Virus record (IMG/VR): IMGVR_UViG_3300045988_019953
Location: 1 to 42,581 of that record
From: a virus
Lineage: Duplodnaviria; Heunggongvirae; Uroviricota; Caudoviricetes
Length of the DNA stretch: 42,581 nucleotides
Reading direction: 5' to 3' (one strand)
Part shown: in pieces, positions 1 to 42,581 of the stretch
Position numbering within the stretch: position 1 is the stretch's first letter
How the letters are laid out: the number at the start of each line of letters is the position of its first letter
Notes under the pieces: generated by a model
What the model saw: only the letters and a program-made list of their open reading frames with translations
What the model was told of the DNA's origin: nothing
Database searches by the model: none
Translations under genes and position numbers: made by a program

Positions 1-77
1 TGGTCAATTAAATGCCGAGTTTTATGTTCGCAGTGCATAGCCCACCCATACATCGACTCGAAGACATAAAAGTCTGG
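1..77. repeat. Terminal direct repeat, left copy (identical to 42505-42581)
   Basis: Exact 77/77 match between window start and end, read directly; truncated by window edges so true length unknown. Confidence 0.9.
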
Positions 78-254
78 TTTGGCAAATGTCGTGCGCTTAA
101 TCTGCGACACGTGGCGGCCTATATCTTTAGGCCGTGGTACTTTGCCTAAGTACGCCATCTCTTCCATCTGGTGAGCACCGGACGGCGCACGCAATAGCCA
201 TAGCGCCTCTGTGTTATCCCGCCTGTCTACGGCGCGGTAGAGTTGGTAAATCAT
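1..254 (-). CDS. Hypothetical protein, 3-prime end wraps the junction (90 aa if circular; last 6 codons at 42486-42504)
   Basis: ATG at 252-254; manual translation open to base 1 and in frame across junction to TGA at 42486-42488; not in track because split by linearisation. Confidence 0.5.
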   Translation of the reverse strand, partial: MIYQLYRAVDRRDNTEALWLLRAPSGAHQMEEMAYLGKVPRPKDIGRHVSQIKRTTFAKPDFYVFESMYGWAMHCEHKTRHLID

Positions 255-274
255 AATTCCTACCCTCAGTTAAA

Positions 275-290
275 GCGGCCCTAAGGCCGC
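275..290 (-). terminator. Hairpin GCGGCC-CTAA-GGCCGC between two minus-strand genes (possible partial terminator)
   Basis: Perfect 6-bp stem read in sequence; only a weak T tract follows on the minus strand. Confidence 0.3.
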
Positions 291-297
291 AGGATAT

Positions 298-798
298 TTA
301 TTCTTCTTCGAAATACTTGTTCTTGATTGCCGTGAGGCGTTCCAGGTATTCAGCCAGGTCTTCGTCTTTAATCGCAGCAATCTTCATCTTCTTACCGGTG
401 AACTCTTCCAGCAGTTCATCGGAGTCATCGCACGCGGCATCGCTAGGACCTTCGTTAATCGCATCGTCGATAGCCTGAATCTGGTCGCGCAGAGATTTAT
501 AATCAACTTCTTCTTTCTCTTCTTCCGGCTCTGGCTTCGGCTCCTCTACTTTAGCTTTACGCGGCTTGCGTTTCGGCTTCTCTTCTTCTGCCGGTTTAGT
601 GTCGACGATGTCTTCACCTTCTACCGTGATTTCTTTTGTTTCTTCTTCGGCGCACTCGGCTACCGCTTCTTCGGTATACACTACCGTCTCTACTTCCAGA
701 GGCGCGGCAACCTGAACAACTTGTTTAGCGCTGTTCGCAGCAATCAGTTCGTGGGCAACTACGAAACGTTCAAGTAATTTCAGAAATTGTTCCAACAT
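298..798 (-). CDS. Acidic E/K/P-rich hypothetical protein
   Basis: 166-aa ORF in track; SD-like GGAGAT upstream of ATG; low-complexity acidic central region. Confidence 0.55.
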   Translation of the reverse strand: MLEQFLKLLERFVVAHELIAANSAKQVVQVAAPLEVETVVYTEEAVAECAEEETKEITVEGEDIVDTKPAEEEKPKRKPRKAKVEEPKPEPEEEKEEVDYKSLRDQIQAIDDAINEGPSDAACDDSDELLEEFTGKKMKIAAIKDEDLAEYLERLTAIKNKYFEEE

Positions 799-813
799 TT
801 GTTTATCTCCTGT

Positions 814-963
814 TTATTTATATTTAACGGTTTTAACTAACTGGCCTGTTGCTTTGTCGAAGAAGCCAACACGATTGTTGCTTACGCGATAGCGTGCGGT
901 TTCTTTAGCCCCAAATGCTATATCAAGGCCTAACAGAATCTTTGCTTTGCGGTTGTTAGTCAT
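814..963 (-). CDS. Small hypothetical protein (49 aa, below track threshold)
   Basis: ATG at 961-963 preceded by GAGGAGAG; stop at 814-816; first gene after leftward promoter. Confidence 0.45.
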   Translation of the reverse strand: MTNNRKAKILLGLDIAFGAKETARYRVSNNRVGFFDKATGQLVKTVKYK

Positions 964-995
964 TTTGTTTCTCTCCTCTTGTTTGGTATGGGCTA

Positions 996-1058
996 ACTAT
1001 AATAGCTAACTATTCATGATGTCAATGGGCTTTTCTAAAATAATTAATATGGTACTAT
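996..1058. promoter_or_regulatory. Divergent promoter region: leftward TTGACA-18-TATAGT and rightward -10 TACTAT, with dyad AATAG-N4-CTATT at 1001-1014
   Basis: Hexamers read in sequence; sits between divergent gene starts at 963 (minus) and 1090 (plus). Confidence 0.5.
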
Positions 1059-1089
1059 TCACATATCGACTAACTAAGGAGTAATTGAC

Positions 1090-1305
1090 ATGCAACCATC
1101 TGAACTAGGCATCCGTGTAGAACAACGCCGTAAAGAACTCGGCATCTCCCAGCGCCGTCTGGCTGTTCTGACTGGCGTTTCCCAGGGCGCGATTAACCAG
1201 CTGGCACTTGGGGTAACTCAGGACGTCCGACCGGCGACGCTGTTTAAACTGGCGGAAGTGCTGCAAGTAGACGCCAAGTGGCTGGCGTTCGGTGAAGGGG
1301 CTTAA
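1090..1305 (+). CDS. XRE/Cro-like helix-turn-helix transcriptional regulator
   Basis: 71 aa; segment ELGISQRRLAVLTGVSQGAINQL matches the classic XRE HTH pattern; SD AAGGAG upstream. Confidence 0.8.
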   Translation: MQPSELGIRVEQRRKELGISQRRLAVLTGVSQGAINQLALGVTQDVRPATLFKLAEVLQVDAKWLAFGEGA

Positions 1306-1320
1306 CGCCCCTTTCTTTTT
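1295..1320. terminator. Rho-independent terminator (AGGGGC-TTAAC-GCCCCT plus T tract)
   Basis: GC stem followed by TTTCTTTTT; lies between convergent genes. Confidence 0.6.
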
Positions 1321-1322
1321 GC

Positions 1323-3563
1323 CTATTCTAAATCTTCCTCTGTCACTGTCAGCATTTCATTCGGTTCGTATATTGTCTTCGGTCTTAATCTGTCACCCAT
1401 CTTTTCCGGTATCCGGTAGGTGCCCGGTATAACTTCACCGTTAACATCGCACCCTAGCATCAACTCACCGTCTTTCAGCATCTTCTCGAGATGATGGTTG
1501 GTGATGGCGTGGTCGCCAGAATTCGCCACTATCTGCCGTTGTGTAAAACCTCGTCCGGTGTCGTCTGACTGTTGCAGGTCTTCCAGCGCGGCAAGTATTG
1601 ATTCCTTACGCCCTTCATCCTTTCCACGTTTTACGGCATTCTTTACGTTTTCTTTACCTTCTTTCGTCAGCCCTTCTTCCCGCTCTTTCTCCTCGTCAGT
1701 TTTGAACGGCTCGAAGCCCCACGGCATTAACACAAGTGCCTTATGCGGCTCCGGCAGGTCCAGGTTTACGATTGTGCCGTATTTCTCTGTGCTACCGAGG
1801 AACTCAACCGCACGGTACTCTTTCGGTGGTGGCGCTTCACGGAACTGTACCGACTCCAGCACCATGCCAACCGTCTTCTGTTGGGGCCCGTGCTTAAATT
1901 TAGAGTGGTATACGTTTATCTGACGGTCGGTTGCACGCTCAATGGTCAGTTCCACGTCGACGCCCGCATACAAAGCCCCGCTGCCACGGGCTTTCTTTCC
2001 ACCCTTCGGCGTATGGTGGACAACACCTACCGCGGCTTTAGTCGCATCGCGCACTTCTTTCAGGATGGCGATAACTTTACCCATACCTATTGCCGTTGAT
2101 GAACTGTTCTCGTCGAACTTATCAATAGTCAACGCCAGGGTCTGATTAAGGGTGTCGAACGCAACCATGCCGATTGGCTCGTCGCCAGCAGTTTCGCGCA
2201 TTAACTTAATCAGGCTTTTAAGTTTGCCGACTTCGCCCATATCGATGACATGTACATAATCTTTACCTTCCCAACCGTATTTAGCCGCGAGCGCGTCAAT
2301 ACGTGTACGTGTGGCTGCACCGCCTTCACCATCAATATAGAAGTGGTGGCAACGCTGGGTGTCTGCCCCTGCGAAGCGATAACCAGCGGCGCTGAGATAC
2401 ATCATCCCCAGCGTATAGAACGATTTGTACGTGCCAGATTCCCCGACGATATCCCAGATACAATCCGACGGCATATACCCCTCAACGACGAAATCAGCCT
2501 TTACCGGCTCCGGTAACTCGTCCTCCTCTGAGTCTTCGTTATCTTCCAGGTCGTCGAGGCTGCATGAAACAGATTCACGTGCACCCCAGCCGATTGCCTC
2601 AGCGACTTCACTGAACGGCAGCCCTGTAGCATCACACGCGTATTTCCACACCTCTTTCGGCGACATGCCTTCGGTTGCCATGATGTCAGTGTCGTGAATC
2701 ATGGTTACGTTCGGCGCTTCGTAGCCCTCGCGCGGGAAGCATAGCAGGAAGTCATCCGGGCGCGGCGTCGGGTCGCTGTAGTTCTCGGCGTGTTCTGGTG
2801 TAGCAGGCATCTTCAGGCCGCGGGGCGTCATGACGCCGCCGTACTCGAATGCCAGCGCTTCGAACGCGTCAGTAAACGCTGTGCGCAGTTCTTCCGGTAT
2901 CTGGTAATCCGATGCGCTGCTCACCTCGTAATCCGGTATGCCTTCCAGTAGCTCACCCGGGTCAAGCAGGTCATTGCGGCGCGACCAGATAACCCGAGAG
3001 CCAACTGGCGGCAGGTACATCGGCTGCGACAGAGTGAATCCGCTGCGGTCCGCGCCCATGCCTTTGAAGAAGTGCTCCAGCAGTCCATGACGAACACGGA
3101 TGATGTTACCCCCTTCAACCGGACGGGCCAGCGGCATGACTACACGAAAGCGCGGTGACTCATCTGTATGTGACGCCGTGGTATAGAGGCACATCGCCTG
3201 GCGGCTGCGCTTAACCAGGCGCACAGCTTCCTGATACTCTTCCGGCGTCGCACTGTCGAAGTCCAGATACGCCAGCGACGATTTGCTTACAGACGCGTCG
3301 CAGCGGTAGAAGAAGCCTTTACGCGCTTGCTTAAAGTCACCGGTTTCCGGGTCTTTTACGGTGCTGTGTGCGGAGTCACACGCGGCGGTGATGTAGCCCG
3401 GCGCGGTCTTCGGGTTAATTCCGTCACGAACGGCATCGAGCGGCTGGATTAACTCTTTCAGGTCGTCCAGTGTTGCCGTGTGAGTGGTTCTGACGTTTAT
3501 ATCCTTTTTCTCTGCTCGCGAGTTGCGACGTGACCACGAGTAGGATAAAATTACATCGGACAT
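1323..3563 (-). CDS. Replication protein: N-terminal primase-like region fused to C-terminal RecA-like P-loop ATPase (primase/helicase)
   Basis: 746 aa; Walker A-like GESGTYKS and downstream VVHHTPKGG typical of RepA/DnaB-like ATPases; N-terminal domain assignment is inference. Confidence 0.55.
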   Translation of the reverse strand: MSDVILSYSWSRRNSRAEKKDINVRTTHTATLDDLKELIQPLDAVRDGINPKTAPGYITAACDSAHSTVKDPETGDFKQARKGFFYRCDASVSKSSLAYLDFDSATPEEYQEAVRLVKRSRQAMCLYTTASHTDESPRFRVVMPLARPVEGGNIIRVRHGLLEHFFKGMGADRSGFTLSQPMYLPPVGSRVIWSRRNDLLDPGELLEGIPDYEVSSASDYQIPEELRTAFTDAFEALAFEYGGVMTPRGLKMPATPEHAENYSDPTPRPDDFLLCFPREGYEAPNVTMIHDTDIMATEGMSPKEVWKYACDATGLPFSEVAEAIGWGARESVSCSLDDLEDNEDSEEDELPEPVKADFVVEGYMPSDCIWDIVGESGTYKSFYTLGMMYLSAAGYRFAGADTQRCHHFYIDGEGGAATRTRIDALAAKYGWEGKDYVHVIDMGEVGKLKSLIKLMRETAGDEPIGMVAFDTLNQTLALTIDKFDENSSSTAIGMGKVIAILKEVRDATKAAVGVVHHTPKGGKKARGSGALYAGVDVELTIERATDRQINVYHSKFKHGPQQKTVGMVLESVQFREAPPPKEYRAVEFLGSTEKYGTIVNLDLPEPHKALVLMPWGFEPFKTDEEKEREEGLTKEGKENVKNAVKRGKDEGRKESILAALEDLQQSDDTGRGFTQRQIVANSGDHAITNHHLEKMLKDGELMLGCDVNGEVIPGTYRIPEKMGDRLRPKTIYEPNEMLTVTEEDLE

Positions 3564-3623
3564 ATTATAATTCCTTCAGCAAGTAATTTGGCCTCGGCGT
3601 TGGCACCGCGTCGAGGCTTTCTT

Positions 3624-4073
3624 TTATTCGGCGTTTGGTACTGCAAGAGCATACACGCCATCCAGCACCTTAATCAACAAACCTTTTTTACAAAGTCCAC
3701 GCATGGCGGTACAGACAGCACCAAGATTAGTGACATCCTCTTTTACCAAGGCATATACCGCACTAGGCGTAAAACGTTGCCCTTGCTGTTCAAGACACTT
3801 CCCATAGACTAGTTTTTGTAACTCCGTGAGCCTGCCTTTCTCAGGCAAAGGAACCGATATAACATCAAAAGGTTTTCCACCTTTAACCCAATACCGATAT
3901 TTACTCCCATCATAAACACGGTCTACTTCCCCTAAATAACCCAATAAGGTAACCGTCGCGCTAATCGGCCCGTCGAGTTCTATTGCCGATTTAATGTCAT
4001 GTAGTGACGCTCCCGGGCTCTCGGCTAATATCAGATTTAACGATTTCAGAAACTCGTCTAAGTATTTATGCAT
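3624..4073 (-). CDS. Hypothetical protein, possible C-terminal winged-helix
   Basis: 149-aa ORF; start overlaps the stop of the upstream small ORF (ATGCATAA). Confidence 0.5.
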   Translation of the reverse strand: MHKYLDEFLKSLNLILAESPGASLHDIKSAIELDGPISATVTLLGYLGEVDRVYDGSKYRYWVKGGKPFDVISVPLPEKGRLTELQKLVYGKCLEQQGQRFTPSAVYALVKEDVTNLGAVCTAMRGLCKKGLLIKVLDGVYALAVPNAE

Positions 4074-4209
4074 TCTTTTTAGCCTCTCTTAACTGTTTAC
4101 GGTAGGCATTGAAGCATTCACGGCAATAACTGCGTGTGCCTTTTCTGTCATATCGTTTAAGGAACGCACCCTCTTCTTTTTCTTTCCTACACATCTGGCA
4201 AATCTTCAT
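4066..4209 (-). CDS. Small zinc-ribbon protein (47 aa, CxxC...CxxC; below track threshold)
   Basis: ATG at 4207-4209 with GAGGAG 8 nt upstream; two CxxC pairs (CQMC, CREC); stop overlaps next gene start. Confidence 0.5.
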   Translation of the reverse strand: MKICQMCRKEKEEGAFLKRYDRKGTRSYCRECFNAYRKQLREAKKNA

Positions 4210-4227
4210 CTAAATACTCCTCGGTTG

Positions 4228-4256
4228 TTGAAGTACCCAAGATAATGGTACTTCAA
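4228..4256. promoter_or_regulatory. Perfect 10-bp inverted repeat TTGAAGTACC-N9-GGTACTTCAA (candidate operator)
   Basis: Arms at 4228-4237 and 4247-4256 are exact reverse complements; just upstream of the minus-strand replication operon. Confidence 0.5.
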
Positions 4257-4304
4257 GCAAAAAGCAACAACAAAGTTACTAAGATACAAAAGATGCTACA
4301 CGTA

Positions 4305-4333
4305 TTGACTTTTCACTAAAAATGTGCTAAGCT
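4305..4333 (+). promoter_or_regulatory. Sigma70-like promoter TTGACT-17-TAAGCT driving conserved element copy A
   Basis: -35 at 4305-4310, -10 at 4328-4333; 28 of 29 positions identical to promoter at 15639-15667. Confidence 0.55.
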
Positions 4334-4339
4334 CCACCT

Positions 4340-4560
4340 GAGCTTGTGAAGTATGAACAAGCGACCGTGTCACGGCAGGAAACGGAGCGGGGCGTTAGCC
4401 CTGAGTGTAGTTTCGCTGACGCGTCCGGAAGGCCACTGGTCTATTGCAAAAATCCCCTAAGTTACATAAGTAACTAATTTTCCTTAAGTTTCTTAATGTG
4501 CTGTAGATTCGCAACCGTAAAAATGTAACGATTATTGGGCAGGCTTAAAGCCTGCCCTTT
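4340..4560 (+). ncRNA. Candidate structured small RNA, copy A
   Basis: Promoter-to-terminator unit with no ORF; about 115-nt core conserved with copy B, with two compensatory stem substitutions. Confidence 0.35.
4537..4560 (+). terminator. Rho-independent terminator (GGGCAGGCT-TAA-AGCCTGCCC plus TTT)
   Basis: 9-bp GC-rich stem followed by a short T tract. Confidence 0.55.
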
Positions 4561-4630
4561 AGTTACCAAGTAATAAGAATCTACGGCACAACCCAACCTG
4601 AAGAATCACAACGGCAACGTAACTAATCTC

Positions 4631-4659
4631 TTGCACACCCCAATATAATAGGATACTAT
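4631..4659 (+). promoter_or_regulatory. Early promoter TTGCAC-17-TACTAT with dyad AATAG-N4-CTATT (4647-4660)
   Basis: Hexamers with 17-bp spacer; 23-mer nearly identical to those at 15540 and 24940; conserved leader TCACTTATCGAAACGAG. Confidence 0.55.
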
Positions 4660-4693
4660 TCACTTATCGAAACGAGACTGAGGAGTGAGGGTT

Positions 4694-4876
4694 ATGTTTA
4701 AGAAGGGTCAGTTGGTGAAAACAAAGCGCAGCCGGCAACACGTAATAGTTACCAAAGACGAGGATGAATATGGTGTTGTCGCCGTATTTAGCCTTATACG
4801 GAAGAAACGTGGTTATGTTCATCACAATAATTTACAGCTTATCGGCAACAATTTTAAATTCAAAGGGGCGAAGTGA
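4694..4876 (+). CDS. Hypothetical early protein (60 aa)
   Basis: ATG 4694 after AGGAG; track ORF begins at upstream GTG 4685; stop overlaps next start (TGATG). Confidence 0.5.
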   Translation: MFKKGQLVKTKRSRQHVIVTKDEDEYGVVAVFSLIRKKRGYVHHNNLQLIGNNFKFKGAK

Positions 4877-5166
4877 TGGGAGAATTACCTCAATGTGAAC
4901 GCCAGTTCATTAGCTGGTTTATCCCTGTAAATAATTTCAACATTTCTGATTTGCTGGAACTAAGAGAAAAAGGTGCTCTGTGGGTGTGTAACGCCCGAGA
5001 CGTAACAAAGGCCAGGGTATGGAATTTTAGCCTACTGCGTCGCCCTAATAAGTCAGGGGCGGGTGCGGTAACGATGGACTTGTTACATCGCAAAGGTAAG
5101 TTGTTTATGAGAACGGCATCGAATCATGATGCCCGTGCCGACGACTCTGAGGGAGGTTGCCGTTAA
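4876..5166 (+). CDS. Hypothetical protein, paralog A of 15272-15517
   Basis: About 80 percent identical by eye to the minus-strand ORF at 15272-15517; translationally coupled to the upstream gene. Confidence 0.6.
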   Translation: MGELPQCERQFISWFIPVNNFNISDLLELREKGALWVCNARDVTKARVWNFSLLRRPNKSGAGAVTMDLLHRKGKLFMRTASNHDARADDSEGGCR

Positions 5167-5312
5167 TGAGAATTCGTATAACTGATGTTGATTATGTGGA
5201 CCCGCGCGATGGCGACGATTTGTCGCTTAGTTACTGGGGAGTCGCCCTTGGTGATGTGTTTGAGGTTTCCAGGGCCGGTTCCGATATGTTCATTATTGAA
5301 TGTGACGCCTGA
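5166..5312 (+). CDS. Small hypothetical protein (48 aa)
   Basis: ATG overlaps upstream stop (TAATG); below track threshold. Confidence 0.4.
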   Translation: MRIRITDVDYVDPRDGDDLSLSYWGVALGDVFEVSRAGSDMFIIECDA

Positions 5313-5360
5313 TATGTGGTTGTACACTCCTGTGAATGTGAGGTTCTGGAGGACTAAGTT

Positions 5361-5504
5361 ATGAGAGAAGCATTTGAGCGTTGGGCCATCGTCGAGGGTC
5401 TGCCGGTTTACAAGGGTTCGAAGAAAGAGTACCTGAACGTTAAGACCCGTCTCGCGTGGCGGGCGTGGAAAGCTGGTGTGCGAACTGCGATGAATATGGG
5501 GTGA
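5361..5504 (+). CDS. Small hypothetical protein (47 aa)
   Basis: ATG at 5361 preceded by GGAGGA; below track threshold. Confidence 0.4.
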   Translation: MREAFERWAIVEGLPVYKGSKKEYLNVKTRLAWRAWKAGVRTAMNMG

Positions 5505-5507
5505 GAT

Positions 5508-5711
5508 ATGAGTAAGTGGGTTAAGTGTAGTGAGCGGATGTCGGGGCTAGGTCAACCAGTTTTGGTCGTCAGTAGTATGGGTGGCGTGGTCCAGAACAAT
5601 GTGTACGAGTGGGATGGGGTAACTTGGTGTGATTTCCGTGCGGACTACGGGGAACACGCGCAGGAAGTGTTTTCTCACTGGATGCCGTTACCAGAGCCGC
5701 CGGAAGTGTGA
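5508..5711 (+). CDS. DUF551-like small protein
   Basis: 67 aa; C-terminal HWMPLPEPP resembles the DUF551 signature common in phage early regions (from memory). Confidence 0.45.
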   Translation: MSKWVKCSERMSGLGQPVLVVSSMGGVVQNNVYEWDGVTWCDFRADYGEHAQEVFSHWMPLPEPPEV

Positions 5712-5858
5712 TGTTCAATAGTTTGGGATTTTACCGAGTGACTTACGCTGCTACACAGCAGCGTATCATTTTTCTCATTTTTGTTCTATTTCACCAAACG
5801 CAACAATAGAAGCGACTATTGCAGGAGATGCAACAATACAAACCCCAATAAAATGTAC

Positions 5859-5887
5859 TTGCACACTAAGATAGAATAGGCTACTAT
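5859..5887 (+). promoter_or_regulatory. Early promoter TTGCAC-17-TACTAT with dyad AATAG-N4-CTATT (5875-5888)
   Basis: Same architecture as 4631-4659; followed by RBS GAGGAGAG and ATG at 5919. Confidence 0.5.
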
Positions 5888-5918
5888 TCATTTACACGAA
5901 CAAGAGGAGAGACAGAAG

Positions 5919-6047
5919 ATGGAAGATTATAGCGAAGTAACTTTGGGTGAGTTGCAGGACGAGTACGAGGATATGCTCTACCCGTTCATTTGCGACGGGG
6001 ATTACAACGGCGTCTATAACGGGGTGAGCGAAGAATATGAGCACTAA
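5919..6047 (+). CDS. Small highly acidic protein (42 aa), first gene after an early promoter
   Basis: Manual translation MEDYSEVTLGELQDEYEDML...; stop overlaps next gene start; below track threshold. Confidence 0.4.
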   Translation: MEDYSEVTLGELQDEYEDMLYPFICDGDYNGVYNGVSEEYEH

Positions 6048-6483
6048 AAACGAAGTATTCGAGTATCTGATTGACCAACTACGGCAGCAGGTAACTAACA
6101 ACCCTTACAAGCAACAGTGCGAAGACCTGGCGCATGAGGTGCTGTCACTTAAGAATCAGTTACGTGATGCGTCGGCGCAGATTAAGGAGTTGCATAAGGC
6201 GCTGGCCAGAGCTACTGGGGATGTGGAGGCATACAAACTTATCCGTAAAGGTGAGCAATCTGGTTGCCGTAAAGAGGACGTGCCGGAATGCAAGCACGAA
6301 TGGTACTTTTACGATAAAGGTGCTTCGATGATGTGCAGAATATGCGGCTTAAAGAGTCCCGACCGTCAAAAAGAAGATACGCAGGAATGCGAGCATGATT
6401 GGAGGGTAGTGCAGTACTCCGCTGGGGCAGAGATTAATAAGTGCCGACTTTGCGGAGAAGAGAAAGAGGTTCACTACGAATGA
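6037..6483 (+). CDS. Coiled-coil protein with tandem Cys-rich zinc-ribbon-like modules
   Basis: 148 aa; repeated pattern ECKHEW...CRICG and ECEHDW...CRLCG. Confidence 0.55.
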   Translation: MSTKNEVFEYLIDQLRQQVTNNPYKQQCEDLAHEVLSLKNQLRDASAQIKELHKALARATGDVEAYKLIRKGEQSGCRKEDVPECKHEWYFYDKGASMMCRICGLKSPDRQKEDTQECEHDWRVVQYSAGAEINKCRLCGEEKEVHYE

Positions 6484-6683
6484 CCAGCATCTTATTTATC
6501 TGGGTATTGTCTGCGGGCCAGATGCATCTCGCGGCATCAGAAACGTTTTACTCAATGGAGGCGTGCCAGTCAGCGGCACGCGCCGCAGAGAACGCGCACT
6601 TCCTGTTTCAGGGTGACAAGCCTAACGATTCAGAGGTACGCGCTATCTGCTCACCTAAGCGACTTGGTAAACAGGAGAAATGA
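6480..6683 (+). CDS. Small protein with N-terminal signal-peptide-like segment
   Basis: ATG 6480 overlaps upstream stop (ATGA); hydrophobic MTSILFIWVLSAGQMHLAAS; track ORF starts at an upstream alternative codon. Confidence 0.45.
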   Translation: MTSILFIWVLSAGQMHLAASETFYSMEACQSAARAAENAHFLFQGDKPNDSEVRAICSPKRLGKQEK

Positions 6684-6976
6684 TGTCGCTAGCAACTGAC
6701 ATCCTGAAACGAAGCGGCCTTGTGCCGCTGTCACCGAGAGCTAAAACACAGATATACAAGCGCCGAGGTAACGCGCTGTACCCCGAGATTCAGGCCAGGC
6801 GCAAAGCTGTACGCGCCTGCGGGTTCCAGAACGGGAAGGCCGTGAATCTGGGTGAGTTCAAAACAAAGGAACGCGCAGTTATCGCTAATAAGCTATTTAA
6901 TTACTGGAAGTCGTTGGGATACGATGATATTCCATCGAAACCACAGAGACGACAATACATCTGGCGTCATAAATAA
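6680..6976 (+). CDS. Hypothetical basic protein
   Basis: 98-aa ORF in track, coupled to the upstream gene. Confidence 0.5.
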   Translation: MMSLATDILKRSGLVPLSPRAKTQIYKRRGNALYPEIQARRKAVRACGFQNGKAVNLGEFKTKERAVIANKLFNYWKSLGYDDIPSKPQRRQYIWRHK

Positions 6977-7051
6977 ACCGTTATTAAGATAATTCCTAAC
7001 CGTGCTATCCTCCAGTTACTGCATACTTAATACGCACCTGGAGGATTCATC

Positions 7052-7360
7052 TTGGATAAATTTACTGAAACAGTGACGGGGTGGCTTCTGGCTGCCGCTC
7101 TAGCTGGTGGGGTAATCGGTCTACGACAACATAAGTCCGTTATTTCCGGCCCTATCGACGGCTTCTGCTTTATCGCAACTGGCTTCACTTGCGCCGTATT
7201 TGGCGCACCTCTCGCATCTCAATGGTTCGGTATCACGGGCGAGCGCGAGATAGCCGGGTTGGGCTTCATTATTGCTATTCTCTGGATGCCTATCTATTCC
7301 CGTCTCTCCGGTATCGTCGCCGGAGAATACATCGCGCGTCGAGGAGGCACAGATGAATGA
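7052..7360 (+). CDS. Putative holin (multi-TM membrane protein)
   Basis: 102 aa with several hydrophobic segments; TTG start 6 nt after GGAGGA; directly upstream of endolysin. Confidence 0.5.
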   Translation: MDKFTETVTGWLLAAALAGGVIGLRQHKSVISGPIDGFCFIATGFTCAVFGAPLASQWFGITGEREIAGLGFIIAILWMPIYSRLSGIVAGEYIARRGGTDE

Positions 7361-7625
7361 ATTATTCTGGTTCGGCGGTATGCTGGCAATCGGAGGCACA
7401 TCGCTGTTTAATGTGTATCACCCCGGCGTGGACGACGGTCTATTTGGCCGGGTGCTCTATATCCTGACCACTATCGTCTGTGCCGCCGGGTGTATCCACC
7501 TGTTACAGGGCAGCATGTCACCGACGCTGCCGGAGACATTAATCGCATTAGTTGCGCTGCGACAGATTCGTCAGGCGTGGCTGTCATACGGAGGACATAA
7601 GCGTGTCTCGAAACATTTCAGATAA
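7353..7625 (+). CDS. Second small membrane protein (holin/antiholin-like)
   Basis: ATG 7353 after GAGGAGG, overlapping upstream stop; two hydrophobic segments; track lists a longer 7272 start. Confidence 0.45.
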   Translation: MNELFWFGGMLAIGGTSLFNVYHPGVDDGLFGRVLYILTTIVCAAGCIHLLQGSMSPTLPETLIALVALRQIRQAWLSYGGHKRVSKHFR

Positions 7626-8106
7626 TGGATTGCATTTTACCGCCGCGTTTGAGGGATTCCGCGGAACTGCATACAAAGCAACAAAGAACGAAAAATACTG
7701 GACTATAGGCTGGGGTCATACCGGGCCGGATGTGTATGAAGGACAGAAGATTACTGAGGGTCAGGGGCTACTGTTGCTGAACCGTGATATGCGGTGGGCT
7801 GTGAAAGCAGTCGACGAGGTAGCACACCCCTCACTGACCCAAGCCCAGTTTGATGCCGTTGTCGACCTGGTGTTCAACGCAGGACCCGGCGTTATCGCGG
7901 CCAACACCGGAACCGGTAAGGCACTACGGCAGGGAGACATCTCCACCTTACGGCATAAGTTGAGCCAGTTCATCAACCAACGCAACCCGAAAACGGGCAA
8001 ACTCGAGCCTGTTCTCGGCCTGCGTCGCCGGACCGCCGGGCGTCTGGCGCTGTTCGACGGTAAACCGTGGCAAGAGGCTGAGGCTATCGGGAGGGCTGTT
8101 AAATGA
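7603..8106 (+). CDS. Endolysin, lysozyme-like (GH24-type) muramidase
   Basis: Motif EGFRGTAYKATKNEKYWTIGWGHTG; likely GTG start 7603 after GGAGGA rather than track ATG 7552. Confidence 0.8.
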   Translation: MSRNISDNGLHFTAAFEGFRGTAYKATKNEKYWTIGWGHTGPDVYEGQKITEGQGLLLLNRDMRWAVKAVDEVAHPSLTQAQFDAVVDLVFNAGPGVIAANTGTGKALRQGDISTLRHKLSQFINQRNPKTGKLEPVLGLRRRTAGRLALFDGKPWQEAEAIGRAVK

Positions 8107-8195
8107 CAGAGTTTGACTTCATTTTCCTGGCTATTGGAGCTGGTGCTGTAGTTGGCGCTTTCTGGGGTGCTATCGATGCGTTTCGCAAAGGTTGA
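8103..8195 (+). CDS. Small hydrophobic peptide (30 aa), possible membrane component
   Basis: ATG overlaps endolysin stop (ATGA); single hydrophobic stretch; very short, speculative. Confidence 0.3.
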   Translation: MTEFDFIFLAIGAGAVVGAFWGAIDAFRKG

Positions 8196-8260
8196 CACCT
8201 GAGACTAATCCGACGATACTTAAATCACCTCCTGTTCCATCCCTCTGCTCTCCAGTTTTA

Positions 8261-8291
8261 TCCCGGCCCTGACCCAGCCGGGATTTTTTTT
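8261..8291 (+). terminator. Rho-independent terminator (TCCCGGC...GCCGGGA plus T8)
   Basis: GC stem followed by eight T residues; ends the lysis cluster. Confidence 0.7.
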
Positions 8292-8313
8292 ATCTATTTT
8301 CTGTAATGACTAG

Positions 8314-8342
8314 TTGACTATTACCATTGACCCTATTATATT
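8314..8342 (+). promoter_or_regulatory. Promoter TTGACT-17-TATATT with leader similar to other early promoters
   Basis: Hexamers read in sequence; leader CCATCGACAACGAG resembles TTATCGAAACGAG. Confidence 0.4.
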
Positions 8343-8375
8343 TACTCCATCGACAACGAGAACGGAGTAGAGAAG

Positions 8376-8525
8376 ATGAAAATCAGAGATACCGAAGCAT
8401 TCAAAGACGCGCAACTTATGGCGAGAATCGCTGTTAGTAACCAGAGCAACAGTATCCCGGCGGACGCGTTCTGGTCCGCGGCAATGCAGACACTGAAAGC
8501 AGCTTATGCAGGAGAGAAGAAATGA
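8376..8525 (+). CDS. Small hypothetical protein (49 aa)
   Basis: ATG 8376 after GGAG; track instead lists antisense ORFs here. Confidence 0.4.
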   Translation: MKIRDTEAFKDAQLMARIAVSNQSNSIPADAFWSAAMQTLKAAYAGEKK

Positions 8526-8689
8526 GCGAACAAATGTGCGAACACGGCCTCGTAATACAGACCTTATGGATAAGGCGCAAGGTAGATAACACCCCGTTCC
8601 CGACACGCGAGGAACTGATGAAACGTAACAGTTTCCCGGGGCCGGACAAGAATAAGTATCTCAATCGCATGTGGGGAGAGAAGAAATGA
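8522..8689 (+). CDS. Small hypothetical protein (55 aa)
   Basis: ATGA overlap with upstream gene; manual translation. Confidence 0.4.
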   Translation: MSEQMCEHGLVIQTLWIRRKVDNTPFPTREELMKRNSFPGPDKNKYLNRMWGEKK

Positions 8690-8886
8690 AAAGCAAAATG
8701 AAGATGATGGTACGTGCGTACGACAAAGAACTTAAGATATTTACAGACCTAAAGAGTAACAAGCGGACGCGCCGACAGTTAGCGCGAGTAATGGCGATTG
8801 AGTGGGTCGACGGCGACTACGATATCGACTGCCAGGATGACGCGGATGAGTTCGCCCGTGATGATATTTACTATTTGATTAATTGA
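8686..8886 (+). CDS. Hypothetical protein (66 aa)
   Basis: ATG 8686 after GGGGAGAG; same frame as track ORF 8671-8886. Confidence 0.5.
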   Translation: MKSKMKMMVRAYDKELKIFTDLKSNKRTRRQLARVMAIEWVDGDYDIDCQDDADEFARDDIYYLIN

Positions 8887-8897
8887 GGCGTAAGCAT

Positions 8898-9083
8898 ATG
8901 ACCGACCGTGAATACGAAAAGATGATGGTTGAGGCCGTTAATAGCGGTGTAGACATTAGCCACGTGATGCACGTCCTGAATACTAAAATCGCTGTAGCCG
9001 AGCAAATGGTTGAGTCACTTTACGAGACACGTCGTGAACTTATTAACCGCTTCAACCTGAACAAAGGTGATACCAATGCCTAA
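8898..9083 (+). CDS. Hypothetical protein (61 aa)
   Basis: ATG 8898 in frame with track ORF 8883-9083. Confidence 0.5.
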   Translation: MTDREYEKMMVEAVNSGVDISHVMHVLNTKIAVAEQMVESLYETRRELINRFNLNKGDTNA

Positions 9084-9228
9084 AATCACAATCGCATCGC
9101 TCGAGCGCCGTATTATGGTGCTTGAGTCGGAGAAACAGACGTTAGGCCGGCAACTGTCAATTAACGGTGAGTTTCAACTGGAGGCGTTTAAGTTGTTGCT
9201 TGAGCGCATGAAGAATGAAAGCGCCTGA
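9076..9228 (+). CDS. Small hypothetical protein (50 aa)
   Basis: Manual translation MPKITIASLERRIMVLESEKQ...; overlaps neighbours at both ends. Confidence 0.4.
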   Translation: MPKITIASLERRIMVLESEKQTLGRQLSINGEFQLEAFKLLLERMKNESA

Positions 9229-9397
9229 ACCAGTAGTAATTGATGGCGCCCTGTGGAAGCCTTACTCGGTTAACCACATAGACGCCGACGGGAAGAAGTT
9301 CAGCTTCTACATTTTTGCAATTAGCCGTGAGCACGCCGCTTGTGTGGTCGATGATATACGAGAAACGGCGTGGCTCGGTGATGAGATAGTGGGGTGA
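9215..9397 (+). CDS. Hypothetical protein (60 aa)
   Basis: Track ORF with ATG start. Confidence 0.5.
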   Translation: MKAPEPVVIDGALWKPYSVNHIDADGKKFSFYIFAISREHAACVVDDIRETAWLGDEIVG

Positions 9398-9399
9398 TT

Positions 9400-9660
9400 A
9401 TGGGGCAGATTGATCAACTCAAGAAGAACAACAAAGACCTTAAGAAGGCGCTTGGTAAGATTAACGGTAAGTATTCAAAAGCGACCCAGGAACTAACCGC
9501 TGCGAAACTGGAGATTGAACACTTAACGCGTGTTCGTGACATTCTGGAGAACTCAGAAACGTTGCGTAGCCAGAGGGCATGGATGAATACAACGGTATCA
9601 ATTCTGATTGGCGTAGCAGTTGGTGTGTTAGTTATGTGGGGTATTGGGTGTGTTCAGTGA
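9400..9660 (+). CDS. Coiled-coil protein with C-terminal transmembrane segment
   Basis: ATG 9400 after GGGGTGA; C-terminal SILIGVAVGVLVMWGIG is hydrophobic. Confidence 0.5.
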   Translation: MGQIDQLKKNNKDLKKALGKINGKYSKATQELTAAKLEIEHLTRVRDILENSETLRSQRAWMNTTVSILIGVAVGVLVMWGIGCVQ

Positions 9661-9820
9661 CATCAACGCAGCAATCGAAGAAGCAATCTGGCGTCGATAC
9701 AACGGTGAGCAACAGCGGCACTTCTGCCTCGTGCAACGCGGTAACATGATTGCCGTAGTGCAGGACCGCGATAACAAATATCCTAATGCGATGTGGACAA
9801 CGAGGAATTTCTTAGGATGA
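9650..9820 (+). CDS. Possible small protein (56 aa, GTG start uncertain)
   Basis: Open frame ending in TGA that overlaps the next ATG (ATGA); start codon ambiguous. Confidence 0.3.
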   Translation: MFSDINAAIEEAIWRRYNGEQQRHFCLVQRGNMIAVVQDRDNKYPNAMWTTRNFLG

Positions 9821-10053
9821 TTACCAGCATTCCTAACCTGATTAAAGAATTTGGCACGATGGCCGAGACATGCCGACAAACCGGCATCAACGAAATGACG
9901 ATTGCGAAGTACAGCAAAGACGTTAATTGCGAGCGCCACGTAATTTATAACAATCGTCTGATGACGCACGTTAAGACAAGCCCGGTGTTATTCACGCGCC
10001 GTGGTATCACTAAAACAGAGCAACGCATCGCTAAAGAGGAGAGTGAGGAATGA
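9817..10053 (+). CDS. Small protein with possible HTH (78 aa)
   Basis: ATG 9817; segment ETCRQTGINEMTIAKYSK is HTH-like; track lists an upstream GTG start 9793. Confidence 0.45.
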   Translation: MITSIPNLIKEFGTMAETCRQTGINEMTIAKYSKDVNCERHVIYNNRLMTHVKTSPVLFTRRGITKTEQRIAKEESEE

Positions 10054-10232
10054 TTGAGGTTTTAGAGTTTCTTAGCCGGTTTGGAAATAATGTATTTATT
10101 ATGGCGTTCGCATGGGCGCTTATATCAAGTTGGTCCGTAGTGAAGCAACTACCTAAGCTTCAATTATGGATGATTGTTGGCGGACTATACGTCTCTGGTA
10201 TCGCGGGCATCCTTTTGTGGTTTTTCAAATGA
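10050..10232 (+). CDS. Small membrane protein (two predicted TM helices)
   Basis: 60 aa, two hydrophobic stretches; last gene of the early rightward cluster. Confidence 0.5.
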   Translation: MIEVLEFLSRFGNNVFIMAFAWALISSWSVVKQLPKLQLWMIVGGLYVSGIAGILLWFFK

Positions 10233-10333
10233 GATTACTAATAATCCCTAACGCCTGGGCCATTCCCGTAACCAACGACCATTACGGCGGCGATGGTAAA
10301 AGAGCACCACGTCACGGCTTATACAACTGATAC

Positions 10334-10356
10334 AAGCCCCCTACGGAGGGCTTTTC
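10334..10356 (+). terminator. Terminator-like hairpin AAGCCCCC-TAC-GGAGGGCTT plus T-rich tail
   Basis: GC stem with one bulge followed by TTTTCTG. Confidence 0.5.
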
Positions 10357-10386
10357 TGTACATCCCGCCCAATCACCTTATATAAT
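10357..10386 (+). promoter_or_regulatory. Candidate promoter for packaging/structural operon (perfect -10 TATAAT at 10381-10386)
   Basis: TATAAT read in sequence; -35 weak (TGTACA at 18-bp spacing); sits just before terS. Confidence 0.4.
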
Positions 10387-10392
10387 CCCTTT

Positions 10393-10433
10393 AGACGCGT
10401 AGGGCGCGTCTGGTGCGCTCTGATGGTCAGACG
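10393..10433 (+). promoter_or_regulatory. Two adjacent inverted repeats in the terS leader
   Basis: AGACGCG-TAGGG-CGCGTCT at 10393-10411 (perfect 7-bp arms) and GCGCTCTGA...TCAGACGC at 10414-10433. Confidence 0.4.
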
Positions 10434-10451
10434 CATATGCAAGGGGATTCT

Positions 10452-10997
10452 ATGAAGCTGAAACTCAAGCAGCCATCGCCAGAGGTGGTGCAAGCTGCGC
10501 ATGAAGAAGCTGTTAGCGCAAACCGTCGCCGTAGGCGACCACGCGGTAAACAGAGCCTTTATCAATCATCCCGTAATTCCGCCGCATTGTGGGACCCGGA
10601 CTATTGCGACGAACTGATTCGTTTCTTCGACCGCACGTCATGGGAACTTGTGCCCACGTCTAAGGGTGACGAACGCCCGCTGATTCAGGATAAGCCGCCG
10701 TCGCTGGCCCGCTTCGCCTTACACATCGGCGTCACTATCCCGATCATCAAGCTGTGGCTGCGTGAGATTCCAGCTTTTGCAGAAGCATATGAGACAGCAC
10801 AGGCGCTGGAAGAGGCGTATTTCACTGAGACAGGGGCCGCGGGTATCTCCGCTACGTTTGCTGCCGCGAAGCTGGGCCTCGGTAAAGAGAAACCAGTTGA
10901 ATCTACAGAAGAGACAGCACCGACTGAGATTATTTTCAGTGTCGCGGAGCCTGTAGGTAAAATCGTAACAACGAATATGGGCGAGGTAGAGGAATGA
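10452..10997 (+). CDS. terS: Putative terminase small subunit
   Basis: Directly upstream of and overlapping terL; ATG 10452 after AAGGGGA; assignment by position, no motif verified. Confidence 0.5.
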   Translation: MKLKLKQPSPEVVQAAHEEAVSANRRRRRPRGKQSLYQSSRNSAALWDPDYCDELIRFFDRTSWELVPTSKGDERPLIQDKPPSLARFALHIGVTIPIIKLWLREIPAFAEAYETAQALEEAYFTETGAAGISATFAAAKLGLGKEKPVESTEETAPTEIIFSVAEPVGKIVTTNMGEVEE

Positions 10998-12244
10998 GTA
11001 TTCAGCTATCCGCGCCACAGGCTTTGTTCCTGAATTGTGACAATAAATACAAAGCATACGTCGGCGGCTTCGGAAGCGGCAAAACATTTGTCGGCTGTCT
11101 CGACCTGCTTACGTTTATGCTTAAGCACCCCGGTACGCGCCTGGGCTACTTCGGCCCGACATACCCGGCCATACGCGACATCTTCTACCCGACATTCGAG
11201 GAAGCGGCTAACCTGCTTGGCCTTGATGTGCTGGTTAAATCCGGCGACAAAGAGGTTGTGGTTACTCGCGGTAAGACGGTGCTCGGAACTGTTATCTGCC
11301 GTTCGATGGATAACCCCGGTTCGATAGTCGGCTTCAAAATCGCGGCTGCGGTAGTGGATGAACTGGACGTATTGAGCCGCGAGAAAGCTGAGCTGGCGTG
11401 GAACAAAATTGTGGCCCGTATGCGTCTGGTTATACCTGGCGTAACTAACCACATCTCTGTCACCACGACACCGGAAGGATTCAAGTTCGTCTACGCCAAG
11501 TTCAAAGAGAACCCGACGCCGAGTTACTCAATGGTGCAGGCTTCTACACACGAGAACGCGCGATTCCTGCCGCCGGATTACATTAGCTCGCTTACAGAGA
11601 CTTACCCGGCGCAACTGATTAACGCATATCTGAACGGTGAGTTCGTCAACCTTACCTCCGGCAGCGTGTATTACGCGTACGACCGCCGTAAGCACCGCAG
11701 CAAAGAGACAATTCATCCGGGCGACACGCTGTACATCGGGCAGGACTTCAACGTTACGAAGAACGCCAGCGCTGTGTACGTGCAGCGTAAAGACGGCTGG
11801 CACGCGGTTGCTGAACTGAAGGGCCTGTTCGATACGCCAGACACCGTGCGTGTAATTACTGAGAAGTGGAAATCGCAGGGCCACCGCATCGTCGTTTACC
11901 CCGATGCCAGCGGCAAGAACCGCAAAACCAACTCAGCATCAATCTCTGATATCGCATTACTCCAGCAGGCCGGGTTCGACGTTCGCGCTAAATCCGCCAA
12001 CCCCCCAGTTAAAGACCGTGTTTTAGCGGTGAATACCGCGCTGGAAAAAGGTAAGCTGTGGGTTAATGACCACTTATGCCCTGAGATAGCCAAGACGCTG
12101 GAGCAGCAGGCATACGATGATAACGGGGAGCCCGCTAAAGATGGCATCATTGACCATATGGCGGATGCTCTCGGCTATCCTGTAGTTTACGAGATGCCGG
12201 TGGTTAAACCAGTAATCAACATCCCGGTGACTTTCGCACTTTAA
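10994..12244 (+). CDS. terL: Terminase large subunit (ATPase plus nuclease)
   Basis: Walker A GGFGSGKT and Walker B-like AAVVDELD; acidic residues in C-terminal region; followed by portal. Confidence 0.85.
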   Translation: MSIQLSAPQALFLNCDNKYKAYVGGFGSGKTFVGCLDLLTFMLKHPGTRLGYFGPTYPAIRDIFYPTFEEAANLLGLDVLVKSGDKEVVVTRGKTVLGTVICRSMDNPGSIVGFKIAAAVVDELDVLSREKAELAWNKIVARMRLVIPGVTNHISVTTTPEGFKFVYAKFKENPTPSYSMVQASTHENARFLPPDYISSLTETYPAQLINAYLNGEFVNLTSGSVYYAYDRRKHRSKETIHPGDTLYIGQDFNVTKNASAVYVQRKDGWHAVAELKGLFDTPDTVRVITEKWKSQGHRIVVYPDASGKNRKTNSASISDIALLQQAGFDVRAKSANPPVKDRVLAVNTALEKGKLWVNDHLCPEIAKTLEQQAYDDNGEPAKDGIIDHMADALGYPVVYEMPVVKPVINIPVTFAL

Positions 12245-12256
12245 GAGGATTATTCA

Positions 12257-13732
12257 ATGTTAACTATGAACGGTCAGAATCAGGGTGTTAAGACAAAACA
12301 CCGAGAATGGCTGCATCACTTCAATAAATGGCAGAAAGTGCGTCACGCGCTGGAAGGCGACCTTATTCGCTATCTCCACGACGTAGGGAAGAACGAGCCT
12401 GACCCTACCTATGCAGCACAGCGCCAGGAAGAATACGAGAACGGAGCTATCTGCTACAACTTCACCAAGCGAACGCTGGCGGGGATGGTCGGCAGTGTCA
12501 TGCGCAAAGACCCTGAACAGATTATCCCGCCTGAACTTGAGTACCTGTTACGTAATGCCGACGGTTCCGGTGTCGGGCTGTGGCAGCACGCGCAGGATAC
12601 GCTAATGGAGATTGACTCAGTGGGCCGTGGTGGGTTGCTGGTTGATGCCCCGGAGACAGCTGCGGCAACGGCAGCCGAACAGAACGCGGGATTATTAAAC
12701 CCGGTCATCGCATTCTACACTGCGGAAAACATTATCAACTGGCGACTTACCCGCGTCGGTTCAGTTAACCGCGTGACTATGGTTGTGTTGCGTGAGGTAT
12801 GGGAGTACTCAGAACCGGGCGCAGAGTTCGAAACTAAGTTTGGTGAACAATACCGCGTTCTCGATTTGATTGACGGGCGTTACCGCCATCGAATATATCG
12901 CTTCGATGCCGAAGGTGGCGCTCAGGATGAAGTAATCGAAATATTCCCGGAACTTGGTGAACAGTTGCACGGTAGAATCCCATTCACGTTTATTGGTGCA
13001 AGCAACAACGACGCCACCATCGACGATGCGCCTTTGCTGCCGTTAGCTGAGCTTAATATTGGGCACTTCCGTAACAGCGCAGACAATGAGGAGTCCAGCT
13101 TCGTTGCGGGCCAGCCCACTCTGTTCATCGCCCCGGGCGAGAACATGAGTATGGAACAGTGGAAAGAGGCCAACCCTCACGGTGTCCGCATGGGGTCGCG
13201 TTCTGGCCATAACATCGGTTACGGCGGCAATGCGTTTCTGGTTCAGGCAGGAGCGAACAACCTTGCCAAACAGAATATGCTGGATAAAGAGAACCAGGCA
13301 ATCCAGATTGGTGCACAGCTTATCACCCCTACCCAGCAAATCACCGCTGAATCGGCCCGCTTGCAACGCGGCGCTGACACATCAGTTATGGCAACAATCG
13401 CACGTAACGTAAGCATGGCGTACACCGATGCGTTGCGCTGGGCGGCTGCGATGCTAGGGTTGCGCGAAGACACAGAGATTGAATTCAAGCTGAATATGGA
13501 GTTCTTCCTGCAACCGATGACCGCCCAGGACCGTGCTCAGTGGATGGCCGATATTAACGCGGGCCTGTTACCGGCTACTGCCTACTACGCGGCATTGCGC
13601 AAGGCTGGGGTGACTGACTGGACCGACGAGGACATTCAGAACGCTATCGAGGATGCGCCTCTGCCGTTGGCTACACAGACTACCGGGGAGATTCCGTCTA
13701 CAGCGCAGCAGGATGAAGAGGCGAAGCAATGA
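12257..13732 (+). CDS. Portal protein
   Basis: 491 aa immediately after terL with acidic C-terminus; assignment by size and synteny. Confidence 0.7.
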   Translation: MLTMNGQNQGVKTKHREWLHHFNKWQKVRHALEGDLIRYLHDVGKNEPDPTYAAQRQEEYENGAICYNFTKRTLAGMVGSVMRKDPEQIIPPELEYLLRNADGSGVGLWQHAQDTLMEIDSVGRGGLLVDAPETAAATAAEQNAGLLNPVIAFYTAENIINWRLTRVGSVNRVTMVVLREVWEYSEPGAEFETKFGEQYRVLDLIDGRYRHRIYRFDAEGGAQDEVIEIFPELGEQLHGRIPFTFIGASNNDATIDDAPLLPLAELNIGHFRNSADNEESSFVAGQPTLFIAPGENMSMEQWKEANPHGVRMGSRSGHNIGYGGNAFLVQAGANNLAKQNMLDKENQAIQIGAQLITPTQQITAESARLQRGADTSVMATIARNVSMAYTDALRWAAAMLGLREDTEIEFKLNMEFFLQPMTAQDRAQWMADINAGLLPATAYYAALRKAGVTDWTDEDIQNAIEDAPLPLATQTTGEIPSTAQQDEEAKQ

Positions 13733-14808
13733 GCCAGCTATCACAGATGATTATCAGCCATCAAATATGGCTACAGAGACTCGGAACGCAAACAGCGTCG
13801 CTGTCCGTCCCCTTCGTCAATAAGATGCGGGCTGAGGTGCGCGACGCGGTGCTTAAGTTCGGTGACGACGCGCGAACAGTGAAGAAGCTGAATAAAATGC
13901 TGGCAAGCCTGGATGGCGTCCTGGATGACGTCACCGGCGACTGGAAGAGCACGATAGAGAAGAGCCTGCGCGAGATTGCCGACTACGAGAATAAGTGGTT
14001 TATCCATACGCTGGAGGCCAACACGAAGCCGAAAACGTTCATTACTGGACCTACGGCAGAAGAACTGTGGTCGCGTATCAAGTTCGCACCACTGGCGCTG
14101 GGTAACGCACCTGTTGGCGTTATGGACCTGATGTCCGGTTGGGCCCAGACTGAGCGTAACCGCCTTGTCCGCGGCGTACAGACCGGCTTTGTGCAGGGAC
14201 AGACAACCCGCCAGATTGTCTCTGCCGTTGCGGGCCCTGGCGGCCTGGCTGATATCTCTGAGCGCAACGTAATGACGGTAGTCCGAACAGCAGTGAGCCA
14301 CGTATCGAACACGGCGCGAGATTCTGTGTACGACAGCAACAGCGATATTGTGAGCAAATATCAGTGGGTATCTACGCTCGACAGCCGCACTTCGACTGTA
14401 TGTAAGTCGCGCGACGGCCAGAAATATGACGTAGGTAGAGGGCCTATGCCCCCTGCACACCCAAACTGTCGCAGTACCACTATCCCGGTAATCGAAGATG
14501 ACTTCCTGGACTTTCTCGACGAGGGGGCTAAGCGGGCGGCTAAGGGCGCGGAAGGCGGTACTCAGGTAAGCGCAGACACCACTTATTACGAGTTCCTGAA
14601 ACAACAACCGGCATGGTTTCAGGACCAGGCTCTAGGACCTGTTCGCGGTAAGATTTTCCGTAACAGCGGTATATCGCCGGAAGAGTTTCGCGTAATATCT
14701 GTAGATGGTTTCGGGAATCCGCTCACGCTTAAGCAGATGGCGGAACTCGATAAACGTGTTGCTGATTATCTGAAAGGGACTAATGATGGGCTTTTTCAAA
14801 GTAACTGA
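13729..14808 (+). CDS. Head morphogenesis protein (Mu F / SPP1 gp7-like)
   Basis: Conserved block YQWVSTLDSRTSTVCKSRDGQKYD...PPAHPNCRSTTIP; follows portal. Confidence 0.75.
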   Translation: MSQLSQMIISHQIWLQRLGTQTASLSVPFVNKMRAEVRDAVLKFGDDARTVKKLNKMLASLDGVLDDVTGDWKSTIEKSLREIADYENKWFIHTLEANTKPKTFITGPTAEELWSRIKFAPLALGNAPVGVMDLMSGWAQTERNRLVRGVQTGFVQGQTTRQIVSAVAGPGGLADISERNVMTVVRTAVSHVSNTARDSVYDSNSDIVSKYQWVSTLDSRTSTVCKSRDGQKYDVGRGPMPPAHPNCRSTTIPVIEDDFLDFLDEGAKRAAKGAEGGTQVSADTTYYEFLKQQPAWFQDQALGPVRGKIFRNSGISPEEFRVISVDGFGNPLTLKQMAELDKRVADYLKGTNDGLFQSN

Positions 14809-15244
14809 TGTGCCGTCGCGCCGTGTAGTCCAGTACGCCCGTGTGTCTGGCTCTGGTGAGAACGTGGTGTTTATTGAAGATGAAAGTGTACTAGGTACAC
14901 CAGTAGACGATATGCCGTTTGCGGATAAGACAGGCATCGCACTTCCTGCGGCTGGTATGCTCTATGAAATTCCGTATCTGGCGGACGCTGGCGACGTGTA
15001 TTTCTCCGTACAACCGAAAGACACGGAACTGGCAGACGGCAGCGCAACTATCACTGTTGAAGTTAAGGCTGGCAAAGCGCCATATGCGCTGACCTGGTAC
15101 AAAGACGGTAAGGAAGTGGTAAACGCCCCGGAAGAGGCTCTGTCTTTGACAGTTAATGCAGTCGGTGAATACTTCGTTAAAGTTACTGATGCCGATGGTG
15201 TAGAGGCCGTAAGCAAAGCGGCGAAGGTTACTAAGCCGGAATGA
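14783..15244 (+). CDS. Hypothetical structural protein with Ig-like C-terminal domain
   Basis: C-terminal segment resembles bacterial Ig-like domains and the one in 18595-18948; start uncertain (overlaps upstream gene). Confidence 0.5.
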   Translation: MMGFFKVTDVPSRRVVQYARVSGSGENVVFIEDESVLGTPVDDMPFADKTGIALPAAGMLYEIPYLADAGDVYFSVQPKDTELADGSATITVEVKAGKAPYALTWYKDGKEVVNAPEEALSLTVNAVGEYFVKVTDADGVEAVSKAAKVTKPE

Positions 15245-15246
15245 TA

Positions 15247-15272
15247 AAAGGCCCCTTTCGGGGCCTTAGTTT
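15247..15272. terminator. Bidirectional rho-independent terminator (AAGGCCCC-TTTC-GGGGCCTT)
   Basis: 8-bp GC stem with A/T-rich flanks on both sides; between convergent genes. Confidence 0.65.
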
Positions 15273-15517
15273 TATCGCACTCTCATAAATAGCTTACCTT
15301 TGCGCTGTAACAAATCCATGCCAACAGCACCTTCACCAGATTTGTTCGGGCGGCGCATTAAACTAAAGTTCCATACTCTAGCTTTTGAAGCATCTTTCGC
15401 GTTGCACACCCAAAGTCTACCGCTTTCTCTTAGGTCAAATAAGTCCGATATACTGAAATTATTAACTGGTATGAATCCGCTAATGAACTCACGTTCACAA
15501 CTAGGTAATTCTTGCAT
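15272..15517 (-). CDS. Hypothetical protein, paralog B of 4876-5166
   Basis: 81 aa; ATG 15515-15517 with GGAGGG RBS; about 80 percent identical by eye to paralog A. Confidence 0.6.
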   Translation of the reverse strand: MQELPSCEREFISGFIPVNNFSISDLFDLRESGRLWVCNAKDASKARVWNFSLMRRPNKSGEGAVGMDLLQRKGKLFMRVR

Positions 15518-15543
15518 ACACCCTCCTCGTTTCGATGTAATGA

Positions 15544-15572
15544 ATAGTACCCTATTATATTGGTGTCTGCAA
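15544..15572 (-). promoter_or_regulatory. Early-type promoter on minus strand (TTGCAG-17-TACTAT) with dyad AATAG-N4-CTATT (15543-15556)
   Basis: 23-mer identical to 24940-24962 and a 1-mismatch reverse complement of 4639-4661; leader matches early promoter leaders. Confidence 0.55.
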
Positions 15573-15638
15573 ACTATTTATTTACTTATTCCAGTTATTC
15601 CACTCAATCGTAAATGTTGGAATAAACTATTTGAATAG

Positions 15639-15667
15639 TTGACTTTTCACTAAAAATATGCTAAGCT
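15639..15667 (+). promoter_or_regulatory. Sigma70-like promoter TTGACT-17-TAAGCT driving conserved element copy B
   Basis: 28 of 29 positions identical to promoter at 4305-4333. Confidence 0.55.
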
Positions 15668-15673
15668 CCACCT

Positions 15674-15870
15674 GAGCTTGTGAAGTATGAACAAGCGACC
15701 GCGGCGCGGGCAGGTAACGGAGCGGGACGTAAGTCCTGAGTGTAGTTACGCTGACGCGTTCGGAAGGGCCATACTCTATTGCTTGTGTAAAAAGTAACTG
15801 ATTTACTGAGATTGCGCCGTTTCTATGTTTAAATGATAAGGACTAGCGCCCCGCTTTACGGCGGGGCTTT
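15674..15870 (+). ncRNA. Candidate structured small RNA, copy B
   Basis: Conserved core shared with 4340-4450, bounded by promoter and terminator; no ORF. Confidence 0.35.
15848..15870 (+). terminator. Rho-independent terminator (GCCCCGC-TTTACG-GCGGGGC plus TTT)
   Basis: 7-bp GC stem followed by a short T tract; ends copy B just before the Rz-like gene. Confidence 0.5.
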
Positions 15871-15891
15871 ACTTATCGAGAAAGGAGAAAC

Positions 15892-16278
15892 ATGAATCTT
15901 AAAGCAACTGTCGTAGCGGGAGCATGTTTCATCATCCTGGCTTACACACACGGCATCTACCAGTACCGCAGCGGCTGGGCCGAAGGCCGGGCTAATCTCG
16001 TTTCGCAGCAACAGCAGAAAGCACAGGCTGAGTTAGCGAAGAAAACACAACGGCAGCAGCAGGATGAATCGAAGGCAGCCGCCGCTGACAACGAAGGCAA
16101 GACGAAATCAGAGGTGATTACCCGTGAAGTCGTTAAGTACATCAAAACGCCTGGCCGCAGCGTGTGCACTTTCGATGATGCTCGCGTCCTGCTCAAGTCC
16201 CGCGCCGTCACAAATGCCAACTCCATCCCCGGATATGACGATGATGCAGCCGCCGTGCAAACTGGCCCCGCCAAGTAG
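15892..16278 (+). CDS. i-spanin (Rz-like)
   Basis: 128 aa; N-terminal TM (VVAGACFIILAY), Q-rich coiled coil, periplasmic C-terminus; contains an out-of-frame lipoprotein ORF. Confidence 0.7.
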   Translation: MNLKATVVAGACFIILAYTHGIYQYRSGWAEGRANLVSQQQQKAQAELAKKTQRQQQDESKAAAADNEGKTKSEVITREVVKYIKTPGRSVCTFDDARVLLKSRAVTNANSIPGYDDDAAAVQTGPAK

Positions 16279-16387
16279 CGATGCTGACGAGGATTTAGCT
16301 ATCGACGTTCAGAATGCTGAATGCGTACGGCAACTGCGCTTGAAGGTGTTCATGTTGCAGGATTACGTGAGGAATATTCTGGAATAG
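16124..16387 (+). CDS. o-spanin (Rz1-like lipoprotein), overlapped with i-spanin in another frame
   Basis: GTG start after GAGGTG; signal peptide with lipobox LASC; proline-rich mature region. Confidence 0.7.
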   Translation: MKSLSTSKRLAAACALSMMLASCSSPAPSQMPTPSPDMTMMQPPCKLAPPSSDADEDLAIDVQNAECVRQLRLKVFMLQDYVRNILE

Positions 16388-16469
16388 TTGCCTTGCATGT
16401 TGGAATAATTTATTCTTGACATGTAAATCCGGGTGGCCCGGGTTCCAACGTCCAGGGGACATACTGACT

Positions 16470-17171
16470 ATGAATCGTTTTTTACGTTATCCGTTCCAGG
16501 AAGAAGCTGGAGCAGAAGATAAAGCCGGTGGTGGTGACGCACCAAAAATGTTCACCGCTGAAGAAGTTCAGGCGCTGATTGAGAAAGAAGTTGCCGGGCT
16601 TAAGGCTAATCAGGAAGCATTGCTGGCGGAGAAGAAAGAAGCCGCTCGTAAAGCAAAAGAGGCCGAAGAAGAACGGCAGCGCGCACACCAGGAGGCGTTA
16701 AAAGCCGCTGGTAAGATGGATGAGTTCGAAAAAACGATTCGTAGCCAGTATGACCCGGTGTTAGCTGAGAAAGATGGCCGTATCTCCAAGATGGCAGAGC
16801 GCATCCTCGGCAGCGAACGTAAAGCGGTGTTAGGCTCTTTCGCAGGTGACTTCATCACCCCGGAAGCAGTGGACATTCTTGCGCCGTTCGTTAAGACTGA
16901 GTTCGAAGGCGATGACGTGGTTACTAAGTTTGTTGACGCAGACGGTAACGTAATCACGACTGACCCGGAACAGTTCCGCAAATACCTGCGGGAACACAAA
17001 GCATTTTCGCATTTGATCAAAGCAAATGCAGCTTCCGGCGGCGGGGCTTCCGGTAGTAAAGGCGGCGGGGCCGCACCAGCGTTTAAAGACATGAGTGAAG
17101 CGGAGCGTTTAGCTCTGTATAAATTGAACCCTGCCGAATTTGAACGGCAACTTAAAGCCCTGAGGAAATAA
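16470..17171 (+). CDS. Scaffolding protein
   Basis: ATG 16470 after AGGGGA; charged alpha-helical E/K/A-rich sequence; immediately upstream of major capsid gene. Confidence 0.6.
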   Translation: MNRFLRYPFQEEAGAEDKAGGGDAPKMFTAEEVQALIEKEVAGLKANQEALLAEKKEAARKAKEAEEERQRAHQEALKAAGKMDEFEKTIRSQYDPVLAEKDGRISKMAERILGSERKAVLGSFAGDFITPEAVDILAPFVKTEFEGDDVVTKFVDADGNVITTDPEQFRKYLREHKAFSHLIKANAASGGGASGSKGGGAAPAFKDMSEAERLALYKLNPAEFERQLKALRK

Positions 17172-17173
17172 TA

Positions 17174-18223
17174 ATGGCAATTACCACTATCGGCGATATC
17201 GTAACTGGCAACATCCCGGTCCTGGCGTCTTACATGACCGAGGACCCGGTAGAAAAAACCGCGTTCTTCCAGTCTGGTATTCTGGCCCCGACCCCATACG
17301 CTGCCGAGATTGCCCGCGGCCCGTCCAATATCGCTAATATTCCTTTCTGGAAAGCGATTGATACTTCTATTGAGCCTAACTACTCGAACGACGTATACCA
17401 GGACATCGCCACCCCGCGTAACGTGCAAACCGGCGAGATGATGGCGCGCGTTGCGTACCTGAACGAAGGCTTCGGTCAGGCGGATTTGACCGTTGAACTG
17501 ACCAGCCAGAACCCGCTGCAATCTGTGGCTTCTCGCCTGGATAACTTTTGGCAGCGCCAGGCACAACGCCGCCTTATTGCTACCGCGCTCGGTCTGTACA
17601 ACGACAACGTAGCCGCTACCGACGCATACCACGAGCAGAATGACATGGTAATCGACGTGTCTGCTACTCTGGGCTTCGATGCAGGCGCGTTCATCGACGC
17701 TACCCAGACTATGGGCGATGCGCTGATGGGCAACGGCGGTGAAGTGCTGGGCGCTATCGCGATGCACAGCTTCGTTTATGCACAGGCCCGTAAGCAGCAG
17801 CTTATTGACTTCATCAAAGACGCTGACAACGACACCCTGTTCGCCACCTACCAGGGCTACCGCGTGATTGTTGACGACAGCATGACCGTAGTTGGCACAG
17901 GCGCAAGCCGCAAGTTCATTTCCATCATCTTCGGCAACGGCGCTATCGGTTACGGTGAAGGTTCTCCGTCCAACCCACTGGAATACGAGCGCGAAGCGTC
18001 TCGCGGCAACGGTGGTGGCGTAGAAACCCTGTGGACTCGCAAGACCTGGTTGCTGCACCCACTGGGCTACAGCTTCACCAGCGCGGTAATCACCGGCAAC
18101 GGCACCGAGACTGTCGCACGCTCTGCTTCCTGGCAGGACCTGGCGAATGCCTCCAACTGGAACCGTGTTGTTGAACGTAAGCACGTACCGATTGCCTTCC
18201 TGGTAACTGGTGTCGGGGCTTAA
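17174..18223 (+). CDS. Major capsid protein
   Basis: 349 aa after scaffold gene, followed by a strong terminator; assignment by position and size. Confidence 0.7.
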   Translation: MAITTIGDIVTGNIPVLASYMTEDPVEKTAFFQSGILAPTPYAAEIARGPSNIANIPFWKAIDTSIEPNYSNDVYQDIATPRNVQTGEMMARVAYLNEGFGQADLTVELTSQNPLQSVASRLDNFWQRQAQRRLIATALGLYNDNVAATDAYHEQNDMVIDVSATLGFDAGAFIDATQTMGDALMGNGGEVLGAIAMHSFVYAQARKQQLIDFIKDADNDTLFATYQGYRVIVDDSMTVVGTGASRKFISIIFGNGAIGYGEGSPSNPLEYEREASRGNGGGVETLWTRKTWLLHPLGYSFTSAVITGNGTETVARSASWQDLANASNWNRVVERKHVPIAFLVTGVGA

Positions 18224-18239
18224 GGTTAAGATATAATCG

Positions 18240-18263
18240 AGAGGGACTTCGGTCCCTCTTTTC
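18240..18263 (+). terminator. Rho-independent terminator (AGAGGGAC-TTCG-GTCCCTCT plus TTTT)
   Basis: 8-bp stem with UUCG loop and T tract after capsid gene. Confidence 0.7.
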
Positions 18264-18282
18264 ATTTACTAAGAGGTAAATT

Positions 18283-18582
18283 ATGGCCAAGACCGGAAAA
18301 GGCTTGCCACGCAGCCTTCAGAATGTCGATTTCGGCGACTTTGATATCCCAGTCACGCCTGCGACTACCAGCGTAGTCGGTGGGGTTAAAAAGTCAGCTA
18401 CTGTGGCTGCACCTGCGGCCATTACCGCCGCCGCCGGGGCGCAGTCCGCTGCTGAACCTACTAAAGTCGAGTTCGATGCCCTTGTAGCGGAGTACAACAA
18501 ACTCCGAACTGATGTTACCGCACTGCGCACTACCGTAGCAAATCTGTTGACCGCGCTTAAAAACGCAGGAACTGTAAGCTAA
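18283..18582 (+). CDS. Hypothetical head-associated protein (Ala-rich)
   Basis: 99-aa track ORF in structural block. Confidence 0.5.
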   Translation: MAKTGKGLPRSLQNVDFGDFDIPVTPATTSVVGGVKKSATVAAPAAITAAAGAQSAAEPTKVEFDALVAEYNKLRTDVTALRTTVANLLTALKNAGTVS

Positions 18583-18594
18583 AGGAGCTTAAAA

Positions 18595-18948
18595 ATGGTT
18601 GATGTAATCAAACGTCGCATTACTGGTGTTTCTGATGATTCTCCTGCCGATGGTCAGGTTGAAATCGATATGGAAAATATCTCGCCAGCATCTTTTTCTA
18701 CCTCGCTCGCGGCTACTACCGCTGTTACCGCACCGGCGGCATTGACTCTTACCGTCGTGGCAACCGGCGGCCTGGCTCCTTATTCCTATCAGTGGTTCAA
18801 GGATAACAACGCCATCGCTGGCGCTACTGCGGCTACGTACACCAAATCAACCACCGTCGCGTCTACCGACTCCGGTACGTATAAAGTGGTTGTTCAGGAC
18901 GTATATGGTAATATTATCTCCAGTAGCTCCGTAGTAACTGTATCTTAA
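18595..18948 (+). CDS. Ig-like domain protein (possible decoration protein)
   Basis: Segment LTLTVVATGGLAPYSYQWFKDNNAIAGATAATYT...GTYKVVV resembles Ig-like domains. Confidence 0.55.
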   Translation: MVDVIKRRITGVSDDSPADGQVEIDMENISPASFSTSLAATTAVTAPAALTLTVVATGGLAPYSYQWFKDNNAIAGATAATYTKSTTVASTDSGTYKVVVQDVYGNIISSSSVVTVS

Positions 18949-18984
18949 TACAACGGCCCTTCGGGGCCGTAATAAGGAAAGGTC

Positions 18985-19164
18985 ATGGCAGATAATTACG
19001 TAATCCGCGAAAAGTACACCCACGTTGATGTTGTTGATGGGCAGGTGATGCCGGTTCGCGGTGTTGTAGGAGCGGATGAACTGGTTGCGACCCAATCGGA
19101 CAGCGAAGAAGCGCACAACAACGGCGGCGGTACTAAGCGTCGTCGCCGTAAGTCAGAGGAATAA
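18985..19164 (+). CDS. Small structural-module protein (59 aa) with basic C-terminus
   Basis: ATG after AGGAAAGG; ends GGGTKRRRRKSEE; one codon below track threshold. Confidence 0.45.
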   Translation: MADNYVIREKYTHVDVVDGQVMPVRGVVGADELVATQSDSEEAHNNGGGTKRRRRKSEE

Positions 19165-19167
19165 TTT

Positions 19168-19680
19168 ATGCCGCTAATCGTGGAAACGGGAGAAATCGTC
19201 CCTAATGCTGACAGTTACATTAGTCTGGCCGACGCCTGCGCGTTAGCGGCTAATTATGGCCTTGAGCTGCCGGAAGACGATACCGCAGCAGAGGTGGCCT
19301 TGCGCAATGGCGCTACTTATGTCGGGCTTGCAGAACCGCAGATGTGCGGTCGCCGGGTGTCGGCAGAACAGTCTCTGGCGTATCCTCGCACTGGTGTTAC
19401 GTTAAACGGGTTCCCTGTAGCGAACAATGTCATCCCGAAGCAGGTGATTCTTGCGCAGGTAATCGCCGCCGTTACGTACGGTGCTGGTACTGAGGTGCGG
19501 GCTAACTCAGATGGGCGTTCCGTGCAGACCGAGCGTGTTGAGGGTGCCGTAACAGTGACGTACTTCAACAACGGCAGCAGTGGCGCTACAACCGCGATTA
19601 CCGCTGCGGACGACGCCTTACGCCCGTTATTGTGCGGTGGGCTTAACAATGGCTTCTCGTTTAACGTGTACCGGGGTTAA
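19168..19680 (+). CDS. Putative head-tail connector or head completion protein
   Basis: 170-aa track ORF between head and tail genes; assignment by position only. Confidence 0.4.
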   Translation: MPLIVETGEIVPNADSYISLADACALAANYGLELPEDDTAAEVALRNGATYVGLAEPQMCGRRVSAEQSLAYPRTGVTLNGFPVANNVIPKQVILAQVIAAVTYGAGTEVRANSDGRSVQTERVEGAVTVTYFNNGSSGATTAITAADDALRPLLCGGLNNGFSFNVYRG

Positions 19681-19683
19681 AAA

Positions 19684-20298
19684 ATGGCAAAGACTAAATC
19701 AGAGATGTTCACCCTTATCGGTGCGAACCTCCCCGATAACACCACCGGACTTATTACCCCCGCGAAGCTACGCGAGGTAATGACGCAGATGGCTGACTCG
19801 CCAATTTACACCACTCCGGGTGTTAAAGAGGTTGAAGTTCTCCGTGCCGCGTCTACTGCAACCCAAGCGCCTACCGCGGTAGACACAGCATTGCAGATAG
19901 CATTCGGAGCTGCTCAGGGTAGTGCATCTGACCCGGTAATGATTAATGCCGCGGGGCTGGTTACATTCAACACCGCTGGTAACTACGCCGTTCGCATCAA
20001 GTTACAGGCAGGGCGCACAGGGGCTAGTGGAACGTCCATCCTGTTATCACGCATTCTTCTTAACGGCACTCAGTACGGTTCCCCCGCAGCAACTAAGCTG
20101 GTAAGCGCCGACGTAACAATCCCAATCGAATCCCGCGTGGTTATCAATCCAACCGCAGGCCAGACGTTTGCCGTTCAGATTATGCGAGATAGTGCAGGAA
20201 GCAACTTCGGTGGCGTATACCCACAAGCGGCTACTGTAACCGCATGGGGTACAGCACCATCTGCGCTACTGGTTATCTCGAGACTGGAGGCCGCGTAA
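19684..20298 (+). CDS. Hypothetical structural protein
   Basis: 204-aa track ORF. Confidence 0.5.
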   Translation: MAKTKSEMFTLIGANLPDNTTGLITPAKLREVMTQMADSPIYTTPGVKEVEVLRAASTATQAPTAVDTALQIAFGAAQGSASDPVMINAAGLVTFNTAGNYAVRIKLQAGRTGASGTSILLSRILLNGTQYGSPAATKLVSADVTIPIESRVVINPTAGQTFAVQIMRDSAGSNFGGVYPQAATVTAWGTAPSALLVISRLEAA

Positions 20299-20411
20299 TG
20301 GAGGTTAAAAAACTCCGCGTAATAAAACGTAGTTACGGTCATAAGAAGCGGTTGTCTGATGCAAGTAAGGAATTAGCCAACATTCTTTCGACCAAGAGAG
20401 GGTTAGAATGA
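20298..20411 (+). CDS. Small basic protein (37 aa)
   Basis: Start overlaps upstream stop (TAATG); stop overlaps next start (ATGA). Confidence 0.35.
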   Translation: MEVKKLRVIKRSYGHKKRLSDASKELANILSTKRGLE

Positions 20412-20767
20412 GCACCGCTTTCAGTAAACGTATGCAAGACGTTGGTACACGCCTGCTAACCAAATTTGGTAGCACGGTATCTCTGATTCGCGCTGGCTCG
20501 AAAGTGTGGGATGAAGTCCTCGGCGAGTACGTCTGGTCCGCGGATGAAGTGTTGCCGTTAAAGGCCGTTCCGGTTCCGGTTAATGCCGGACTGGTGAACG
20601 GTACGACGATTCAGGCTGGCGACATGATTGTTAAAGCGGATTGTGGTGTCGTTCCGAAGCTGGAGGACAAGGTGCAATTCGGTGGCGAGCAATGGTCTGT
20701 CGTAGCCATTGAGAAGAAGATGGTTAACGATGGCACCGTGGTATACTTTATTCAGGTGCGCAAATGA
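20408..20767 (+). CDS. Hypothetical head-tail joining protein
   Basis: 119-aa track ORF, coupled to neighbours. Confidence 0.5.
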   Translation: MSTAFSKRMQDVGTRLLTKFGSTVSLIRAGSKVWDEVLGEYVWSADEVLPLKAVPVPVNAGLVNGTTIQAGDMIVKADCGVVPKLEDKVQFGGEQWSVVAIEKKMVNDGTVVYFIQVRK

Positions 20768-21162
20768 CAGCATTTGAACAGTCTATTCAGAATTTTATAA
20801 AGAAGGCCAAAAAGAACCCTGAACTGGTGGTTCGCCAGGTCACGATTAAATTGTATTCTCAGATTATAATGGCAAGTCCCGTTGACACGGGTAGATTCAG
20901 GATGAATTGGCAGGTCAGTAATAGCAAGCCAGCAACGGGTGTTTTAATAGCAGACGACCCTTCCGGGAGCAGAGCTATAGGTCGGATGACAAATTACGTT
21001 ATATCATCTCCTGAGTGGGAAAATTTCTGTTTTACAAATAATTTGCCATATGCGGAAAGGTTAGAATACGGGTACTCACAACAAGCACCTCAAGGCATGG
21101 TCCGTGTGACTGTCGCCAGATTTCAACGTCTACTCAATGAAGCTGCGGCGAGGGCAGATTGA
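20764..21162 (+). CDS. Hypothetical tail-module protein
   Basis: 132-aa track ORF with overlapping start/stop. Confidence 0.5.
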   Translation: MTAFEQSIQNFIKKAKKNPELVVRQVTIKLYSQIIMASPVDTGRFRMNWQVSNSKPATGVLIADDPSGSRAIGRMTNYVISSPEWENFCFTNNLPYAERLEYGYSQQAPQGMVRVTVARFQRLLNEAAARAD

Positions 21163-21575
21163 TGGGCTATTTCGAGGACTTAACAAAAGCGTTCGATGTG
21201 CCGCTGGTAGCTTTCGGAACCGCCAACGGCATCAAGGTCGCGCTTGAAAACATCGACGCGCCGACGTCAACCGATACGCCGTACCTGGCAAGTTACATGC
21301 TACTTGCGGATACCGAGCAGGCGGATTTGTTCTTCACGGAACAGCGCTCTGGTATCTATCAGGTCGACATTAACTATGCATCGGTGAAAGGTAGCGCGCC
21401 AATCAATAAAATGGCAGACTTACTTAACACGGCGTTTAAAGCAGGTAAGTCATTTTCACGTAACGACATCTGCGCCGAGGTTCAATCGGTTAGCCTGGGG
21501 CCGCTGATTGTAGAAAACGGATGGGCCAAACGGCCATTGTCAATTAACTTTATCGCATTCACCAAGAGGCTGTGA
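21159..21575 (+). CDS. Hypothetical tail completion protein
   Basis: 138-aa track ORF. Confidence 0.5.
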   Translation: MMGYFEDLTKAFDVPLVAFGTANGIKVALENIDAPTSTDTPYLASYMLLADTEQADLFFTEQRSGIYQVDINYASVKGSAPINKMADLLNTAFKAGKSFSRNDICAEVQSVSLGPLIVENGWAKRPLSINFIAFTKRL

Positions 21576-21577
21576 AT

Positions 21578-22744
21578 ATGGCTACAACTCCTTTTAAGGG
21601 CGCGAATACCGCGCAATTCTATGTGGCGGAAGTGACCCCGGGCGTAACACCAAGTAACCCGGTCTGGTCGCCGTTGCGAAACACCGGCGGCGTTCCTGCG
21701 GTAACCCGCGACGCGCTGACTTCCAACGAACTCGACGGCAGCAGAGAAACCACATCCATCCGCACCGGTAACAAGCAGGTTAGTGGTGAGTACGCCATCG
21801 AACTTAGCTCACGTAGCCAGGATGATTTCCTCGCGGGCGCGATGACGTCTACGTGGCAAGCTGGGGTAGAGATTACGGGCGCAGAAATTACGGTTACCCC
21901 AGCAGGTAAAACATTTACCCGCGCTGCCGGTAGCTTCATTACTGACGGTGTAGAAGTTGGCGACCTGATTGCGTTCACCGACTTAACCGGCGACAACGCA
22001 AAACCGTTTATCGTGACCGCGGTCGAGGCGCTCGTAGTAACAGGCGCAGGCATTCAGCACACGCTGACAGCGGAGACTGTAACCACCGACGCTAAAACTG
22101 GCGACAAGCTGGAAACCGGTAACGCATGTAAGACGTTCTCCATCCTGACATGGTTCAAAGGACAGTGTGGGAACCCTGACGCGTACATGTTGACCAAAGG
22201 CGTGGAAATCTCCGGTTTCACCATTGAACAGGCCGTAAACGCGATGGTGACAGGCAGCTTCCCGTTCATAGGCCTGAGTCAGGAGATTCTTACCGCGCCG
22301 CCGTCTGGTTCTGATTTCTCTCAGGTTACGTTCGCCGATGAGCCGTTCTCATCTGTCGACGTTTCTGTGTTCGACGGTTCTACGCCGTTGCGTTGCGATA
22401 CTCTGACCATCACCAACGACAACGGTGCTTCCGCGCAGTTCGAACTCGGCAATAGTAGCGTTGCGTTCGTGGAACGTGGTCGCGCGGCTAACACCTTCTC
22501 CATCTCCGGTAAGCTGTATGACATGGCGATGATTCAGAAGTTTATCAACGAGCAGCAGGTAGAGATTAATTCTATTCTGGCGGGGGTAAACGGAGCTATG
22601 TCTTTCAGTTTGAAACGCGCGGAACTCACGGCGGTTACACCTGAGATTGGCGGACCTGAGTCAATCACTCAGTCCATTGAAGGCCAGGCTACCGGCAACC
22701 AGTACCAGTCGTCTATTGTTATCCAGCGTATCACCTACGCATAA
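21578..22744 (+). CDS. Putative major tail protein
   Basis: ATG 21578 after AAGAGG; last large gene before the chaperone/tape-measure block; ends at a strong terminator. Confidence 0.5.
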   Translation: MATTPFKGANTAQFYVAEVTPGVTPSNPVWSPLRNTGGVPAVTRDALTSNELDGSRETTSIRTGNKQVSGEYAIELSSRSQDDFLAGAMTSTWQAGVEITGAEITVTPAGKTFTRAAGSFITDGVEVGDLIAFTDLTGDNAKPFIVTAVEALVVTGAGIQHTLTAETVTTDAKTGDKLETGNACKTFSILTWFKGQCGNPDAYMLTKGVEISGFTIEQAVNAMVTGSFPFIGLSQEILTAPPSGSDFSQVTFADEPFSSVDVSVFDGSTPLRCDTLTITNDNGASAQFELGNSSVAFVERGRAANTFSISGKLYDMAMIQKFINEQQVEINSILAGVNGAMSFSLKRAELTAVTPEIGGPESITQSIEGQATGNQYQSSIVIQRITYA

Positions 22745-22748
22745 AACT

Positions 22749-22772
22749 AAGGCCCCTTTCGGGGCCTTTTTC
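22749..22772. terminator. Bidirectional terminator (AAGGCCCC-TTTC-GGGGCCTT)
   Basis: Same 16-mer core as 15250-15265; T tract on plus strand, A/T-rich on the other side. Confidence 0.65.
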
Positions 22773-23003
22773 TTACTCATCAATATTGCTTCGGTATTCC
22801 CGTAACTTCTCCAGACTTTCAATTGCTTCCGCTAAGTCGGTTCCTGTGTCCTTGTGCCCCCGCAAGCCCATACATAATAGCTTCTTCAATGCGTGCTGTA
22901 GCGCCGGGTCCCGGATATCGAAGGCGCGTAGCACATCGTAAACGTCTACAGTCATAGTGCTGCCGTGAGTGTTTGTCATTGTGCGGTTGTATTTTGAAGT
23001 CAT
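22773..23003 (-). CDS. Hypothetical protein (76 aa), last gene of the minus-strand island
   Basis: Track ORF downstream of the island HNH gene. Confidence 0.5.
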   Translation of the reverse strand: MTSKYNRTMTNTHGSTMTVDVYDVLRAFDIRDPALQHALKKLLCMGLRGHKDTGTDLAEAIESLEKLREYRSNIDE

Positions 23004-23012
23004 CTCTAAGCC

Positions 23013-23513
23013 CTATTTATAACCGTTGTTGAATGTTGTCAGCCCGTGGTTTATGTGGAATTTATTGGCTACGGACATGTAAATTCTTTCCGCGAAAGCG
23101 TCCTCTATTCTGTCAAATGTTTTACTAATCTGCTTACCGTTGACAACGGCATACGCTCTCCACTTAGTTTCTCCTTTCCGCGCCACGCCAGTAACTCCAG
23201 ATGTATTATCTTTGCGCCTTTTCACGTTAACCATGTTGTCCCTTCTTGATTTGCAGGACAGGTTTTCAATTCTGTCATCACATGTATCATGGTTAGTGTG
23301 GTCTATGACAAATCCTTTTGGAATCTTGCCGGAGAACATCTCGTACACCACCCTCGACCTTTTAAACTTACGGTTGCCGAACATGACGTACCAATAGCCG
23401 TTTTTACACAAACTCCCGGCAACATCCCCTACATTCACATCGTTACGGCGACATGATTTGACTTTCCAGTATAGGACGCCGTTTTTGTAGCTAAAAACCT
23501 CACTCCAGTCCAT
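23013..23513 (-). CDS. HNH homing endonuclease (HNH plus AP2-like region), copy 1 of 4
   Basis: Motif GFVIDHTNHDTCDDRIENL...NMVNVKRRKDNTSGVTGV shared with ORFs at 34358, 36269, 39992. Confidence 0.8.
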   Translation of the reverse strand: MDWSEVFSYKNGVLYWKVKSCRRNDVNVGDVAGSLCKNGYWYVMFGNRKFKRSRVVYEMFSGKIPKGFVIDHTNHDTCDDRIENLSCKSRRDNMVNVKRRKDNTSGVTGVARKGETKWRAYAVVNGKQISKTFDRIEDAFAERIYMSVANKFHINHGLTTFNNGYK

Positions 23514-23528
23514 CCTTTCACCTACATT

Positions 23529-24683
23529 TTAGTATGTTGATTCGGGGTTTATATCCCGCAGCATTTCAACAGGTATACTTATGCGGGACACCTCACCGTA
23601 TCGCTTATGGTATGTAATCACATTTGCGCTTCTACCGGAATAATAACCTCCTTTACTAGAATACTCATCTTTAGCGGCTAATGTCTGATGTTGCTCGACA
23701 ATTAGAAGATTAGTCTCTTTAACCGCCCTGTGATGAAGGTGGCCTGTATGGACGTAGGTGAACTTACACTGCCCGTACATCTCCCGATACTTACCGATTA
23801 TAGACTGCTCTACCTTAGCAAAGTTAGAGCAATGCCCATGGTGCGCCGAAATCATACAATCCCCGAACTTGTACGCATAATACGGCGATACCTCCCGGTT
23901 AACCTCAACACGAGGCTCGTTTGTGTATACCTCATAGAACATCTCTCTGAGCCACAGAGAAGAACTAAGGTCGTGGTTACCCTCGCAGATAAGAAGTTTA
24001 ACCTTTTTGTGTTTTCGCAAGCACAGCGAAACCGCCAGCTTTATAACCTTAATAGCTGTACGTATCATTTTAAACAAGCGACTATCCGCTGAAAGAATAT
24101 GACCGCTCATAGGGGTCATTGCCTTCATGCCGTCGTAGTGCATCTGGTCGCCTAAGAAATTAATGATACATTCACCACTCTGCGGACTCATGCAAACCGC
24201 ACTGTTGAACCAGTCAACAGCAAGAGATTCCGCGATTGTGGTGTCGTAGTCGTCTCCGCCTTCTTCTTGACACGCCAGCATCCCGATGTGATGGTCAGTT
24301 ATTGTGTAAAGATTTAATAAGTCGTCATCTGTGCCATTTTTGGCCAAAGTGACAGGCTTAAACCTGGGTAAATCTTTTTTCATCTCATCCACAACGGCTT
24401 TCATCAACTCAACCTGACGTTCGGCGTCAGTGTCAGTCTTAACCCATTGCAGTTTAGTGTTGCCGAACTCGTCCACAAGTGACGACGTGCCTTTAATCTT
24501 GTAACCGTCAGGGACGAGGTGGCTAACGTCGCGCCCGTGGCCCACGCCTTTCTTTGCCAGCTTCGCTTTACGGATACGAATAACGCGGTCTGAGATGCCG
24601 TATTTACGGGCGATATCGATATTCTTCATTCCGGCGTTCAATTCTTCCTGTAACTGTTCGTCGGTTATTTTCTTCCGGGCCAT
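23529..24683 (-). CDS. Calcineurin-like metallophosphoesterase with N-terminal HTH
   Basis: Ordered motifs TDHH, GDQMHYDG, EGNHD, HHGH, GHLHH; N-terminal NIDIARKYGISDRVIRIRK is HTH-like; RBS GAGGA. Confidence 0.75.
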   Translation of the reverse strand: MARKKITDEQLQEELNAGMKNIDIARKYGISDRVIRIRKAKLAKKGVGHGRDVSHLVPDGYKIKGTSSLVDEFGNTKLQWVKTDTDAERQVELMKAVVDEMKKDLPRFKPVTLAKNGTDDDLLNLYTITDHHIGMLACQEEGGDDYDTTIAESLAVDWFNSAVCMSPQSGECIINFLGDQMHYDGMKAMTPMSGHILSADSRLFKMIRTAIKVIKLAVSLCLRKHKKVKLLICEGNHDLSSSLWLREMFYEVYTNEPRVEVNREVSPYYAYKFGDCMISAHHGHCSNFAKVEQSIIGKYREMYGQCKFTYVHTGHLHHRAVKETNLLIVEQHQTLAAKDEYSSKGGYYSGRSANVITYHKRYGEVSRISIPVEMLRDINPESTY

Positions 24684-24721
24684 GCTTACGTCCTCGTGTT
24701 TAGGATTTGTCCTATACTAGC

Positions 24722-24913
24722 TTACTTCTCGTTAACATTCGAGTTGCACGCCCAGATTAAAATAAATACCCACGGCAGTAGAATCCAACCAAGAAACAGG
24801 TTAGCCATGAATATCGCCAACTTCGCTTTATGATTACGGAAGTACGCAACCAGGAAAGGCGCAAAATAGGCGAGTAGTGCAAACAGAATTAAGGAAACTG
24901 GTAAACTGGACAT
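24722..24913 (-). CDS. Small membrane protein (two TM segments)
   Basis: ATG 24911-24913 after AAGGGG; hydrophobic throughout; track lists an upstream ATG 24928. Confidence 0.5.
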   Translation of the reverse strand: MSSLPVSLILFALLAYFAPFLVAYFRNHKAKLAIFMANLFLGWILLPWVFILIWACNSNVNEK

Positions 24914-24943
24914 TTTAAACCCCTTCATTGTTGGTGTAAGTGA

Positions 24944-34855: not shown

Positions 34856-36276
34856 TTTTTACCTCTGCGCTTCATGTACTCTAGTAATATGTCTTGTACT
34901 TGCTTTTTCTCGTCGGTACGAGCCGCAACTACCTCATCTAACGTATCTTTAGCAATAATCTTGTAGATAAAAACAGGGCGATTATACCCCGATTGCTTTT
35001 GACGCGTTGGACCTATACGCTCGACAACCTGCAAATAGTGCTCGAGGTTCCAGCCTTGCGAAATAAACGCCAGATGATGGCCGCCGTCCTGTAAATTCAA
35101 ACCATGACCGGCTGACGCAGGGTGAACGCACAAAATCTCGATTTCGCCACGGTTCCACGCCTCCATCTGCTTATTGCCCTTGGCGCCTTTGGCAAACGCC
35201 TGTGCTTGCGGGAATCGCTTAAGGATACGCTCCAGTTCGTGCTTGAACTGATAGGCCACCAGTAACGGCGCGCCCTGTAACTCCTCAACAATTGACTCAA
35301 GAGCATCCAGCTTCGTGTCATGCACTTTCTCCCAGTCTTTGGTTGCTTCGCCGTCTGGCCCCGATACATACACGGCACCGGATGCAATCTGCAAACACTT
35401 CGACGTCTTCGCCGCAGCGTTAGCCGCTTCAACTTCCCCGCTTTCCAGTTCCGCGAATAACTTCTCCTCCATATCGATGTACGTCTGACGCGCTTTCTTC
35501 GGCAGGTCGATTTCAACCGGTACGATAACGGGCGCTTCACAACCGAACCACTCAGCGGCATCAATCGTGAGACTAATGTCCTTCATCTTCTGGTGGATTT
35601 CATTATCTGCGCCAGGGCGTGCGTGATATTCGCGCGCCATAGCAGATTTTCCTTTCTGCACCGAGTTAAACCAGCGGTCGGTGAACGCTGTGTACGAAGA
35701 ACCGAGTCGCTCGCCCGCGTCGATAAACCAGTTCTGCCCCCACAAGTCCTTGAGGCCGTTTGGCGACGGTGTACCGGTCAGGTTGATGAAACGCTTAACC
35801 TTACCGAACGCCACTTTACTAAGCGCCTTTGCCCTCTTGCTGCCTCCCGAACGGCTACGGAATGACTTGAGCTTCGTGCTCTCATCGGCAACGATAGCCG
35901 TAAAAGGCCAGTCGTCTTTGCCGTAGTAGTCAATGAGCCACTCGATAACTTCGTAGTTGGTACACACCACGTTAGCGTCTGACTCCAGCGCCGAGATACG
36001 GCGCTTCTCCGAACCTGTTGCATCTACGACACTCAAACAAGGGAACCGCCATTTCTCTTGTTCAGATGGCCACGTGCCAGATGCAACGCGCAACGGGGCG
36101 AGGATTAACACGCGGTCCTCTTCCGTAAGCTGTCCGTTGCGAAACAGGCGGTTTAAAGTCCACAGGACGCTACCAGTCTTCCCGGCGCCCATGCTCGCCC
36201 AAATATTACAGCGATGATGTCGCAACATGAACGAGGTCATGAGCTTCTGGTACTCGCGCCTTTGAAACTTACTCAT
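34852..36276 (-). CDS. Superfamily 2 DEAD/DEAH-type DNA helicase
   Basis: Walker A SMGAGKTG, DEST box (IVADESTK), C-terminal helicase-type region. Confidence 0.8.
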   Translation of the reverse strand: MSKFQRREYQKLMTSFMLRHHRCNIWASMGAGKTGSVLWTLNRLFRNGQLTEEDRVLILAPLRVASGTWPSEQEKWRFPCLSVVDATGSEKRRISALESDANVVCTNYEVIEWLIDYYGKDDWPFTAIVADESTKLKSFRSRSGGSKRAKALSKVAFGKVKRFINLTGTPSPNGLKDLWGQNWFIDAGERLGSSYTAFTDRWFNSVQKGKSAMAREYHARPGADNEIHQKMKDISLTIDAAEWFGCEAPVIVPVEIDLPKKARQTYIDMEEKLFAELESGEVEAANAAAKTSKCLQIASGAVYVSGPDGEATKDWEKVHDTKLDALESIVEELQGAPLLVAYQFKHELERILKRFPQAQAFAKGAKGNKQMEAWNRGEIEILCVHPASAGHGLNLQDGGHHLAFISQGWNLEHYLQVVERIGPTRQKQSGYNRPVFIYKIIAKDTLDEVVAARTDEKKQVQDILLEYMKRRGKK

Positions 36277-36763
36277 TGGGTCGTATTCCTTTGTCTAATG
36301 TTTCAAGTGCCGATACCCTGGCGGCTATTGCTTCTTCTCTTGTAGAGTAATAACCTAAATGCTTCTTTATTCCGTCAATAGTCATATACGCGGCCCATTT
36401 GTTATGCGACTCTCGCCACCTGACGCCAGGAAAGCCGCTTTTATTACTCGACCTAATTTTCTGCCATCCAGCTTTTGCGACGTTACCTTGTTGTGTCACT
36501 AACTGTAGATTTTCCAATCGGTTATCATCGTACACGCCATTTATGTGGTCAATTTGCATTCCTTCTGGAATCTTGCCGTTGTGCATCTCCCAGACTATTC
36601 TATGTGCTTGGTATATTTTACCTTTGAACTTAATACGCCTATGCCCCTTGTTTACCGAGCTTCCTGCTGTACTGCCTACCGATACTCTCGGCCTCGGTCT
36701 TACTCGCCAAATGAGGGCGCCGTTGTCGTAGGTGAATATCCTACCCCATGCTATTTCACACAT
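36269..36763 (-). CDS. HNH homing endonuclease, copy 3 of 4
   Basis: Motif MQIDHINGVYDDNRLENL plus KSGFPGVRW; RBS AAGGA. Confidence 0.8.
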   Translation of the reverse strand: MCEIAWGRIFTYDNGALIWRVRPRPRVSVGSTAGSSVNKGHRRIKFKGKIYQAHRIVWEMHNGKIPEGMQIDHINGVYDDNRLENLQLVTQQGNVAKAGWQKIRSSNKSGFPGVRWRESHNKWAAYMTIDGIKKHLGYYSTREEAIAARVSALETLDKGIRPNE

Positions 36764-36942
36764 AATACTAATTCCTTACGCCCGAACGCCGTAACGTTTC
36801 CGGTTACATCTTCGATAACCAGTTTACCGTTCGACTCGACGAACACCGTATCAACGGCAACAGGACGACGGGTCTTAACGTTGAAAATCATGTCGCCAGG
36901 TACGATGTCACGTGCTGGTTTGCGGTCGTATTCGTGTTTCAT
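36751..36942 (-). CDS. Hypothetical protein (63 aa)
   Basis: Track ORF with RBS AAGGA; first gene after minus-strand promoter at 36976-37004. Confidence 0.45.
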   Translation of the reverse strand: MKHEYDRKPARDIVPGDMIFNVKTRRPVAVDTVFVESNGKLVIEDVTGNVTAFGRKELVLCVK

Positions 36943-36972
36943 TTCTCAATTCCTTATATTGTTGGTGTATGA

Positions 36973-37272
36973 CTAACTATAATAGTTCGCTATTAGGTCG
37001 TCAACCTGTTTGAAAGACCCGACGACAAAAACATTTGCACCGCGTCTACGCATCCGCTCATGCTCACGTAACTGGTGCGGGTCTGGCTTCGTGTTTTCGT
37101 CTTTCTTAACCTCGACGAACCAGATGATGCCGCCGGGGAGAATTACCAGCAGGTCAGGGGCTCCCACTCTGTTTTCATATGACAATTTGCGTACGAGGCC
37201 CCCAAGGGCCTCGAATCGCTCTTTTGCGTATTTCTGTATTTTTCCTTCCGGGGTCATGGGCGCAGAATCCAA
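36973..37272 (-). CDS. VRR-NUC domain nuclease
   Basis: Motifs GAPDLLVILPGG and IWFVEVKKDE match the VRR-NUC pattern; probable TTG start after AGGTGGGG. Confidence 0.65.
   Translation of the reverse strand: MDSAPMTPEGKIQKYAKERFEALGGLVRKLSYENRVGAPDLLVILPGGIIWFVEVKKDENTKPDPHQLREHERMRRRGANVFVVGSFKQVDDLIANYYS
36976..37004 (-). promoter_or_regulatory. Leftward promoter TTGACG-17-TATAGT with dyad AATAG-N4-CTATT (36981-36994)
   Basis: Same architecture and spacer core as leftward promoters at 996-1025 and 41215-41243. Confidence 0.5.
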
Positions 37273-37406
37273 GTAAGGAAAGCCCCACCTAGAACGGCAA
37301 CGCCAACAAACTTAAAGAACAGGCCATAACAGAACATTGCGGCTATTCCAGCGCCGAGTAACAGTGCGAGCATGGTTACTATCGTCCAAAATACAAACAT
37401 TGTCAT
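37254..37406 (-). CDS. Small membrane protein (50 aa)
   Basis: ATG 37404-37406 after GGAG; overlaps upstream stop; hydrophobic throughout; track lists a longer upstream start. Confidence 0.4.
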   Translation of the reverse strand: MTMFVFWTIVTMLALLLGAGIAAMFCYGLFFKFVGVAVLGGAFLTWILRP

Positions 37407-37597
37407 AATAACGGCTCCGCATCTGGGTTGCGCAGGAAGTACGCTTGATAGATGTCGTGTTCCGAATAGTAAACGCCTTTGTGCGTACACCCGGCACAAA
37501 CGTCGCTAAAGAACCCCTCACCCATTACCATGATAAATTCCCATTCTGGCATATCCACCAACGCAGCTAGTTTCTTACTAAATGGCTTGTTACTCAT
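37403..37597 (-). CDS. Hypothetical protein (64 aa)
   Basis: ATG 37595-37597 after GAGGGGTG; in frame with track ORF 37403-37606. Confidence 0.45.
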   Translation of the reverse strand: MSNKPFSKKLAALVDMPEWEFIMVMGEGFFSDVCAGCTHKGVYYSEHDIYQAYFLRNPDAEPLL

Positions 37598-37679
37598 AAT
37601 ACACACCCCTCACGTTTTGTATGCGCGATACCACAGCGCGGACAGATTCGGCAGTCTTCTTCATAAAACCAGTAGATTT

Positions 37680-37811
37680 TCATTCCAGCACCCACAGATA
37701 AATTGCGATTAACAGGCCCAATACGGCTGCCATCATGCCGTATTGGGCCTCGTGACAGTAGACACCGGCAGCAAATCCCGCCAGTACCGCGATAATCAGT
37801 TTACTTAGCAT
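37680..37811 (-). CDS. Small membrane protein (43 aa)
   Basis: Manual translation MLSKLIIAVLAGFAAGVYC...; start overlaps polymerase 3-prime end; below track threshold. Confidence 0.35.
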   Translation of the reverse strand: MLSKLIIAVLAGFAAGVYCHEAQYGMMAAVLGLLIAIYLWVLE

Positions 37812-39999
37812 AACGTTTTAACTCCTGACCTTCTGCTACAAGAGGGAACCCCTCAGCCCATTCCGGTAATTCGCACATCAACCGCTCAAGTTCAGCCACC
37901 GTGTAATCCGCCGTGTCTGGAGTTTCACATACCAGTTCATCGTGTACCGAAAGCACGATGGGGTACCCGCCACCCTCAACATTAATCATCGCATATGCTA
38001 GTAAATCACGGCACAGTGCCTGGACCAGGTTTTCACAGGCTTTGCCGCCGTGTGTGTACAGGGTGGTCCATTGACGGGTTAACGGGTGTTCGCCTTGATA
38101 CTTTATTCGCACATTCGTGTTCACCCGTCCGTCTTCGTCTGTTTCCTTTGTCACACTAACGCCGATTCCCGGATACGAGAGGATACGGCCTGACGGCAAC
38201 TCCATACACAACCACCAACCTGGAACCTTCCTACCGGATGAATCAAATTCTACAGTACGCCATATGCGGATAGCCCTTTCCCCGTTCCTGCGCAAGTGTG
38301 CCCCTGCCCAAAATTCACGACCAGGATTACGCACAGCGGCTAAAATTCCATCTTTAAGGTCACGCCAGAACGCTACTGTTTCGGGGTGTGACTCGCGCCA
38401 CATACGCTTGATAGCATCACAAGTACGCCACACTTTCTTATCGAGGATATACGATGGTCGGTCATCCTTTTCACCCGGATGCGGCGGTCGCTTTGCTTCC
38501 TGGATACGCGCCCACTCATAGCCACGTGCGGTAGCAGCCCATATGTGGTCGGGGAATGTACCGTCCATTGTTTTTGCCATCTCAATAAGGTCGAGGCCTA
38601 AGTTTTTAGCGAACGTAACGAACGCTCCGACACCCCCCTCATAGCCGAGGCCAAGCTCGCAAGCCTTGCCTATCTGTCTGATTTCCTTGAAGTTTTTCTT
38701 AATGTCATTGGGGTCCATGCCGAACATCTTGCCTGCGGTTACGCAGTAAATATCCAGTCCGGCGCGGAACGTATCAAGCGCGGTTTCTTCGCCCGCCAGC
38801 CACGCTAAACCACGGCCTTCTACGTTAGAGTAATCGGCGACGACAAACTTATGCCCGGCTTCCGGGATAATGCAGCTACGGACCGTCGATGCCGTCAGCT
38901 TGGCTACATCAAAACGGCGATGCGCGCGGCCCTTAAGTAACGCTGAAATGCCTTTATCCAGTTCATCATCGTGATAGTAACCGCGCGCCAGGTTCTGCGG
39001 CTGGAAGCCTTTACCGGCCCATCGCAGAGTTCGTTTTGCCCCGCCGTACTGCAAGCAACCGCGACGGCGGTCGTCCGACGAGCGACCTAACAGAAGCGGG
39101 TTATATTTCGTTGACGCGGTAGACGCTGCCCCGAGTCGCATCTCGATAATCGTGCGGGCGTCGTCAGGTAAATCATCATCCGCCAACAGGTCGTTAAGCG
39201 TAGACTTCTGCGCGTTGTGGATGCGGTGCGCTGGCGCAAGTTCACGCAGAATCGGCAGAAAATCCTTACCAGTAAGCGAGCCGCCGTATTTGCGTTGGGC
39301 TTCTTCCTGTAACTGGGCCTTGTGATTCTCCACGGCTTCAATCGCGGCTTCCGCTAGTGCGACGTCAACCTTAAACCCGCGGTCGTTGATTAACTGGTCC
39401 AGTTCCAGTACACGGTCCTCGAACTCGGAGTTACCCCAACGCGGCAGCTTATGGAAGACTTCACGCATCGCAGTGATGTCGCTCACAGCGTACTTGATGA
39501 ACAGCGCCCACTCGTCCGGGTGCGTTTCGGCGGTGTAGCGGCGAATTTTGTAGTTCTTCGGTGTCGGTTTAGAGAAACGCTTAATCAGCGCCTTGCCGCG
39601 TTTATCTTTCGCGTTGTCCGCAGATACGCCCAGCACTTCACACAGCGCATCAAGCGAACCAGGCAGCGCGTGACGAAACGCCCAAATCATAGTATCAATA
39701 GTGTTACTTACCGGAATATCAAAACCCCAGCAGTGCTTCATGATGAGTCTGTCGAACATTAAAAAGTTATGGCCCACGATTTTCATACGTCCACGCATAA
39801 CATTACGGAGAGCCACACGGAGGCTTATCGGCATTACTGATTCGGAAGTGCAATCCCATACTTCTACAGGACCGTCATCAACAGCATACGTACAAATTAT
39901 GACCTCTGTCGTTGGGTGCTCCGCATACGCATACGACCCGACTTTCTTTAAGTCTGCTTCGGAGAATGTCTCGGTATCCAGGTACAATAAACTAGTCAT
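37801..39999 (-). CDS. DNA polymerase, family A, with N-terminal 3-5 exonuclease domain
   Basis: Exo motif LYLDTET; pol motif A DYSNVEGR; motif C SVHDELV; RBS AAGGA; 732 aa. Confidence 0.9.
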   Translation of the reverse strand: MTSLLYLDTETFSEADLKKVGSYAYAEHPTTEVIICTYAVDDGPVEVWDCTSESVMPISLRVALRNVMRGRMKIVGHNFLMFDRLIMKHCWGFDIPVSNTIDTMIWAFRHALPGSLDALCEVLGVSADNAKDKRGKALIKRFSKPTPKNYKIRRYTAETHPDEWALFIKYAVSDITAMREVFHKLPRWGNSEFEDRVLELDQLINDRGFKVDVALAEAAIEAVENHKAQLQEEAQRKYGGSLTGKDFLPILRELAPAHRIHNAQKSTLNDLLADDDLPDDARTIIEMRLGAASTASTKYNPLLLGRSSDDRRRGCLQYGGAKRTLRWAGKGFQPQNLARGYYHDDELDKGISALLKGRAHRRFDVAKLTASTVRSCIIPEAGHKFVVADYSNVEGRGLAWLAGEETALDTFRAGLDIYCVTAGKMFGMDPNDIKKNFKEIRQIGKACELGLGYEGGVGAFVTFAKNLGLDLIEMAKTMDGTFPDHIWAATARGYEWARIQEAKRPPHPGEKDDRPSYILDKKVWRTCDAIKRMWRESHPETVAFWRDLKDGILAAVRNPGREFWAGAHLRRNGERAIRIWRTVEFDSSGRKVPGWWLCMELPSGRILSYPGIGVSVTKETDEDGRVNTNVRIKYQGEHPLTRQWTTLYTHGGKACENLVQALCRDLLAYAMINVEGGGYPIVLSVHDELVCETPDTADYTVAELERLMCELPEWAEGFPLVAEGQELKRYAK

Positions 40000-40465
40000 G
40001 GCAATAAAATTCCTTATGCAGTTTTTCTCTTAATTTCTTTACAGCGCTTTCCGCTTCTTCAAGAGTTCCGTAGCTACCAGCGTTATAACTTTTGTAGTTA
40101 AAATGTACACGCCCATAAAATCGGTTGCCGTTTTTAACTACTCCCTTAACCCCCGTTCTAGCTCCCTTATTTTTAGCGTTTCGCACATTATCCGCTGTGG
40201 TTGCTTTCCTTAGGTTAGAAATCCTATTGTCTAACCTGTCACGGTTTATATGGTCAAGAGGCCCCTCAGGCCATTCGCCGTAGTCGAAAAACCAAGCAAG
40301 CCTGTGGGCCATATAGTATCTACCCATATAAGGTATGCGCCAGTATCCGCTACTATTAATACATCCCGCAATGTCTCCGGGTTTCCCTCGTCTGTATGTA
40401 GGTTGTATCCATGTGAATATTCCGGTTTCTCGGTTATAGCTAAGAAAATCTTTTATATGTTCCAT
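39992..40465 (-). CDS. HNH homing endonuclease, copy 4 of 4
   Basis: Motif LDHINRDRLDNRISNL plus ARTGVKGV; ATG 40463-40465 after GGAG preferred over track TTG 40489. Confidence 0.8.
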   Translation of the reverse strand: MEHIKDFLSYNRETGIFTWIQPTYRRGKPGDIAGCINSSGYWRIPYMGRYYMAHRLAWFFDYGEWPEGPLDHINRDRLDNRISNLRKATTADNVRNAKNKGARTGVKGVVKNGNRFYGRVHFNYKSYNAGSYGTLEEAESAVKKLREKLHKEFYCHD

Positions 40466-40476
40466 TCTGACTCCGG

Positions 40477-40500
40477 TAAAAAGGCCCAATGAAGGGCCTT
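40477..40500 (-). terminator. Terminator-like hairpin AAGGCCC-AATGAA-GGGCCTT with T tract on minus strand
   Basis: 7-bp stem; TTTT follows on minus strand; between SSB-like gene and HNH/polymerase. Confidence 0.5.
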
Positions 40501-40519
40501 AGTTAAATTGATTCAGATA

Positions 40520-41146
40520 TTAGCGGCGGCGACGTTCGCGGCGCGGTGCTTCATCTTCTTCGTCGTCTTCCAGGTCATCAACGCTTGCAGCGACTTTAGA
40601 ACCGCCGAACGCTTTACCTTCACCAACGTATTTAATCGCCAGCAGGTTAACACCGAGGACTTTATATTTCTGGCTGAACCAGATTTCGACGCTTACGTTA
40701 GCCACGCAGCCGCTGTAAACCTGTTCGCCTTCAATCTGTTCACCGTCAACGTTGAAGTCCTGCTCTACCTGAGTCTCACCTTTTTTAGAGGTTACAATCA
40801 GCGGCTGTTTCTGTGCCTTCGCTTTGAAGTAGAAGCCTTCCGGGAAGTCTTCAAATGGATTGTCGCGCTCGGCAATGTCTTTAATCGCGCATTTATCCAT
40901 GTGCTTACCTTCGCCGTAGTTGGACTTCATCCATTTCTCGGCAGCGGCTGCGCCTAACGCCTCTTCAACTACAGAGTAAACTGTGTCGTAGAGTGCGTCG
41001 ATTTGAGCATGGTCAGACGGCAGGATAATAGTTGCGCTGTACTGACCTTTAGTGATTGAGCCATCATCGTTTTCACGGTCTTTTTCGCGTTCAAATACGT
41101 TAACCCATGCAGTGTTTACTTTACGCAGATTTAATTTCAGTCCCAT
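40520..41146 (-). CDS. Putative ssDNA-binding / annealing protein (DUF2815-like)
   Basis: 208 aa with acidic tail DDLEDDEEDE; adjacent to exonuclease; family assignment from memory. Confidence 0.45.
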   Translation of the reverse strand: MGLKLNLRKVNTAWVNVFEREKDRENDDGSITKGQYSATIILPSDHAQIDALYDTVYSVVEEALGAAAAEKWMKSNYGEGKHMDKCAIKDIAERDNPFEDFPEGFYFKAKAQKQPLIVTSKKGETQVEQDFNVDGEQIEGEQVYSGCVANVSVEIWFSQKYKVLGVNLLAIKYVGEGKAFGGSKVAASVDDLEDDEEDEAPRRERRRR

Positions 41147-41214
41147 CGTGATTTCTCGCTTTTCAGTTTATATTTCAAAGTTTACTCCGGGAAGCTGCCC
41201 GGCCAGTGATTAGA

Positions 41215-41243
41215 ACTATAATAGCTTGCTATTCAGGTGTCAA
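41215..41243 (-). promoter_or_regulatory. Leftward promoter TTGACA-17-TATAGT with dyad AATAG-N4-CTATT (41220-41233)
   Basis: Hexamers and dyad read in sequence; between exonuclease stop and SSB-like start. Confidence 0.5.
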
Positions 41244-41247
41244 TACT

Positions 41248-42489
41248 TTATTCTAAATCTTCTTCACTAACCCGATTCCACTCAGGACGTTTGTCACCTG
41301 CCGTTGCAACACATGGTGTGCCCGGCTTACGGGTAATGAAGTCTTTCAGTTCTTCTTCCGGTATGACTTTAACAGCTTCGGTAGGTGACATGAGCACTTC
41401 TTTAGTCAGCTTGTCGCCGTAGAGTTCTGCTACTTTCTCTGCATCTTTCCACGCACGATTACCAGGACGACCTTCCACCAGCTTGTACCCTGGAACTTTC
41501 TTACCGGAATGCAACGCGGTGGCCATAGCTTTCTCAACCTTGTCGATGTGCTGACGCAACAACGGCAACTTCTCATACTCAGCTACGAGTTGCTCCGGTG
41601 TCAGTTCCAGTGCAAAGTCGTCTTCCAGTTCTTCCGCCAGTACAGAATTAACTGTCTTTGTACGCGCGGCGCATTGCTCAGAGAACCGACACCACTGGCA
41701 ACCATCGACCGACGGCTTGAAGTCCGACGCTTTCAGATTCTTTTTACCACGGTAATAAGCATCAAGGGCTAATAGTGCGCGTTTCTGTGCGAACTTAGCG
41801 AACAGTTCCAGACCTTCAACCGAGATGTCCCACTCCGACGCGCCCCCGGCGTACGGCTGGAAGATGACCAGACGAACAACCGTGATGTTATAACGTCTCT
41901 TGAGTCGGCGATAAACACCGAGAGCGTAAAGCATAAGCTGTTTGTTTTCTTTAGCTTCGACACGATGCCGTCCTGTTTTCAGGTCGCCGATGATGAGCAT
42001 GTGCCCGTCAGTGTTGGCCAGTTCTTGGACGGCAACAAGGTCAGCCGTTCCAAACGTCTCAACGCCTTCATAACCCGGATGCAATACCTCAGTAAGATTG
42101 ACACGCATTTCCAACTTGGCATAAGTCGCTACATCGATAATCGCTTTGCAGTAGTCAGTGTACTTGCGCACCTGCTCAATCATGTCCGCCGTAATCAGTG
42201 CCGCACCTTTCATCGGGCTGATTAGCGCCTTAATCTGGCCTTTACCTTCATCCAGCACGTAAGCACCGACTTCGCGTTCTAACGGCAGCGCAGCGCCTTT
42301 GATGTACTGATTTAAATGGACCTCAGCTATAGTGTGGCACGCGGTCCCTGTAACGGCGGATTTACCCGAAGTGTTAGGAATATCTTTTTCACAGGCCAGT
42401 GACGCCGCGCATGACAGCCACTTTTTAGCGCCTGACGGCGACAGTAAGGCGTGTACATCGTTATTACCACCGCGTTCCTTTAAAATCAT
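41248..42489 (-). CDS. Cas4/RecB-like PD-(D/E)XK exonuclease with Cys cluster
   Basis: C-terminal CQWCRFSEQC (CX2CX5C) plus N-terminal Cys; ATG 42487-42489 overlaps the stop of the junction-spanning ORF; track lists GTG 42504. Confidence 0.7.
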   Translation of the reverse strand: MILKERGGNNDVHALLSPSGAKKWLSCAASLACEKDIPNTSGKSAVTGTACHTIAEVHLNQYIKGAALPLEREVGAYVLDEGKGQIKALISPMKGAALITADMIEQVRKYTDYCKAIIDVATYAKLEMRVNLTEVLHPGYEGVETFGTADLVAVQELANTDGHMLIIGDLKTGRHRVEAKENKQLMLYALGVYRRLKRRYNITVVRLVIFQPYAGGASEWDISVEGLELFAKFAQKRALLALDAYYRGKKNLKASDFKPSVDGCQWCRFSEQCAARTKTVNSVLAEELEDDFALELTPEQLVAEYEKLPLLRQHIDKVEKAMATALHSGKKVPGYKLVEGRPGNRAWKDAEKVAELYGDKLTKEVLMSPTEAVKVIPEEELKDFITRKPGTPCVATAGDKRPEWNRVSEEDLE

Positions 42490-42504
42490 ACCCTGTTCTC
42501 CCAC

Positions 42505-42581
42505 TGGTCAATTAAATGCCGAGTTTTATGTTCGCAGTGCATAGCCCACCCATACATCGACTCGAAGACATAAAAGTCTGG
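42505..42581. repeat. Terminal direct repeat, right copy (identical to 1-77)
   Basis: Exact 77/77 identity with window start. Confidence 0.9.

Follow-up and report, generated by a model that had tools for sequence, protein, structure and literature searches.

Circularization is a common artifact in assemblies of phage genomes that are permuted or terminally repetitive, and open reading frames (ORFs) split across contig ends are a common problem in their annotation (PMC8785237). The closest described case is that of Salmonella phages Se_F1 and others, in which SPAdes contigs of permuted genomes had identical ends of exactly 77 bp; the right copy was removed, and the genomes were treated as circular, with genes spanning the ends (PMC9409062; bioRxiv 10.1101/2022.06.14.493971). 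Exact direct repeats at the two ends of a linear sequence also mark T7-, K1E-, and K1F-type phages, whose short terminal repeats are 165 to 289 bp long (PMC5582158) and recur at the genome ends of relatives with 88 to 96% identity. Headful (pac) phages such as P22, P1, and Jerseyvirus are characterized by assemblies that close into a circle, a headful-associated terminase, and close relatives without fixed termini. The terminal redundancy of headful phages runs to hundreds or thousands of bases, cannot be seen in an assembly, and is distinct from an overlap of 77 bp.

Here, we analyze a 42,581-nucleotide stretch of tailed-phage DNA (IMG/VR record IMGVR_UViG_3300045988_019953, positions 1 to 42,581), which we refer to as the window and whose two ends share 77 bp. 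We conclude that these 77 bp are almost certainly an assembly overlap from closure of a circle and not a biological terminal repeat. The window resembles the Se_F1-type contigs in the exact length of its duplicated ends and in having a gene that spans them, and it differs in that the artifact was recognized there from the authors' own reads, whereas here it is recognized from independent assemblies and the assembler itself is deduced. Unlike the T7/K1E/K1F-type repeats, the 77 bp of the window are intragenic, occur as a single copy elsewhere, and equal an assembler k-mer length. With P22, P1, and Jerseyvirus, the window phage shares the closed assembly and the close relatives without fixed termini, and its terminase is probably of the headful-associated type; it differs from those systems in being known here from sequence alone, with no located pac site.

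Genome identity

The window phage is a Kagunavirus siphophage of Escherichia coli-like hosts. It has about 89 to 92% nucleotide identity to many E. coli phages, including K1G, K1H, SZH-1, Bas74, and fBC-Eco01, and shows the genome-wide similarity and synteny with K1G-like phages that define the genus Kagunavirus (Guernseyvirinae). After rotation, such that window position 10387 corresponds to position 1 of fBC-Eco01 and window position 1 to fBC-Eco01 33352, the window is collinear with the complete fBC-Eco01 genome over 31.9 of 42.6 kb; the gene order after rotation is likewise common to K1G, K1H, and Bas74. The best matches in the phage collection cover 62 to 78% of the first 12 kb of the window, and a near-identical record is absent. 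At this coverage, 78% at most, the window phage probably represents a separate species. Among the related records, vB_EcoM_SHAK7858 (L021) carries an Autographiviridae/Kayfunavirus taxonomy line on a Kagunavirus-like sequence, which is likely a database error.

Terminal duplication and closure of the genome

Positions 1 to 77 and 42505 to 42581 are identical at 77 of 77 bases. Comparison of prefixes with suffixes of the window found matches at lengths of 3 and 77 only, and a whole-window repeat search returned a 77-bp pair at 100% identity with a spacing of 42,504 and no third copy; these results bear out the observation, made in an earlier note on this DNA, that the ends are exactly duplicated. 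The probability that an exact 77-nt end match arises by chance is about 4^-77. Trimming one copy yields a circle of 42,504 bp with a G+C content of 50.4%. The two copies are as follows.

1 to 77 (no strand): left copy of the 77-bp overlap, within the junction gene (approximately codons 60 to 85); present as a single copy in independent assemblies and relatives

42505 to 42581 (no strand): right copy of the 77-bp overlap, redundant; trimming it leaves 42,504 bp of unique sequence

A value of 77 is a usual final k of SPAdes and the largest default for reads of about 150 bp, and we infer that the window was produced by a SPAdes-type assembler with a final k of 77. In the explanation that we propose, the path through the de Bruijn graph would have closed on itself, leaving an overlap of length k at the contig ends. 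Closure would be expected if a headful (pac-type) terminase cut virion DNA from concatemers: the virions would then hold a population of linear, circularly permuted, and terminally redundant molecules, reads from this population would cover every junction, and the assembly would close into a circle. The contig was opened at an arbitrary point, by chance within codon 85 of a conserved gene of 90 codons.

A conserved gene spans the contig ends

The gene interrupted by the contig junction lies on the minus strand. It begins with an ATG at 254-252, preceded by a Shine-Dalgarno-like GAGGG 8 nt upstream, and meets no stop as far as base 1; in the closed form, its frame extends to a TGA at 42488-42486, giving a protein of 90 amino acids with the junction inside codon 85.

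1 to 254 (minus strand): 5' part of the junction gene, with the ATG at 254-252, codons 1 to 84, and two bases of codon 85

42486 to 42504 (minus strand): 3' part of the junction gene, with the last base of codon 85, codons 86 to 90 (WENRV), and the TGA at 42488-42486

41248 to 42489 (minus strand): exonuclease of 413 amino acids, DUF2800/PD-(D/E)XK (Pfam DUF2800, E value of 1.3e-68, and PDDEXK_1; phrog_69 exonuclease)

The earlier note had described this ORF as stop-free through base 1 and, after removal of the duplicate, in frame to a TGA that overlaps the exonuclease ATG. Both points were confirmed: the stop and start codons have ATGA in common, and the reverse complement of 42486-42491 is GTATGA. 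The note's heading placed the coupled start codon across the junction as well, whereas the start in fact lies 16 nt inside the unique sequence. The exonuclease gene, with its ATG at 42489-42487 and a ribosome-binding site (GGGAG) 8 nt upstream, is wholly contained in the window and coupled to the junction gene by ATGA. The note's expectation that gene callers treating the contig as linear would mis-start the exonuclease did not hold. Linearization leaves this start undisturbed: the duplicated bases supply exactly the upstream sequence found in the circle, so that the linear window contains the complete gene together with its ribosome-binding site and the nearest in-frame stop upstream (42510-42508). 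The predicted truncation of the junction ORF by such callers does occur and has a small effect, with 84 of the 90 codons kept and QWENRV and the stop lost. On the linear contig, this ORF falls into two pieces, one of 84 codons that lacks a stop (254-1) and one of 31 codons that encodes the C terminus (42581-42486).

Closure restores a conserved protein. The reconstructed sequence matches phrog_4965 from end to end (positions 1 to 86 of 86; E value of 3.9e-45) and aligns without gaps, at 94 to 99% amino acid identity, to the products of annotated 273-nt genes in Bas74, BUCT825, phiSD1, K1G, and fBC-Eco01. DNA identity of the junction gene to these orthologues is only about 90%, and this disparity between protein and DNA indicates, from sequence comparison, that the gene is under purifying selection. 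In a comparison of 17 family members with identities as low as 60%, residues D84, W86, and E87 never vary. The codons for W86 and E87 are at 42501-42496, at the opposite end of the linear contig, so closure regains conserved residues and does more than maintain an open frame. The protein is confined to Guernseyvirinae-like phages, Serratia phage Tsm2 among them, and a Pfam search assigned the 90-residue protein to no family. Structure prediction on P0001, a 97%-identical protein that stood in for the junction-spanning one, gave a model with a confidently predicted alpha+beta fold; a structural neighbor search with this model returned nothing meaningful. The label "phosphoheptose isomerase" given to the gene in phiSD1 (L003, 1449-1721) is unsupported here and is likely a database error.

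The boundary between the 90-codon gene and the exonuclease gene (window 42486-42489) is an insertion site in relatives. The same gene is directly coupled by ATGA to the DUF2800 exonuclease gene in the window, K1G, Bas74, and phiSD1, whereas in some Kagunavirus relatives other ORFs intervene, namely one for an HNH endonuclease in fBC-Eco01 (L005, 32914-33336) and two small ones in BUCT825 (L002, 3474-3778). Several metagenome contigs diverge precisely at this boundary.

Independent assemblies and relatives read through the junction

The exact exonuclease of the window is encoded on two independently assembled contigs, scaffold_363 in ENA (ERZ28665616, SAMN06115461; 42,470 bp) and Logan contig SRR5106312_23618. 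Aligned to the closed circle, the Logan contig matches at 2,854 of 2,854 positions, from 40297 across the junction to 646, and scaffold_363 matches at 5,241 of 5,242 positions, ungapped, from 39248 to 1985. Each contains a single copy of the 77-mer and an intact called gene whose 90-residue product is identical to our reconstruction. These two assemblies, together with the collinear relatives, show that the trimmed sequence is contiguous in real DNA.

Scaffold_363 begins at window position 34823, 29 nt past the helicase stop. It is 34 bp short of the circle and, from its length, should end near 34788 inside an HNH endonuclease gene. Given that scaffold_363 opens at 34823 and the window opens in codon 85 of the junction gene, the break points are arbitrary choices of the assembler. 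The implied gap in scaffold_363 (34 nt, 34789-34822) falls within the minus-strand ORF at 34358-34855; at the same position in a relative (locus L031), an ORF of the same size (165 amino acids) matches PF13392 (HNH_3). Further ORFs matching HNH_3 are present in the genome at 36269-36763 and 39992-40489, and the occurrence of multiple such ORFs may be the cause of the break in scaffold_363.

Relatives show the same continuity. The de-duplicated junction region of 777 nt gives a single alignment, about 90% identical, well within many GenBank records (in K1G, at 32218-32994 of 43,587), and more than 20 GenBank Kagunavirus genomes are collinear through the junction. Eleven metagenome contigs that contain the junction 26-mer each align through the junction and the 77-mer as one segment, and none has more than one 77-mer-like copy. 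Thus, where a direct terminal repeat would appear as two copies at conserved ends, the assemblies, metagenome contigs, and GenBank relatives checked each have a single internal copy. The junction region is internal to the record in the roughly 445 related records searched, and those with readable starts begin, as is conventional, at sites such as the terminase genes. Scans of IMG/VR with the junction stretch and with an overlap 42-mer gave no match, nor did a scan of bacterial genomes.

Terminase type and packaging

The packaging genes of the window lie about 10 kb from its left end.

10413 to 10997 (plus strand): candidate small terminase subunit, with the position and length (585 nt) of the EF2-1 terminase small subunit and the position of that of fBC-Eco01

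10994 to 12244 (plus strand): large terminase subunit (TerL) with Terminase_6N and Terminase_6C domains, a type linked to permuted ends

A Pfam search gave no match for the candidate small subunit. TerL is 99.8% identical to that of K1H and identical at 414 of 416 residues (99.5%) to that of fBC-Eco01, and its Terminase_6N/6C domains are T4-type, unlike those of lambda-type terminases. The terminases of K1G and K1H group with those of headful packagers (PMC5582158), and the window TerL would fall in the headful clade of that study, by way of the 99.8% identity to K1H. PhageTerm detected no termini in fBC-Eco01 (PMC9825357), in a paper whose text mentions a cos site generically. Phages of the sister genus Jerseyvirus were identified as headful packagers by PhageTerm (a P1-like call), by restriction digests with circular-like patterns, and by broad bands in pulsed-field gel electrophoresis (PFGE) (PMC10783031); other evidence for this genus comes from genome permutation. 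The best-documented packaging data concern Jerseyvirus, whose TerL is only about 54% identical to that of the window. From these lines of evidence, headful packaging from concatemers is probably the reason that the reads close.

Two types of TerL occur in this phage group. At least 95% identity to the window TerL is found in 74 phage records, including K1H, fFiEco03, and fBC-Eco01, and the Jerseyviruses and some Kagunaviruses (such as Bas71) have a TerL only about 54% identical to that of the window. This distribution suggests exchange of packaging modules.

Alternative explanations

Were the 77 bp a genuine short direct terminal repeat on a genome with fixed ends and T7-like packaging, the fully assembled genome would likewise show exact direct repeats at both ends. 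Each virion would then carry one intact and one partial junction gene, and packaging would proceed from fixed ends, unlike in the relatives. However, the 77 bp lie wholly inside a conserved coding gene that is restored only by removal of one copy; the independent assemblies and all relatives checked have one internal copy; and the roughly 445 related records hold the junction region internally and start, where this can be read, at conventional places. The grouping of the terminase with headful packagers, the lack of detectable termini in the phage with a 99.5%-identical TerL, and the coincidence of 77 with a standard assembler k also count against a terminal repeat. We regard this reading as close to refuted and give it practically no weight. 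It is also very unlikely that the sequenced molecule was a truly circular replicon, either plasmid-like or a replicative form. The source is apparently a metagenome, so intracellular replicative DNA could have supplied reads, but the genome carries the complete structural and lysis genes of a virulent siphophage and is collinear with Kagunavirus isolates, the annotations of these collinear relatives list no integrase gene and no genes for partition or plasmid replication, and no tailed-phage virion genome is circular (PMC8785237).

The overlap could also be an assembly artifact on a genome whose virion ends are fixed elsewhere, either at a cos site or at a terminal repeat collapsed inside the circle. 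Because fixed-end and terminal-repeat genomes assemble as apparent circles too (PMC8785237), closure alone does not prove headful packaging, and the generic reference to cos by the fBC-Eco01 authors would fit fixed ends. We nevertheless consider such ends unlikely: PhageTerm found none in a phage sharing 414 of 416 TerL residues, TerL of the K1G/K1H type clusters with that of headful packagers, the Jerseyviruses are headful (by restriction analysis, PFGE, and the P1-like call) or permuted, and the Terminase_6N/6C domains do not correspond to a lambda-type terminase. The reading that we prefer, an assembly leftover on a circular or circularly permuted genome, was also the one put forward in the earlier note, and it agrees with the independent assemblies, the relatives, the restored gene, the terminase type, and the published 77-bp ends of SPAdes contigs.

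The complete genome is accordingly 42,504 bp and not 42,581 bp, and the practical value of this result is in annotation. Re-opening the circle, best done at the small terminase gene (approximately 10413), allows the 90-codon gene to be annotated whole and means that 25 duplicated codons are no longer doubled. Overlap artifacts of this kind are already known, and phage biology gains nothing new from this one; it serves as a worked example of an artifact proven without reads, by way of independent assemblies with the same genome.

Promoter-proximal RNA element and other intergenic features

Elsewhere in the window, a 102-nt RNA-like element occurs in two plus-strand copies, at 4340-4441 and 15674-15776. 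Each copy follows a promoter with an invariant -35 element (TTGACT), a 17-nt spacer, and an extended -10 element (TGnTAAGCT), forming promoter-plus-RNA units at 4305-4441 and 15639-15776 (plus strand). In fBC-Eco01, this promoter carries the annotation of a host promoter; a simple promoter scan scored it below threshold. Terminator-like hairpins lie about 95 nt after each copy (4537-4557 and 15848-15867) and are followed by genes.

The element is 87 to 92% identical across Kagunavirus and Jerseyvirus, in DNA that is unannotated, and early-region variants are more diverged. For a two-hairpin structure, pairing over 13 copies reaches 96.3%, compared with 30 to 40% in slid controls. The covariation score is 0.217, compared with at most 0.042 in controls; six pairs change on both sides, and none of 500 shuffles reached these values. 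A covariance model built for the element gave exactly two hits in the window and a single hit, to the late copy, in both complete relative genomes that were searched; a search of HK022 with this model gave no match, and an Rfam search returned no family for the 102-nt element. This order of promoter, structured RNA, terminator, and operon makes the element a candidate for either a cis-acting antitermination RNA, which would be similar in function and unrelated to HK022 put, or a small RNA of about 200 nt. Two small ORFs in inverted orientation, at 4873-5166 (plus strand) and 15272-15517 (minus strand), each lie near one copy of the element. Their proteins are 79% identical (63/80), and the DNA arms are 75% complementary.

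Seven occurrences of the motif TATAATAG-N4-CTATT, all intergenic, were found against 0.02 expected by chance.

998, 4644, 5872, 36978, and 41217 (plus strand) and 15543 and 24943 (minus strand): TATAATAG-N4-CTATT, a box resembling a -10 element joined to an AATAG/CTATT inverted repeat

These are probably promoter or operator sites for a phage regulator, such as the helix-turn-helix (HTH) protein encoded at 1090-1305. Between one of these motifs and the gene for the tail assembly chaperone, positions 24991-25055 (plus strand) gave a borderline match to the Rfam int-alpA RNA (RF02996), with a score of 35.8 bits, equal to the gathering score, and an E value of 7e-4; the match is unreported under the gathering setting. 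Finally, near-identical G+C-rich hairpins (AAGGCCCCTTTCGGGGCCTT) are located at 15248-15274, 22749-22775, 34200-34226, and 40481-40507, at the boundaries of converging gene blocks, where they look like bidirectional intrinsic terminators.

Follow-up and report, generated by a model that had tools for sequence, protein, structure and literature searches.

We suggest that a 71-residue helix-turn-helix (HTH) protein of the XRE family, encoded on its own in the genome of a virulent E. coli phage, is an orphan repressor of the phage 434 Cro type that exerts negative feedback on nearly all early and middle transcription, its own included. Judging from the sequence, we give this reading a probability of roughly 0.6. 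The candidate operator is a 14-bp dyad, AATAG-N4-CTATT, that marks about ten promoters spread over the genome; if the XRE protein is what binds it, the protein is a global regulator rather than a switch between two promoters, and it probably damps most phage transcription. The first-pass annotation had proposed a local switch, which was broadly right but too narrow in its reach.

The window, i.e., the whole stretch of 42,581 nucleotides that was analysed, is the complete genome of an E. coli phage of the Kagunavirus group (Guernseyvirinae). Its first 4.3 kb share 88–93% identity with many Escherichia phages of Kagunavirus, e.g., ST20 and phiSD1. The two ends of the window share an overlap of 78 bp, from which it follows that the genome is complete, circularly permuted and about 42.5 kb long. 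When the annotation of phiSD1 was moved over by tblastn, essentially all large open reading frames were explained, and by homology mapping these are replication, lysis or structural genes of annotated relatives. An Rfam search returned zero matches across the whole window.

The replication and recombination genes form a leftward cluster on the minus strand, which spans 4209 to 1323 and then, from 963 on, extends over the circular junction to about 34236. It is broken by a single plus-strand gene, that of the XRE protein (1090..1305). The stretch from 963 over the junction encodes an exonuclease, an SSB-like protein, DNA polymerase, a resolvase and a helicase. Its first gene (814..963, minus strand, PHROG 1380) is an open reading frame for 49 residues of unknown function, and this slot is variable, as at least five different left-hand neighbours of the XRE region are found among the relatives. 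The second gene (298..798, minus strand) is the '13.88 kDa protein' of the transferred annotation (phrog_3127), followed across the junction by gp21 and a PD-(D/E)XK exonuclease. On the other side of the XRE gene lies the helicase-primase gene (1323..3563, minus strand; open reading frame, Pfam and annotation transfer). The regulator had been described as divergent from the replication operon, and this holds for the downstream half of the leftward cluster; however, the helicase-primase gene is convergent with it, which had been missed. The terminator hairpin of the XRE gene has no U-tract on the minus strand, and helicase-primase transcripts probably run on leftward, antisense through the XRE gene.

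The family of the XRE protein is clear. Its match to Pfam HTH_3 (PF01381) spans residues 11–65 and scores 48.2 bits against a cut-off of 23 (E=1.1e-12). With phmmer, the best relative in PDB is 434 Cro, which also has 71 residues (residues 6–68, E=1.9e-6), followed by the DNA-binding domain of 434 repressor and by P22 C2. The AlphaFold2 model (pLDDT 77) has five helices, at residues 5–17, 21–28, 32–39, 48–57 and 62–66, and a Foldseek search against PDB ranks 2cro first (TM 0.74/0.80, 38% identity over 65 aligned residues). Entries 1pra and 3cro are also among the top matches, and after 2cro come the 434 repressor domain, the 434 Cro-OR1 complex, restriction-modification controller proteins, SinR and HipB. 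The protein is a single domain with no C-terminal S24 or dimerisation/oligomerisation domain. In length, modelled fold and domain content it is thus a single-domain repressor of the 434 Cro type, and the earlier description of a Cro-like HTH protein of 71 residues is borne out by the HTH_3 match and by 434 Cro as the closest PDB entry in both sequence and fold.

Homologues of the protein are kept in about 500 phage records, and a wider homologue search returned only relatives of at least 77% identity. Variants with 77–100% identity diverge mainly at both termini, and residues 14–47, which hold both HTH helices, are essentially unchanged; the exceptions are five positions, each with a single substitution in one sequence. 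The glutamine that aligns with Gln28 of 434 Cro is invariant across all compared homologues. In the phage collection, the closest homologue outside the subfamily (45% identity) is annotated as cro in the lambdoid Klebsiella phage RCIP0098, where it sits in a CI-cro-cII arrangement and the intergenic region has 434-type ACAA-N6-TTGT operators.

It is also the only HTH transcription regulator of the phage, as had been noted before: Pfam and PHROG scans of 30 small open reading frames found no other transcription-factor family, and the only other DNA-binding domains there are those of four HNH-AP2 homing endonucleases. A type II antitoxin of the XRE class (HigA/HipB) was considered and rejected, as the gene is monocistronic, with its own promoter and a conserved terminator, and its neighbours are on the other strand.

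Upstream of the gene, a gene-free region of 126 bp (964–1089) contains two back-to-back promoters and two copies of the dyad, as seen from the sequence and a promoter scan. The two promoters had been said to share a region of roughly 90 bp; the sharing stands, the size does not. The leftward promoter, P_L (996..1025, minus strand), is the one strong leftward sigma70-like promoter that a consensus scan found in the region. It has a -35 element TTGACA (1025..1020), an 18-nt spacer and a -10 element TATAGT (1001..996), i.e., 11 of 12 consensus positions. Upstream of it, at -59 to -38, is an A/T tract that resembles an UP element (1028..1049, minus strand, TATTAATTATTTTAGAAAAGCC). The tract agrees in register with 12 of the 14 specified positions of the UP-element consensus, which reportedly goes back to Estrem et al. 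in 1998, and only about 1e-5 of the 22-mers in the genome score as well. By this match, no other promoter of the phage looks as strong as P_L.

The only plausible rightward promoter is P_R of the XRE gene (1050..1058, plus strand), read from the sequence as an extended -10 element with TG at 1050–1051 and TACTAT at 1053–1058. It has no recognisable -35 element at the proper distance, and the place where one would be needed is filled by the UP tract of P_L. By its sequence it is a weak promoter of the extended -10 type. It has AATAnGnTACTATTCA in common with the dyad-bearing promoters at 4647 and 5875, described below, and is conserved in the 36 related loci used for the conservation analysis. 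The predicted transcription starts of P_L and P_R are about 76 bp apart, and the two probably compete for polymerase. Translation of the XRE gene would start from a ribosome-binding site AAGGAG (1076..1081, plus strand) 8 nt before the ATG, seen in the sequence and in relatives, and its transcript ends at an intrinsic terminator hairpin (1294..1314, plus strand), which is conserved in 36/36 loci although the downstream gene differs between them.

The dyad scan placed one copy in each promoter, in agreement with the earlier observation that both carry it. O1 (1001..1014) is the perfect copy AATAG-CTAA-CTATT (AATAGCTAACTATT), located in the spacer of P_L and abutting its -10 element. O2 (1046..1059) is AATAT-GGTA-CTATT (AATATGGTACTATT), with one mismatch, and covers the -10 element of the XRE promoter. 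The mismatch, G to T, yields the TG two bases upstream of TACTAT and thereby the extended -10 element. Centre to centre, O1 and O2 are 45 bp apart.

Other repeats in the region did not hold up. An 8-bp inverted repeat, ATGTCAAT/ATTGACAT (1019–1026, 1084–1091), is attributed to chance, as both arms vary among relatives. The direct repeats GCTAACTAT have 13 matches in the genome against 9 expected; a third copy is not conserved (mostly CTGACTA), and the two genuine copies are accounted for by the dyad and the -10 element. A candidate antisense promoter (1352..1325) lies inside the coding end of the helicase-primase gene and is not conserved.

The conservation of this region was studied in 36 IMG/VR loci that encode the protein at 78–99% identity, with column counts taken over 37 related sequences. 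In the intergenic region, 74 of 115 columns are invariant. O1 varies only at the spacer positions 1006, 1007 and 1009, with all ten arm bases constant; in O2, 13 of 14 positions are invariant. Within the gene, 51/71 first, 64/71 second and 13/71 third codon positions are invariant. About 115 bp of the intergenic region are near-invariant despite at least five different genes to the left and several different sequences past the terminator. Promoter, ribosome-binding site and terminator are thus conserved as a cassette between variable flanking genes, and the control centre of this cassette consists of P_L with its UP element, O1, O2, the weak P_R, the cro-like gene and the terminator.

The dyad is not limited to the control region. 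Allowing at most one mismatch, AATAG-N4-CTATT occurs at 10 sites in the window, 7 of them perfect, where 1.05 are expected; 100 dinucleotide-preserving shuffles gave a maximum of 5, and none reached 10. The seven perfect copies correspond to a Poisson p of 1e-14. Copies with two mismatches are no more frequent than chance predicts. Among A/T-rich palindromes, the dyad is the most strongly enriched in the window, in phiSD1 (9 perfect copies) and in the Jerseyvirus SETP13, there as TAATAG-N4-CTATTA. All ten sites lie between genes or at gene ends and within a sigma70-like promoter, and they are syntenic in phiSD1 and SETP13. Enriched, confined to promoters and syntenic in relatives, the sites form a dispersed-operator regulon.

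Three classes of promoter can be told apart by the position of the dyad. In class A, TTGC(A/G)N-N17-TACTAT, the dyad covers the -10 element. One such site (4647..4660, plus strand; TTGCAC at 4631–4636, N17, TACTAT at 4654–4659) precedes the rightward early genes, and another (5875..5888, plus strand) lies ahead of the gene at 5919 and the genes beyond, including the lysis genes. A third (15543..15556, minus strand) is in the promoter that feeds 15517..15272, and a fourth (24943..24956, minus strand) in the one that feeds the Imm, exonuclease and HNH genes; the latter site also precedes, by about 44 bp, an extended -10 promoter that serves tail genes on the plus strand. O2 belongs to this class as well, without the -35 element. 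In class L, TTGAC(A/G)-N17/18-TATAGT, the dyad is in the spacer. Besides O1 in P_L, this class holds the operator at 41220..41233 (minus strand; TTGACA-N17-TATAGT, 41243..41215), which precedes the SSB-like gene and DNA polymerase, and the one at 36981..36994 (minus strand; TTGACG-N17-TATAGT, 37004..36976), which precedes the genes of a 63-residue protein, an HNH endonuclease and the helicase. In class C, a one-mismatch dyad overlaps a -35 element TTGACT. One of these sites (8309..8322, plus strand; -35 at 8314–8319) is in a promoter past the endolysin terminator, and the other (15634..15647, plus strand; -35 at 15639–15644) is in a promoter before the spanin, scaffold and capsid genes. In the window, phiSD1 and SETP13 alike, the imperfect copies are the one at the regulator's own promoter and the two that overlap a -35 element.

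Since the dyad is found in three registers relative to the -10 element, it is not part of the -10 element itself. The class-dependent register, together with conservation of the arms only, makes it an independent element. It would most simply be explained as the site of a dimeric protein, placed to exclude RNA polymerase.

The XRE protein is the putative binder of this site. No other protein of the genome was assigned to a transcription-factor family by the Pfam and PHROG scans, two operator copies are at the XRE gene itself, in the classic layout of autoregulation, and the copy at its own promoter is always the imperfect one. The frozen HTH core in variants of 77–100% identity is a further point in its favour. 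Dimers of 434-type Cro read 14-bp dyads, and 434 operators are 14 bp long; the candidate operator has the same length and begins with an A at position 1.

In the mechanism that we infer, the 71-residue protein would be an orphan Cro, with no partner CI, that binds the 14-bp AATAG-N4-CTATT as a dimer. The very strong P_L, with its consensus -35 and UP elements, would drive the recombination and replication genes, and the weak extended -10 promoter P_R the regulator itself; P_R would lack a -35 element because the DNA at that place is the UP element of P_L. Occupation of the perfect O1 would shut P_L. Occupation of the imperfect O2 would come later and limit synthesis of the regulator, i.e., negative autoregulation. 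As the regulator accumulates, eight further promoters would be turned down, with the perfect sites filled first and those with one mismatch last.

A fuller picture can be speculated, to which we give a little less than even odds. It would be that of a virulent siphovirus with nearly its whole sigma70 programme under one orphan Cro and operators of graded affinity at about ten promoters, the perfect ones in early and middle promoters, the imperfect ones in the promoter of the regulator and at the two -35 sites ahead of late genes. The UP-driven P_L against the P_R without -35 would act as a self-limiting governor, maybe also as immunity to related phages, and operator and regulator would have diverged together between the genera of the Guernseyvirinae.

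The alternative that survives best is that the dyad is bound by another factor, i.e., the 63-residue protein, some other small phage protein or a host protein, and that the target of the XRE protein is elsewhere, e.g., in operators of the host or of a resident prophage. We consider this unlikely, and the 63-residue protein (36751–36942, minus strand) is the rival that we take most seriously. It is found at 80% identity or more in all 448 Kagunavirus and Jerseyvirus records and is absent from the Cornellviruses, which have no AATAG-N4-CTATT sites, and its gene is directly downstream of an operator-bearing promoter; from its distribution alone it may be the binder. A further point in favour of this alternative is that the XRE proteins of Jersey- and Kagunaviruses are only 49% identical, yet the operator is common to both. 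Their recognition helices also differ (SQSLITH in Jerseyvirus, SQGAINQ in Kagunavirus, TQSAISH in Cornellvirus), and that of Jerseyvirus is closer to that of Cornellvirus. The covariation of XRE protein and operator is therefore not clean.

However, the 63-residue protein belongs to no family and has no relatives outside these phages, its model is a small beta-barrel of the SH3/Tudor kind that matches no known structure significantly, and we know of no precedent for such a fold reading a 14-bp dyad. Its conservation equals that of its neighbourhood, where the helicase is 95% and the resolvase 93% identical. The two operator copies at the XRE gene also speak for the XRE protein. Other small proteins were also considered. 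Both phiSD1 and SETP13 have the operators and lack the 149- and 47-residue proteins (3624–4209). A 76-residue protein appears DUF3310-like by eye, with no Pfam match at E<=0.01 and PHROG matches only to families of unknown function, and the 'transcriptional regulator' label of phiSD1 gp13 is without family support.

The Cornellviruses offer an informative comparison between the two candidates. Their XRE protein is 39–42% identical to that of Kagunavirus, and its gene heads a rightward operon, on the same strand as and before the helicase-primase gene, which is the lambda-like order of cro followed by replication genes. A first scan of these genomes showed no obvious palindrome. TATTA-N6-TAATA was noticed there when the promoters were read by eye, with 7 and 6 sites against about 1 expected; 0/100 shuffles reached the observed counts, and the motif is not enriched in the window. 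It is embedded in the promoters in the same three ways and at the same promoter positions as AATAG-N4-CTATT in Kagunavirus. The control region of the Cornellvirus XRE gene holds only degenerate copies of it. Three small proteins confined to Kaguna- and Jerseyviruses are missing from the Cornellviruses, which nevertheless keep a regulon of promoter-embedded dyads. The regulon thus persists without the 63-residue protein, and the sequence of the dyad is altered where the XRE protein has diverged, although the covariation is imperfect.

A second alternative agrees that the XRE protein binds the dyads and places its main benefit in the exclusion of superinfecting or co-infecting relatives. The protein would then provide homo-immunity at the level of transcription, silencing the early promoters of incoming Kaguna- and Jerseyvirus genomes instead of setting the timing of the phage itself. 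Operators in essentially all early promoters, common to two genera, are consistent with this, and the phage also has a superinfection gene of the Imm type. Further, a 44-kb circular 'plasmid' recorded for a clinical E. coli isolate is in fact a whole Kagunavirus genome, a hint of carrier states. Against this, the weak autoregulated promoter suggests low steady-state levels of the protein, and self-regulation and exclusion are compatible rather than mutually exclusive; as the main benefit, exclusion is rather improbable.

It could also be argued that no repressor is involved. The dyad would then either belong to the promoters themselves, as a special -10 context read by RNA polymerase alone, or be left over from promoter duplication, the promoters having a common ancestor. 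In the type-A promoters one arm (CTAT) does overlap the -10 hexamer, and in the Cornellviruses the altered arm (TAATA) falls on a -10 element that is altered as well (TAATAT). However, the dyad is found over the -10 element, in the spacer and over the -35 element, it has twofold symmetry, the arms being conserved and the centre not, and the sequences that flank it differ from site to site. To our knowledge, polymerase makes no contact with the distal arm of such a dyad. We find this explanation very unlikely.

The idea that a temperate ancestor left the gene behind without function, suggested by the cro genes of lambdoid temperate phages as its nearest outside relatives and by the absent CI partner, is hardly credible given about 500 phage records that keep the protein, second codon positions far more constant than third ones, a frozen HTH core and a cassette of promoter, ribosome-binding site and terminator preserved between changing neighbours.

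A temperate origin of the gene is nevertheless plausible, and this part of the first-pass annotation, which had offered a remnant of a temperate ancestor as one possibility, can be kept; only the functionless remnant is unlikely, due to the strong purifying selection and the essentially unchanged HTH core. The origin is supported by the 45%-identical lambdoid cro and by the lambda-like gene order of the Cornellviruses. The phage itself shows no sign of a temperate life style. Homology mapping and the Pfam and PHROG scans of 30 small open reading frames found no integrase, recombinase, CI/S24 repressor, excisionase or partition gene in the window, in line with the earlier statement that integrase, excisionase and CI are missing; the homology search for a missed integrase found none in the genome. 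A search of 5,426 complete E. coli genomes found no prophage copy of the region, the only match being a CRISPR spacer. There is thus no temperate life-style module, with neither integration genes in the window nor prophage copies in E. coli. Nor is the control region a lambdoid immunity region of the cI/O_R/cro kind, as a 49-residue protein stands opposite the XRE gene, there are two operators only and CI is absent. The Kagunavirus group has been described as strictly lytic (PMC13216507, PMC12919940, PMC9409062).

The kind of system is known, both from Cro and from the dispersed-operator repressors of phages. In the literature searched we found no description of the operators and no functional study of the XRE protein, and both this instance and its regulon seem not to have been described, although an earlier account may exist. 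With phage 434 Cro (2CRO, 3CRO) the protein shares the length of 71 residues and a five-helix, single-domain fold. As in 434 and other lambdoid phages, the gene is divergent from a leftward early operon, and the outer bases of the 14-bp candidate dyad are conserved, its centre being free to vary. The expected role would also be that of Cro in lambda and 434, i.e., lowering early promoters in lytic growth, here spread over the genome of a virulent phage. Unlike in 434, there is no cI opposite and no tripartite O_R/O_L, the site is AATAG-N4-CTATT and not ACAA-N6-TTGT, and single operators are placed over about ten promoters of a phage that is virulent. Unlike lambdoid cro, the gene of the Kaguna- and Jerseyviruses is a monocistronic island that faces the helicase-primase gene.

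P1 C1, the mycobacteriophage L5 repressor gp71 with its 'stoperators' and the phiC31 repressor c are the known dispersed-operator phage repressors. As in the present system, a small site recurs at many promoters or between genes, and one protein controls most of the genome. However, these are maintenance repressors of temperate phages, and here there are no lysogeny functions and every site overlaps elements of a core promoter. The L5 sites are asymmetric and partly act as roadblocks inside operons. The controller proteins C.AhdI and C.BclI are also similar, being XRE proteins of about 70–80 residues with dyad 'C-boxes' at their own promoter and an autoregulated delay or timing function, and C proteins were among the top structural matches. 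They differ in that they control their own operon only and activate before they repress. A restriction-modification controller was rejected as the identity of the XRE protein, as no restriction or methylase gene is adjacent to it.

Kaguna- and Jerseyviruses are among the most commonly isolated phages of E. coli and Salmonella and are being put forward for use in therapy, biocontrol and synthetic biology. Their gene regulation is uncharacterised, and the 'transcriptional repressor' gene is sometimes flagged as a marker of lysogeny. If the proposed reading is true, this gene is a regulator of the lytic cycle and carries no lysogeny risk. Repressor, operators and promoters would then also be a compact toolkit for engineering these phages, and cells that express the protein should resist Kaguna- and Jerseyviruses, not Cornellviruses. 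The system would further show cleanly what is left of a lambdoid switch after the loss of CI.

The only infection transcriptome that turned up is that of the Kagunavirus K1B4. RNA-seq during infection shows that the XRE homologue (gene 004, 216 bp, plus strand) is transcribed, and it was classed as 'middle' (PMC12645636). In the same study DNA polymerase and Imm, which are downstream of operator-bearing promoters, were classed as 'late', which is unlike an early shut-off, the time classes being coarse and strandedness not stated (PMC12645636). The 'early HTH gene' of K1B4 is gene 008, a different HTH protein that heads the leftward operon (PMC12645636). Among the relatives, an excisionase-like HTH protein is found at the head of this operon, and in the window a 47-residue zinc-ribbon protein takes that place.

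The XRE gene, which encodes a Cro-like helix-turn-helix protein, is flanked by two gene slots that differ in content among the relatives (loci L003-L038). One is found at 814-963, directly downstream of the strong leftward promoter P_L, and the other at 1306-1322, directly past the XRE terminator. The cassette of approximately 350 bp between them is conserved in the relatives, and the slots look like gene-exchange hot spots beside a very strong promoter. In the Cornellviruses VSiP and vB_STM-ZS (L042 and L043), the helicase-primase lies downstream of the XRE gene and is co-directional with it, which implies that one of the two lineages, Kaguna/Jersey or Cornellvirus, has inverted the segment. 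The Cornellvirus promoters also carry TATTA-N6-TAATA in place of the candidate operator dyad AATAG-N4-CTATT.

For a plus-strand promoter of the tail genes, which has the extended -10 element TGcTAGAAT (24979-24987), the predicted start lies about 44 bp downstream of the centre of the dyad at 24943-24956. This arrangement of dyad and plus-strand tail promoter (24943-24994) has a similar counterpart in the Kagunavirus phiSD1 and the Jerseyvirus SETP13, so one site might act in both directions, repressing leftward transcription and influencing rightward transcription. The AATAG dyad is absent from the likely leftward promoter of the operon running from 4209 to the helicase-primase. A perfect inverted repeat, GAAGTACC-N9-GGTACTTC (4230-4254), overlies this promoter and could serve another regulator as its operator.

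A promoter with the transcribed sequence behind it occurs twice on the plus strand, at 4305-4560 and 15639-15880. Both copies consist of the promoter TTGACT-N17-TGnTAAGCT followed by a transcribed stretch of about 135 nt that is near-identical in the two, and each is closed by a GC-rich hairpin and then TTT. The first copy is located inside a gene-free region of 475 bp ahead of the rightward early genes and is kept in the Kagunavirus ST20, while the second precedes the spanin, scaffold and capsid genes and is kept in phiSD1 and SETP13. RNAalifold folds the transcribed sequence into a structure of 42 pairs, three of them compensatory (n = 5 sequences), and the unit has no match in Rfam. Possible readings are a terminated leader and a cis-acting antitermination RNA, in the manner of lambda 6S/tR' or HK022 put.

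E. coli 2017.09.02CC (NZ_AP025214.2) carries a type I-E CRISPR array (L045 1046-1623) of nine spacers, four of which match the phage, with 0, 1, 1 and 4 mismatches. The perfectly matching spacer targets the conserved control region (protospacer 1022-1053, PAM ATG at 1019-1021) and another targets the XRE gene (1254-1285, minus strand); the remaining two protospacers are at 124-155 and 15927-15958. Hypervariable positions are few in this region, and position 1019, the first base of the PAM, is one of them (A, T, G or C in the relatives); its variability could reflect PAM escape.

A whole Kagunavirus genome has also been deposited as the circular 44,086-bp "plasmid pC16EC0033-2" of an E. coli blood isolate (CP088689.1, L044). 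Its gene order is the same and its XRE is 95.8% identical. The phage may have persisted in the sequenced culture in a carrier state or as a pseudolysogen, or the record may stem from contamination.

Four paralogous HNH homing endonuclease genes (phrog_99) are inserted within the leftward clusters, all on the minus strand (23013-23513, 34358-34855, 36269-36763 and 39992-40489); two of the products have AP2-domain matches below the Pfam cut-off. A 63-aa protein (36751-36942, minus strand) is confined to Kaguna- and Jerseyviruses and is at least 80% identical in all 448 of their records. It is labelled a CooT family nickel-binding protein in one GenBank record, and its predicted fold is an SH3/Tudor-like barrel. 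Finally, the same 78 bp are found at both ends of the window (1-78 and 42504-42581); the assembly is thus a closed circle whose termini carry a short duplication.

Follow-up and report, generated by a model that had tools for sequence, protein, structure and literature searches.

In the immunity cassettes of lambdoid phages (cI/cro with OR/OL; imm434, imm21 and P22 immC), palindromic operators overlap the core promoter and move as one block, between phages that are otherwise homologous, together with the gene for the protein recognizing them. LexA SOS boxes and the operators of P22 Arc and Mnt are repressor sites centred on the −10 hexamer or the transcription start. Ogr of P2 and Delta of P4 are zinc-finger factors with a C-x2-C-x22-C-x4-C arrangement that activate late promoters from about −55. 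In the Mu Com-mom and T4 gp43 systems, a small zinc-finger or autoregulatory protein acts on a hairpin located just before the ribosome-binding site.

The stretch of DNA analyzed here (42,581 nucleotides, below referred to as the window) is a complete or nearly complete genome of a Kagunavirus (Guernseyvirinae), a virulent E. coli siphovirus whose closest record is phage ST20. Its leftward operon comprises, in this order, a gene for a 47-aa zinc-ribbon protein, a gene for a 149-aa protein and the gene of a 746-aa helicase-primase. A palindrome is located directly upstream of the operon, on top of a predicted leftward promoter that we call P_L. The features discussed below are the following:

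1323–3563, minus strand: helicase-primase, 746 aa (AAA_25; phrog_3228, E = 8e-299), presumed to be under P_L control
3624–4073, minus strand: orphan protein of 149 aa with a C-terminal winged-helix domain, second gene of the operon, an alternative or auxiliary candidate binder
4066–4209, minus strand: 47-aa zinc-ribbon protein (CxxC-x21-CxxC, pI 9.8), first leftward gene, best candidate binder of the palindrome
4217–4222, minus strand: Shine-Dalgarno sequence GAGGAG of the zinc-ribbon gene, read from the sequence, 5 nt downstream of the palindrome
4228–4237: gene-proximal arm of the palindrome, TTGAAGTACC on the plus strand and GGTACTTCAA in operon orientation, at about −5 to +5 of predicted P_L
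4238–4246: spacer, CAAGATAAT on the plus strand and ATTATCTTG in operon orientation, holding the predicted −10 hexamer
4239–4244, minus strand: predicted −10 hexamer TATCTT of P_L; an equivalent TATxxT is found 28–32 nt before the start codon in 10 of 10 loci
4247–4256: gene-distal arm, GGTACTTCAA on the plus strand, at about −24 to −15 of predicted P_L
4262–4267, minus strand: TTGCTT, predicted −35 hexamer of P_L, separated by 17 nt from the −10 hexamer; all relatives examined have TTGCTT, TTGCCT, TTGCAT or TTGATT at the same 17-nt distance

The locus resembles the lambdoid cassettes in that a palindrome overlaps a (predicted) core promoter, the cassette boundary falls at its outer arm, and the element is inherited with the cassette's first gene. 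It differs from them in having a single putative operator instead of a tripartite array and in belonging to a virulent phage with no lysogeny module. Furthermore, the candidate binder, whose binding is a prediction, is a 47-aa zinc ribbon and not a helix-turn-helix protein such as Cro or CI, and the centres of the half-sites are 19 bp rather than about 10 bp apart. As with the LexA, Arc and Mnt sites, the dyad covers the predicted −10 element and +1 position, so its occupancy should exclude RNA polymerase, and the operon under control encodes the presumed repressor, which would make it autoregulated. There is, however, no sequence resemblance to these operators; the arms are longer (10 bp) and lie 9 bp apart, and the protein family is a different one. 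Like Ogr and Delta, the zinc-ribbon protein is a small phage Cys4 zinc protein (here, C-x2-C-x21-C-x2-C) encoded next to a promoter with a dyad-symmetry element, at which it is predicted to act. Ogr and Delta, in contrast, are activators, and membership in their family was rejected on sequence grounds, as the protein gave no Pfam Ogr_Delta match at E <= 0.1. The Mu Com-mom and T4 gp43 systems are the closest analogue for an alternative reading, considered below, in which the target is RNA. Their targets are indeed RNA (in Mu, upstream of the next gene), whereas the lack of compensatory changes and the position of the −10 hexamer within the loop favour a DNA site here.

The most likely reading of the palindrome is a conventional repressor site, although the protein that probably binds it is of an unusual type. 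More specifically, we lean towards the view that it is an operator placed over the core of P_L, autorepressed by the zinc-ribbon protein and swapped together with the gene of this regulator. The evidence for this view and for its competitors is presented below.

The palindrome and the predicted leftward promoter

The original prediction reported a perfect 10-bp inverted repeat at positions 4228–4256. Direct reading of the sequence and a repeat finder agree on it: the palindrome is TTGAAGTACC-N9-GGTACTTCAA, 29 bp overall including the 9-nt spacer, and its arms are 100% complementary. It had also been placed between the first minus-strand ATG (4209) and a rightward promoter at 4305, in a gap of roughly 470 bp. 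The sequence bears out this position, and the gap, which is non-coding, measures 484 nt (4210–4693). The palindrome ends 19 nt from the ATG. On its other side, a rightward σ70-like promoter (TTGACT at 4305–4310, 17 nt, TGC-TAAGCT at 4328–4333) starts 49 nt to the right.

In first-order Markov simulations of the window (arms of at least 10 bp, spacer of at most 20), 0.76 perfect inverted repeats were expected per 42.6 kb, which corresponds to about 0.008 in the 484-nt gap; four are observed in the window. The palindrome is real and beyond chance. The exact half-site has no second copy anywhere in the window. Half-sites with one or two mismatches occur at chance frequency (38 versus 33.7 expected), and the half-site with a single mismatch at 3637–3646 has no partner, so a second operator or additional half-sites were rejected. 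An intrinsic terminator was rejected as well: a terminator scan made no call, the GC content of the stem is 40%, and a T run is absent after the stem on both strands. The 14-bp arms seen in phage GZMU_E2010 are the product of a 1-nt insertion and are not present at the other loci.

On the operon strand, the predicted promoter reads TTGCTT (4267–4262), 17 nt, TATCTT (4244–4239), 29 nt and the ATG. For comparison, the best σ70-like site no more than 100 nt from the leading gene of the leftward operon was taken at each locus. In all ten loci, irrespective of cassette type, it was a TTGxxT-17-TATxxT arrangement of the TTG(C/A)xT form, 28–32 nt upstream of this gene. The layout is common to Snoke-type, K1ind1-type and Jerseyvirus cassettes, although the segment itself is non-homologous between them. 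P_L is weak (7 of 12 consensus matches) and was not called in a stricter promoter scan of the window. An alternative −10 candidate located further upstream, at 4286–4281 (TCAATA-16-TATCTT), is less conserved and shows changes at T-12 and T-10. Since the P_L layout and its invariant −10 positions are kept while this upstream candidate varies, we infer that transcription from P_L starts near 4232. The dyad axis, at 4242, falls on the predicted −10 hexamer, and the two arms lie on either side of it, the gene-proximal one spanning the predicted start. Such a placement is what one would expect of a repressor that keeps RNA polymerase off the promoter.

Conservation of the arms and the RNA hairpin alternative

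Conservation was assessed in 14 aligned loci, i.e., the window and 13 further independent contigs with the same gene cassette. None of the 20 arm positions varies, while four of the nine spacer positions do, as do 34 of the 105 (32%) other non-coding positions between 4210 and 4334. For the arms against these other positions, Fisher's test gives p ~0.0009, a value that is descriptive only because the sequences are related. The two longest invariant runs within 4210–4334 are the two arms, and four of the five nucleotides between the palindrome and the Shine-Dalgarno sequence are variable. The gene-proximal arm is also unchanged in four more locus records, some of them from the same contigs. Thus, the half-sites are more strongly conserved than the spacer and the flanks, as expected for an operator. 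In operon orientation, the spacer variants are ATTATCTTG, ATTATCTTA, ATTATATTG, ATTATATTA and GCTATCTTA, with AGTATAGTG in the most informative contig, L022 (see below). Across all palindrome loci, L022 included, the only spacer positions that never change are T3, A4, T5 and T8, which correspond to positions −12, −11, −10 and −7 of the hexamer. The invariance of the arms carries limited weight because the lineage is young and most loci are more than 90% identical, and since all arms are identical, co-variation between protein and site could not be used.

The original prediction had proposed either an operator for a dimeric DNA-binding protein or part of a replication origin. The operator half of this proposal is supported by circumstantial evidence, namely a dyad centred on the −10 element of the best-conserved candidate promoter of the leftward operon, invariant arms, a spacer and flanks that drift, and co-inheritance with the zinc-ribbon gene; the origin half is not, for reasons given in the last section.

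The same inverted repeat could alternatively function as RNA. If transcription began at an upstream promoter (e.g., one with its −10 element at 4286–4281), the mRNA would carry a 10-bp hairpin in its 5′ UTR, 5 nt before the Shine-Dalgarno sequence, which could stabilize the mRNA or control its translation as an operator, with the zinc-ribbon protein perhaps binding it as Com does in Mu. We assign this reading a small but appreciable probability. The hairpin is stable (−13.2 kcal/mol, z = −4.9 versus shuffles), in a longer transcript it nucleates an outer helix in which CUUUUU is paired with the GAGGAG Shine-Dalgarno sequence, and the upstream promoter-like site does exist. There is precedent in phages for small zinc-finger proteins binding mRNA hairpins (Mu Com), and the translational operator of T4 gp43 is a hairpin. 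However, the stem does not vary in the 14 loci, none of the relatives shows a compensatory change, and in L022, the only variant, two mismatches (C.C and A.A) are left uncompensated although the protein is conserved. In contig L010 the helix sequestering the Shine-Dalgarno sequence is broken, and L022 lacks it. The upstream −10 candidate varies at the two positions given above, whereas the one in the spacer does not, and with a start near 4232 only one of the arms would be transcribed. Finally, 20 invariant stem positions fit base-specific protein contacts better than they fit a stem, which would tolerate G-U pairs and compensated changes. An extended version of the sequestering helix, together with an outer inverted repeat GTTGTTG(4271–4265)...CAACAAC(4230–4224), is seen in the window but was rejected as not conserved, since it is broken in L003, L010 and L019 and unrecoverable in L022. 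A search for known RNA families returned no Rfam match at the gathering threshold and no credible E-value in the region 4150–4750.

An exchangeable cassette and its candidate regulator

The palindrome is confined to a rare Kagunavirus sub-lineage whose leftward operon opens with the 47-aa zinc-ribbon gene, and it is found in 15 of 15 contigs that have this gene (in L022, its core is kept). Among 50,697 phage records, the gene is present only in ST20 and GZMU_E2010. Metagenomic assemblies provided 11 more independent zinc-ribbon contigs, giving 13 in all with identical arms. When more distant carriers were sought, protein word-index searches returned close relatives only, two metagenome scans returned none, and scans of viral contigs returned one related contig. 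Contig L012 gave a second IMG/VR match to the palindrome pattern; this one falls within coding sequence of an AT-rich phage that is unrelated, and was taken as chance.

Most Kagunaviruses and Jerseyviruses have the helicase-primase and most of the gap in common with the window but carry another cassette at the head of the operon, consisting of an HTH_17 "excisionase-like" protein of ~56–60 aa and a ~77-aa protein. The palindrome is absent from all HTH_17-type relatives examined. Nucleotide homology with these relatives restarts at 4254/4255, i.e., within the gene-distal arm, which indicates that the palindrome is part of the exchanged cassette and that its outer arm is the cassette edge. A search for dyads specific to the HTH_17 module was unsuccessful: in K1ind1, CCCATTAT-N29-ATAATGGG flanks the promoter, but phiSD1 has only a degraded form of this repeat, and Kenya-K2, Snoke and L009 have none.

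Two recombinants, represented by one contig each, are informative as to which gene the palindrome accompanies. In L022, the zinc-ribbon protein is 83% identical to that of the window, the second gene is unrelated, and the upstream DNA is otherwise poorly alignable. Nevertheless, this contig reads cTGAAGTACC-AGTATAGTG-GGTACTaCAc and so keeps the AGTACC/GGTACT core, the N9 spacing, a −10 hexamer (TATAGT) and a TTGCAT 17 nt upstream of it; the counterpart of the gene-proximal arm, GGTACTACAC, is partly kept. In L009, an HTH_17 first gene is followed by a 149-aa protein 79% identical to that of the window, and there is no palindrome. It thus follows that the palindrome travels with the zinc-ribbon gene and not with the 149-aa gene. 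Because the palindrome ends so close to the zinc-ribbon start codon, physical linkage alone could produce this association.

The product of the first gene had been called a zinc-ribbon protein, which proved roughly right: a CxxC-x21-CxxC arrangement is present, and the structural model (pLDDT 83) contains a zinc knuckle and a long C-terminal helix. The protein is strongly basic, with 15 lysines and arginines in 47 aa. Comparison of the reading frame with that of L022 revealed 17 synonymous versus 8 non-synonymous codon changes, i.e., purifying selection on a real gene. The only resemblance in sequence or fold is to nuclease zinc modules. PHROG matches are limited to the zinc-binding N-terminal part of HNH/endonuclease VII/Lar-like families (phrog_2255 and phrog_1035, E = 1e-5 to 3e-4). 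No relative was found by sequence among solved structures, and a fold search with the model gave no significant match, PacI (3ldy) being retrieved with a TMq of 0.73 and a non-significant E-value. In contrast to HNH/endonuclease VII enzymes, the protein is only 47 aa long and has no His-Me catalytic part, and its Pfam hits are all below threshold, with none to HNH; identity as an HNH/His-Me finger nuclease was therefore rejected. If related to these modules at all, it would be a nuclease-dead zinc module. DNA binding is not known for any of its relatives. Still, its co-inheritance with the palindrome, its charge and its position as the first gene make it the likeliest candidate binder, and being encoded first in the operon makes autoregulation possible.

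The 149-aa product of the second gene had been described as winged-helix-like, and this label is also approximately correct. A winged helix is modelled at the C terminus (~80–145; residues 84–143 form an H-H-H-E-E pattern, with block-mean pLDDT values of 71–91 over 81–140), while the N-terminal half is poorly modelled (pLDDT <50). Foldseek retrieved Fur and further winged-helix domains with probabilities of ~0.99–1.0 but weak E-values (E >= 0.009). No Pfam or PHROG match was obtained, and an exhaustive search of 1.8 billion representatives yielded five matches, two of them convincing, with essentially none outside the protein's own cluster.

One can imagine that the operator is read by this winged-helix protein, by another phage protein or by a host regulator instead of the zinc-ribbon protein, a scenario whose probability we consider small. 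Winged-helix dimers are classic readers of palindromes; the C-terminal domain of the 149-aa protein is confidently modelled and a second such domain may be present at the N terminus, and the gene shares the cassette in 14 of the 15 zinc-ribbon contigs. On the other hand, the 79%-identical homologue in L009 occurs with no palindrome next to it, while in L022 the palindrome core is kept and the 149-aa gene is missing; on this basis the 149-aa protein is disfavoured as the binder. An XRE-type helix-turn-helix protein (1090–1305) was rejected as a specific binder, since it is at least 94% identical in ~117 Kagunavirus records, palindrome-free phages included. As to a host regulator, the exact palindrome was found in 0 of 185,579 representative bacterial genomes, a weak test that gave no hint of a host regulon. 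The 19-bp distance between half-site centres counts against a simple helix-turn-helix dimer, for which such centres are typically ~10–11 bp apart. This distance suggests that the binder is not a compact dimer of that kind; two dimers, or an extended dimer formed via C-terminal helices, are examples of what could fit.

The favoured autorepressor reading would operate as follows. P_L would drive the zinc-ribbon gene, the 149-aa gene and the helicase-primase gene. The co-inherited basic 47-aa protein would then bind both arms as a symmetric dimer or a pair of dimers and exclude RNA polymerase, making the operon self-limiting once early expression has passed. Operator and regulator gene would together constitute one exchangeable cassette, as in lambdoid immunity regions. 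The literature search for this phage group retrieved no promoter mapping, operator or origin study. In an RNA-seq time course of vB_Eco_K1B4, an HTH_17-type Kagunavirus, the first gene of the equivalent operon is early and the helicase-primase is "middle" (PMC12645636). By analogy only, this timing is compatible with an early, self-limited promoter.

A bolder version of this reading, which we put forward only tentatively, is that a stand-alone 47-aa zinc ribbon, apparently a nuclease-less descendant of the zinc module of HNH/endonuclease VII enzymes, is a sequence-specific DNA-binding autorepressor that reads AGTACC-N9-GGTACT at its own −10 element, and so represents a new minimal family. If this is true, such proteins would form a new family of minimal phage transcription factors, and strictly virulent siphoviruses would be swapping "immunity-like" cassettes of regulator plus operator at the head of their replication operon. 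Confirmation of the favoured reading would provide a small regulator-operator pair (47 aa and 29 bp) that is simple to test and controls replication genes in a group of virulent coliphages used in phage-therapy work, and the head of the Guernseyvirinae replication operon would become a swappable control cassette of either zinc-ribbon or HTH_17 type. In other respects, the mechanism would be conventional promoter occlusion, and the main value lies in annotating an orphan gene pair that had no annotation before and in providing a small orthogonal repressor part.

Relic and origin readings, and the rightward leader

The palindrome might have no function of its own and be a chance or relic structure carried along by the neighbouring gene, such as a recombination scar or a decayed copy of a promoter motif repeated in this phage. 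On its plus strand, the repeat can be aligned to the core of a promoter-like motif present in five copies in the window (TTGAAGTAC-CCAAGATAAT--GGTACT versus TTGCAG-ACACCAATATAATAGGGTACT; shuffle p = 0.002–0.006), and in a lineage this young invariance is less telling. This resemblance may inform the ancestry of the element while leaving its maintained perfect symmetry unexplained. Yet variation in the arms is significantly lower than in the non-coding DNA around them, L022 retains the core despite largely diverged upstream sequence, and perfect 10-bp symmetry would decay without selection. We consider the relic reading unlikely.

The proposed origin, at which cassette proteins would recognize the dyad and load the helicase-primase encoded downstream, is very unlikely. 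The repeat does head the replication operon, near the cumulative GC-skew minimum and where the genome is richest in AT (34–36% GC at 4200–4350), and the 149-aa protein may contain two winged helices in tandem, an arrangement known from plasmid initiators. However, only a single dyad is present, with no direct-repeat family or extra half-sites within 3900–4900 and no iterons or DnaA-box-like sites nearby, and Kagunaviruses that share the helicase-primase (K1ind1, ~95% nucleotide identity over the 5′ end) and the rest of the gap have no palindrome. The GC-skew analysis that had been suggested for origin mapping places the minimum at ~4550–4700, away from the repeat and where transcription changes direction; gene orientation flips at this very point, so the skew does not count as separate evidence. 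A −10 hexamer fully explains the AT-rich spacer, as two back-to-back promoters explain the AT-rich stretch.

The second of these promoters, the rightward one at 4305, does not open directly onto genes. It is followed by a structured leader of ~110 nt and then by an intrinsic terminator (4537–4557). The promoter-plus-leader unit is repeated at 15639–15782, with a terminator after it (15848–15867), and is also found in a different genomic context in Salmonella phage L223, where a terminator again follows. The leader copies show compensatory changes between them and have no Rfam match. The promoter-leader-terminator architecture recalls cis-acting antitermination RNAs such as HK022 put, and the rightward leader may be of greater interest than the palindrome itself.

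Promoter-like motif in five copies

A promoter-like motif, cTTGCACACCCCAATATAATAGGGTACTATTCAcTTAc (TTGCAC-17-TACTAT), occurs five times in the window, with GTACTATTCA invariant. A gene start lies ca. 25-35 nt downstream of every copy.

Copies of the promoter-like motif in the window
1040-1075, plus strand, preceding an XRE/Cro-type HTH gene
4630-4666, plus strand
5858-5894, plus strand
15526-15572, minus strand
24937-24973, minus strand

These copies are probably the main early promoters of the phage. When read on the plus strand, the palindrome (the perfect 10-bp inverted repeat at 4228-4256) aligns with the core of the motif (TTGAAGTAC-CCAAGATAAT--GGTACT vs. TTGCAG-ACACCAATATAATAGGGTACT), with a shuffle p of 0.002-0.006 per copy, the copies not being independent of each other.

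The XRE/Cro-type gene (1090-1305, plus strand) encodes a protein of 71 amino acids and is located on the opposite strand within the leftward gene block. In about 117 Kagunavirus records its product shows an identity of at least 94%; across Jerseyvirus the figure is about 50%.

Promoter-plus-leader units and their terminators

A promoter, TTGACT-17-TGcTAAGCT, is coupled to a conserved structured leader (ca. 110 nt) in a unit that is present in two copies in the window (89% identity). Relatives carry copies in other genomic contexts. An intrinsic terminator was found between the unit and the first gene in all three copies checked, i.e., both window copies and that of Salmonella phage L223.

Promoter-plus-leader units
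Window 4305-4565; terminator at 4537-4557
Window 15639-15870; terminator at 15848-15867
Salmonella phage L223 (L023) 1501-1730; terminator at 1710-1729
Locus L011, 1605-1718, unit
Locus L011, 14649-14730, unit

Compensatory changes were observed between leader copies, such as GGGGC/GCCCT to GGGAC/GTCCT to GGTGC/GCACT and CCGT..ACGG to CCGC..GCGG. No Rfam family was matched. The arrangement of promoter, structured leader and terminator is similar to that of cis-acting processive-antitermination RNAs, e.g., HK022 put.

The terminator hairpin at 4537-4557 is bracketed by a 14-nt inverted repeat with 93% complementarity, TGTGCTGTAGATTC / GAATCTACGGCACA (4497-4510 / 4577-4590). The segment that contains this repeat, 4489-4633, is about 80-95% conserved across Kagunavirus and Jerseyvirus and is without an annotated gene in most Salmonella-phage records.

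Other inverted repeats

Two larger perfect inverted repeats, both far above chance, are present in the window: TCCGTTACCGTCGAGT...ACTCGACGGTAACGGA at 30728-30772 (16-bp arms, 13-nt spacer) and AGGCCCAATACGGC...GCCGTATTGGGCCT at 37714-37750 (14-bp arms, 9-nt spacer). In K1ind1-type relatives (K1ind1 itself, L007, at ca. 2525-2580, and also L008), the corresponding leftward promoter has an 8-bp inverted repeat, CCCATTAT-N29-ATAATGGG, on either side of its -10 and start region. A degraded form occurs in phiSD1 and Kenya-K2 lacks the repeat, so that as a sign of a cassette-specific operator it is weak.

The arms of the palindrome recur as TTGAAGTACC-N9-GGTACTTCAA at 11467-11495 of an unrelated AT-rich phage contig (L012, IMGVR_UViG_3300023313_000018), inside a coding region of a tail-fibre-like module. 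Because the collection is large, this match was set aside as chance.

Head of the replication operon

Comparison of the operon head (window 3624-4209) with those of L009, L022, L004-L008 and L024 revealed a mosaic hot-spot with four arrangements, all followed by the same helicase-primase.

Arrangements of the operon head
Zinc ribbon + 149-aa gene, as in the window
HTH_17 + gene of about 77 aa, most of the genus
HTH_17 + 149-aa gene, locus L009
Zinc ribbon + unrelated gene, L022 (distant zinc-ribbon relative)

The 149-aa protein (3624-4073, minus strand) is an extreme orphan, with five matches among 1.84 billion representative proteins. Three of the five are weak (E = 6e-9 to 7e-4) and pair residues ca. 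18-116 with parts of very large proteins, 800-4040 amino acids in length.

Follow-up and report, generated by a model that had tools for sequence, protein, structure and literature searches.

A structured RNA element duplicated ahead of late operons in a Kagunavirus genome, near-universal in Guernseyvirinae, and its possible role in transcriptional read-through

The 42,581-nucleotide stretch of DNA analysed here (the window; IMG/VR record IMGVR_UViG_3300045988_019953) is the complete genome of a Kagunavirus siphophage of the subfamily Guernseyvirinae, whose nearest record is Escherichia phage ST20. It carries two copies of a member of a previously uncatalogued structured RNA family that is near-universal in the Guernseyvirinae, and both copies head late functions. 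As a tentative reading, to which we give somewhat less than even confidence, the leader RNA may make transcription termination-resistant in cis, working like the put sites of phage HK022 or the nut sites of phage lambda.

Results

Layout of the two copies

Each copy opens with a promoter of the form TTGACT-N14-TGn-TAAGCT, continues with a core of ~108 nt and a spacer, and closes with a G+C-rich hairpin whose U-tract is weak:

4305-4333, + strand: copy A promoter (activity predicted from sequence); -35 TTGACT 4305-4310, TG 4325-4326, -10 TAAGCT 4328-4333
4340-4447, + strand: copy A core RNA; hairpin P1 4342-4362, linker GA, long hairpin 4365-4428 (outer helix 4365-4374 with 4420-4428, middle helix 4376-4383 with 4410-4418, apical P3 4388-4403), tail AAGG...UAUUGC 4429-4447
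4468-4518, + strand: copy A spacer blocks, common to copy B and other phages; AAGTAACTAATTT 4468-4480, GATTCGCAACCGT 4506-4518
4537-4560, + strand: copy A terminator-like hairpin, GGGCAGGC-TTA-GCCTGCCC followed by TTT; stem 4537-4557
15639-15667, + strand: copy B promoter (predicted); -35 TTGACT 15639-15644, TG 15659-15660, -10 TAAGCT 15662-15667
15674-15782, + strand: copy B core RNA; P1 15676-15696, long hairpin 15699-15763 (outer helix 15699-15708 with 15755-15763, middle helix 15711-15718 with 15745-15753, P3 15723-15738), tail 15764-15782
15792-15820, + strand: copy B spacer blocks; AAGTAACTGATTT 15792-15804, GATTGCGCCGT 15810-15820
15848-15891, + strand: copy B terminator-like hairpin; stem 15848-15867, then TTTACTTATCGAGAAAGGAGAAAC, with the spanin ATG at 15892

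The repeated segments (4305-4447 and 15639-15782) are ~89% identical and differ by one 1-nt indel. When the whole genome was searched with a covariance model that had 13 variants as input, only copies A (134 bits) and B (148.8 bits) were recovered, the next match scoring 10 bits. The repeat is well outside what chance would give, and ~450 phage genomes contain the same element. An earlier note on this DNA, made from the sequence alone, had located both copies, their promoters and four hairpin strings, all of them exactly. Its promoter call, TTGACT and TAAGCT at a spacing of 17 nt, holds in both copies, but it had missed the TG that lies one base 5' of each -10 hexamer and makes both of them predicted extended -10 promoters. 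All homologues keep both hexamers, their spacing of 17 nt and the TG, the base between the TG and the -10 being C, A or G; the form found in relatives of Salmonella phage Jersey reads T(T/A)GACT-N14-TGn-TACGCT. The spacer blocks were identified by eye, from the alignment and a comparison of downstream regions, without statistics.

The -10 hexamer is repeated across the predicted start site (TAAGCT-N5-TGAGCT at 4328-4345 and 15662-15679; TACGCT-N3-TACGCT in phage Jersey, L123 7299-7313), and the two -10-like hexamers co-vary between the Kagunavirus-type and Jersey-type groups. This is a likeness to HK022 putL, for which a -10-like hexamer within the first transcribed bases has been reported and a sigma-dependent pause element proposed (PMC9378689). 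The repeated hexamer could be such a pause element or a by-product of the P1 stem. As a separate observation, the genome ends (1-77 and 42505-42581) are identical over 77 bp, which probably reflects overlap from the assembly of a circular contig rather than a true terminal repeat, because 77 is a common assembler k-mer size.

A conserved fold of the + strand transcript

The structure was derived from covariance-model matches, minimum-free-energy folds and pair counts. The common fold consists of the 5' hairpin P1, a linker of 1-2 bases, an irregular hairpin of 64-80 nt and a 19-nt unpaired tail (AAGG...UAUUG), and independent minimum-free-energy folds of four divergent types yielded the same architecture. 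In the outer helix of the long hairpin, CCG, a bulged pyrimidine and GGNGCG pair with CGCNUU-CGG; inward of it follow a purine-rich internal loop, the middle helix P4, a second internal loop and the apical helix P3. For copy B, the minimum-free-energy and centroid folds coincide (-39.9 kcal/mol, compared with -27.4 for the opposite strand), and generally the + strand is the more stable by 3-12 kcal/mol. Single-sequence z-scores are modest (-1.4 to -2.9), so that the case for structure rests on covariation.

Covariation was assessed across 38 distinct sequences aligned by hand, segment by segment and padded with N, since MAFFT misaligned the divergent types when given raw sequences; run on the padded segments, it left the columns in register. 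In this alignment, which was built to fit the proposed helices and whose percentages therefore lean towards them, standard pairs occupy 97.7% of 1,078 cells, as against 78.7% when the 3' partners are shuffled, and none of 500 shuffles came up to 97.7%; with the partners slid by 1-3 columns, 27-43% remain paired. Both sides have changed in 16 of 31 pairs, but 113 of the 500 shuffles also reach 16, and this count is no test on its own. More telling are individual pairs whose column alignment is unambiguous: pair 30-97 of the outer helix is C-G in 19, U-A in 16 and A-U in three distinct sequences, and pair 40-85 of the middle helix occurs as U-A, A-U, C-G or G-C. About 11% of paired cells are G-U, which makes the signal specific to the + strand. 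The selection on RNA structure that the earlier note had proposed from two copies is thus borne out by covariation across all 38 homologues. The better folding of the + strand, its G-U pairs and the promoter together identify the + strand transcript as the selected molecule, and the data support a structured non-coding RNA with selected pairing.

The individual hairpins fared differently. The GGGC-GTTA-GCCC hairpin of the earlier note is the apical helix P3 and is well supported. Its second hairpin, a local CCGY-loop-RCGG stem, is compatible with all sequences but shows a single compensatory change in one lineage only (this genome and ST20). The CCGY strand and the loop pair better with a segment ~60 nt downstream (4420-4428 in copy A, 15755-15763 in copy B), where covariation is broader, and the segment more probably pairs with this outer-helix strand than with the local RCGG. 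The two pairings are mutually exclusive, and the local hairpin may exist transiently while the RNA is being made; in copy A, two mismatches (U-U and A-C) interrupt the outer helix, and the local CCGT/ACGG hairpin is intact. A third covarying helix had escaped the first reading (GAAAC/GUUUC in copy A versus GUAAC/GUUAC in copy B). In Jersey-type phages, P1 is still a hairpin despite a wholly different sequence (ACGCU/AGCGU versus GCUUGU/ACAAGC). Conservation is greatest at the junction of the two hairpins (CCG-C-GGNGCG with CGCNUU-CGG, then AAGG) and the apical parts vary freely, a pattern that suggests a docking surface rather than a ligand pocket.

Two further structural candidates were dropped. 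A tail helix proposed by RNAalifold (AGGG/CUCU) was rejected because its fourth pair is G-C, C-G, G-G or C-C depending on the variant. The sequence UCCGGAAGG resembles the apical hairpin of 4.5S RNA; the likeness was set aside, as Rfam gave no SRP match and the CGG is paired elsewhere. As the earlier note had supposed, no known family accounts for the element: no Rfam 15 family, 6S, SRP and tmRNA among them, matched at gathering thresholds over the whole genome, and with E values up to 10 the core was still without a match, riboswitches included, while the terminator hairpins and the spacer gave sub-threshold chance matches only.

Distribution among phages

A BLAST search of 50,697 phage records found the Kagunavirus form at 224 places in 181 records. 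Two copies are present in 43 of these records and one in the rest (138 of 181 are without copy A). In single-copy phages, the element always occupies the position of copy B, between a Hoc-like head gene and an Rz-like spanin gene, such that one copy always lies just 5' of the spanin, scaffold and capsid genes. In Salmonella phage Jersey, which BLAST did not match, the covariance model identified a diverged copy at the same position (33 bits, E 6.5e-9); this Jersey form is present in 269 further records. Since 464 records encode a capsid protein at least 80% identical to that of this phage, compared with 181 plus 269 records with the element, nearly the whole subfamily Guernseyvirinae carries it.

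Beyond the subfamily, the element is absent from 5,426 complete E. coli genomes, and pattern scans of IMG/VR and metagenomes returned no relatives outside the Guernseyvirinae. A looser IMG/VR pattern (TGAGTGTAGN5GCTGAC) hit 53 loci, none of them real by the covariance model. An outer-helix pattern hit 120 stretches in metagenomes, and eight of 80 loci checked were real, all of known types, the others being G+C-rich chance matches. Judged by the capsid protein, the closest outgroup is Serratia phage ZDD2 (43% identity), and there the element's position has no intergenic gap.

Several phages show rearranged or different leaders at these sites. Where copy A is missing, as in K1G, its site is occupied by a different sigma-70 promoter with different hairpins. 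In K1G (L102, 36770-36800), an inverted copy B-type terminator hairpin (GCCCCGC...GCGGGGC) lies there on the opposite strand, which suggests past recombination between the two leader regions. The element of L114 (2220-2340, at the copy B position) looks like a recombinant of the two copies, with the 5' two-thirds of the copy A type of L093 and a 3' end of the copy B type. In several other Kagunaviruses, the copy A leader contains a run of CTCA/CACT units, variable in number, between the core and a GGTGCCTTCGGCACC hairpin (L091 ~1700-1740 compared with L090, L092 and L096-L101). At the copy A position of phage Jersey (L123 38860-39200), a TTGACA-17-TAAGTT promoter precedes a different leader. 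This leader contains a separate 10-bp hairpin (GCGGTTCCGC...GCGGAAACGC) and segments similar to the tail and the spacer blocks (AAGTAACTGA, CCGGAAG and AGTCTACTT); the covariance-model match there has an E value of 0.06.

Operon context and downstream hairpins

Copy A lies in a divergent region, between leftward replication genes and a long rightward operon of small genes followed by holin, endolysin, terminase, portal and head-morphogenesis genes. The operon behind copy B comprises spanin, scaffold, capsid, connector and tail-tube genes and extends to a bidirectional terminator at 22749, with a good terminator directly after the capsid gene (18239-18260).

In every variant of every phage examined, a hairpin stands between the core and the first gene. 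The gap from core to hairpin is 89 nt in copy A and 65 nt in copy B, and generally 60-100 nt and variable. The terminators that the earlier note had placed after each copy are there as stems, followed by TTTAGTT in copy A and TTTACTT in copy B, but their U-tracts are weak, the uninterrupted run being three bases in both copies here and two in phage Jersey. Jersey-type phages retain the copy B hairpin, with a compensatory G-C to A-U change, and its U-tract is only UU. An intrinsically terminated small-RNA gene would combine a promoter with an efficient terminator, made of a G+C-rich stem and no fewer than 5-6 U residues in a row; of these, the promoter motif and the stems are present, and the U runs amount to only three and two bases. 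The free-standing small RNA of about 200 nt envisaged in the earlier note is not established: the copy B hairpin runs through TTTACTTATCGAGAAAGGAGAAAC, which contains the spanin ribosome-binding site, directly into the ATG. With no room for a second promoter, and no other promoter site, the head operon must be transcribed through this hairpin, which favours a cis-acting leader.

Behind the hairpin of copy A stands a promoter-like motif (ATAATAGGATACTATTCA, 4645-4662). For the tail operon at 25080 there is a separate extended -10 promoter, without the element. The motif behind copy A, as ATAATAGGnTACTATTCA, occurs seven times in the genome (999, 1044, 4645, 5873 and 41218 on the + strand; 15541 and 24941 on the - strand), compared with 0.08 occurrences expected, each time 5' of a gene start, often right after a terminator, and is followed by a shared leader, ACTTATCGAAACGAG. 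It includes a TATAAT-like -10 and no -35 at normal spacing, and judging from its sequence could represent another class of promoter, one dependent on a phage factor; no phage RNA polymerase gene was noticed in the genome. For a related phage, this motif is on record as a 'phage promoter' consensus (PMC9825357). Two paralogous small proteins, 79% identical over 80 amino acids and without a Pfam match, are encoded at 4873-5166 (+) and 15272-15517 (-). The former is the second gene behind copy A; the latter is an insertion that brings a promoter motif of its own, lies between a terminator at 15248 and copy B, and is missing from ST20 and K1G.

Discussion

What the sequences show directly is a set of promoter motifs, a conserved structure with a defined place and strand, and hairpins downstream of it. 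From these, the following sequence of events can be envisaged. Host RNA polymerase with sigma-70 would start at ~4340 and ~15674, and the first ~110 nt of the transcript would fold into a short and a long irregular hairpin with an unpaired tail. The folded leader would remain bound to its own polymerase and render it resistant to pausing and termination, so that the enzyme would pass the leader hairpin 60-100 nt downstream and then the terminators at 5744 and 18239, reaching the lysis, packaging and head genes. The leader might act alone, as HK022 put does, or serve as a loading site for a phage or host factor, as lambda nut does for N; the late-gene context may make a factor-dependent, timed switch attractive.

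Several features argue for this read-through reading. Each copy lies a few bases from a predicted extended -10 start and faces a long + strand operon; the copy B hairpin borders directly on the ribosome-binding site of the spanin gene, and the terminator at 18239-18260 lies inside an operon that ends at 22749. The hairpin ahead of the first gene recurs in every phage examined, the element is near-universal, the transcribed strand is the one under selection, and conservation peaks at the hairpin junction. Moreover, a comparison of the early-region proteins with PHROGs and Pfam and a scan for Arg-rich motifs revealed no recognisable Q-like or N-like antiterminator, which is a further point in favour of a cis-acting, polymerase-modifying leader. 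Other observations weigh against it. The promoter-like motif at 4645 means that copy A could be a self-contained RNA gene, and the 138 of 181 Kagunaviruses without copy A indicate that this copy is dispensable there. With U-tracts as weak as UUUA, or UU in Jersey, passing the hairpins may need little antitermination. In addition, the tail operon lacks the element, homology to put in sequence or structure is lacking, and an RNA acting alone would give the late genes no temporal control. The one transcriptome study of a close relative, an infection time course of the ST20-like phage vB_Eco_K1B4 (PRJNA939978 / PRJCA028359), offers gene-level counts only (PMC12645636).

The nearest functional parallel may be HK022 put, a cis-acting RNA that suppresses termination and pausing by way of the beta-prime zinc-binding domain of RNA polymerase and needs no protein factors. 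The layout of put is found here as well, with a promoter-proximal RNA, as for putL just after PL, present in more than one copy, 5' of terminators and at the head of long operons; both elements occur twice per genome in different operons with terminators after each copy, both consist of two stem-loops joined by 1-2 bases with the junction bases most conserved, and in neither case is a dedicated protein recognisable. The described put consists of two stem-loops directly after a promoter, in two copies per genome (PMC9378689). The two elements differ in size, the hairpins here measuring 21 nt and 64-80 nt versus ~32 and ~37 nt for the put stems and the conserved length ~108 nt versus ~73 nt, and in setting, since put belongs to lambdoid temperate phages, whereas the present element, whose antitermination activity is putative, is found in virulent siphophages. 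When the complete HK022 genome, putL and putR included, was searched with the element model alone (covariance model R1, filters off), the early region remained empty. The best match (36890-36963; 13.4 bits, E 0.03) fell in the PR' promoter region and was discarded, its similarity being confined to the promoter.

Lambda nut sites, composed of boxA and boxB, turn RNA polymerase terminator-resistant together with N, and they too are RNA sites just after two promoters, in two copies per genome. However, the present element is several times larger and contains no 15-nt boxB hairpin with a GNRA-like pentaloop, and no N-like protein was identified here. A boxA motif would read CGCUCUUA or GCUCUUUA. 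The best match to CGCUCUUA in either leader has three mismatches; within the conserved parts of the two leaders, lambda boxA is matched with three or more mismatches and the 13-base rrn boxA with 4-5. A near match to the boxA core (GCCCTTTA) occurs only where the copy A terminator ends, in its 3' arm together with the T-tract. A boxA-like reading of UCUAUUG was considered and does not fit. Lacking a match at the put loci as well as boxA and boxB, the element can be said to work like put or nut on the proposed reading, and is not a member of either family. In its arrangement, copy B also recalls the late unit of lambda, in which PR' is followed by the 6S leader RNA, the terminator tR' and the lysis and structural genes under the control of Q: a strong, constitutive-looking sigma-70 promoter is followed by a leader of ~200 nt up to a terminator, then by the spanin and head genes, and the -35 hexamer TTGACT is that of HK022 PR'. 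The targets of Q are DNA and a paused complex that depends on sigma, and the lambda leader RNA lacks a conserved structure; here, by contrast, RNA pairing is under selection, and no Q homologue was found. A bolder version of our proposal, which we consider rather unlikely, is that the element represents a second class of factor-independent, polymerase-binding antiterminator, structurally unrelated to put and universal in this subfamily of virulent E. coli and Salmonella phages, that takes the place of a Q-like or N-like protein in expressing the late genes.

Among the other explanations, a small protein (for instance Jersey gp08, or a 43-codon GTG open reading frame at 4346-4477) deserves next to no credence. 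Open frames of 36-66 codons exist and GenBank contains coding-sequence calls over the element, yet these conflict in strand, frame and length between records, variants are separated by 1- and 2-nt indels, and the substitutions form compensating pairs within stems. No frame is common to copy A, copy B and the Jersey type, in agreement with the earlier note, which had seen no convincing open reading frame. A leader mini-ORF starting at the UUG of UAUUG was likewise rejected because its start is not conserved (UUA in L100, UCG in K1G, CUG in L126 and L133). A riboswitch or ligand-sensing attenuator controlling the downstream hairpin, for its part, would account for a conserved structured leader 5' of a terminator-like hairpin and for the mutually exclusive pairings of 4365-4375 and 15699-15709. 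Its internal-loop bases, however, are type-specific (GGAG/AGUGUA, GAAACGA/GGAGUGA and UGAAGC/UAGCGUAAC), the core does not overlap the hairpin, from which a variable spacer of 60-100 nt separates it, and no Rfam riboswitch matched even at E = 10, so that a sensor of this kind appears very unlikely.

Two further possibilities carry more weight, each of them still improbable in our view. The element could be a free, trans-acting small RNA of ~195-225 nt, extending from promoter to hairpin, that would be abundant and act as a decoy or antisense RNA on a host or phage target, with the two copies raising the dose. The promoter-to-hairpin unit in each copy would fit, as would the conservation of the core and not the spacer, and the motif at 4645-4662 means that the genes behind copy A need not depend on it. 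Yet the head operon, having no other promoter, implies that the copy B hairpin is no efficient stop; the U-tracts are short and nearly absent in Jersey-type phages, a long conserved single-stranded stretch that might seed pairing is lacking, and no match in E. coli genomes hints at mimicry of a host RNA. Alternatively, the leader could act in cis after transcription, as a stabiliser of the mRNA 5' end, a shield of the 215-nt untranslated leader against Rho, or an operator through which a phage protein governs how the spanin, scaffold and capsid message is translated or degraded. Its place at the 5' end of the operon mRNA, a strong structure that would disfavour Rho loading and RNase E entry, and the Shine-Dalgarno-like purines of the tail (AAGG/GGAGG) are consistent with such a role. 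Mere shielding, however, needs no helix-junction sequence conserved across Kagunavirus and Jerseyvirus, the UUG start of the possible mini-ORF is lost in several variants, and the first start codon lies 110-150 nt from the element. The weak U-tracts, the dispensable copy A and the second promoter motif behind it keep both of these alternatives alive beside the read-through reading.

To our knowledge, very few RNAs reprogram the bacterial elongation complex alone, and HK022 put is the sole one with a solved structure on the polymerase. If the read-through reading is true, a second, unrelated fold on E. coli RNA polymerase would reveal the essential features of such RNAs, and the antiterminator activity would be testable with existing in vitro systems. 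Guernseyvirinae are common in phage therapy collections, which include K1 phages and Jersey-like Salmonella phages, and as far as we know their transcription programme is essentially unstudied. In ~450 GenBank records, the locus is left blank or annotated with spurious 'hypothetical proteins'. Even if a factor is needed, the element marks a late control point of the Guernseyvirinae.

Follow-up and report, generated by a model that had tools for sequence, protein, structure and literature searches.

Phage 434 Cro and related HTH proteins bind palindromic operators as dimers. The operators of phage 434 are 14-bp dyads (ACAA-N6-TTGT), in which the outer bases are conserved and the centre is variable, and these dyads are bound by dimers of Cro or of the repressor. 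Another arrangement, found in temperate phages, is that of the P1 C1 repressor and of mycobacteriophage L5 gp71 with its 'stoperators', in which one small repressor acts at many scattered sites and controls most non-late transcription. These sites are asymmetric and the repressors maintain lysogeny. The L5 sites are located inside transcribed regions in one orientation. The controller (C) proteins of R-M systems are small HTH_3 dimers, and their C-boxes are palindromes that overlap the promoter of their own gene, which is autoregulated.

The DNA stretch analyzed here (the window, 42,581 nucleotides) is the complete circularly permuted genome of a lytic E. coli phage, a Kagunavirus-like siphophage of the subfamily Guernseyvirinae. 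Bases 1-77 are repeated exactly at 42505-42581. This 77-nt end repeat is an assembly overlap, and the genome is 42,504 bp long. The window is ~89% identical to Shigella phage phiSD1 and to many E. coli phages, and more than 450 related records are matched in the phage collection. Members of the Guernseyvirinae (Jersey-, K1G- and SP-031-like) belong to the most often isolated phages of Salmonella and E. coli, and their use in biocontrol, in therapy and as a chassis for synthetic biology is proposed. Pfam detects neither a cI-like domain nor an integrase domain in the scanned ORFs, and no prophage copy is found in 5,426 complete E. coli genomes. Lysogeny genes are also absent from the genome descriptions published for relatives, including those for fBC-Eco01 (PMC9825357) and VB_EcoS-Golestan (PMC7203180). 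No known RNA family is matched by an Rfam scan of the whole window. Serratia phage eta, for which 'unstable lysogens' are described, was rejected as a regulatory comparison, because it shares the structural module only. The replication and island operons of the window contain four inserted HNH_3 homing-endonuclease genes (22773-23513, 34358-34855, 36269-36763 and 39992-40489), of which two have AP2 domains.

The window contains a repeated 14-bp dyad, AATAG-N4-CTATT, and a gene for a 71-aa HTH_3 protein (1090-1305). This combination resembles the 434 Cro/cI system in the size and family of the protein and in the 14-bp dyad with conserved outer bases and variable centre. The predicted operators overlap sigma-70 promoters, and two of them are located beside the regulator gene, the putatively weaker one on its own promoter, as in phage 434. 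In contrast, no cI partner, integrase or lysogeny module is reported or seen in the scanned ORFs, single sites are scattered over eight promoters around the whole genome instead of being grouped in tripartite OL/OR clusters, and the half-site is AATAG instead of ACAA. The small candidate repressor and the scattering of its sites over a phage genome recall P1 C1 and L5 gp71, but the sites are perfect symmetric dyads on core promoters and the phages are described as strictly lytic. The C proteins of R-M systems are similar in protein family, palindrome and position of the palindrome on the own promoter, but R-M genes are absent here, the sequence of the operator is another one, and the regulon would comprise many operons.

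The repeat itself is already published under another label. Seven 'phage RNAP promoters', PP1-PP7, were predicted for fBC-Eco01 by PHIRE, with the consensus tgAATAGTa-ccTATTat-T, and these represent the same sequence element as the dyad, e.g. TGAATAGTACCCTATTATAT (PMC9825357). Seven PHIRE promoters are also reported for VB_EcoS-Golestan (PMC7203180). In the accessible parts of both papers, these sites are read as directional promoters for a phage RNAP, and there is no mention of the palindrome, the overlap with sigma-70 hexamers or a link to an HTH protein (PMC9825357, PMC7203180). The papers on LPSent1 and BASEL contain no promoter analysis. The one RNA-seq study of a Kagunavirus, K1B4, has a time course of 5-120 min that is too coarse here, with no mapping of transcription start sites (TSS) or promoters; its gene numbering cannot be tied to ORFs, and its supplement covers host genes only (PMC12645636). 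An operator proposal for the repeat is found in none of the papers searched.

Copies of the dyad and the predicted promoters that carry them

The first-pass annotation had listed seven exact copies of the dyad and estimated that far fewer than one is expected by chance. Both points are borne out. Exact AATAG-N4-CTATT (AATAGNNNNCTATT) is present at 1001, 4647, 5875, 15543, 24943, 36981 and 41220, as compared with a mean of 0.02 copies in 100 dinucleotide shuffles, none of which reaches seven. The copy with one mismatch that had been proposed at 1046-1059 is confirmed as AATATGGTACTATT, and two more one-mismatch dyads, absent from the earlier list, are located at 8309 and 15634. When every 5-mer arm is enumerated with its reverse complement at spacers of 0-8, without any bias toward this motif, AATAG-N4-CTATT ranks first in the window with its seven copies; the runners-up are GC-rich terminator stems with 3-4 copies. 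The same dyad is at the top of this enumeration in Kagunavirus genomes and at the top or joint top in Jerseyvirus genomes. The near-identical 23-mer noted at three sites is also real: TGAATAGTACCCTATTATATTGG is found exactly at 15541 and 24941, and with one mismatch at 4640 on the minus strand.

All eight dyads (the seven exact copies and that at 1046) are located 26-74 nt upstream of an SD sequence and start codon in the correct orientation. Every copy had been placed at a predicted promoter, and the sequence agrees with this, because all eight lie on sigma-70-like candidate promoters of the form TTGACA/TTGCAC-17/18-TATAGT/TACTAT. These promoters are of two designs. In class A, TTGCAC-N10-AATAGGnTACTATTCA, the spacer is 17 bp, the −10 hexamer TACTAT is inside the right arm, and the dyad covers about −19 to −6. 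In class B, TTGACA-N4/5-AATAGnnnnCTATTATAGT, the dyad is in the spacer, its last T is in the −10 hexamer TATAGT, and it covers about −25 to −12. The dyads had all been described as overlapping the −10 region. This description is correct for the sites at 1046, 4647, 5875, 15543 and 24943, at which TACTAT is within the right arm, but not for those at 1001, 36981 and 41220, at which the dyad fills the spacer and only its last base is common to the −10 TATAGT. Over 23-32 nt, the copies of class A have nearly the same sequence, and duplication, rather than independent selection, may account for part of this similarity.

Two class A promoters with an exact dyad are directed rightward. The promoter at 4631-4660 (+) has its −35 TTGCAC at 4631-4636, its dyad at 4647-4660 and its −10 TACTAT at 4654-4659, and is predicted to drive the small rightward genes at 4685-5711. 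The promoter at 5859-5888 (+) has its −35 TTGCAC at 5859-5864, its dyad at 5875-5888 and its −10 TACTAT at 5882-5887, and is predicted to drive a rightward operon that reaches the lysozyme gene (7552-8106). The other two class A promoters with an exact dyad are on the minus strand and are each predicted to drive a minus-strand island inside the late region. That at 15543-15572 (−), with −35 TTGCAG at 15572-15567, dyad at 15556-15543 and −10 TACTAT at 15549-15544, precedes an 81-aa ORF (15517-15272). That at 24943-24972 (−), with −35 TTGCGC at 24972-24967, dyad at 24956-24943 and −10 TACTAT at 24949-24944, precedes a superinfection-immunity gene (24928-24722), an SbcD-like exonuclease gene and an HNH gene. 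The fifth member of class A, at 1046-1059 (+), is a candidate for a weakened operator on the HTH gene's own promoter. Its −10 TACTAT is at 1053-1058 and no good −35 is present. Through the mismatch (AATAT), this promoter gains a TGg extended −10 (1050-1052). The region hardly varies across 36 distinct Kagunavirus sequences.

The three class B promoters are all on the minus strand. The promoter at 996-1025 (−), with −35 TTGACA at 1025-1020, dyad at 1014-1001 and −10 TATAGT at 1001-996, is predicted to drive a 49-aa ORF (963-814), a 166-aa ORF (798-298) and leftward recombination/nuclease genes. The promoter at 36976-37004 (−), with −35 TTGACG at 37004-36999, dyad at 36994-36981 and −10 TATAGT at 36981-36976, is predicted to drive the operon of a 63-aa ORF and an SNF2 helicase. 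The promoter at 41215-41243 (−), with −35 TTGACA at 41243-41238, dyad at 41233-41220 and −10 TATAGT at 41220-41215, is predicted to drive the operon of an Enc34-type ssDNA-binding protein and DNA polymerase A.

The one-mismatch dyad at 8309-8322 (+), ACTAGTTGACTATT, contains the −35 TTGACT of a promoter at 8314-8342 that precedes the small-gene cluster before terS. This site keeps one mismatch in the relatives, as ACTAGTTGACTATT in 31 loci and as AATAGTTGACTAGT, the form found in Jerseyvirus Shelanagig, in 12 loci. It is a possible weak operator, perhaps a ninth site whose weakness is deliberate. The dyad is missing from the late promoter before terS (TGTACA-18-TATAAT, 10357-10386), as had been claimed, and also from the upstream region of the primase operon and from two sRNA-like promoters.

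Several further elements are located near these promoters. An inverted repeat with 8-bp arms, GAAGTACC-N9-GGTACTTC, is present at 4215-4245, directly upstream of the SD sequence of a 47-aa zinc-ribbon ORF (4066-4209, minus strand). This ORF heads the primase-helicase operon. No AATAG dyad is present there, and the operon may be under a control element of its own. Two sRNA-like paralogues, at 4305-4565 (+) and 15639-15870 (+), share an identical TTGACT-17-TAAGCT promoter, which is followed by ~155 nt at 85-94% identity, and have their own intrinsic terminators at 4537-4557 and 15848-15867. At least one of their stems shows a compensatory change (GGGGC...GCCC versus GGGAC...GTCC), and their RNA fold z-score is −3.0, with no Rfam match. 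Paralogous small proteins are encoded at 4873-5166 (+) (MGELPQCERQFISWFIPVNNF...) and 15272-15517 (−) (MQELPSCEREFISGFIPVNNF...), each downstream of a class A dyad promoter and beside an sRNA-like copy. Taken together, the small proteins and the sRNA-like copies resemble one module that has been duplicated and is arranged differently at the two places. A type I-E CRISPR spacer of E. coli 2017.09.02CC (NZ_AP025214.2, 4038667-4038699) exactly matches 33 nt of the window (1021-1053), between both dyads of the HTH divergent promoter region. This is the only hit among the 5,426 complete E. coli genomes.

The HTH protein and conservation of the dyad

The first-pass annotation had named a Cro/XRE-like protein encoded at 1090-1305 as the candidate binder, and the identity of this protein is confirmed. 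The 71-aa ORF matches Pfam HTH_3 at 1.1e-12, above the gathering score. Its best sequence match in the PDB is phage 434 Cro, which also consists of 71 aa (1.9e-6). The AlphaFold2 model (pLDDT 76.7) contains five helices, and its top Foldseek match is again 434 Cro (2cro; TM 0.72/0.78, 40% identity), followed by 434 repressor, HipB, SinR, the R-M controller proteins C.AhdI and C.BclI, and P22 c2. Sequence and predicted fold thus point to the same closest solved relative. Among Kagunavirus variants of 77-96% identity, helix 2 and helix 3 (the recognition helix) hardly vary, with one substitution in one sequence. The gene (+) forms a single-gene unit that ends in a bidirectional terminator (1294-1315), and it is associated with two dyads 45 bp apart. 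No other scanned ORF has an operator-type DNA-binding domain above the Pfam threshold; the remaining scanned DNA-binding ORFs encode HNH or HNH-AP2 homing endonucleases, a sub-threshold NinH-like protein and an ssDNA-binding protein.

Earlier pattern scans of viral contigs, in which the contigs with multiple hits are 40-45-kb relatives, are biased by the search patterns. They were therefore left out of the conservation statistics, and the loci were sampled anew with the HTH protein as the only anchor. From this sample, six orthologous promoters were aligned, and each alignment contains 30-48 distinct sequences; that of the 4647 site contains 48, Jerseyvirus included. The fraction of cells that differ from the window is 0.5% at the ten arm positions, as compared with 22.8% at the four central positions (N4) and 14.0% in the 40-nt flanks. 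The arm located in the spacer is as invariant as the −35 and −10 hexamers, and sigma-70 makes no base-specific contacts in the promoter spacer. In phiSD1, the arms are kept and N4 is changed. In Shelanagig (Jerseyvirus), the dyad is present at the orthologous promoters, while the flanks and the central bases are different.

The position of the dyad relative to the promoter also varies. Its centre is at about −12.5 relative to the start in class A and about −18.5 in class B. At the Shelanagig sie promoter, TTGCAT-N7-dyad with −10 TATTAT, the dyad is moved by 3 bp relative to the −10, with its centre at about −15.5, and this is a third register. The dyad thus occupies at least three registers relative to the −35 and −10 hexamers. 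These shifts indicate an element in its own right rather than a sigma element. The latter would not move in this way, whereas an operator lying over a promoter can. At the first rightward early promoter of Shelanagig (36440-36473), the dyad is within a perfect 34-bp palindrome, AACCTGTAATAATAG-TACT-CTATTATTACAGGTT, which is far longer than that at any other site.

A motif search in related phages had been suggested, and across three genera the dyad tracks the type of the HTH protein. In Kagunavirus, the HTH protein is 77-99% identical to that of the window, with the recognition helix GVSQGAINQLALG, and 35 of 35 HTH-anchored loci (≤20 kb) contain 2-6 exact dyads. In Jerseyvirus, it is ~50% identical, with the recognition helix GVSQSLITHLATG, and all 12 loci anchored in the same way (≤20 kb) contain 2-4 exact dyads. 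In Cornellvirus, it is 39-41% identical, with the recognition helix GVTQSAISHLCCG, and no AATAG-N4-CTATT is found in seven sequences, among them St162, VSiP and four IMG/VR contigs. St162 has instead TATTAG-N4-GTAWTA, in the same 16-bp frame as the dyad, at eight promoter or intergenic sites versus 0.2 expected, a motif that was derived post hoc, after inspection of the sequences. This motif is not found in Kagunavirus and is found at most once in Jerseyvirus. A stricter Cornellvirus motif, TATTAG-N4-CTAATA, was rejected, because only three sites are obtained at ≤1 mismatch and the looser motif fits better. The phage 'sidste' was likewise rejected as a natural swap of the HTH protein, since it is of the ordinary Jersey type.

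The recognition helices of Kagunavirus (SQGAINQ) and Jerseyvirus (SQSLITH) differ at several positions, and yet the core dyad is the same, so that the covariation of protein and DNA is not clean. The pattern among the genera fits co-divergence of the HTH protein and its putative site. It is supportive but not decisive, because the Cornellvirus motif is post hoc, the Cornellvirus contrast is confounded with phylogeny, and the Kagunavirus and Jerseyvirus helices differ. In Cornellvirus St162 (12690-12960) and VSiP (11130-11400), a G-rich non-coding stretch of ~270 nt, rich in GGGGGAGA repeats, follows the primase gene. The window contains no equivalent of this stretch, which might represent an origin or iteron region.

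Proposed mode of action and alternative explanations

It is quite likely that some protein reads the dyad, and this protein is probably the XRE protein. The dyad itself is probably the operator of a dimeric HTH repressor, for which the 434-Cro-like 71-aa protein (1090-1305) is the foremost candidate. Every computational test run, namely arm constraint, registers, HTH_3 fold, the weakened copy on the HTH gene's own promoter and genus match, favours a dimeric-repressor operator. From these sequence data we infer the XRE protein as the binder, repression as the effect of binding, and the timing. Host sigma-70 RNA polymerase would fire the near-consensus promoters after infection, and thereby transcribe the replication and recombination operons, two rightward early operons, two minus-strand islands of the late region and the repressor gene. 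As the repressor accumulates, one dimer would bind to each dyad, with one recognition helix for each arm and the half-site centres 9 bp apart. Because every dyad is located within −25 to −6, the bound protein would cover the −10/spacer region and exclude RNA polymerase, and the operons with a dyad would be damped or shut off. The repressor's own promoter would be repressed last by autoregulation, since its operator has one mismatch. The terS/late promoter, the primase-operon promoter and the two sRNA-like promoters would escape, because the dyad is absent from them.

The strong conservation of the arms requires a reader but does not name it. It is therefore conceivable, though unlikely, that another phage protein or a host regulator binds to the dyad, perhaps as an activator. 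The dyad is common to Kagunavirus and Jerseyvirus while the recognition helices of their XRE proteins differ, and other candidates exist: the NinH-like protein, the 47-aa zinc-ribbon ORF, a possible N-terminal HTH of the exonuclease (annotated in Shelanagig), and an excisionase-like HTH that is present in relatives. However, only the XRE protein has an above-threshold domain of the operator type among the scanned ORFs, and the dyads flank its gene and include its own promoter. Cornellvirus lacks the dyad despite the same Salmonella hosts and promoter layout as Jerseyvirus, which argues against a host factor, and no E. coli or Salmonella regulator is known to have an AATAG-N4-CTATT consensus. 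Sites centred at −12 to −19 on a promoter with a 17-bp spacer do not fit the known activator geometries either. Still less likely is that there is no dedicated binder and that the dyad simply comes with a conserved promoter cassette, whether a symmetric −10-like bidirectional promoter, a spacer that tunes sigma-70, or a cassette for module shuffling as in T4-type phages. One arm does provide the −10 TACTAT in class A, TATAAT-like hexamers are present on the opposite strand beside the dyad, and the class A copies, with their shared 23-32 nt, head islands that look mobile. However, the left arms of class A and class B are not read by sigma-70 and yet are conserved as well as the −35 and −10 hexamers, while N4 varies freely. 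Moreover, the same dyad has three different registers and belongs to two promoter designs with no other features in common, and the opposite direction has neither a −35 nor a consistent downstream gene.

The label given to the repeat in the PHIRE-based predictions for fBC-Eco01 (PMC9825357) and Golestan (PMC7203180) would make it a promoter for a phage-encoded RNA polymerase. This explanation is very improbable and is rejected, because it is contradicted by the gene content. The ORFs of at least 416 aa encode the primase-helicase, DNA polymerase A, SNF2 helicase, nuclease, terminase, portal and tail proteins, and none of them has an RNA polymerase or sigma domain. In addition, canonical sigma-70 hexamers flank every site at the correct spacing. 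At three sites the 20-mer points in the direction of the downstream gene, and at the other five in the opposite direction. A role as a DNA cruciform or RNA hairpin could be suggested by the perfect inverted repeat (5-bp arms, 4-nt loop), but has almost no likelihood and is rejected on energetics. The energies of single-strand folding are small (−0.9 to −1.9 kcal/mol; z-scores between −2.6 and +0.15), indicating that the dyads are not structural elements. The sites are also upstream of the predicted transcription starts, so that the dyads would not be contained in the RNA.

Consequences of the operator model and a possible carrier state

The best-supported model is that the repressor and its operators form a conventional Cro-type circuit in a lytic phage, which would not be mechanistically surprising. 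With the operator reading, a regulatory model that can be tested takes the place of the unsupported annotation as 'phage RNA polymerase promoters', and a map of promoters and putative operators becomes available for engineering. This reading singles out one small gene, the removal or overexpression of which should reprogramme most early and middle transcription. The three genera also form a natural series for the study of co-divergence between HTH proteins and operators.

The same set of repressor and operators, the latter on eight predicted promoters of non-structural operons, could, in a reading that we consider improbable, hold the genomes of 'strictly lytic' therapy candidates in a quiescent episomal carrier state and/or give homo-immunity against relatives that superinfect. 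If so, the operators of Kagunavirus/Jerseyvirus and those of Cornellvirus would represent immunity types, as in lambdoid phages. A hint at a carrier state is a Kagunavirus-like circular genome that was deposited as a 'plasmid'. This record, pC16EC0033-2 (CP088689.1), is circular, 44,086 bp long and non-mobilizable, and is derived from an E. coli blood isolate. Its genes for the HTH protein, DUF2800 and the RepA-helicase are ~94% identical to those of the window. Its size and gene content suggest that it is a whole Kagunavirus genome, and the record could represent either a carrier state or a contamination of the culture.

Follow-up and report, generated by a model that had tools for sequence, protein, structure and literature searches.

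A conserved, strongly acidic 42-residue protein encoded in a variable slot of Kagunavirus-type siphophages

Results

The locus and its genomic context

The window, by which we mean the whole 42,581-nucleotide stretch of DNA analysed here, is the 42.6-kb genome of a Kagunavirus-type siphophage (Guernseyvirinae) of E. coli. A 2.5-kb query around the small open reading frame (ORF) at 5919-6047 retrieved 284 GenBank phage records with 80-95% identity, headed by Escherichia phages vB-Eco-KMB35, ST20 and BASEL Bas72. The ORF belongs to a group of small, rightward-oriented genes (4685-6976), which leads into the holin/endolysin genes (7052-8106) and then into the terminase and structural genes. Upstream of it, the preceding unit, whose last gene is a DUF551 gene (5508-5711), is closed by an intrinsic-terminator-like hairpin on the plus strand (5744-5765, extending to 5783 with its T-rich tail), for which the terminator scan reported a 9-bp stem with 5 GC pairs and a T-run. 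The 5744-5783 segment is kept in relatives, and its spurious reading 'TYAATQQRIIFLIFVLFHQTQQ' recurs across many loci. Rfam matched no family over 5650-6150 on either strand.

The ORF runs on the plus strand from an ATG at 5919 to a TAA at 6045-6047 and comprises 42 codons, with MEDYSEVTLGELQDEYEDMLYPFICDGDYNGVYNGVSEEYEH as its product. This peptide contains 8 Glu and 5 Asp (13 acidic residues), 6 Tyr and 1 His but no Lys or Arg, and thus carries a charge of about -13 at pH 7. It is the most acidic of the 356 ORFs that reach 35 aa in the six frames of the window, at -0.31 per residue compared with -0.145 for the runner-up. The earlier note had described a very acidic 42-aa protein at this position, and both its exact sequence and its acidity were reproduced here. 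A Shine-Dalgarno motif, AGAGGAG (5903-5909, plus strand), can be read from the sequence 9 nt before the ATG, and GAGAGGAGAGA at this motif is kept in relatives.

Directly downstream and on the same strand lies a 148-aa gene (6037-6483; PHROG 6094), hereafter the anchor gene, which encodes an N-terminal coiled coil followed by two E-C-x-H-x-W...C-x-x-C-G zinc-ribbon-like modules. Its ATG at 6037 overlaps the final 11 nt of the 42-aa ORF, and since the stop codon of the one overlaps the start of the other, the two genes are translationally coupled. Across relatives, the anchor protein consists of a highly conserved 75-residue coiled coil (pLDDT 82-94) and one to four shuffled E-C-x-H-x-W...C-x-x-C-G modules, and its sequences fall into 1,335 clusters at 90% identity. 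A search of its model (pLDDT 74) against PDB folds found nothing significant, with local zinc-ribbon similarities at E >0.5 alone.

The 42-codon ORF is a conserved gene

The profile of PHROG 35344 matched the 42-mer with an E-value of 2.9e-32 and 111.5 bits, aligning residues 1-42 with positions 1-42 of a 42-position profile. By tblastn, the 42-mer was found in 26 GenBank phage records with 90-98% identity and at the same genomic position. This form, which we call allele A, is annotated as a CDS or hypothetical protein in ST20, 590B, L AB-2017 and phiSD1, the matching GenBank entries being ASH99348.1 (ST20), QVR48612.1 (590B) and XPO97431.1 (phiSD1). Among 10 allele-A copies, dN/dS was 0.058 at a dS of 0.31 (Nei-Gojobori), and the variable sites fell at codon positions 1, 2 and 3 in a ratio of 6/4/17. 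A dN/dS as low as 0.06 means that the amino-acid sequence is under strong purifying selection. The ratio was 0.26 within allele B and 0.24 within allele C, two sister alleles described below, with third-position changes again in excess. Alone among the copies seen, that of the window has Glu2, where the other allele-A copies have Lys or Arg, and it is therefore the most acidic variant.

Judged by its sequence, the ORF is a genuine gene, already catalogued in PHROG 35344 but uncharacterised. The earlier note had named a lack of conservation in relatives as grounds for dropping its proposal; with allele A in the records listed above, a wider family beyond them and a promoter-proximal position, those grounds fall away.

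A repeated promoter-type element precedes the gene

A promoter-type element, CTTGCACAC..ATAGAATAGGCTACTATTCATTTACAC (5858-5898, plus strand), lies upstream of the gene. It contains a putative -35 hexamer TTGCAC (5859-5864), a conserved 17-nt spacer and a putative -10 hexamer TACTAT (5882-5887), and agrees with the sigma-70 consensus at 7 of 12 positions, including the TTG and the TAnnnT. The longer element of about 36 nt can be written as CTTGCrCAC....ATAkAATAGGnTACTATTCAnTTAC. Its exact core occurs four times in the window, at 4631(+), 5859(+), 15544(-) and 24944(-), and the 20-nt core has seven matches in the window at up to 3 mismatches vs none in 100 shuffles. All exact copies lie 25-35 nt 5' of a Shine-Dalgarno motif with an ATG on the matching strand. 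The second copy (4631-4662, plus strand) is found upstream of a 63-aa gene (4685-4876), the third (15541-15572, minus strand) upstream of an 81-aa ORF (15517-15272), and the fourth (24941-24972, minus strand) upstream of a 68-aa membrane-like ORF (24928-24722) and of minus-strand genes for 384 and 166 aa. In relatives, the element is kept before alleles A, B and C though the sequence further upstream differs, and at more distant loci the -35 hexamer becomes TTGACG or TTGACA with the same 17-nt spacing. The same 20-mer was annotated as a PHIRE 'phage promoter' by the depositors of fBC-Eco01.

The element thus has hexamers at the 16-18-nt spacing of sigma-70-type promoters, is conserved and is gene-proximal, and it is probably a phage-specific promoter of this type. 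The earlier note had placed a promoter at 5859-5887, and the repeated, conserved and gene-proximal element bears this out in part; its match to the consensus is weak, however, and a generic sigma-70 scan made no promoter call at 5859-5887. That the 42-aa ORF is the first gene after a promoter, as also claimed earlier, is well supported, because the element is repeated, is kept upstream of homologous ORFs and is PHIRE-annotated, and because the preceding unit is closed by a hairpin. No plus-strand intrinsic terminator was predicted from this promoter to the lysis and structural genes, and the unit could equally head a long rightward transcript. The 'early' timing given in the earlier note is not supported to the same degree. 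The literature on Kagunavirus transcription yielded one RNA-seq paper, in which no per-gene timing for the 42-aa ORF was found: both this ORF and the anchor gene are missing from its 57-gene Glimmer annotation, and only one of its four 'early' genes is named (PMC12645636).

A narrow family of phage miniproteins

Weak tblastn matches at the same genomic position revealed divergent alleles, and here we define a family, termed Y-T-Y-CDGD, that comprises alleles A, B and C as well as St162-type and BEK2-type members. Members are 35-48 aa long and follow the signature Y..T.xEL..Y...VCDGD..VY, to which the 42-mer of the window conforms with Tyr4, Thr8, Leu12, Tyr16, V/I24-Cys25-x-Gly27-Asp28 and a net negative charge. 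Allele B (45 aa, MGWYGSWTLGELVDAYEIMGSTSVCDGDTK...) is found in fBC-Eco01, Bas71 and K1H, and allele C (39 aa, MYKYLTVEKLEQLYAELRVCSVCSGDNEHVYGE...) in Schulenburg and Bas74, with forms of about 52% identity in many Salmonella Jerseyviruses; the St162 form has 40 aa. Alleles A, B and C are mutually 28-46% identical, and the residue pattern is kept between them while synonymous sites are saturated (pS 0.76-0.91). Against the family HMM, the window's copy scores 71 bits, St162 69.5 and BEK2 44.5.

In the 69-member alignment, Y4, T8, Y16, V/I24, C25, G27 and D28 are conserved at 83-99%, and a hydrophobic periodicity is seen at positions 9, 12, 16 and 19. The family's most conserved positions hold aromatic or hydrophobic residues or belong to turns; they are not the acidic ones, single acidic positions being only 45-65% conserved. 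The net charge is nevertheless always negative, with a family median of -7 and 63 of the 69 members at -5 or below.

A profile search of 5.8 billion proteins returned 81 clusters, nearly all of 33-48 aa, with long contigs of about 40-45 kb. When 1.84 billion representatives were searched exhaustively with an HMM, only 23 clusters emerged at E <=1e-3, with no distant homologues outside phage miniproteins. Long matches to the HMM (414-2432 aa, in multiple stretches) were set aside as repeat proteins matching the CDGD/aromatic segment, as were P0082 and P0084, which look like chimeric assemblies. Among GenBank phages, allele A is present in about 26 records, allele B in about 30 and C-like forms in about 63, compared with 315 for the anchor gene, and the family is present in about 40% of the anchor-bearing Guernseyvirinae genomes. 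One clear but unannotated member was found in the T1-like Drexlerviridae phage BEK2, before an unrelated gene. By the sequence searches, this is a narrow, phage-restricted miniprotein family common to Guernseyvirinae and one T1-like phage.

Predicted structure

AlphaFold2, run on the 42-mer with a 69-sequence alignment, gave a mean pLDDT of 64. Structure prediction had been proposed as a check in the earlier note, and of its outcome the helix at residues 9-19 stands with a pLDDT of about 80, whereas the remainder is of low confidence, with the C-terminal third below 50. Together with the conserved positions, the model suggests a helix plus a hairpin, that is, a T-x-x-E cap, an amphipathic acidic helix, the V-C-D-G-D stretch and a V-Y-G segment. 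Pfam-A contained no family for the 42-mer at E <=1 and gave noise alone for the 69 members at E <=10. NCBIfam had no match to the 42-mer, the family profile retrieved no chain from the PDB sequences, and Foldseek returned no PDB matches for the 42-mer model (mean pLDDT 64). A RiPP precursor was considered and set aside, as no modifying enzyme is encoded nearby, and so was zinc binding by the 42-mer, which has a single conserved Cys.

A hypervariable slot in front of the anchor gene

A comparison of 31 related loci, anchored on the downstream gene, revealed that the slot directly 5' of this gene is hypervariable. It contains allele A, B or C, two tandem small ORFs, unrelated ORFs, or nothing. 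The unrelated ORFs are mostly acidic and include a 72-aa protein of net -15, a zinc-ribbon ORF of about 71 aa and a helical ORF of 51-58 aa. Slot occupants nearly all end in a G/D/E-rich stretch, so part of the C-terminal acidity of the 42-mer may stem from the ribosome-binding region of the downstream gene. With alleles A, B and C alike, a stop/start overlap of 8-11 nt is kept. About 60% of the anchor-bearing genomes lack a copy of the family, and by this distribution the gene is dispensable; its role could therefore be marginal or host-specific.

Deletions at microhomologies are common around the slot. In P AB-2017 and LF7074P3, the ...NGVSE end of the small protein is fused in frame to about residue 30 of the anchor protein through a GCGAAGA microhomology, a repeat found at 6028-6034 and again at 6119-6125 of the window. 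P0060 has the 42-mer fused to a zinc-ribbon module with a different junction, P0076 has a family member fused to the gene after the anchor gene, and P0080 has one fused to the 56-aa gene upstream. Given this variety of partners, we read these fusions as recombination by-products and do not take them as Rosetta-stone proof of a partnership with the anchor protein. On this comparative evidence, the slot is a recombination-prone, swap-prone accessory site with conserved flanks, namely the promoter element and the anchor gene. As such, it resembles the general concept of 'moron'-type variable slots, with which it has in common conserved flanks, interchangeable and mostly acidic small ORFs and recombination at microhomologies. 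Slots of that type hold small anti-defence or host-takeover genes, whereas the occupants of this slot are known from their sequences.

Restriction and Old sensitivity of related BASEL phages

Published plating data for BASEL Kagunaviruses allow slot content to be compared with defence phenotypes, with allele A lying outside these data. Kagunaviruses with alleles B and C are restricted about 10^2- to 10^7-fold, with individual efficiencies of plating (EOPs) of 5e-8 to 1.2e-1 (PMC11990801). For Bas71 (allele B), EOPs were 0.9-3e-5 with EcoKI (type I), 2-7e-4 with EcoCFT_I, 2-4e-5 with EcoRI, 5e-8 to 9e-6 with EcoRV, 1-7e-6 with EcoCFT_II and 0.9-2e-5 with EcoPI (PMC11990801 S1 Data). For Bas74 (allele C) they were 2e-5 to 1.2e-1 over five systems, and 3e-3 to 4e-2 with EcoCFT_I (PMC11990801 S1 Data). 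The slot of Bas70 and Bas72 is devoid of family members, and the EOPs of these two phages with restriction-modification (RM) systems overlap the range of Bas71 and Bas74. The BASEL authors themselves noted for their Kagunavirus isolates 'a high sensitivity to RM systems' (PMC11990801).

With the Old defence on one common host, Bas70 (EOP 0.19-1.4) and Bas72 (0.29-1.2) were essentially insensitive, while Bas71 was mildly sensitive (0.04-0.29) and Bas73 formed no plaques (PMC11990801 S1 Data). The slot of Bas73 contains a 37-mer of net -12 that has only its CDGD half in common with the family.

Discussion

With a genuine gene, its family and conservation pattern, its coupling to the next gene, the repetition of the promoter element and the variability of the slot all observed at this locus, our best explanation, which we hold with roughly even confidence, is that an accessory gene of a Kagunavirus siphophage encodes an acidic miniprotein that masks a basic protein surface in a manner other than that of Ocr or ArdA. 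In this model, the miniprotein of net charge -13 would form a single acidic, amphipathic helix (roughly residues 8-20, capped by T-x-x-E), as both the sequence and the structure prediction suggest, followed by what may be a hairpin centred on the invariant V/I-C-D-G-D turn. Its gene would be the promoter-proximal cistron of a unit probably driven by the phage-specific sigma-70-type element, would be translationally coupled to the next gene through the stop/start overlap, and would sit in an accessory slot that can hold differing family alleles, unrelated small acidic ORFs, or nothing. Here we speculate that the peptide acts stoichiometrically, that its hydrophobic and aromatic face might provide specificity, and that its acidic surface might bind a host or phage protein and mask a basic surface there, most plausibly one that contacts nucleic acid. 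The miniprotein would then resemble other small acidic phage proteins that work as inhibitors or decoys, and would not be a restriction blocker of the Ocr/ArdA type. Binding to a basic protein surface is a generic proposal that draws on composition and analogy.

The acidity and position of the product had led the earlier note to an analogy with DNA mimics that block restriction. T7 gene 0.3, which encodes Ocr, is likewise the first gene after a promoter, and a net charge of -13 in 42 residues gives the peptide both the smallness and the very dense negative charge of a DNA mimic, a trait that is necessary but far from sufficient. Acidity is, in addition, conserved across the family. Ocr and ArdA are, however, two to four times larger than the 42-mer; no sequence or profile similarity links them to it, with no Pfam-A family and no PDB chain found for the family profile; the predicted helix has merely about 11 residues; and the conserved positions seem to be structural, not acidic. 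Mimics of the Ocr/ArdA type are elongated and usually dimeric, with carboxylates arrayed like the phosphates of B-DNA, a comparison in which the model of the 42-mer, confident for helix 9-19 alone, points neither way. Kagunaviruses with alleles B (Bas71) and C (Bas74) were fully sensitive to each RM system on which they were plated, be it of type I, II or III, and fared no better than Bas70 and Bas72, in which this slot lacks the gene. Because these sister-allele phages are so strongly restricted, Ocr-like anti-restriction is disfavoured: we consider a mimic of this kind highly improbable, classical anti-restriction in general is unlikely, and this part of the earlier proposal does not hold up against the BASEL data. 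By analogy, DNA mimicry aimed at another DNA-binding protein is possible, and the T7 protein gp5.9, an inhibitor of RecBCD and a DNA mimic of about 50 aa (about 49 ordered residues) with a pI of 4.0 (PMC9836394), offers a precedent in being tiny, highly acidic, phage-encoded and partly helical with a short beta element. A gp5.9- or Gam-like inhibitor of RecBCD, or of another host complex that binds DNA ends, might as a side effect trigger the abortive defence of the P2 Old type, in keeping with the toxicity of Gam or gp5.9 expressed alone in Old+ cells (preprint 10.64898/2026.07.10.737580). Across the four BASEL Kagunaviruses plated on one common host, Old EOPs do rank with the presence of a family-like slot occupant, and no RecBCD inhibitor was recognised among the few genes of this phage that were family-scanned. 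On the other hand, the sample of four phages is small and the comparison is confounded by their phylogeny; Bas76, whose slot is free of family members, is moderately Old-sensitive (EOP 0.003-0.01, in a different host background); and the Bas73 occupant, Bas73_0063, scores merely 15 bits against the family HMM and is at best a half-relative. We therefore keep the association between Old and slot content as a lead only, compatible with a gp5.9-like activity; Old activation is itself reported not to be strictly RecBCD-dependent. Moreover, gp5.9 forms an extended dimeric coiled coil, parallel and spanning almost its full length, whereas the 42-mer is predicted to have an 11-residue helix (9-19) followed by a conserved Gly/Pro-containing turn segment and retrieved no PDB chain, although this difference is a weak one because the structure prediction is of low confidence. 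The 42-mer gene is also accessory and not fixed in its phage group, and its absence from about 60% of related genomes would be unexpected of a RecBCD shield, unless its place is taken by other genes. Taken together, we regard inhibition of RecBCD or of a similar complex as quite unlikely.

The close coupling of the two genes raises another explanation, namely that the miniprotein is a dedicated partner of the coiled-coil/zinc-ribbon protein, for instance a regulatory subunit, an antagonist or an assembly factor. The overlap of 8-11 nt, conserved for three divergent alleles, and the natural in-frame fusions in P AB-2017, LF7074P3 and P0060 are what this explanation would lead one to expect. Yet the family is missing from about 60% of the genomes that carry the downstream gene, the BEK2 member precedes an unrelated gene, St162 has a 32-aa ORF between the two genes, and members are fused to other neighbours as well (P0076, P0080), so that the fusions look like by-products of deletion; a dedicated partnership seems to us unlikely, though not negligibly so. 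The same arrangement could be read in terms of the ORF itself, as a leader or coupling ORF that loads ribosomes for the downstream gene, or as a spurious ORF that is no gene at all. Its very short length, its strong Shine-Dalgarno motif, the downstream start embedded in its 3' end and the ability of unrelated ORFs to fill the same position would suit a leader. A dN/dS of 0.06, however, indicates strong purifying selection on the amino-acid sequence, and the residue pattern is kept across synonymously saturated alleles and across two phage families, which leaves this reading scarcely tenable and close to refuted.

Kagunavirus-type small siphoviruses are being adopted as chassis for synthetic biology and therapy, as exemplified by phage CM001 (PMC11990801), and CM001 carries allele A at 95% identity. 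Most of the small promoter-proximal genes of such siphoviruses are unannotated or listed as hypothetical. For a 42-codon ORF among them, the present analysis documents purifying selection, a family in common with T1-like phages, a swap-prone slot and an anti-restriction role that is unlikely. What is new compared with existing annotations is the recognition of alleles A, B and C as one family, the copy in Drexlerviridae and the structure of the slot. The gene is of a familiar kind, that of the small acidic accessory proteins of phages, and it represents a compact and testable target, as a 42-residue peptide is easily synthesised or expressed and as natural allele diversity is at hand, along with BASEL phages of known phenotype that have or lack the gene.

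At its most ambitious, the acidic-decoy explanation would make the Y-T-Y-CDGD miniproteins a new minimal class of decoys in Guernseyvirinae and Drexlerviridae, which would inhibit RecBCD or another host surveillance complex for DNA or DNA ends; their presence or allele would set the triggering of Old, and the slot would be the scene of an arms race, with unrelated acidic miniproteins taking one another's place. We regard this extension as a long shot. If the lead from Old and RecBCD fails, the gene is one more conserved accessory ORFan, which would be the ordinary outcome, but if it is true, these miniproteins would be the trigger that makes some small siphoviruses sensitive to Old.

Accessory slot and anchor gene

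The slot directly upstream of the anchor gene (window 6037-6483(+), PHROG 6094; related loci L001-L031) is occupied, besides the acidic miniprotein family to which the 42-aa product of 5919-6047(+) belongs, by at least five unrelated small ORFs (loci L005-L031 and L041-L045), most of them strongly acidic, as exemplified by a 72-aa protein of net charge -15 in Bas74, L020 and L024. The 3' end of the slot ORFs contains the ribosome-binding region of the anchor gene, which is why nearly all of these ORFs terminate in a G/D/E-rich tail. The 42-mer is also found naturally fused, in frame, to the downstream protein at its residue ~30 (P AB-2017, locus L035; LF7074P3, locus L036; 401-926), and the P AB-2017 annotation shows this fusion as a single CDS (P_44). 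The fusion junction is a 7-nt microhomology, GCGAAGA, whose copies in the window lie at 6028-6034 and 6119-6125.

The anchor gene itself shows extraordinary diversity, falling into 1,335 clusters when grouped at 90% identity. Its product combines a near-invariant N-terminal coiled coil with one to four shuffled zinc-ribbon-like modules of the form E-C-x-H-x-W...C-x-x-C-G, a module that recurs in other small slot ORFs and is also found fused to DUF551. Depositors have given it names such as 'TolA-binding', 'cell division protein' and 'chromosome segregation ATPase', which seem to be artefacts of the coiled coil. At an ATGA stop/start overlap begins the next gene (6480-6683(+)), just 5' of the holin genes, and the hydrophobic N-terminus of its 67-aa product, MTSILFIWVLSAGQMHLAAS..., may serve as a signal peptide or membrane anchor.

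The miniprotein family extends to T1-like phages of the Drexlerviridae, where phage BEK2 (locus L040, 1501-1611) carries an unannotated 36-aa member, MTSYGSYTLGELYDAYYSWGSASECDADTKAVIIED, scoring 44.5 bits against the family HMM; BEK3 and phiA2-1 also carry this type. An annotated 50-aa ORF near the BEK2 member has a similar ...YGDTFECDGDNLEVL motif, but its score of 11 bits is not significant.

Annotation of the locus

In several GenBank records, a 33-42-aa 'hypothetical protein' (..TYAATQQRIIFLIFVLFHQTQQSKRLL..) is annotated across the conserved intergenic terminator hairpin and T-run, at L043 90-203 (Bas72_0062), L041 865-966 (Bas74_0060) and L044 232-360 (Bas73_0061), equivalent to window 5708-5809; it is probably a mis-call. 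The sole Kagunavirus transcriptome study that we found, on phage vB_Eco_K1B4 (PMC12645636), rests on a 57-gene Glimmer annotation in which neither the 42-aa gene nor the anchor gene appears (supplementary Table S2, about 8.2-8.8 kb) and a 114-nt ORF in another frame is called over their junction. As this annotation omits both genes, the temporal classes of that study are inapplicable to the locus.

Repeated promoter-type element and its candidate regulator

The promoter-type element, of ~36 nt, has seven matches in the window against none expected. Its main copies lie at 4631-4662(+), 5859-5890(+), 15541-15572(-) and 24941-24972(-), and degenerate copies at 997-1016(+), 1042-1061(+) and 41216-41235(+). 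A 237-nt inverted repeat (4876-5112(+) and 15281-15517(-), about 10 kb apart, 75% complementary) codes for paralogues of 97 and 81 aa with 79% identity, for which a search for a family match found none; its minus-strand copy directly follows a copy of the element within the structural gene region.

The 17-nt spacer of the element is unusually conserved and contains a second TATAAT-like hexamer (ATAkAATAGG), and this conservation suggests that the putative promoter overlaps an operator at which a phage regulator acts. A candidate for the regulator of the element is a 71-aa DicA/XRE-type HTH protein (1090-1305(+); NCBIfam PRK09706, E 9e-12), whose gene sits between replication genes of the minus strand, with two degenerate element copies on its 5' side and a terminator (1294-1314) on its 3' side. 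The copies of the element stand at the head of small accessory gene units, two copies being antisense within the structural region.

Follow-up and report, generated by a model that had tools for sequence, protein, structure and literature searches.

A conserved and apparently undescribed leader precedes the gene for the terminase small subunit (terS) in a Kagunavirus-like siphophage and in its relatives. The existence of the leader, the covariation of its terminator and of two hairpins, P2 and P3, and its promoter hexamers are evident in silico, and no paper describing this terS leader was found in the literature searched. We hold with moderate confidence, as a judgement that could fall either way, that the leader may be a control module that confines the translation of terminase to transcripts initiated at its own promoter. 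The complementarity of the two strands of a long-range helix, P1, and its effect on the accessibility of the ribosome site are found in silico, the latter as a prediction; where transcription starts, whether and how much read-through RNA is made, and how translation is affected are inferred.

Setting, terminator and promoter

The window (the whole stretch of DNA that was analysed, 42.6 kb) is the genome sequence of a Kagunavirus-like siphophage. The preliminary description of this DNA placed a boundary between the early region and the packaging operon upstream of terS, and this is borne out, as an upstream operon of small genes meets the packaging operon here. The intergenic region between them contains a terminator hairpin, a sigma-70 promoter, two hairpins and the Shine-Dalgarno sequence (SD) of terS. 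The features are the following:

10229..10330, plus strand: 33-aa micro-ORF, final gene of the upstream small-gene operon (stop codon 10328-10330)
10331-10451, plus strand: true terS intergenic region, between the stop of the 33-aa ORF and the terS ATG
10334..10359, plus strand: intrinsic-terminator-like stem-loop (loop UACG) with U-tract UUUUCUGU; stem 10334-10353, U-tract 10352-10359
10357..10362, plus strand: -35-like hexamer TGTACA (4/6), 18 nt from the -10
10381..10386, plus strand: -10 hexamer TATAAT (6/6); TATAAT or TACAAT in every relative
10384..10392, plus strand: 5' strand of P1, AAUCCCUUU (anti-SD); the final three -10 bases plus the discriminator, ending at the predicted start
10393, plus strand: predicted transcription start, an A, placed by the usual -10 to +1 spacing with an uncertainty of about 1-2 nt
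10393..10411, plus strand: hairpin P2 (IR1), AGACGCG-UAGGG-CGCGUCU, at the 5' end of the predicted transcript
10413..10436, plus strand: hairpin P3 (IR2), 10 pairs, bulged C10418, loop UGG
10441..10449, plus strand: 3' strand of P1, AAGGGGAUU, containing the terS SD AAGGGGA (10441-10447)
10452..10997, plus strand: terS, terminase small subunit, P22 gp3-like (ATG 10452-10454)
10994..12244, plus strand: terL, with Terminase_6N and Terminase_6C domains; its start overlaps the terS stop (ATGA)

The 33-aa ORF has a full-length match (1-33/33) to phrog_32259 with E 1e-15, and its ATG overlaps the stop of the ORF at 10050-10232 (ATGA). Residues 1-166 of terS align to positions 1-168/175 of the phrog_3064 profile, and PF16677 is found in terS homologues. 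Given the overlap of the terL start with the terS stop, the two genes are probably translationally coupled. An earlier terS start at GTG 10413, which would add an N-terminal extension of 13 codons, was rejected: the inter-genus changes in the extension are all non-synonymous, the PHROG profile begins at ATG 10452, and a conserved GAUGGUC falls in different frames depending on the lineage, 30, 35 or 36 nt from the ATG. The terS of many GenBank records begins 13 codons early, within hairpin P3, and this annotation can be corrected.

The stem-loop of the terminator, AAGCCCCC-TACG-GAGGGCTT followed by TTCTGT, starts 3 nt past the stop codon of the 33-aa ORF. It has the features of a Rho-independent terminator, namely a G+C-rich stem-loop, an immediate U-tract and a position downstream of a co-directional gene, and by its sequence it behaves as a predicted terminator that would end the upstream small-gene operon. 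A terminator-like hairpin had been noted earlier at 10334-10356, and comparison supports it: together with its U-tract it is kept in 29 distinct Kaguna/Jersey leaders, with one compensatory pair (UA in 19, GC in 8) and G.U wobbles, and 14 of 20 lineage representatives have a strong hairpin and T-tract adjoining the -35 hexamer. The stem of this genome carries a C10340.A10347 mismatch that is absent from all other distinct relatives, which have a perfect 8-bp stem, and its predicted stability is -10.5 kcal/mol compared with -14.8 for the family consensus. Because of this mismatch, a strict terminator scan of 8000-13000 (perfect stem, at least 5 pairs) gave no match. Homology to many Jersey phages begins exactly at window position 10332/10333.

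The predicted start, A10393, lies 7 nt past the -10 hexamer, and the -35 hexamer overlaps the final bases of the terminator U-tract. The combined TGTACA-18-TATAAT pattern occurs once in the window. A perfect -10 with a poor -35 had been reported here, and both observations hold in this genome, as does the remark that the recurrent early-promoter dyads are absent from the region. The -35 TGTACA is invariant within Kaguna/Jersey, where identity is 100% in the -35, 95% in the -10 and 78% in the spacer. Between lineages the spacers are unrelated in sequence, whereas the hexamers and their 17-18 nt spacing are conserved, and the distance from the -10 to the terS ATG is held at 71-79 nt. Over 28 divergent leaders, positions T1, A2, A4, A5 and T6 of the -10 are invariant and the third is T or C. 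A TTG-initial -35 stands 16-17 nt from the -10 in 14 of the 20 lineage representatives, 11 of which have TTGCCA, TTGCCT or TTGCTA (4-5 of 6) 17 nt before TATAAT, and the Dhillonviruses combine TTGGTG-17 with an extended -10, TGtTATAAT. The TTG-initial hexamers, their spacing and the Dhillonvirus extended -10 indicate that the family promoter is an ordinary host promoter, of which Kaguna/Jersey appear to carry the version with the weakest -35. Published Kagunavirus RNA-seq found in the literature searched gives gene-level timing only, without start sites. Time-course RNA-seq is public for Kagunavirus vB_Eco_K1B4 (PRJCA028359 / PRJNA939978; genome OQ696342.1), which has a leader 93.5% identical to the one described here.

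The preliminary description read the weak -35 as a sign of transcription that needs a late activator, for which the inverted repeats might be the site. The model for such an arrangement is RinA, a DNA-binding activator of the tightly regulated late promoter upstream of staphylococcal terS (PMC3152322), and the two systems are alike in having a dedicated control region immediately 5' of terS that governs the packaging/late operon. The poor -35 (4/6), the 18-nt spacer and the lack of an extended -10 in this genome, as well as a C-rich discriminator, would suit this reading, which we nevertheless regard as very improbable: unlike the RinA-dependent promoter, most lineages have the TTGCC(A/T)-type -35 at 17 nt, and no RinA-like gene is recognised beside the region, where the matches of the adjoining ORFs are confined to NinH and to families of unknown function.

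Conservation of hairpins P2 and P3

More than 400 Kaguna/Jersey records have the module in front of terS, and it also precedes terS in Dhillonvirus, Eiauvirus, St162-like and metagenomic phages, with terS proteins 24-62% identical. The distant relatives were gathered through protein homologues and the contigs that encode them, scans with single proteins having reached close relatives only, and the module was present in 11 of 11 readable upstream regions picked by protein only. Searching metagenomes with GATGGTCAKACGCAT yielded chance matches for the most part and only four true relatives, all of them close.

Covariation was assessed in two alignments, one of 28 leaders made from sequence only (A3) and one of 45 leaders fitted to a model (A4). 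In A3, 80.7% of cells pair, compared with 32-47% when the partner is slid, and compensatory changes occur in 19 of 26 pairs; none of 500 shuffles reaches the observed value by any of five measures. In A4, 86% of cells are paired and 20 of 26 pairs show compensatory changes. One-sided changes in the stems are mainly G.U wobbles, and RNAalifold recovers all helices, the core of P1 included. A covariance model of P1, P2 and P3 (R1) matches 10379..10455 on the plus strand with 84.1 bits (E 2.9e-17), its sole match in the window, and finds exactly one match per locus in the relatives. Rfam 15 gave no match reaching the gathering score over the whole window, and permissive Rfam scans of the region and of 2 kb around it gave only weak matches, in which the terminator hairpin of this region resembled terminators in sRNA models (E 1.9 and 5.4).

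The segment 10393-10436 (44 nt) has a predicted folding energy of -22.4 kcal/mol, within the top 0.09% of all plus-strand 44-nt windows and with z = -3.07 relative to dinucleotide shuffles. The first inverted repeat, AGACGCG-N5-CGCGTCT at 10393-10411, is exactly as previously described and begins, as was also stated, at the predicted transcript start; the second repeat is real, with coordinates one base off from the 10414-10433 given before (arms GCGCTCTGA at 10415-10423 and TCAGACGC at 10427-10434). In both alignments, each of the seven pairs of P2 has two-sided changes across the family. P3 consists of a lower stem of 5 pairs, the bulged C10418 and an upper stem of 5 pairs, with two-sided changes in 9 of 10 pairs in the sequence-only alignment or 10 of 10 in the fitted one, and 89-94% of its cells pair. 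An alternative pairing of GCGTCTG with CAGACGC (10406-10412 with 10428-10434) and a triple AGACGC repeat as a protein site were both discarded, as neither is retained in Jerseyvirus.

Because the changes are compensatory with many G.U wobbles, the hairpins are best understood as plus-strand RNA and not as DNA operators. This bears on the proposed activator site. The repeats lie downstream of the predicted start and are found once only in the genome, their half-sites are not conserved as DNA, and the stems are free in sequence as long as they pair, with wobbles that form pairs only in plus-strand RNA; the suggestion that the hairpins are the binding site of an activator is therefore not upheld, and the repeats behave as RNA where the RinA system uses DNA.

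The same property weighs against a DNA-level recognition site for terminase (pac) in the inverted repeats, an idea that we find scarcely probable. In SPP1, P22 and Sf6 the pac site is in or beside terS, which would make this a natural location. That of P22, however, is inside gene 3, and the terS of this family is of the P22 gp3-like type (PF16677). The phages of this group package by the headful mechanism and their pac position is unmapped (PMC10783031, PMC9409062). The start points of GenBank records are scattered, with no common end here, and the G.U pairs of the stems would be C.A mismatches on the opposite strand.

Two stem-loops directly after a promoter also recall processive antitermination RNAs such as HK022 put, and the preliminary description had suggested an antitermination or RNA-processing element. 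Both HK022 put and lambda PR'-qut-tR' place a structured RNA or control site at a phage promoter of late or long operons, and strong terminators do occur in the late region here (15248, 15848, 18239, 22749 and 25632). No plus-strand terminator is predicted within the terS operon between 10452 and 15247, however, nor is there one between the promoter and the genes, and the head and tail operons have dyad-type promoters of their own at 15542 and 24942. The initial transcribed region has no -10-like pause element, which together with the missing promoter-to-gene terminator also removes a lambda Q/qut arrangement from consideration. The element, of about 43 nt, falls far short of put RNAs in size and has no sequence or model match to them or to an Rfam family. 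A related idea, an RNase III site formed by P1 (up to 13 bp) stacked on P3 in read-through RNA, could approach substrate length. We assign a very slight probability to antitermination and RNase III processing taken together, and the earlier antitermination proposal is unlikely. The lambda/rrn nut sites offer a further likeness, in that the 5' arm of P3, CGCTCTGA, resembles lambda boxA, CGCTCTTA, and is next to a hairpin. Here the boxA-like bases are inside a stem and become CGCTATGA together with a change of the opposite arm that restores pairing, which indicates selection for pairing and not for boxA identity, and boxA was rejected on this ground.

The loops are more conserved than the stems. 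The core of P3, GAUGGUC at 10422-10428, is present as GAUGGUC or GACGGUC in 26 of 28 lineage leaders, which thus share the loop and closing pair GA-UGG-UC or GA-CGG-UC, and in the P2 loop AGG or UGG predominates. These NGG loops have no explanation in the proposed control of terminase translation by transcript origin. They could be read by a trans-acting protein (terS itself, another phage protein or a host factor), making P2 and P3 an RNA operator that would time or limit terminase translation and could act alongside P1. Two similar loops would suit a dimeric binder, and phages do use translational operators, those of T4 RegA, gp32 and gp43 being the precedent (PMC3014915). Variation among the loops (AGA, UGA, UUGGG and CGG also occur) makes such an operator less attractive, and no known binder fits, since the loops lack boxB features and the GGA of a CsrA site, for which reason CsrA was rejected. 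We consider the RNA operator and its putative binding protein unlikely.

Long-range helix P1 and the terS ribosome site

The preliminary description did not contain the long-range helix P1, from which the most likely function of the region follows. The helix is present in both the MFE and the centroid folds, and RNAalifold finds its core (10384-10390 with 10443-10449) unaided. Its 5' strand has the same placement relative to the predicted start in other lineages, so that RNAs from the terS promoter would lack the strand and RNAs entering from upstream would carry it. The predicted cost of opening the stretch from the SD to the AUG is 10.2-11.8 kcal/mol in read-through RNA compared with 2.8 in RNA from 10393. 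Only 1 of 94 contexts with an SD and an ATG in the same genome matches or exceeds this difference of 7.4 kcal/mol (null 0.1 +/- 1.7). Over 21 lineage representatives the difference averages +5.3, with 17 above the 95th percentile of the null and 11 above the 99th; the effect is absent in three (L263, L293 and L300).

The most ordinary account of the region is a junction of terminator, promoter and 5' UTR, in which the hairpins are generic stabilisers or insulators and the complementarity between the -10 and the SD is a by-product without a regulatory role. In E. coli, stem-loops at the 5' end shield mRNAs against RNase E and RppH, as in the ompA 5' UTR, and this stabilising function is not sequence-specific. 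P2 begins at the predicted +1, where protective stem-loops sit, and like the ompA stabiliser it is a stable hairpin that stands at the predicted 5' end or one or two bases from it. The ribosome site is also unusually open in promoter-initiated RNAs, with opening costs of 0.6-4.4 kcal/mol in 20 of 21 lineages compared with a control mean of 6.6, as expected of an insulator. The bare duplex energy of P1 in this genome (-11.9 kcal/mol) is unremarkable, being equalled by 18-22% of random, SD-like and shuffled controls; this test was replaced by those of accessibility and of cognate against non-cognate strands, and we keep it as counter-evidence. Furthermore, the Kagunavirus discriminators CCATTT, CCAATT and CTATTT weaken P1 to -4 to -6 kcal/mol without compensation, and the P1 pairs show two-sided changes in only 3 of 9, with 70-78% of cells pairing. 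Since the -10 and the SD are both functional elements, part of the complementarity could indeed be a by-product.

Other observations are difficult to reconcile with this account. The discriminator and the flank of the SD vary together across lineages (AAUCCCUUU/AAGGGGAUU, AAUCGCCUGA/UCAGGAGAUU, AAUCCCUG/CGGGGAUU and AAUCCUUU/AGAGGAUU), and cognate P1 duplexes have a mean of -9.75 kcal/mol compared with -7.66 for non-cognate ones (p = 5e-5 by permutation, a test that overstates independence because the sequences are related). GAUU follows the SD in most lineages, a conservation that pairing with 16S rRNA does not explain. The effect is linked to the presence of an upstream terminator, with mean differences of 6.7 kcal/mol where a strong terminator is present and 0.8 where it is not (p = 0.003 by the Mann-Whitney test, which likewise overstates independence, the representatives without a terminator coming from few clades). 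The rise of the opening cost is specific to read-through RNA, and a generic stabiliser would have no need for conserved loops, a conserved bulge or the fixed 71-79 nt span. The comparison with ompA shows the same contrast, as loops, bulge and overall length are conserved here and the third helix engages the ribosome site. On balance we consider a junction of generic elements somewhat unlikely.

A possible dependence of terminase translation on transcript origin

These results lead us to propose that the leader may distinguish transcripts by their origin. The terminator would stop transcripts of the upstream small-gene operon, and the host sigma-70 promoter directly after it would start transcription at about A10393. 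RNA from this promoter would open with P2 and P3, which fold the 5' UTR onto itself, so that the SD and AUG of terS stay free; both hairpins probably also shield the 5' end of the transcript. RNAs that leak through the terminator would additionally carry 10384-10392, complementary to the SD region. In these RNAs P2 and P3 may act as a clamp that brings the P1 strands together in a three-way junction, and the SD and AUG would be buried at a cost of 10-12 kcal/mol. As the 5' strand of P1 would be present only in read-through RNAs, terS and the coupled terL would be translated only from own-promoter transcripts, and transcription from upstream, which is presumably early, would not lead to terminase expression. 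An efficient terminator would leave little read-through RNA to control, and with a constitutive promoter such control alone would not account for late timing.

Bacterial Avs immune receptors detect terminase (PMC11564622), and keeping it scarce until late in infection is one possible purpose of such a leader. It is also possible, though we advance this tentatively, that the region is the first known member of a widespread and previously undescribed class of structured leader RNAs in phage terminase operons. The three-way junction would report transcript origin, being closed in read-through RNA and open in RNA from the promoter, and the NGG loops would be bound by a factor of phage or host origin that determines when terminase is made or how much of it.

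Little is known about the timing and dosing of late genes in virulent siphophages that have no RNA polymerase or sigma factor of their own. An unannotated gap of 120 nt becomes a defined, covariation-rich RNA element common to Kagunavirus, Jerseyvirus, Dhillonvirus, Eiauvirus and many metagenomic phages of Enterobacteriaceae. Several of these phages serve phage therapy and biocontrol. The proposal states in concrete terms that can be tested how terminase expression might be shielded from transcription that comes from upstream. The combination of terminator, promoter and insulating leader could also be a compact natural part for phage engineering.

The closest parallel is found in T4, where long transcripts of genes e, soc, 49 and I-TevI sequester the ribosome site and transcripts from the proximal promoter are translated (PMC3014915). 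In both cases the SD and/or the AUG pair with an upstream strand that holds the gene's own proximal promoter, RNAs from upstream promoters fold shut and proximal-promoter RNAs lack the 5' strand (here as a prediction), and the protein held back could be harmful if made early. The promoter here is of the host sigma-70 type, however, in contrast to the T4 late TATAAATA/gp55 type, and the region would thus work like the T4 cases without being a member of the T4 system. The inhibitory fold is a three-way junction around two conserved hairpins instead of a simple hairpin, a terminator precedes the module, and the gene controlled is that of terminase; the module, known from sequence alone, is kept in several siphophage genera. 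If the proposal is true, the T4 device of a late promoter inside an inhibitory hairpin would extend to phages that use host promoters and to a packaging enzyme.

The terS leader as a conserved RNA module

The four elements that the preliminary description placed before terS (a terminator hairpin, a TATAAT hexamer and two inverted repeats) are all present where it put them, except that the second repeat was located one base off, its true arms being 10415-10423 and 10427-10434. As RNA, this second hairpin (P3) occupies 10413-10436 with a bulged C10418 and a UGG loop, and together with the first hairpin (P2, 10393-10411) it forms a segment, 10393-10436, that ranks in the top 0.09% of the genome's 44-nt windows by fold stability (z = -3.07). 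The genes and signals around the leader are as follows.

7052-8106, plus strand: two holins and endolysin, upstream of terS on the same strand
about 8265-8291: hairpin with T-run, 3' of the endolysin gene
8314-8342: good sigma-70 promoter, TTGACT-17-TATATT, 5' of the small-ORF operon
10229-10330, plus strand: 33-aa ORF, last of ten small ORFs, full-length match to phrog_32259
directly 3' of terS, plus strand: terL, Terminase_6N/6C domains, its ATG overlapping the terS stop

The 33-aa ORF runs to 10330, and the real intergenic region is therefore 10331-10451. An ATGA overlap couples its translation to that of the 60-aa ORF before it. In 50-52-kb coliphages and an Enterobacter phage (tonnikala, tonijn, BubbaBully, AS5), DNA that bears no annotation matches it at 75–90%; the ORF has the look of a conserved micro-gene absent from most annotations. 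One of the ten small ORFs downstream of the 8314-8342 promoter is NinH-like.

The 1.4 kb around the leader are matched at 80–95% identity by 161 phage records, nearly all from Kagunavirus or Jerseyvirus siphophages of Escherichia and Salmonella. Many of the Jersey matches start exactly at window position 10332/10333, and the terminator-to-terS module has therefore been inherited as a block beside different upstream genes. One record, Salmonella phage SE124_3H4 (PV052269.1), is assigned to Rountreeviridae; Sarlesvirinae; Minhovirus, while its leader and terS region match Jersey-like Guernseyvirinae phages; the taxonomy line looks like a database mislabel. More distant terS homologues (30–38% identity by tblastn) occur in Dhillonvirus, Eiauvirus and St162-like phages, where terS is preceded, in this order, by a terminator hairpin with T-tract, TATAAT with C as the next base, one hairpin whose stem differs from the window's and whose loop is AGG, another that is bulged on its 5' side and has GAUGGUC as its core, the Shine-Dalgarno sequence (SD) and ATG. 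The sample was widened with IMG/VR loci and with a protein-database profile search, which returned 118 proteins, many with PF16677 (P22 gp3-like). DNA was obtained for 12 representatives picked by protein cluster only, and the module was present in 11 of 11 readable upstream regions. The distance from the -10 to the ATG is 71-79 nt in every distant and close lineage compared.

Pairing is conserved at both depths of comparison. Among 29 aligned close leaders, 95% of cells pair, compared with 34–56% when the partners are slid, and each helix contains one or more compensatory pairs, the changes in P2 being G.U wobbles. Independently, RNAalifold predicted both hairpins, the terminator and a fourth, long-range helix that joins 10384-10390 to 10443-10449. 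When 28 divergent leaders were aligned from sequence alone with MAFFT (A3), 80.7% of cells pair versus 32–47% when slid, 19 of 26 pairs show two-sided changes, and none of 500 shuffles matches the observed value on any of five measures, including two that seldom give false positives. A covariance model built from A3 matches each locus once and only once; its single match in the window is 10379-10455 (84 bits). A 45-sequence alignment derived from the model shows two-sided changes in 7/7 P2 pairs and 10/10 P3 pairs; as it was fitted to the model, the more cautious figures are those of A3. Many pairs are G.U or U.G, which on the opposite strand would turn into C.A mismatches; the structures are therefore formed by plus-strand RNA and are not DNA palindromes. 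No Rfam family matched the leader, and a literature search found no published description of it.

Several functions considered for these hairpins conflict with the data. Against a pac site stand the RNA type of the covariation and the position of P22 pac, which lies inside the gene for gp3, a protein of the same Pfam family as terS here. Antitermination would have nothing to override between 10452 and 15247, where no terminator is predicted, and the operons farther on are served by promoters of their own. For a nut/boxA element, a compensatory change indicates selection on pairing and not on boxA identity, and a CsrA site would need the GGA that the loops lack.

The terminase promoter

The preliminary description took a poor -35 beside a perfect -10 as a sign of activator-dependent late transcription, with the inverted repeats as a possible activator site. 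In 11 of 20 lineage representatives the -35 is TTGCCA, TTGCCT or TTGCTA (4-5/6), 17 nt before TATAAT, and Dhillonviruses have TTGGTG-17 with the extended -10 TGtTATAAT. Judged by these hexamers, the terminase promoter is an ordinary host promoter, of which the window's TGTACA-18 is the weakest form; this removes the main argument for an activator and speaks against an activator site. Leaders of close relatives, taken from 91 loci and comprising 45 distinct sequences, have an invariant U-tract and -35 (TTTTCTGTACA), the terminator T-tract being continuous with the -35, and a -10 of TATAAT or TACAAT, separated by an 18-nt spacer in three unrelated versions. Such spacers beside an invariant -35 and a kept -10 are, on alignment, a promoter signature.

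The terminator stem is at -10.5 kcal/mol here versus -14.8 kcal/mol for the family consensus, with a C.A mismatch found only in this genome, because of which a strict scan found no terminator. The mismatch stems from a genome-specific T-to-C change at 10340 that costs the stem about 4 kcal/mol of stability in comparison with all other relatives examined, and read-through into terS may consequently be higher in this isolate.

A predicted long-range helix over the terS ribosome site

The two strands of the long-range helix are:

10384-10392, plus strand: 5' strand, AAUCCCUUU, the -10 end and discriminator, just 5' of the predicted start A10393
10441-10449, plus strand: 3' strand, AAGGGGAUU, containing the SD and complementary to 10384-10392

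These positions lead us to propose a gating mechanism. In read-through RNA, 10384-10392 would pair with the SD strand and hide the ribosome site, whereas RNA from the leader's own promoter would lack 10384-10392 and leave SD to AUG open. The same logic is known from T4 genes e, soc, 49 and I-TevI, in which a hairpin conceals the ribosome site of early transcripts and its 5' strand contains the late promoter (PMC3014915). The predicted cost of opening SD to AUG is 10.2-11.8 kcal/mol for RNAs with an upstream start and 2.8 kcal/mol for those starting at 10390-10394. Taken as a duplex alone, the helix does not stand out (18–22% of controls equal it); it is unusual in context because the two hairpins hold its strands together, and the gain from added upstream sequence is equalled in 1 of 94 SD+ATG contexts of the same genome (null 0.1 +/- 1.7 kcal/mol). 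The gain averages 5.3 kcal/mol over 21 lineage representatives; it exceeds the null 95th percentile in 17 and the 99th in 11, and the ribosome site of the short RNA is unusually open in 20. Discriminator and SD flank vary in concert between lineages, cognate strands pairing at -9.75 and non-cognate strands at -7.66 kcal/mol (permutation p = 5e-5, optimistic as related sequences are taken as independent). Where a strong upstream terminator is missing, the mean gain is 0.8 versus 6.7 kcal/mol (p = 0.003, optimistic as kinship is ignored), which would be expected of a helix that serves to silence read-through RNA.

Against gating, each strand is also under other constraints, there would be little RNA to silence if the terminator is efficient, and a constitutive promoter alone would provide no late timing. 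Some natural variants weaken the helix without compensation, and the effect is absent in three of the 21 lineages. We consider the chances of gating evenly balanced; that the terminator, promoter and two RNA hairpins are real is much more certain. The loops are conserved far above the needs of the stems, P2 (10400-10404) being mostly AGG or UGG and P3 (10422-10428) UGG or CGG closed by A-U (GA-UGG-UC or GA-CGG-UC), for which no reading tested accounts; they may point to a bound factor.

In many GenBank records terS is annotated from the GTG/ATG equivalent to 10413, where several genomes are linearised. We rejected this start, as the phrog_3064 alignment begins at residue 1 of the protein from ATG 10452. 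The additional 13 codons are very probably an artefact of annotation because the equivalent codon in other lineages is out of frame, directly before a stop, or missing. Inter-genus differences in these 13 codons are all non-synonymous, two being compensating halves of one stem pair, and GAUGGUC lies 30, 35 or 36 nt from the ATG depending on lineage and thus has no constant reading frame. The codon at 10413 sits inside the P3 lower stem, 8-9 nt past the SD-like AGGG of the P2 loop.

Other promoters and terminators in the window

The preliminary description was right that the recurrent promoter dyad is absent from the leader region. This 15-nt sequence, GAATAGTAnCCTATT, marks five other promoters, and the terminase promoter is thus of a separate class.

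1001-1015, 4647-4661 and 5875-5889, minus strand: dyad
15542-15556 and 24942-24956, plus strand: dyad

The five copies in the window compare with 0.01 expected by chance; their flanks are conserved (...TTCGATaaGT, dyad, ATATTGGGGTGTGCAAG) and the dyad overlaps promoter-like hexamers. It matches the PHIRE-predicted "phage promoter" consensus of Kagunavirus fBC-Eco01 (PMC9825357). With copies 5' of head, tail and minus-strand operons, the dyad does not simply mark early promoters and probably represents a class of promoter that carries an operator.

About 300 nt after the dyad promoter at 15542, a strong terminator (15848-15867) lies just before the SD and ATG 15893 of ORF 15892-16278, the first of the head-gene block. 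This promoter-leader-terminator-gene layout (15542-15895) recalls lambda PR'-tR' and, by analogy, suggests attenuation or antitermination. A TTGACT hexamer that resembles a -35 (15639-15644) directly adjoins a second dyad, ACTATTTGAATAGT (15626-15639). A bidirectional 20-nt terminator hairpin, AAGGCCCCTTTCGGGGCCTT, is used twice (15248-15267 and 22749-22768), and AAGGCCC-type stems occur at two more operon ends, near 34200 and 40481. One operon upstream of the terS leader, the terminator-abutting-promoter layout is repeated at 8262-8342, where the terminator 3' of endolysin has a CCCGGC/GCCGGG stem and a T8 run and was overlooked by the scan because its loop, at 9 nt, is longer than 8 nt.

Follow-up and report, generated by a model that had tools for sequence, protein, structure and literature searches.

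What is transcribed from a promoter that stands between the head genes and the spanin genes of a tailed phage, and that recurs almost letter for letter in its early region? The question is raised by a genome from IMG/VR (record IMGVR_UViG_3300045988_019953); the whole stretch of DNA that was analyzed, 42,581 nucleotides, is called the window here. A preliminary description had taken the two places, copy A in the early region and copy B at 15639-15872, as two copies of a small-RNA candidate and had offered, as an alternative for copy B, a leader that regulates spanin expression. The joint description given below, which we hold at a probability of about 0.85, is that 15639-15877 is the ancestral form of a conserved, non-coding, structured RNA found throughout Guernseyvirinae as the leader of the spanin genes, and that copy A is a recombinant.

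Organization of the locus

The genome belongs to the subfamily Guernseyvirinae and is nearest to Kagunavirus phages of Escherichia coli, with 93-95% identity over 900 nt. Phages of this subfamily, which includes Kagunavirus, Jerseyvirus, and Cornellvirus, are often used in therapy and biocontrol, and the BASEL reference set now contains them as well. The two ends of the window are an exact 77-bp duplication (1-77 = 42505-42581); this is an assembly overlap, and the genome is a circular or permuted one of 42,504 bp.

The position proposed for copy B, between the head genes and the spanins and just upstream of an Rz-like gene, was borne out. The order on the plus strand is promoter, GC-rich segment, A/U-rich tail, GC hairpin, AAGGAG, and the ATG of Rz. 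The promoter is of the sigma-70 type (15639-15667), with the −35 element TTGACT at 15639-15644, a 17-nt spacer, and the extended −10 element TGcTAAGCT at 15659-15667; from this sequence, transcription is predicted to start at G15674 or A15675. The same layout (TTGACT, TAGACT, or TGGACT, then 17 nt, then TGnTAnnCT) is common to the J and C1 subtypes of the RNA. It is followed by a structured core of ~113 nt (15674-15786), defined with two covariance models (R1 and R2), covariation, and RNAalifold, and by an A/U-rich tail (15787-15847), whose first bases, GCUUGUG, repeat the 5′ arm of helix P1. The tail is partly kept between the K and J subtypes (AGAUUnCGCCGU, AUGUUUA). Next comes an intrinsic-terminator-like hairpin (15848-15877) with a stem-loop of 8 bp, 7 of them G-C, at 15848-15867 (−16 kcal/mol), followed by UUUACUUAUC; the terminator had been placed at 15848-15870, which is right to within 3 nt. 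A GC hairpin and then UUUA end both copies (4537-4557 in A, 15848-15867 in B). The hairpin of copy B ends 25 nt ahead of the first gene downstream, that of the Rz-like i-spanin, which spans 15882-16278 with its ribosome-binding site AAGGAG (15882-15887) and its ATG at 15892, and whose product is 64% identical to Rz of phage Jersey. The end of Rz is overlapped by an Rz1-like o-spanin gene (16244-16387, plus strand; coordinates carried over from Bas76_0009), at a place where an o-spanin is annotated in relatives.

Just upstream of the copy B −35 element, GGAATA(A) occurs three times, once on the plus strand and twice on the minus strand, in what is a putative operator for a DNA-binding regulator (15586-15625). 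A second GGAATA cluster, followed by TTGACA, is found where Rz1 ends, ahead of the scaffold gene (16371-16408). Such clusters are confined to these two places in the genome, where they bracket the RNA-Rz-Rz1 unit, and all four window matches to TGGAATAA sit at 15586-15625 or at 16401. They are likewise restricted in Bas76 and, bar one extra site pair, in Jersey, and they are also present in C1-type relatives. The clusters look like an operator pair for a regulator; one candidate for binding to them is the Cro/CI-type HTH ORF (1090-1305). The RNA sits at the one recognizable entry into the spanin-head operon, with this apparent operator bracketing it. No GGAATA repeats are found upstream of the copy A promoter, and because these sites are present at B and missing at A, it is plausible that the two copies are in different timing contexts.

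A leader of the spanin genes

The operon upstream of copy B stops at a bidirectional terminator (15248-15267), and the gene that follows it on the minus strand (15272-15517) has an early-type promoter of its own at 15541-15572. No promoter was recognized between the hairpin and Rz, or on the plus strand from 15.9 to 20.7 kb. Since no other promoter is recognized for Rz and Rz1, the RNA is their 5′ leader and, with no plus-strand promoter recognizable up to ~20.7 kb, their transcripts must cross both the RNA and the hairpin. Scaffold and capsid transcripts possibly start at the copy B promoter as well; there may also be an unrecognized, activator-dependent scaffold promoter at 16371-16423. In Cornellvirus, the RNA-Rz-Rz1 unit has minus-strand genes on either side.

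The alternative that had been proposed, a leader that is read through into the spanins, fits this context well, with a minus-strand gene upstream behind a bidirectional terminator and 25 promoter-free nucleotides between the hairpin and Rz. It is also in keeping with the hairpins of relatives. In its U-tract, the K-type hairpin is similar to the terminator at 22749, which ends an operon; the U-tract is poorer in the hairpins of subtype J (UUAGCGUA), Jersey included, and in Cornellvirus-type hairpins, and no hairpin is seen by eye in Serratia phage Otaku. The terminator hairpin of copy B is probably leaky.

The minus-strand ORF at 15272-15517, which encodes 81 aa with no Pfam match, separates the head genes from the RNA unit. 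Neither phage Jersey nor contig L103 has it, and the ORF thus resembles an accessory gene of the moron type that was inserted there.

Fold of the core and its covariation

Five helices are proposed for the copy B core, all on the plus strand, and four of them are well supported by sequence comparison. These are P1 (15676-15681/15691-15696), P2 (15699-15702/15706-15710), P3 (15711-15718/15745-15753, with a bulged G15750), P4 (15723-15728/15733-15738, with a GUAA loop), and P5 (15759-15763/15769-15773, with the loop AAGGG); on the 3′ side, the core also has a conserved CUAUUGC (15776-15782). The helices were set by hand on a clean seed alignment to give model R1, and the alignment obtained from R1 gave model R2. 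R1 matched the other subtypes at E values of 1e-8 to 1e-11 for J and 0.01 for C1, and weakly for C2; R2 found C1 and C2 sequences outside its training set (E 6e-7 to 1e-3). In the model-fitted alignment, whose fitting to the structure somewhat inflates the covariation figures, standard pairs occupy 91.2% of cells and changes on both sides are seen in 21 of the 29 pairs; none of 500 shuffles equaled the observed pairing or covariation, and sliding the partners by 1-3 columns left 28-43% of cells paired.

RNAalifold recovered P1-P4 independently from the same alignment, and compensatory changes can also be read straight from the unaligned sequences. P5 (CGG-AAGGG-CCG) pairs well in J and C1 and weakly in K, with 72% paired overall. 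The G-U pairs are consistent with the plus strand alone. In every subtype, P1 starts at most a few nucleotides from the predicted 5′ end, and the invariant single-stranded bases are few (CGGAAGGG and CUAUUGC). Folding of single sequences beats shuffles weakly (z = −1.9 and −2.6), and the structural claims consequently rest on the comparative data. A plain MAFFT alignment across subtypes mis-paired the helices and left RNAalifold uninformative, and the hand-defined structure with model realignment was used instead. A long-range helix in place of P2, suggested by RNAalifold for the K group, was rejected, as the three changes in copy A fit the local hairpin (two are compensatory and one is in the loop).

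The bases after the core (15782-15788) repeat the 5′ arm of P1 (15676-15682), as GCUUGUG in K, GCUUUCAG in J, and CUUCG in C1; this repeat is absent in the early-locus copies. It is possible that the 3′ arm of P1 pairs with either repeat, which would give an alternative fold or a closing helix.

Distribution across phages

The K-type copy B core is 95-100% identical in 181 phage records (Escherichia, Salmonella, Raoultella, Shigella). In Salmonella phages that match the window at only 74-81% in Rz and 65-75% in the upstream flank, promoter and core are still 96-97% identical. A divergent homologue, the Jersey type (J), occupies the same position before Rz in 268 records, Jersey included; it consists of a −35 element TTGACT or TAGACT, a −10 element TGtTACGCT, hairpins, UUCGGAAGGG, AUUGC, a GC hairpin, and Rz. 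IMG/VR contigs and Cornellvirus genomes add the subtypes C1 and C2, also before Rz. In Otaku, there is a shortened look-alike that was recognized by eye and to which R2 gives no match. A predicted RNA of common architecture is thus present before Rz in K, J, C1, and C2 and is spread across Guernseyvirinae.

In Dhillonvirus, a more distant relative by Rz similarity, Rz comes directly after the head-morphogenesis gene without a leader, which indicates that the unit is a Guernseyvirinae insertion that made a new transcription start. Regarding phages outside the subfamily, re-scoring with R2 matched Guernseyvirinae contigs only among the IMG/VR pattern matches listed.

Origin of the two copies

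The similarity that had been reported between the copies is real. Their promoters are identical at 28 of 29 positions, a single base differing between 15639-15667 and 4305-4333, and promoter and core together at 130 of 142 (~92%), the shared segment recurring at 4305-4451. A search for direct repeats gave 94% for 4305-4375/15639-15709 and 85% for 4374-4447/15709-15782. The 3′ tails do differ, with 61 of 88 aligned bases identical and a separate GC-hairpin terminator in each copy. On the plus strand of the 42.5-kb window, the two copies are the only matches to a promoter-type regular expression, which has one unrelated minus-strand match at 27529, and the covariance model likewise matches only the two copies in the genome (E about 1e-27 and 4e-24). 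Thus, the two-copy pattern is not due to chance. Two differences between A and B at paired positions keep the pairing: CCGU/ACGG vs. CCGC/GCGG, and GGGGC/GCCC vs. GGGAC/GUCC.

Copy A has the promoter TTGACT-17-TGcTAAGCT at 4305-4333 and, at 4340-4451, a core with the same five helices (122.9 bits with R1, 109 bits with R2), in which P2, P3, and P4 show compensatory changes relative to B. Its tail and terminator (4452-4565, with the terminator at 4537-4557) are inherited from the resident early-locus RNA, not from copy B: 4488-4565 is identical at 76 of 77 positions to the early locus of Bas76, which is without a B-type core and has an unrelated promoter-hairpin-RNA instead. Judged by sequence, copy A is a chimera: the 5′ part of a different early-locus RNA has given way to a promoter and core of the B type, and the duplication is recent. 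The preliminary description had called B the second copy, and here the order has to be reversed: B is the ancestral, subfamily-wide form, and A is derived, having arisen by recombination and being carried by a minority of Kagunaviruses. The copy A junction of the window is found in ~27 records. In others, such as Golestan and G AB-2017, the early locus has a third, strongly covarying core variant, and neither R1 nor R2 found a second family member at the early loci of Bas76 and Jersey.

Exchange is also apparent elsewhere. Contigs L094 (C1) and L100 (C2) have one tail in common and different promoter-plus-core modules; this pair, and copy A compared with Bas76, indicate that the exchangeable unit is the promoter plus the core. 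Early-locus and B-locus tails have short motifs in common, in a weak alignment, and these could mediate the recombination of promoter-plus-core modules.

Several other features of the early locus can be mentioned. After the terminator of copy A, and ahead of the next gene downstream, comes a separate early-type promoter (TTGCAC...TACTAT, 4630-4662, plus strand). It is one of three copies of a promoter of ~32 nt, TTGCAcACcCCAATATAATAGGrTACTATTCA, found at 4630-4662 (plus), 15541-15572 (minus), and 24941-24972 (minus), each of which heads a transcription unit. Divergent from copy A is an ORF of ~44 aa (~4077-4210, minus strand) with CxxC...CxxC motifs, which is zinc-ribbon-like. Where copy A is lacking, the early locus has a unit of promoter, long-hairpin RNA, and GC hairpin (36297-36545 in Bas76, L002; 38860-39150 in Jersey, L003), which may be a second, unrelated family of non-coding RNA with a 3′ tail akin to the B-locus tail. 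In Golestan (L104), the early-locus RNA tail contains a CTCA/CACT microsatellite at 553-580, the length of which differs from that in G AB-2017.

Identities looked for

The window has no match in Rfam 15 at gathering thresholds, and more permissive searches, of 15550-15950 at E<=10 and of the loci of Jersey, Cornell, Otaku, and fBC type at E<=5, gave nothing relevant. With ARAGORN, neither the window nor phage Jersey yielded a tRNA or tmRNA gene. Phage horsemountain has an annotated 'tRNA-Ser', but this is on the opposite strand and covers the upstream terminator, not the RNA. In a blastn search for host-RNA mimicry, the RNA had no match in 5,426 complete E. coli genomes. When 10 ORFs, nearby or early, were scanned against Pfam, no domain of an antiterminator or RNA-binding protein was detected; the matches were one Cro/CI-type HTH, DUF551, and an endolysin (7552-8106). 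No description of the RNA was found in the literature, where one Kagunavirus RNA-seq paper covers annotated genes only. As far as checked, the RNA family is previously undescribed and absent from Rfam 15, although its general type, that of phage leaders or small RNAs, is familiar.

Other identities were rejected on the basis of the RNA itself. A 37-codon ORF, annotated in some records as a 'hypothetical protein' of 36-38 aa, does not have a conserved reading frame, since one-base indels (GCGGGCAGG vs. GCGGCAGG) shift it between copy A, copy B, and the variants L008, L018, and L024; it has no ATG in subtype J and no ribosome-binding site. This database annotation is corrected whether the RNA acts in cis or in trans. 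An Hfq-type base-pairing sRNA does not fit U-runs of only 3 (K) or 2 (J), with ~91% paired in the helices and few conserved single-stranded bases. A transcriptional riboswitch with an overlapping platform was rejected because, by inspection, K and J share no conserved core-terminator complementarity and cores have been swapped onto foreign tails and terminators. Resemblances to CsrA sites, SRP RNA, hammerheads, boxA/boxB, and kink-turns were looked for by eye, and none is conserved across subtypes.

Possible modes of action

The core is always at the predicted +1 and moves with the promoter onto unrelated sequences, and core-terminator pairing is not conserved; both observations argue for action on its own transcription complex or transcript. 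The leading proposal, held tentatively and at clearly less than even odds, is that of a cis-acting read-through element similar to the put RNA of phage HK022. In such a mechanism, host RNA polymerase would start at G15674/A15675, and the nascent core would fold and act in cis on its own elongation complex, setting the level of transcription past the hairpin at 15848-15867 and past later terminators, for instance that at 18239. The action would be like that of put RNA, or like that of a nut-type site if a phage protein takes part, and terminated transcripts would leave an RNA of ~195 nt, as lambda PR′ leaves 6S RNA. If the RNA does control read-through, no more than one or two natural classes of antiterminator RNA would precede it, and synthetic biology would gain a compact and portable part.

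This cis model is favored by the fact that the two copies head two long rightward operons, as do putL/putR and nutL/nutR (PMC9378689). By contrast, it is weakened by the observation that most relatives carry the B copy alone, R2 giving no second member in Bas76 or Jersey. It is also weakened by the early-locus promoter at 4630-4662, which follows the terminator, so that read-through would be needless there; the arrangement looks more like that of a free-standing RNA gene. Moreover, if the antiterminator is constitutive, a terminator right behind it would serve no purpose, except where read-through is regulated or the short RNA itself is needed. Lambdoid Q control involves a −10-like pause element in the first ~25 transcribed bases; the sole candidate here is AAGTAT, at +10 to +15 in K, which has no counterpart in J.

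Alternatively, the RNA may be a stable, structured molecule of ~195-225 nt that acts in trans, as 6S RNA, CsrB, or an anti-defense decoy does, by binding a macromolecule of the host or the phage and sequestering or redirecting it, with leaky read-through into the spanins as a secondary effect. This reading ranks just below the cis read-through element and is almost as likely, and it would make the RNA a candidate for host takeover or anti-defense. It is consistent with the RNA having its own promoter and, in the K subtype, a credible terminator, and with the layout of copy A, which is bounded by a promoter and a terminator while the genes behind it have another promoter. The early loci of other phages hold different promoter-RNA-hairpin units, like exchangeable cassettes of RNA genes, and a second copy without GGAATA sites would give an earlier or higher dosage. 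A conserved host target would agree with the near-identity of the RNA in phages of Escherichia, Salmonella, Raoultella, and Shigella, and the heavy covariation with few invariant unpaired bases suits a fold-dependent binder better than a seed-pairing sRNA. Nevertheless, the RNA is always directly 5′ of Rz, and its terminators are weak in the J and Cornellvirus types or, in Otaku, absent by eye; this constant position, together with the weak or absent terminators, points to selection that retains co-transcription with Rz. Furthermore, the RNA is without a long U-tail or an A/U-rich Hfq module, and no similar sequence in E. coli genomes suggests mimicry of a host RNA.

A wider proposal, to which we give a little less credence than to a put-like element or a trans-acting RNA, is that the core represents a new class of RNA that reprograms host RNA polymerase through a fold unlike those of put and EAR, and that it serves as the late-operon switch of this entire subfamily of virulent enterobacterial phages, alone or with a small phage protein. 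Promoter plus core would in that case form a portable 'read-through cassette' that phages swap by recombination. A fold-dependent decoy that captures a conserved host factor is its sibling reading.

Another explanation, which we regard as unlikely, is a 5′ stabilizer or processing module, in which P1 and the compact fold shield the long leader and the mRNA behind it from Rho and from 5′-end-dependent decay by RNase E, with no specific ligand. P1 does lie close to the predicted 5′ end throughout the subtypes, the leader (220-300 nt) is untranslated, G-rich, and highly structured, and independence of downstream sequence matches the observed swaps of modules. However, one hairpin would suffice for this purpose, and four more covarying helices, the invariant CGGAAGGG loop region, and the 95-100% identity across hosts are left unexplained.

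Less probable still is a riboswitch or protein-responsive attenuator, with the core as an aptamer for a metabolite, ion, tRNA, or phage protein that sets termination at 15848-15867. In favor of it, the RNA has several helices that meet in a junction and is part of a 5′ leader with a terminator behind it, and the two possible partners of the P1 3′ arm (the 5′ arm or the post-core repeat) suggest alternative folds. Yet manual inspection found no conserved antiterminator pairing between core and terminator, cores are exchanged independently of tails and terminators, and the junction nucleotides vary between subtypes. The core also ends ~60 nt before the hairpin, too far for a steric 'tug-of-war' (bioRxiv 10.64898/2026.06.17.733018). 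In addition, there is no match to an Rfam riboswitch.

Finally, a DNA-level element (a transcription-primed replication origin or a recombination hotspot) with an incidental RNA fold is highly improbable. Three observations favor it: a strong promoter followed by a G-rich and then an A/T-rich segment is also the arrangement of the origin modules of T4 and T7, the minimum of cumulative GC skew (~4 kb) is where copy A lies, and module boundaries are recombination junctions. However, that minimum coincides with the switch in gene orientation and is hence uninformative, and the compensatory changes in 21 pairs, with G-U pairs that fit the plus strand only, indicate selection on a single-stranded, plus-strand fold.

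Comparison with known systems

The put RNA of HK022 suppresses pausing and termination in cis, without any protein, via the zinc-binding domain of the β′ subunit. It comprises ~70 nt in two stem-loops that form a V shape, with a triplex in stem I (PMC9378689). It and the RNA described here are both structured RNAs at or near the start of a sigma-70 transcript, and both exist as two related copies with compensatory differences at operon heads (PMC9378689). Both have terminators downstream and share an independence from downstream sequence, which is predicted for the copy B RNA. In contrast to put, the RNA in the window has ~113 nt, five helices, and three branch points, a distinction that is drawn from the published description of put and not from its sequence, and most relatives of the window phage have one copy only.

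Lambda PR′, in the late control region with tR′ and the Q antiterminator, yields a terminated 6S leader of ~195 nt directly before the lysis and head genes. The series of promoter, ~195-nt leader, terminator, Rz/Rz1, and head genes is similar here. However, there is no Q-like annotation in Bas76 and no such Pfam match in the 10 ORFs scanned, the lambda leader is without a conserved covarying fold, and in the window the holin and endolysin genes lie elsewhere. As in the lambda N/nut system, there are paired cis RNA sites downstream of promoters; the P4 loop is a GNRA (GUAA) in K, C1, and C2, and CUCUAUU loosely recalls boxA. Nevertheless, the RNA is much larger than nut, its P4 loop in J is not a GNRA, the resemblance to boxA is weak and not conserved, and no arginine-rich, N-like protein was identified among the 10 ORFs scanned.

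The eps-associated RNA (EAR) of Bacillus promotes processive read-through and is, like the RNA described here, a structured leader RNA of roughly 110-120 nt, but it belongs to another host clade and context, and no Rfam match was obtained here (EAR included, if in the library). As with lambda oop, P22 sar, and DicF, the transcript is short and lies between a promoter and an intrinsic terminator. Those RNAs, in contrast, pair through accessible seeds, whereas the RNA in the window is dominated by helices, has a short U-tail, and is tied to the downstream gene.

Other structured sites in the late region

The leader of the tail operon (24997-25079), located after an extended −10 element TGcTAGAAT, contains a nested GC hairpin (UGCGCC...GCGGG-UGGUU-CCCGC...GGCGCA) that is not of the copy A/B RNA family. 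The strongest intrinsic-terminator-like site of the late region is at 25632-25655, with 9 bp followed by UUUUUAUA, in the plus-strand tail operon before the tape-measure gene. This site could be an attenuator, or it could be related to the chaperone frameshift region.
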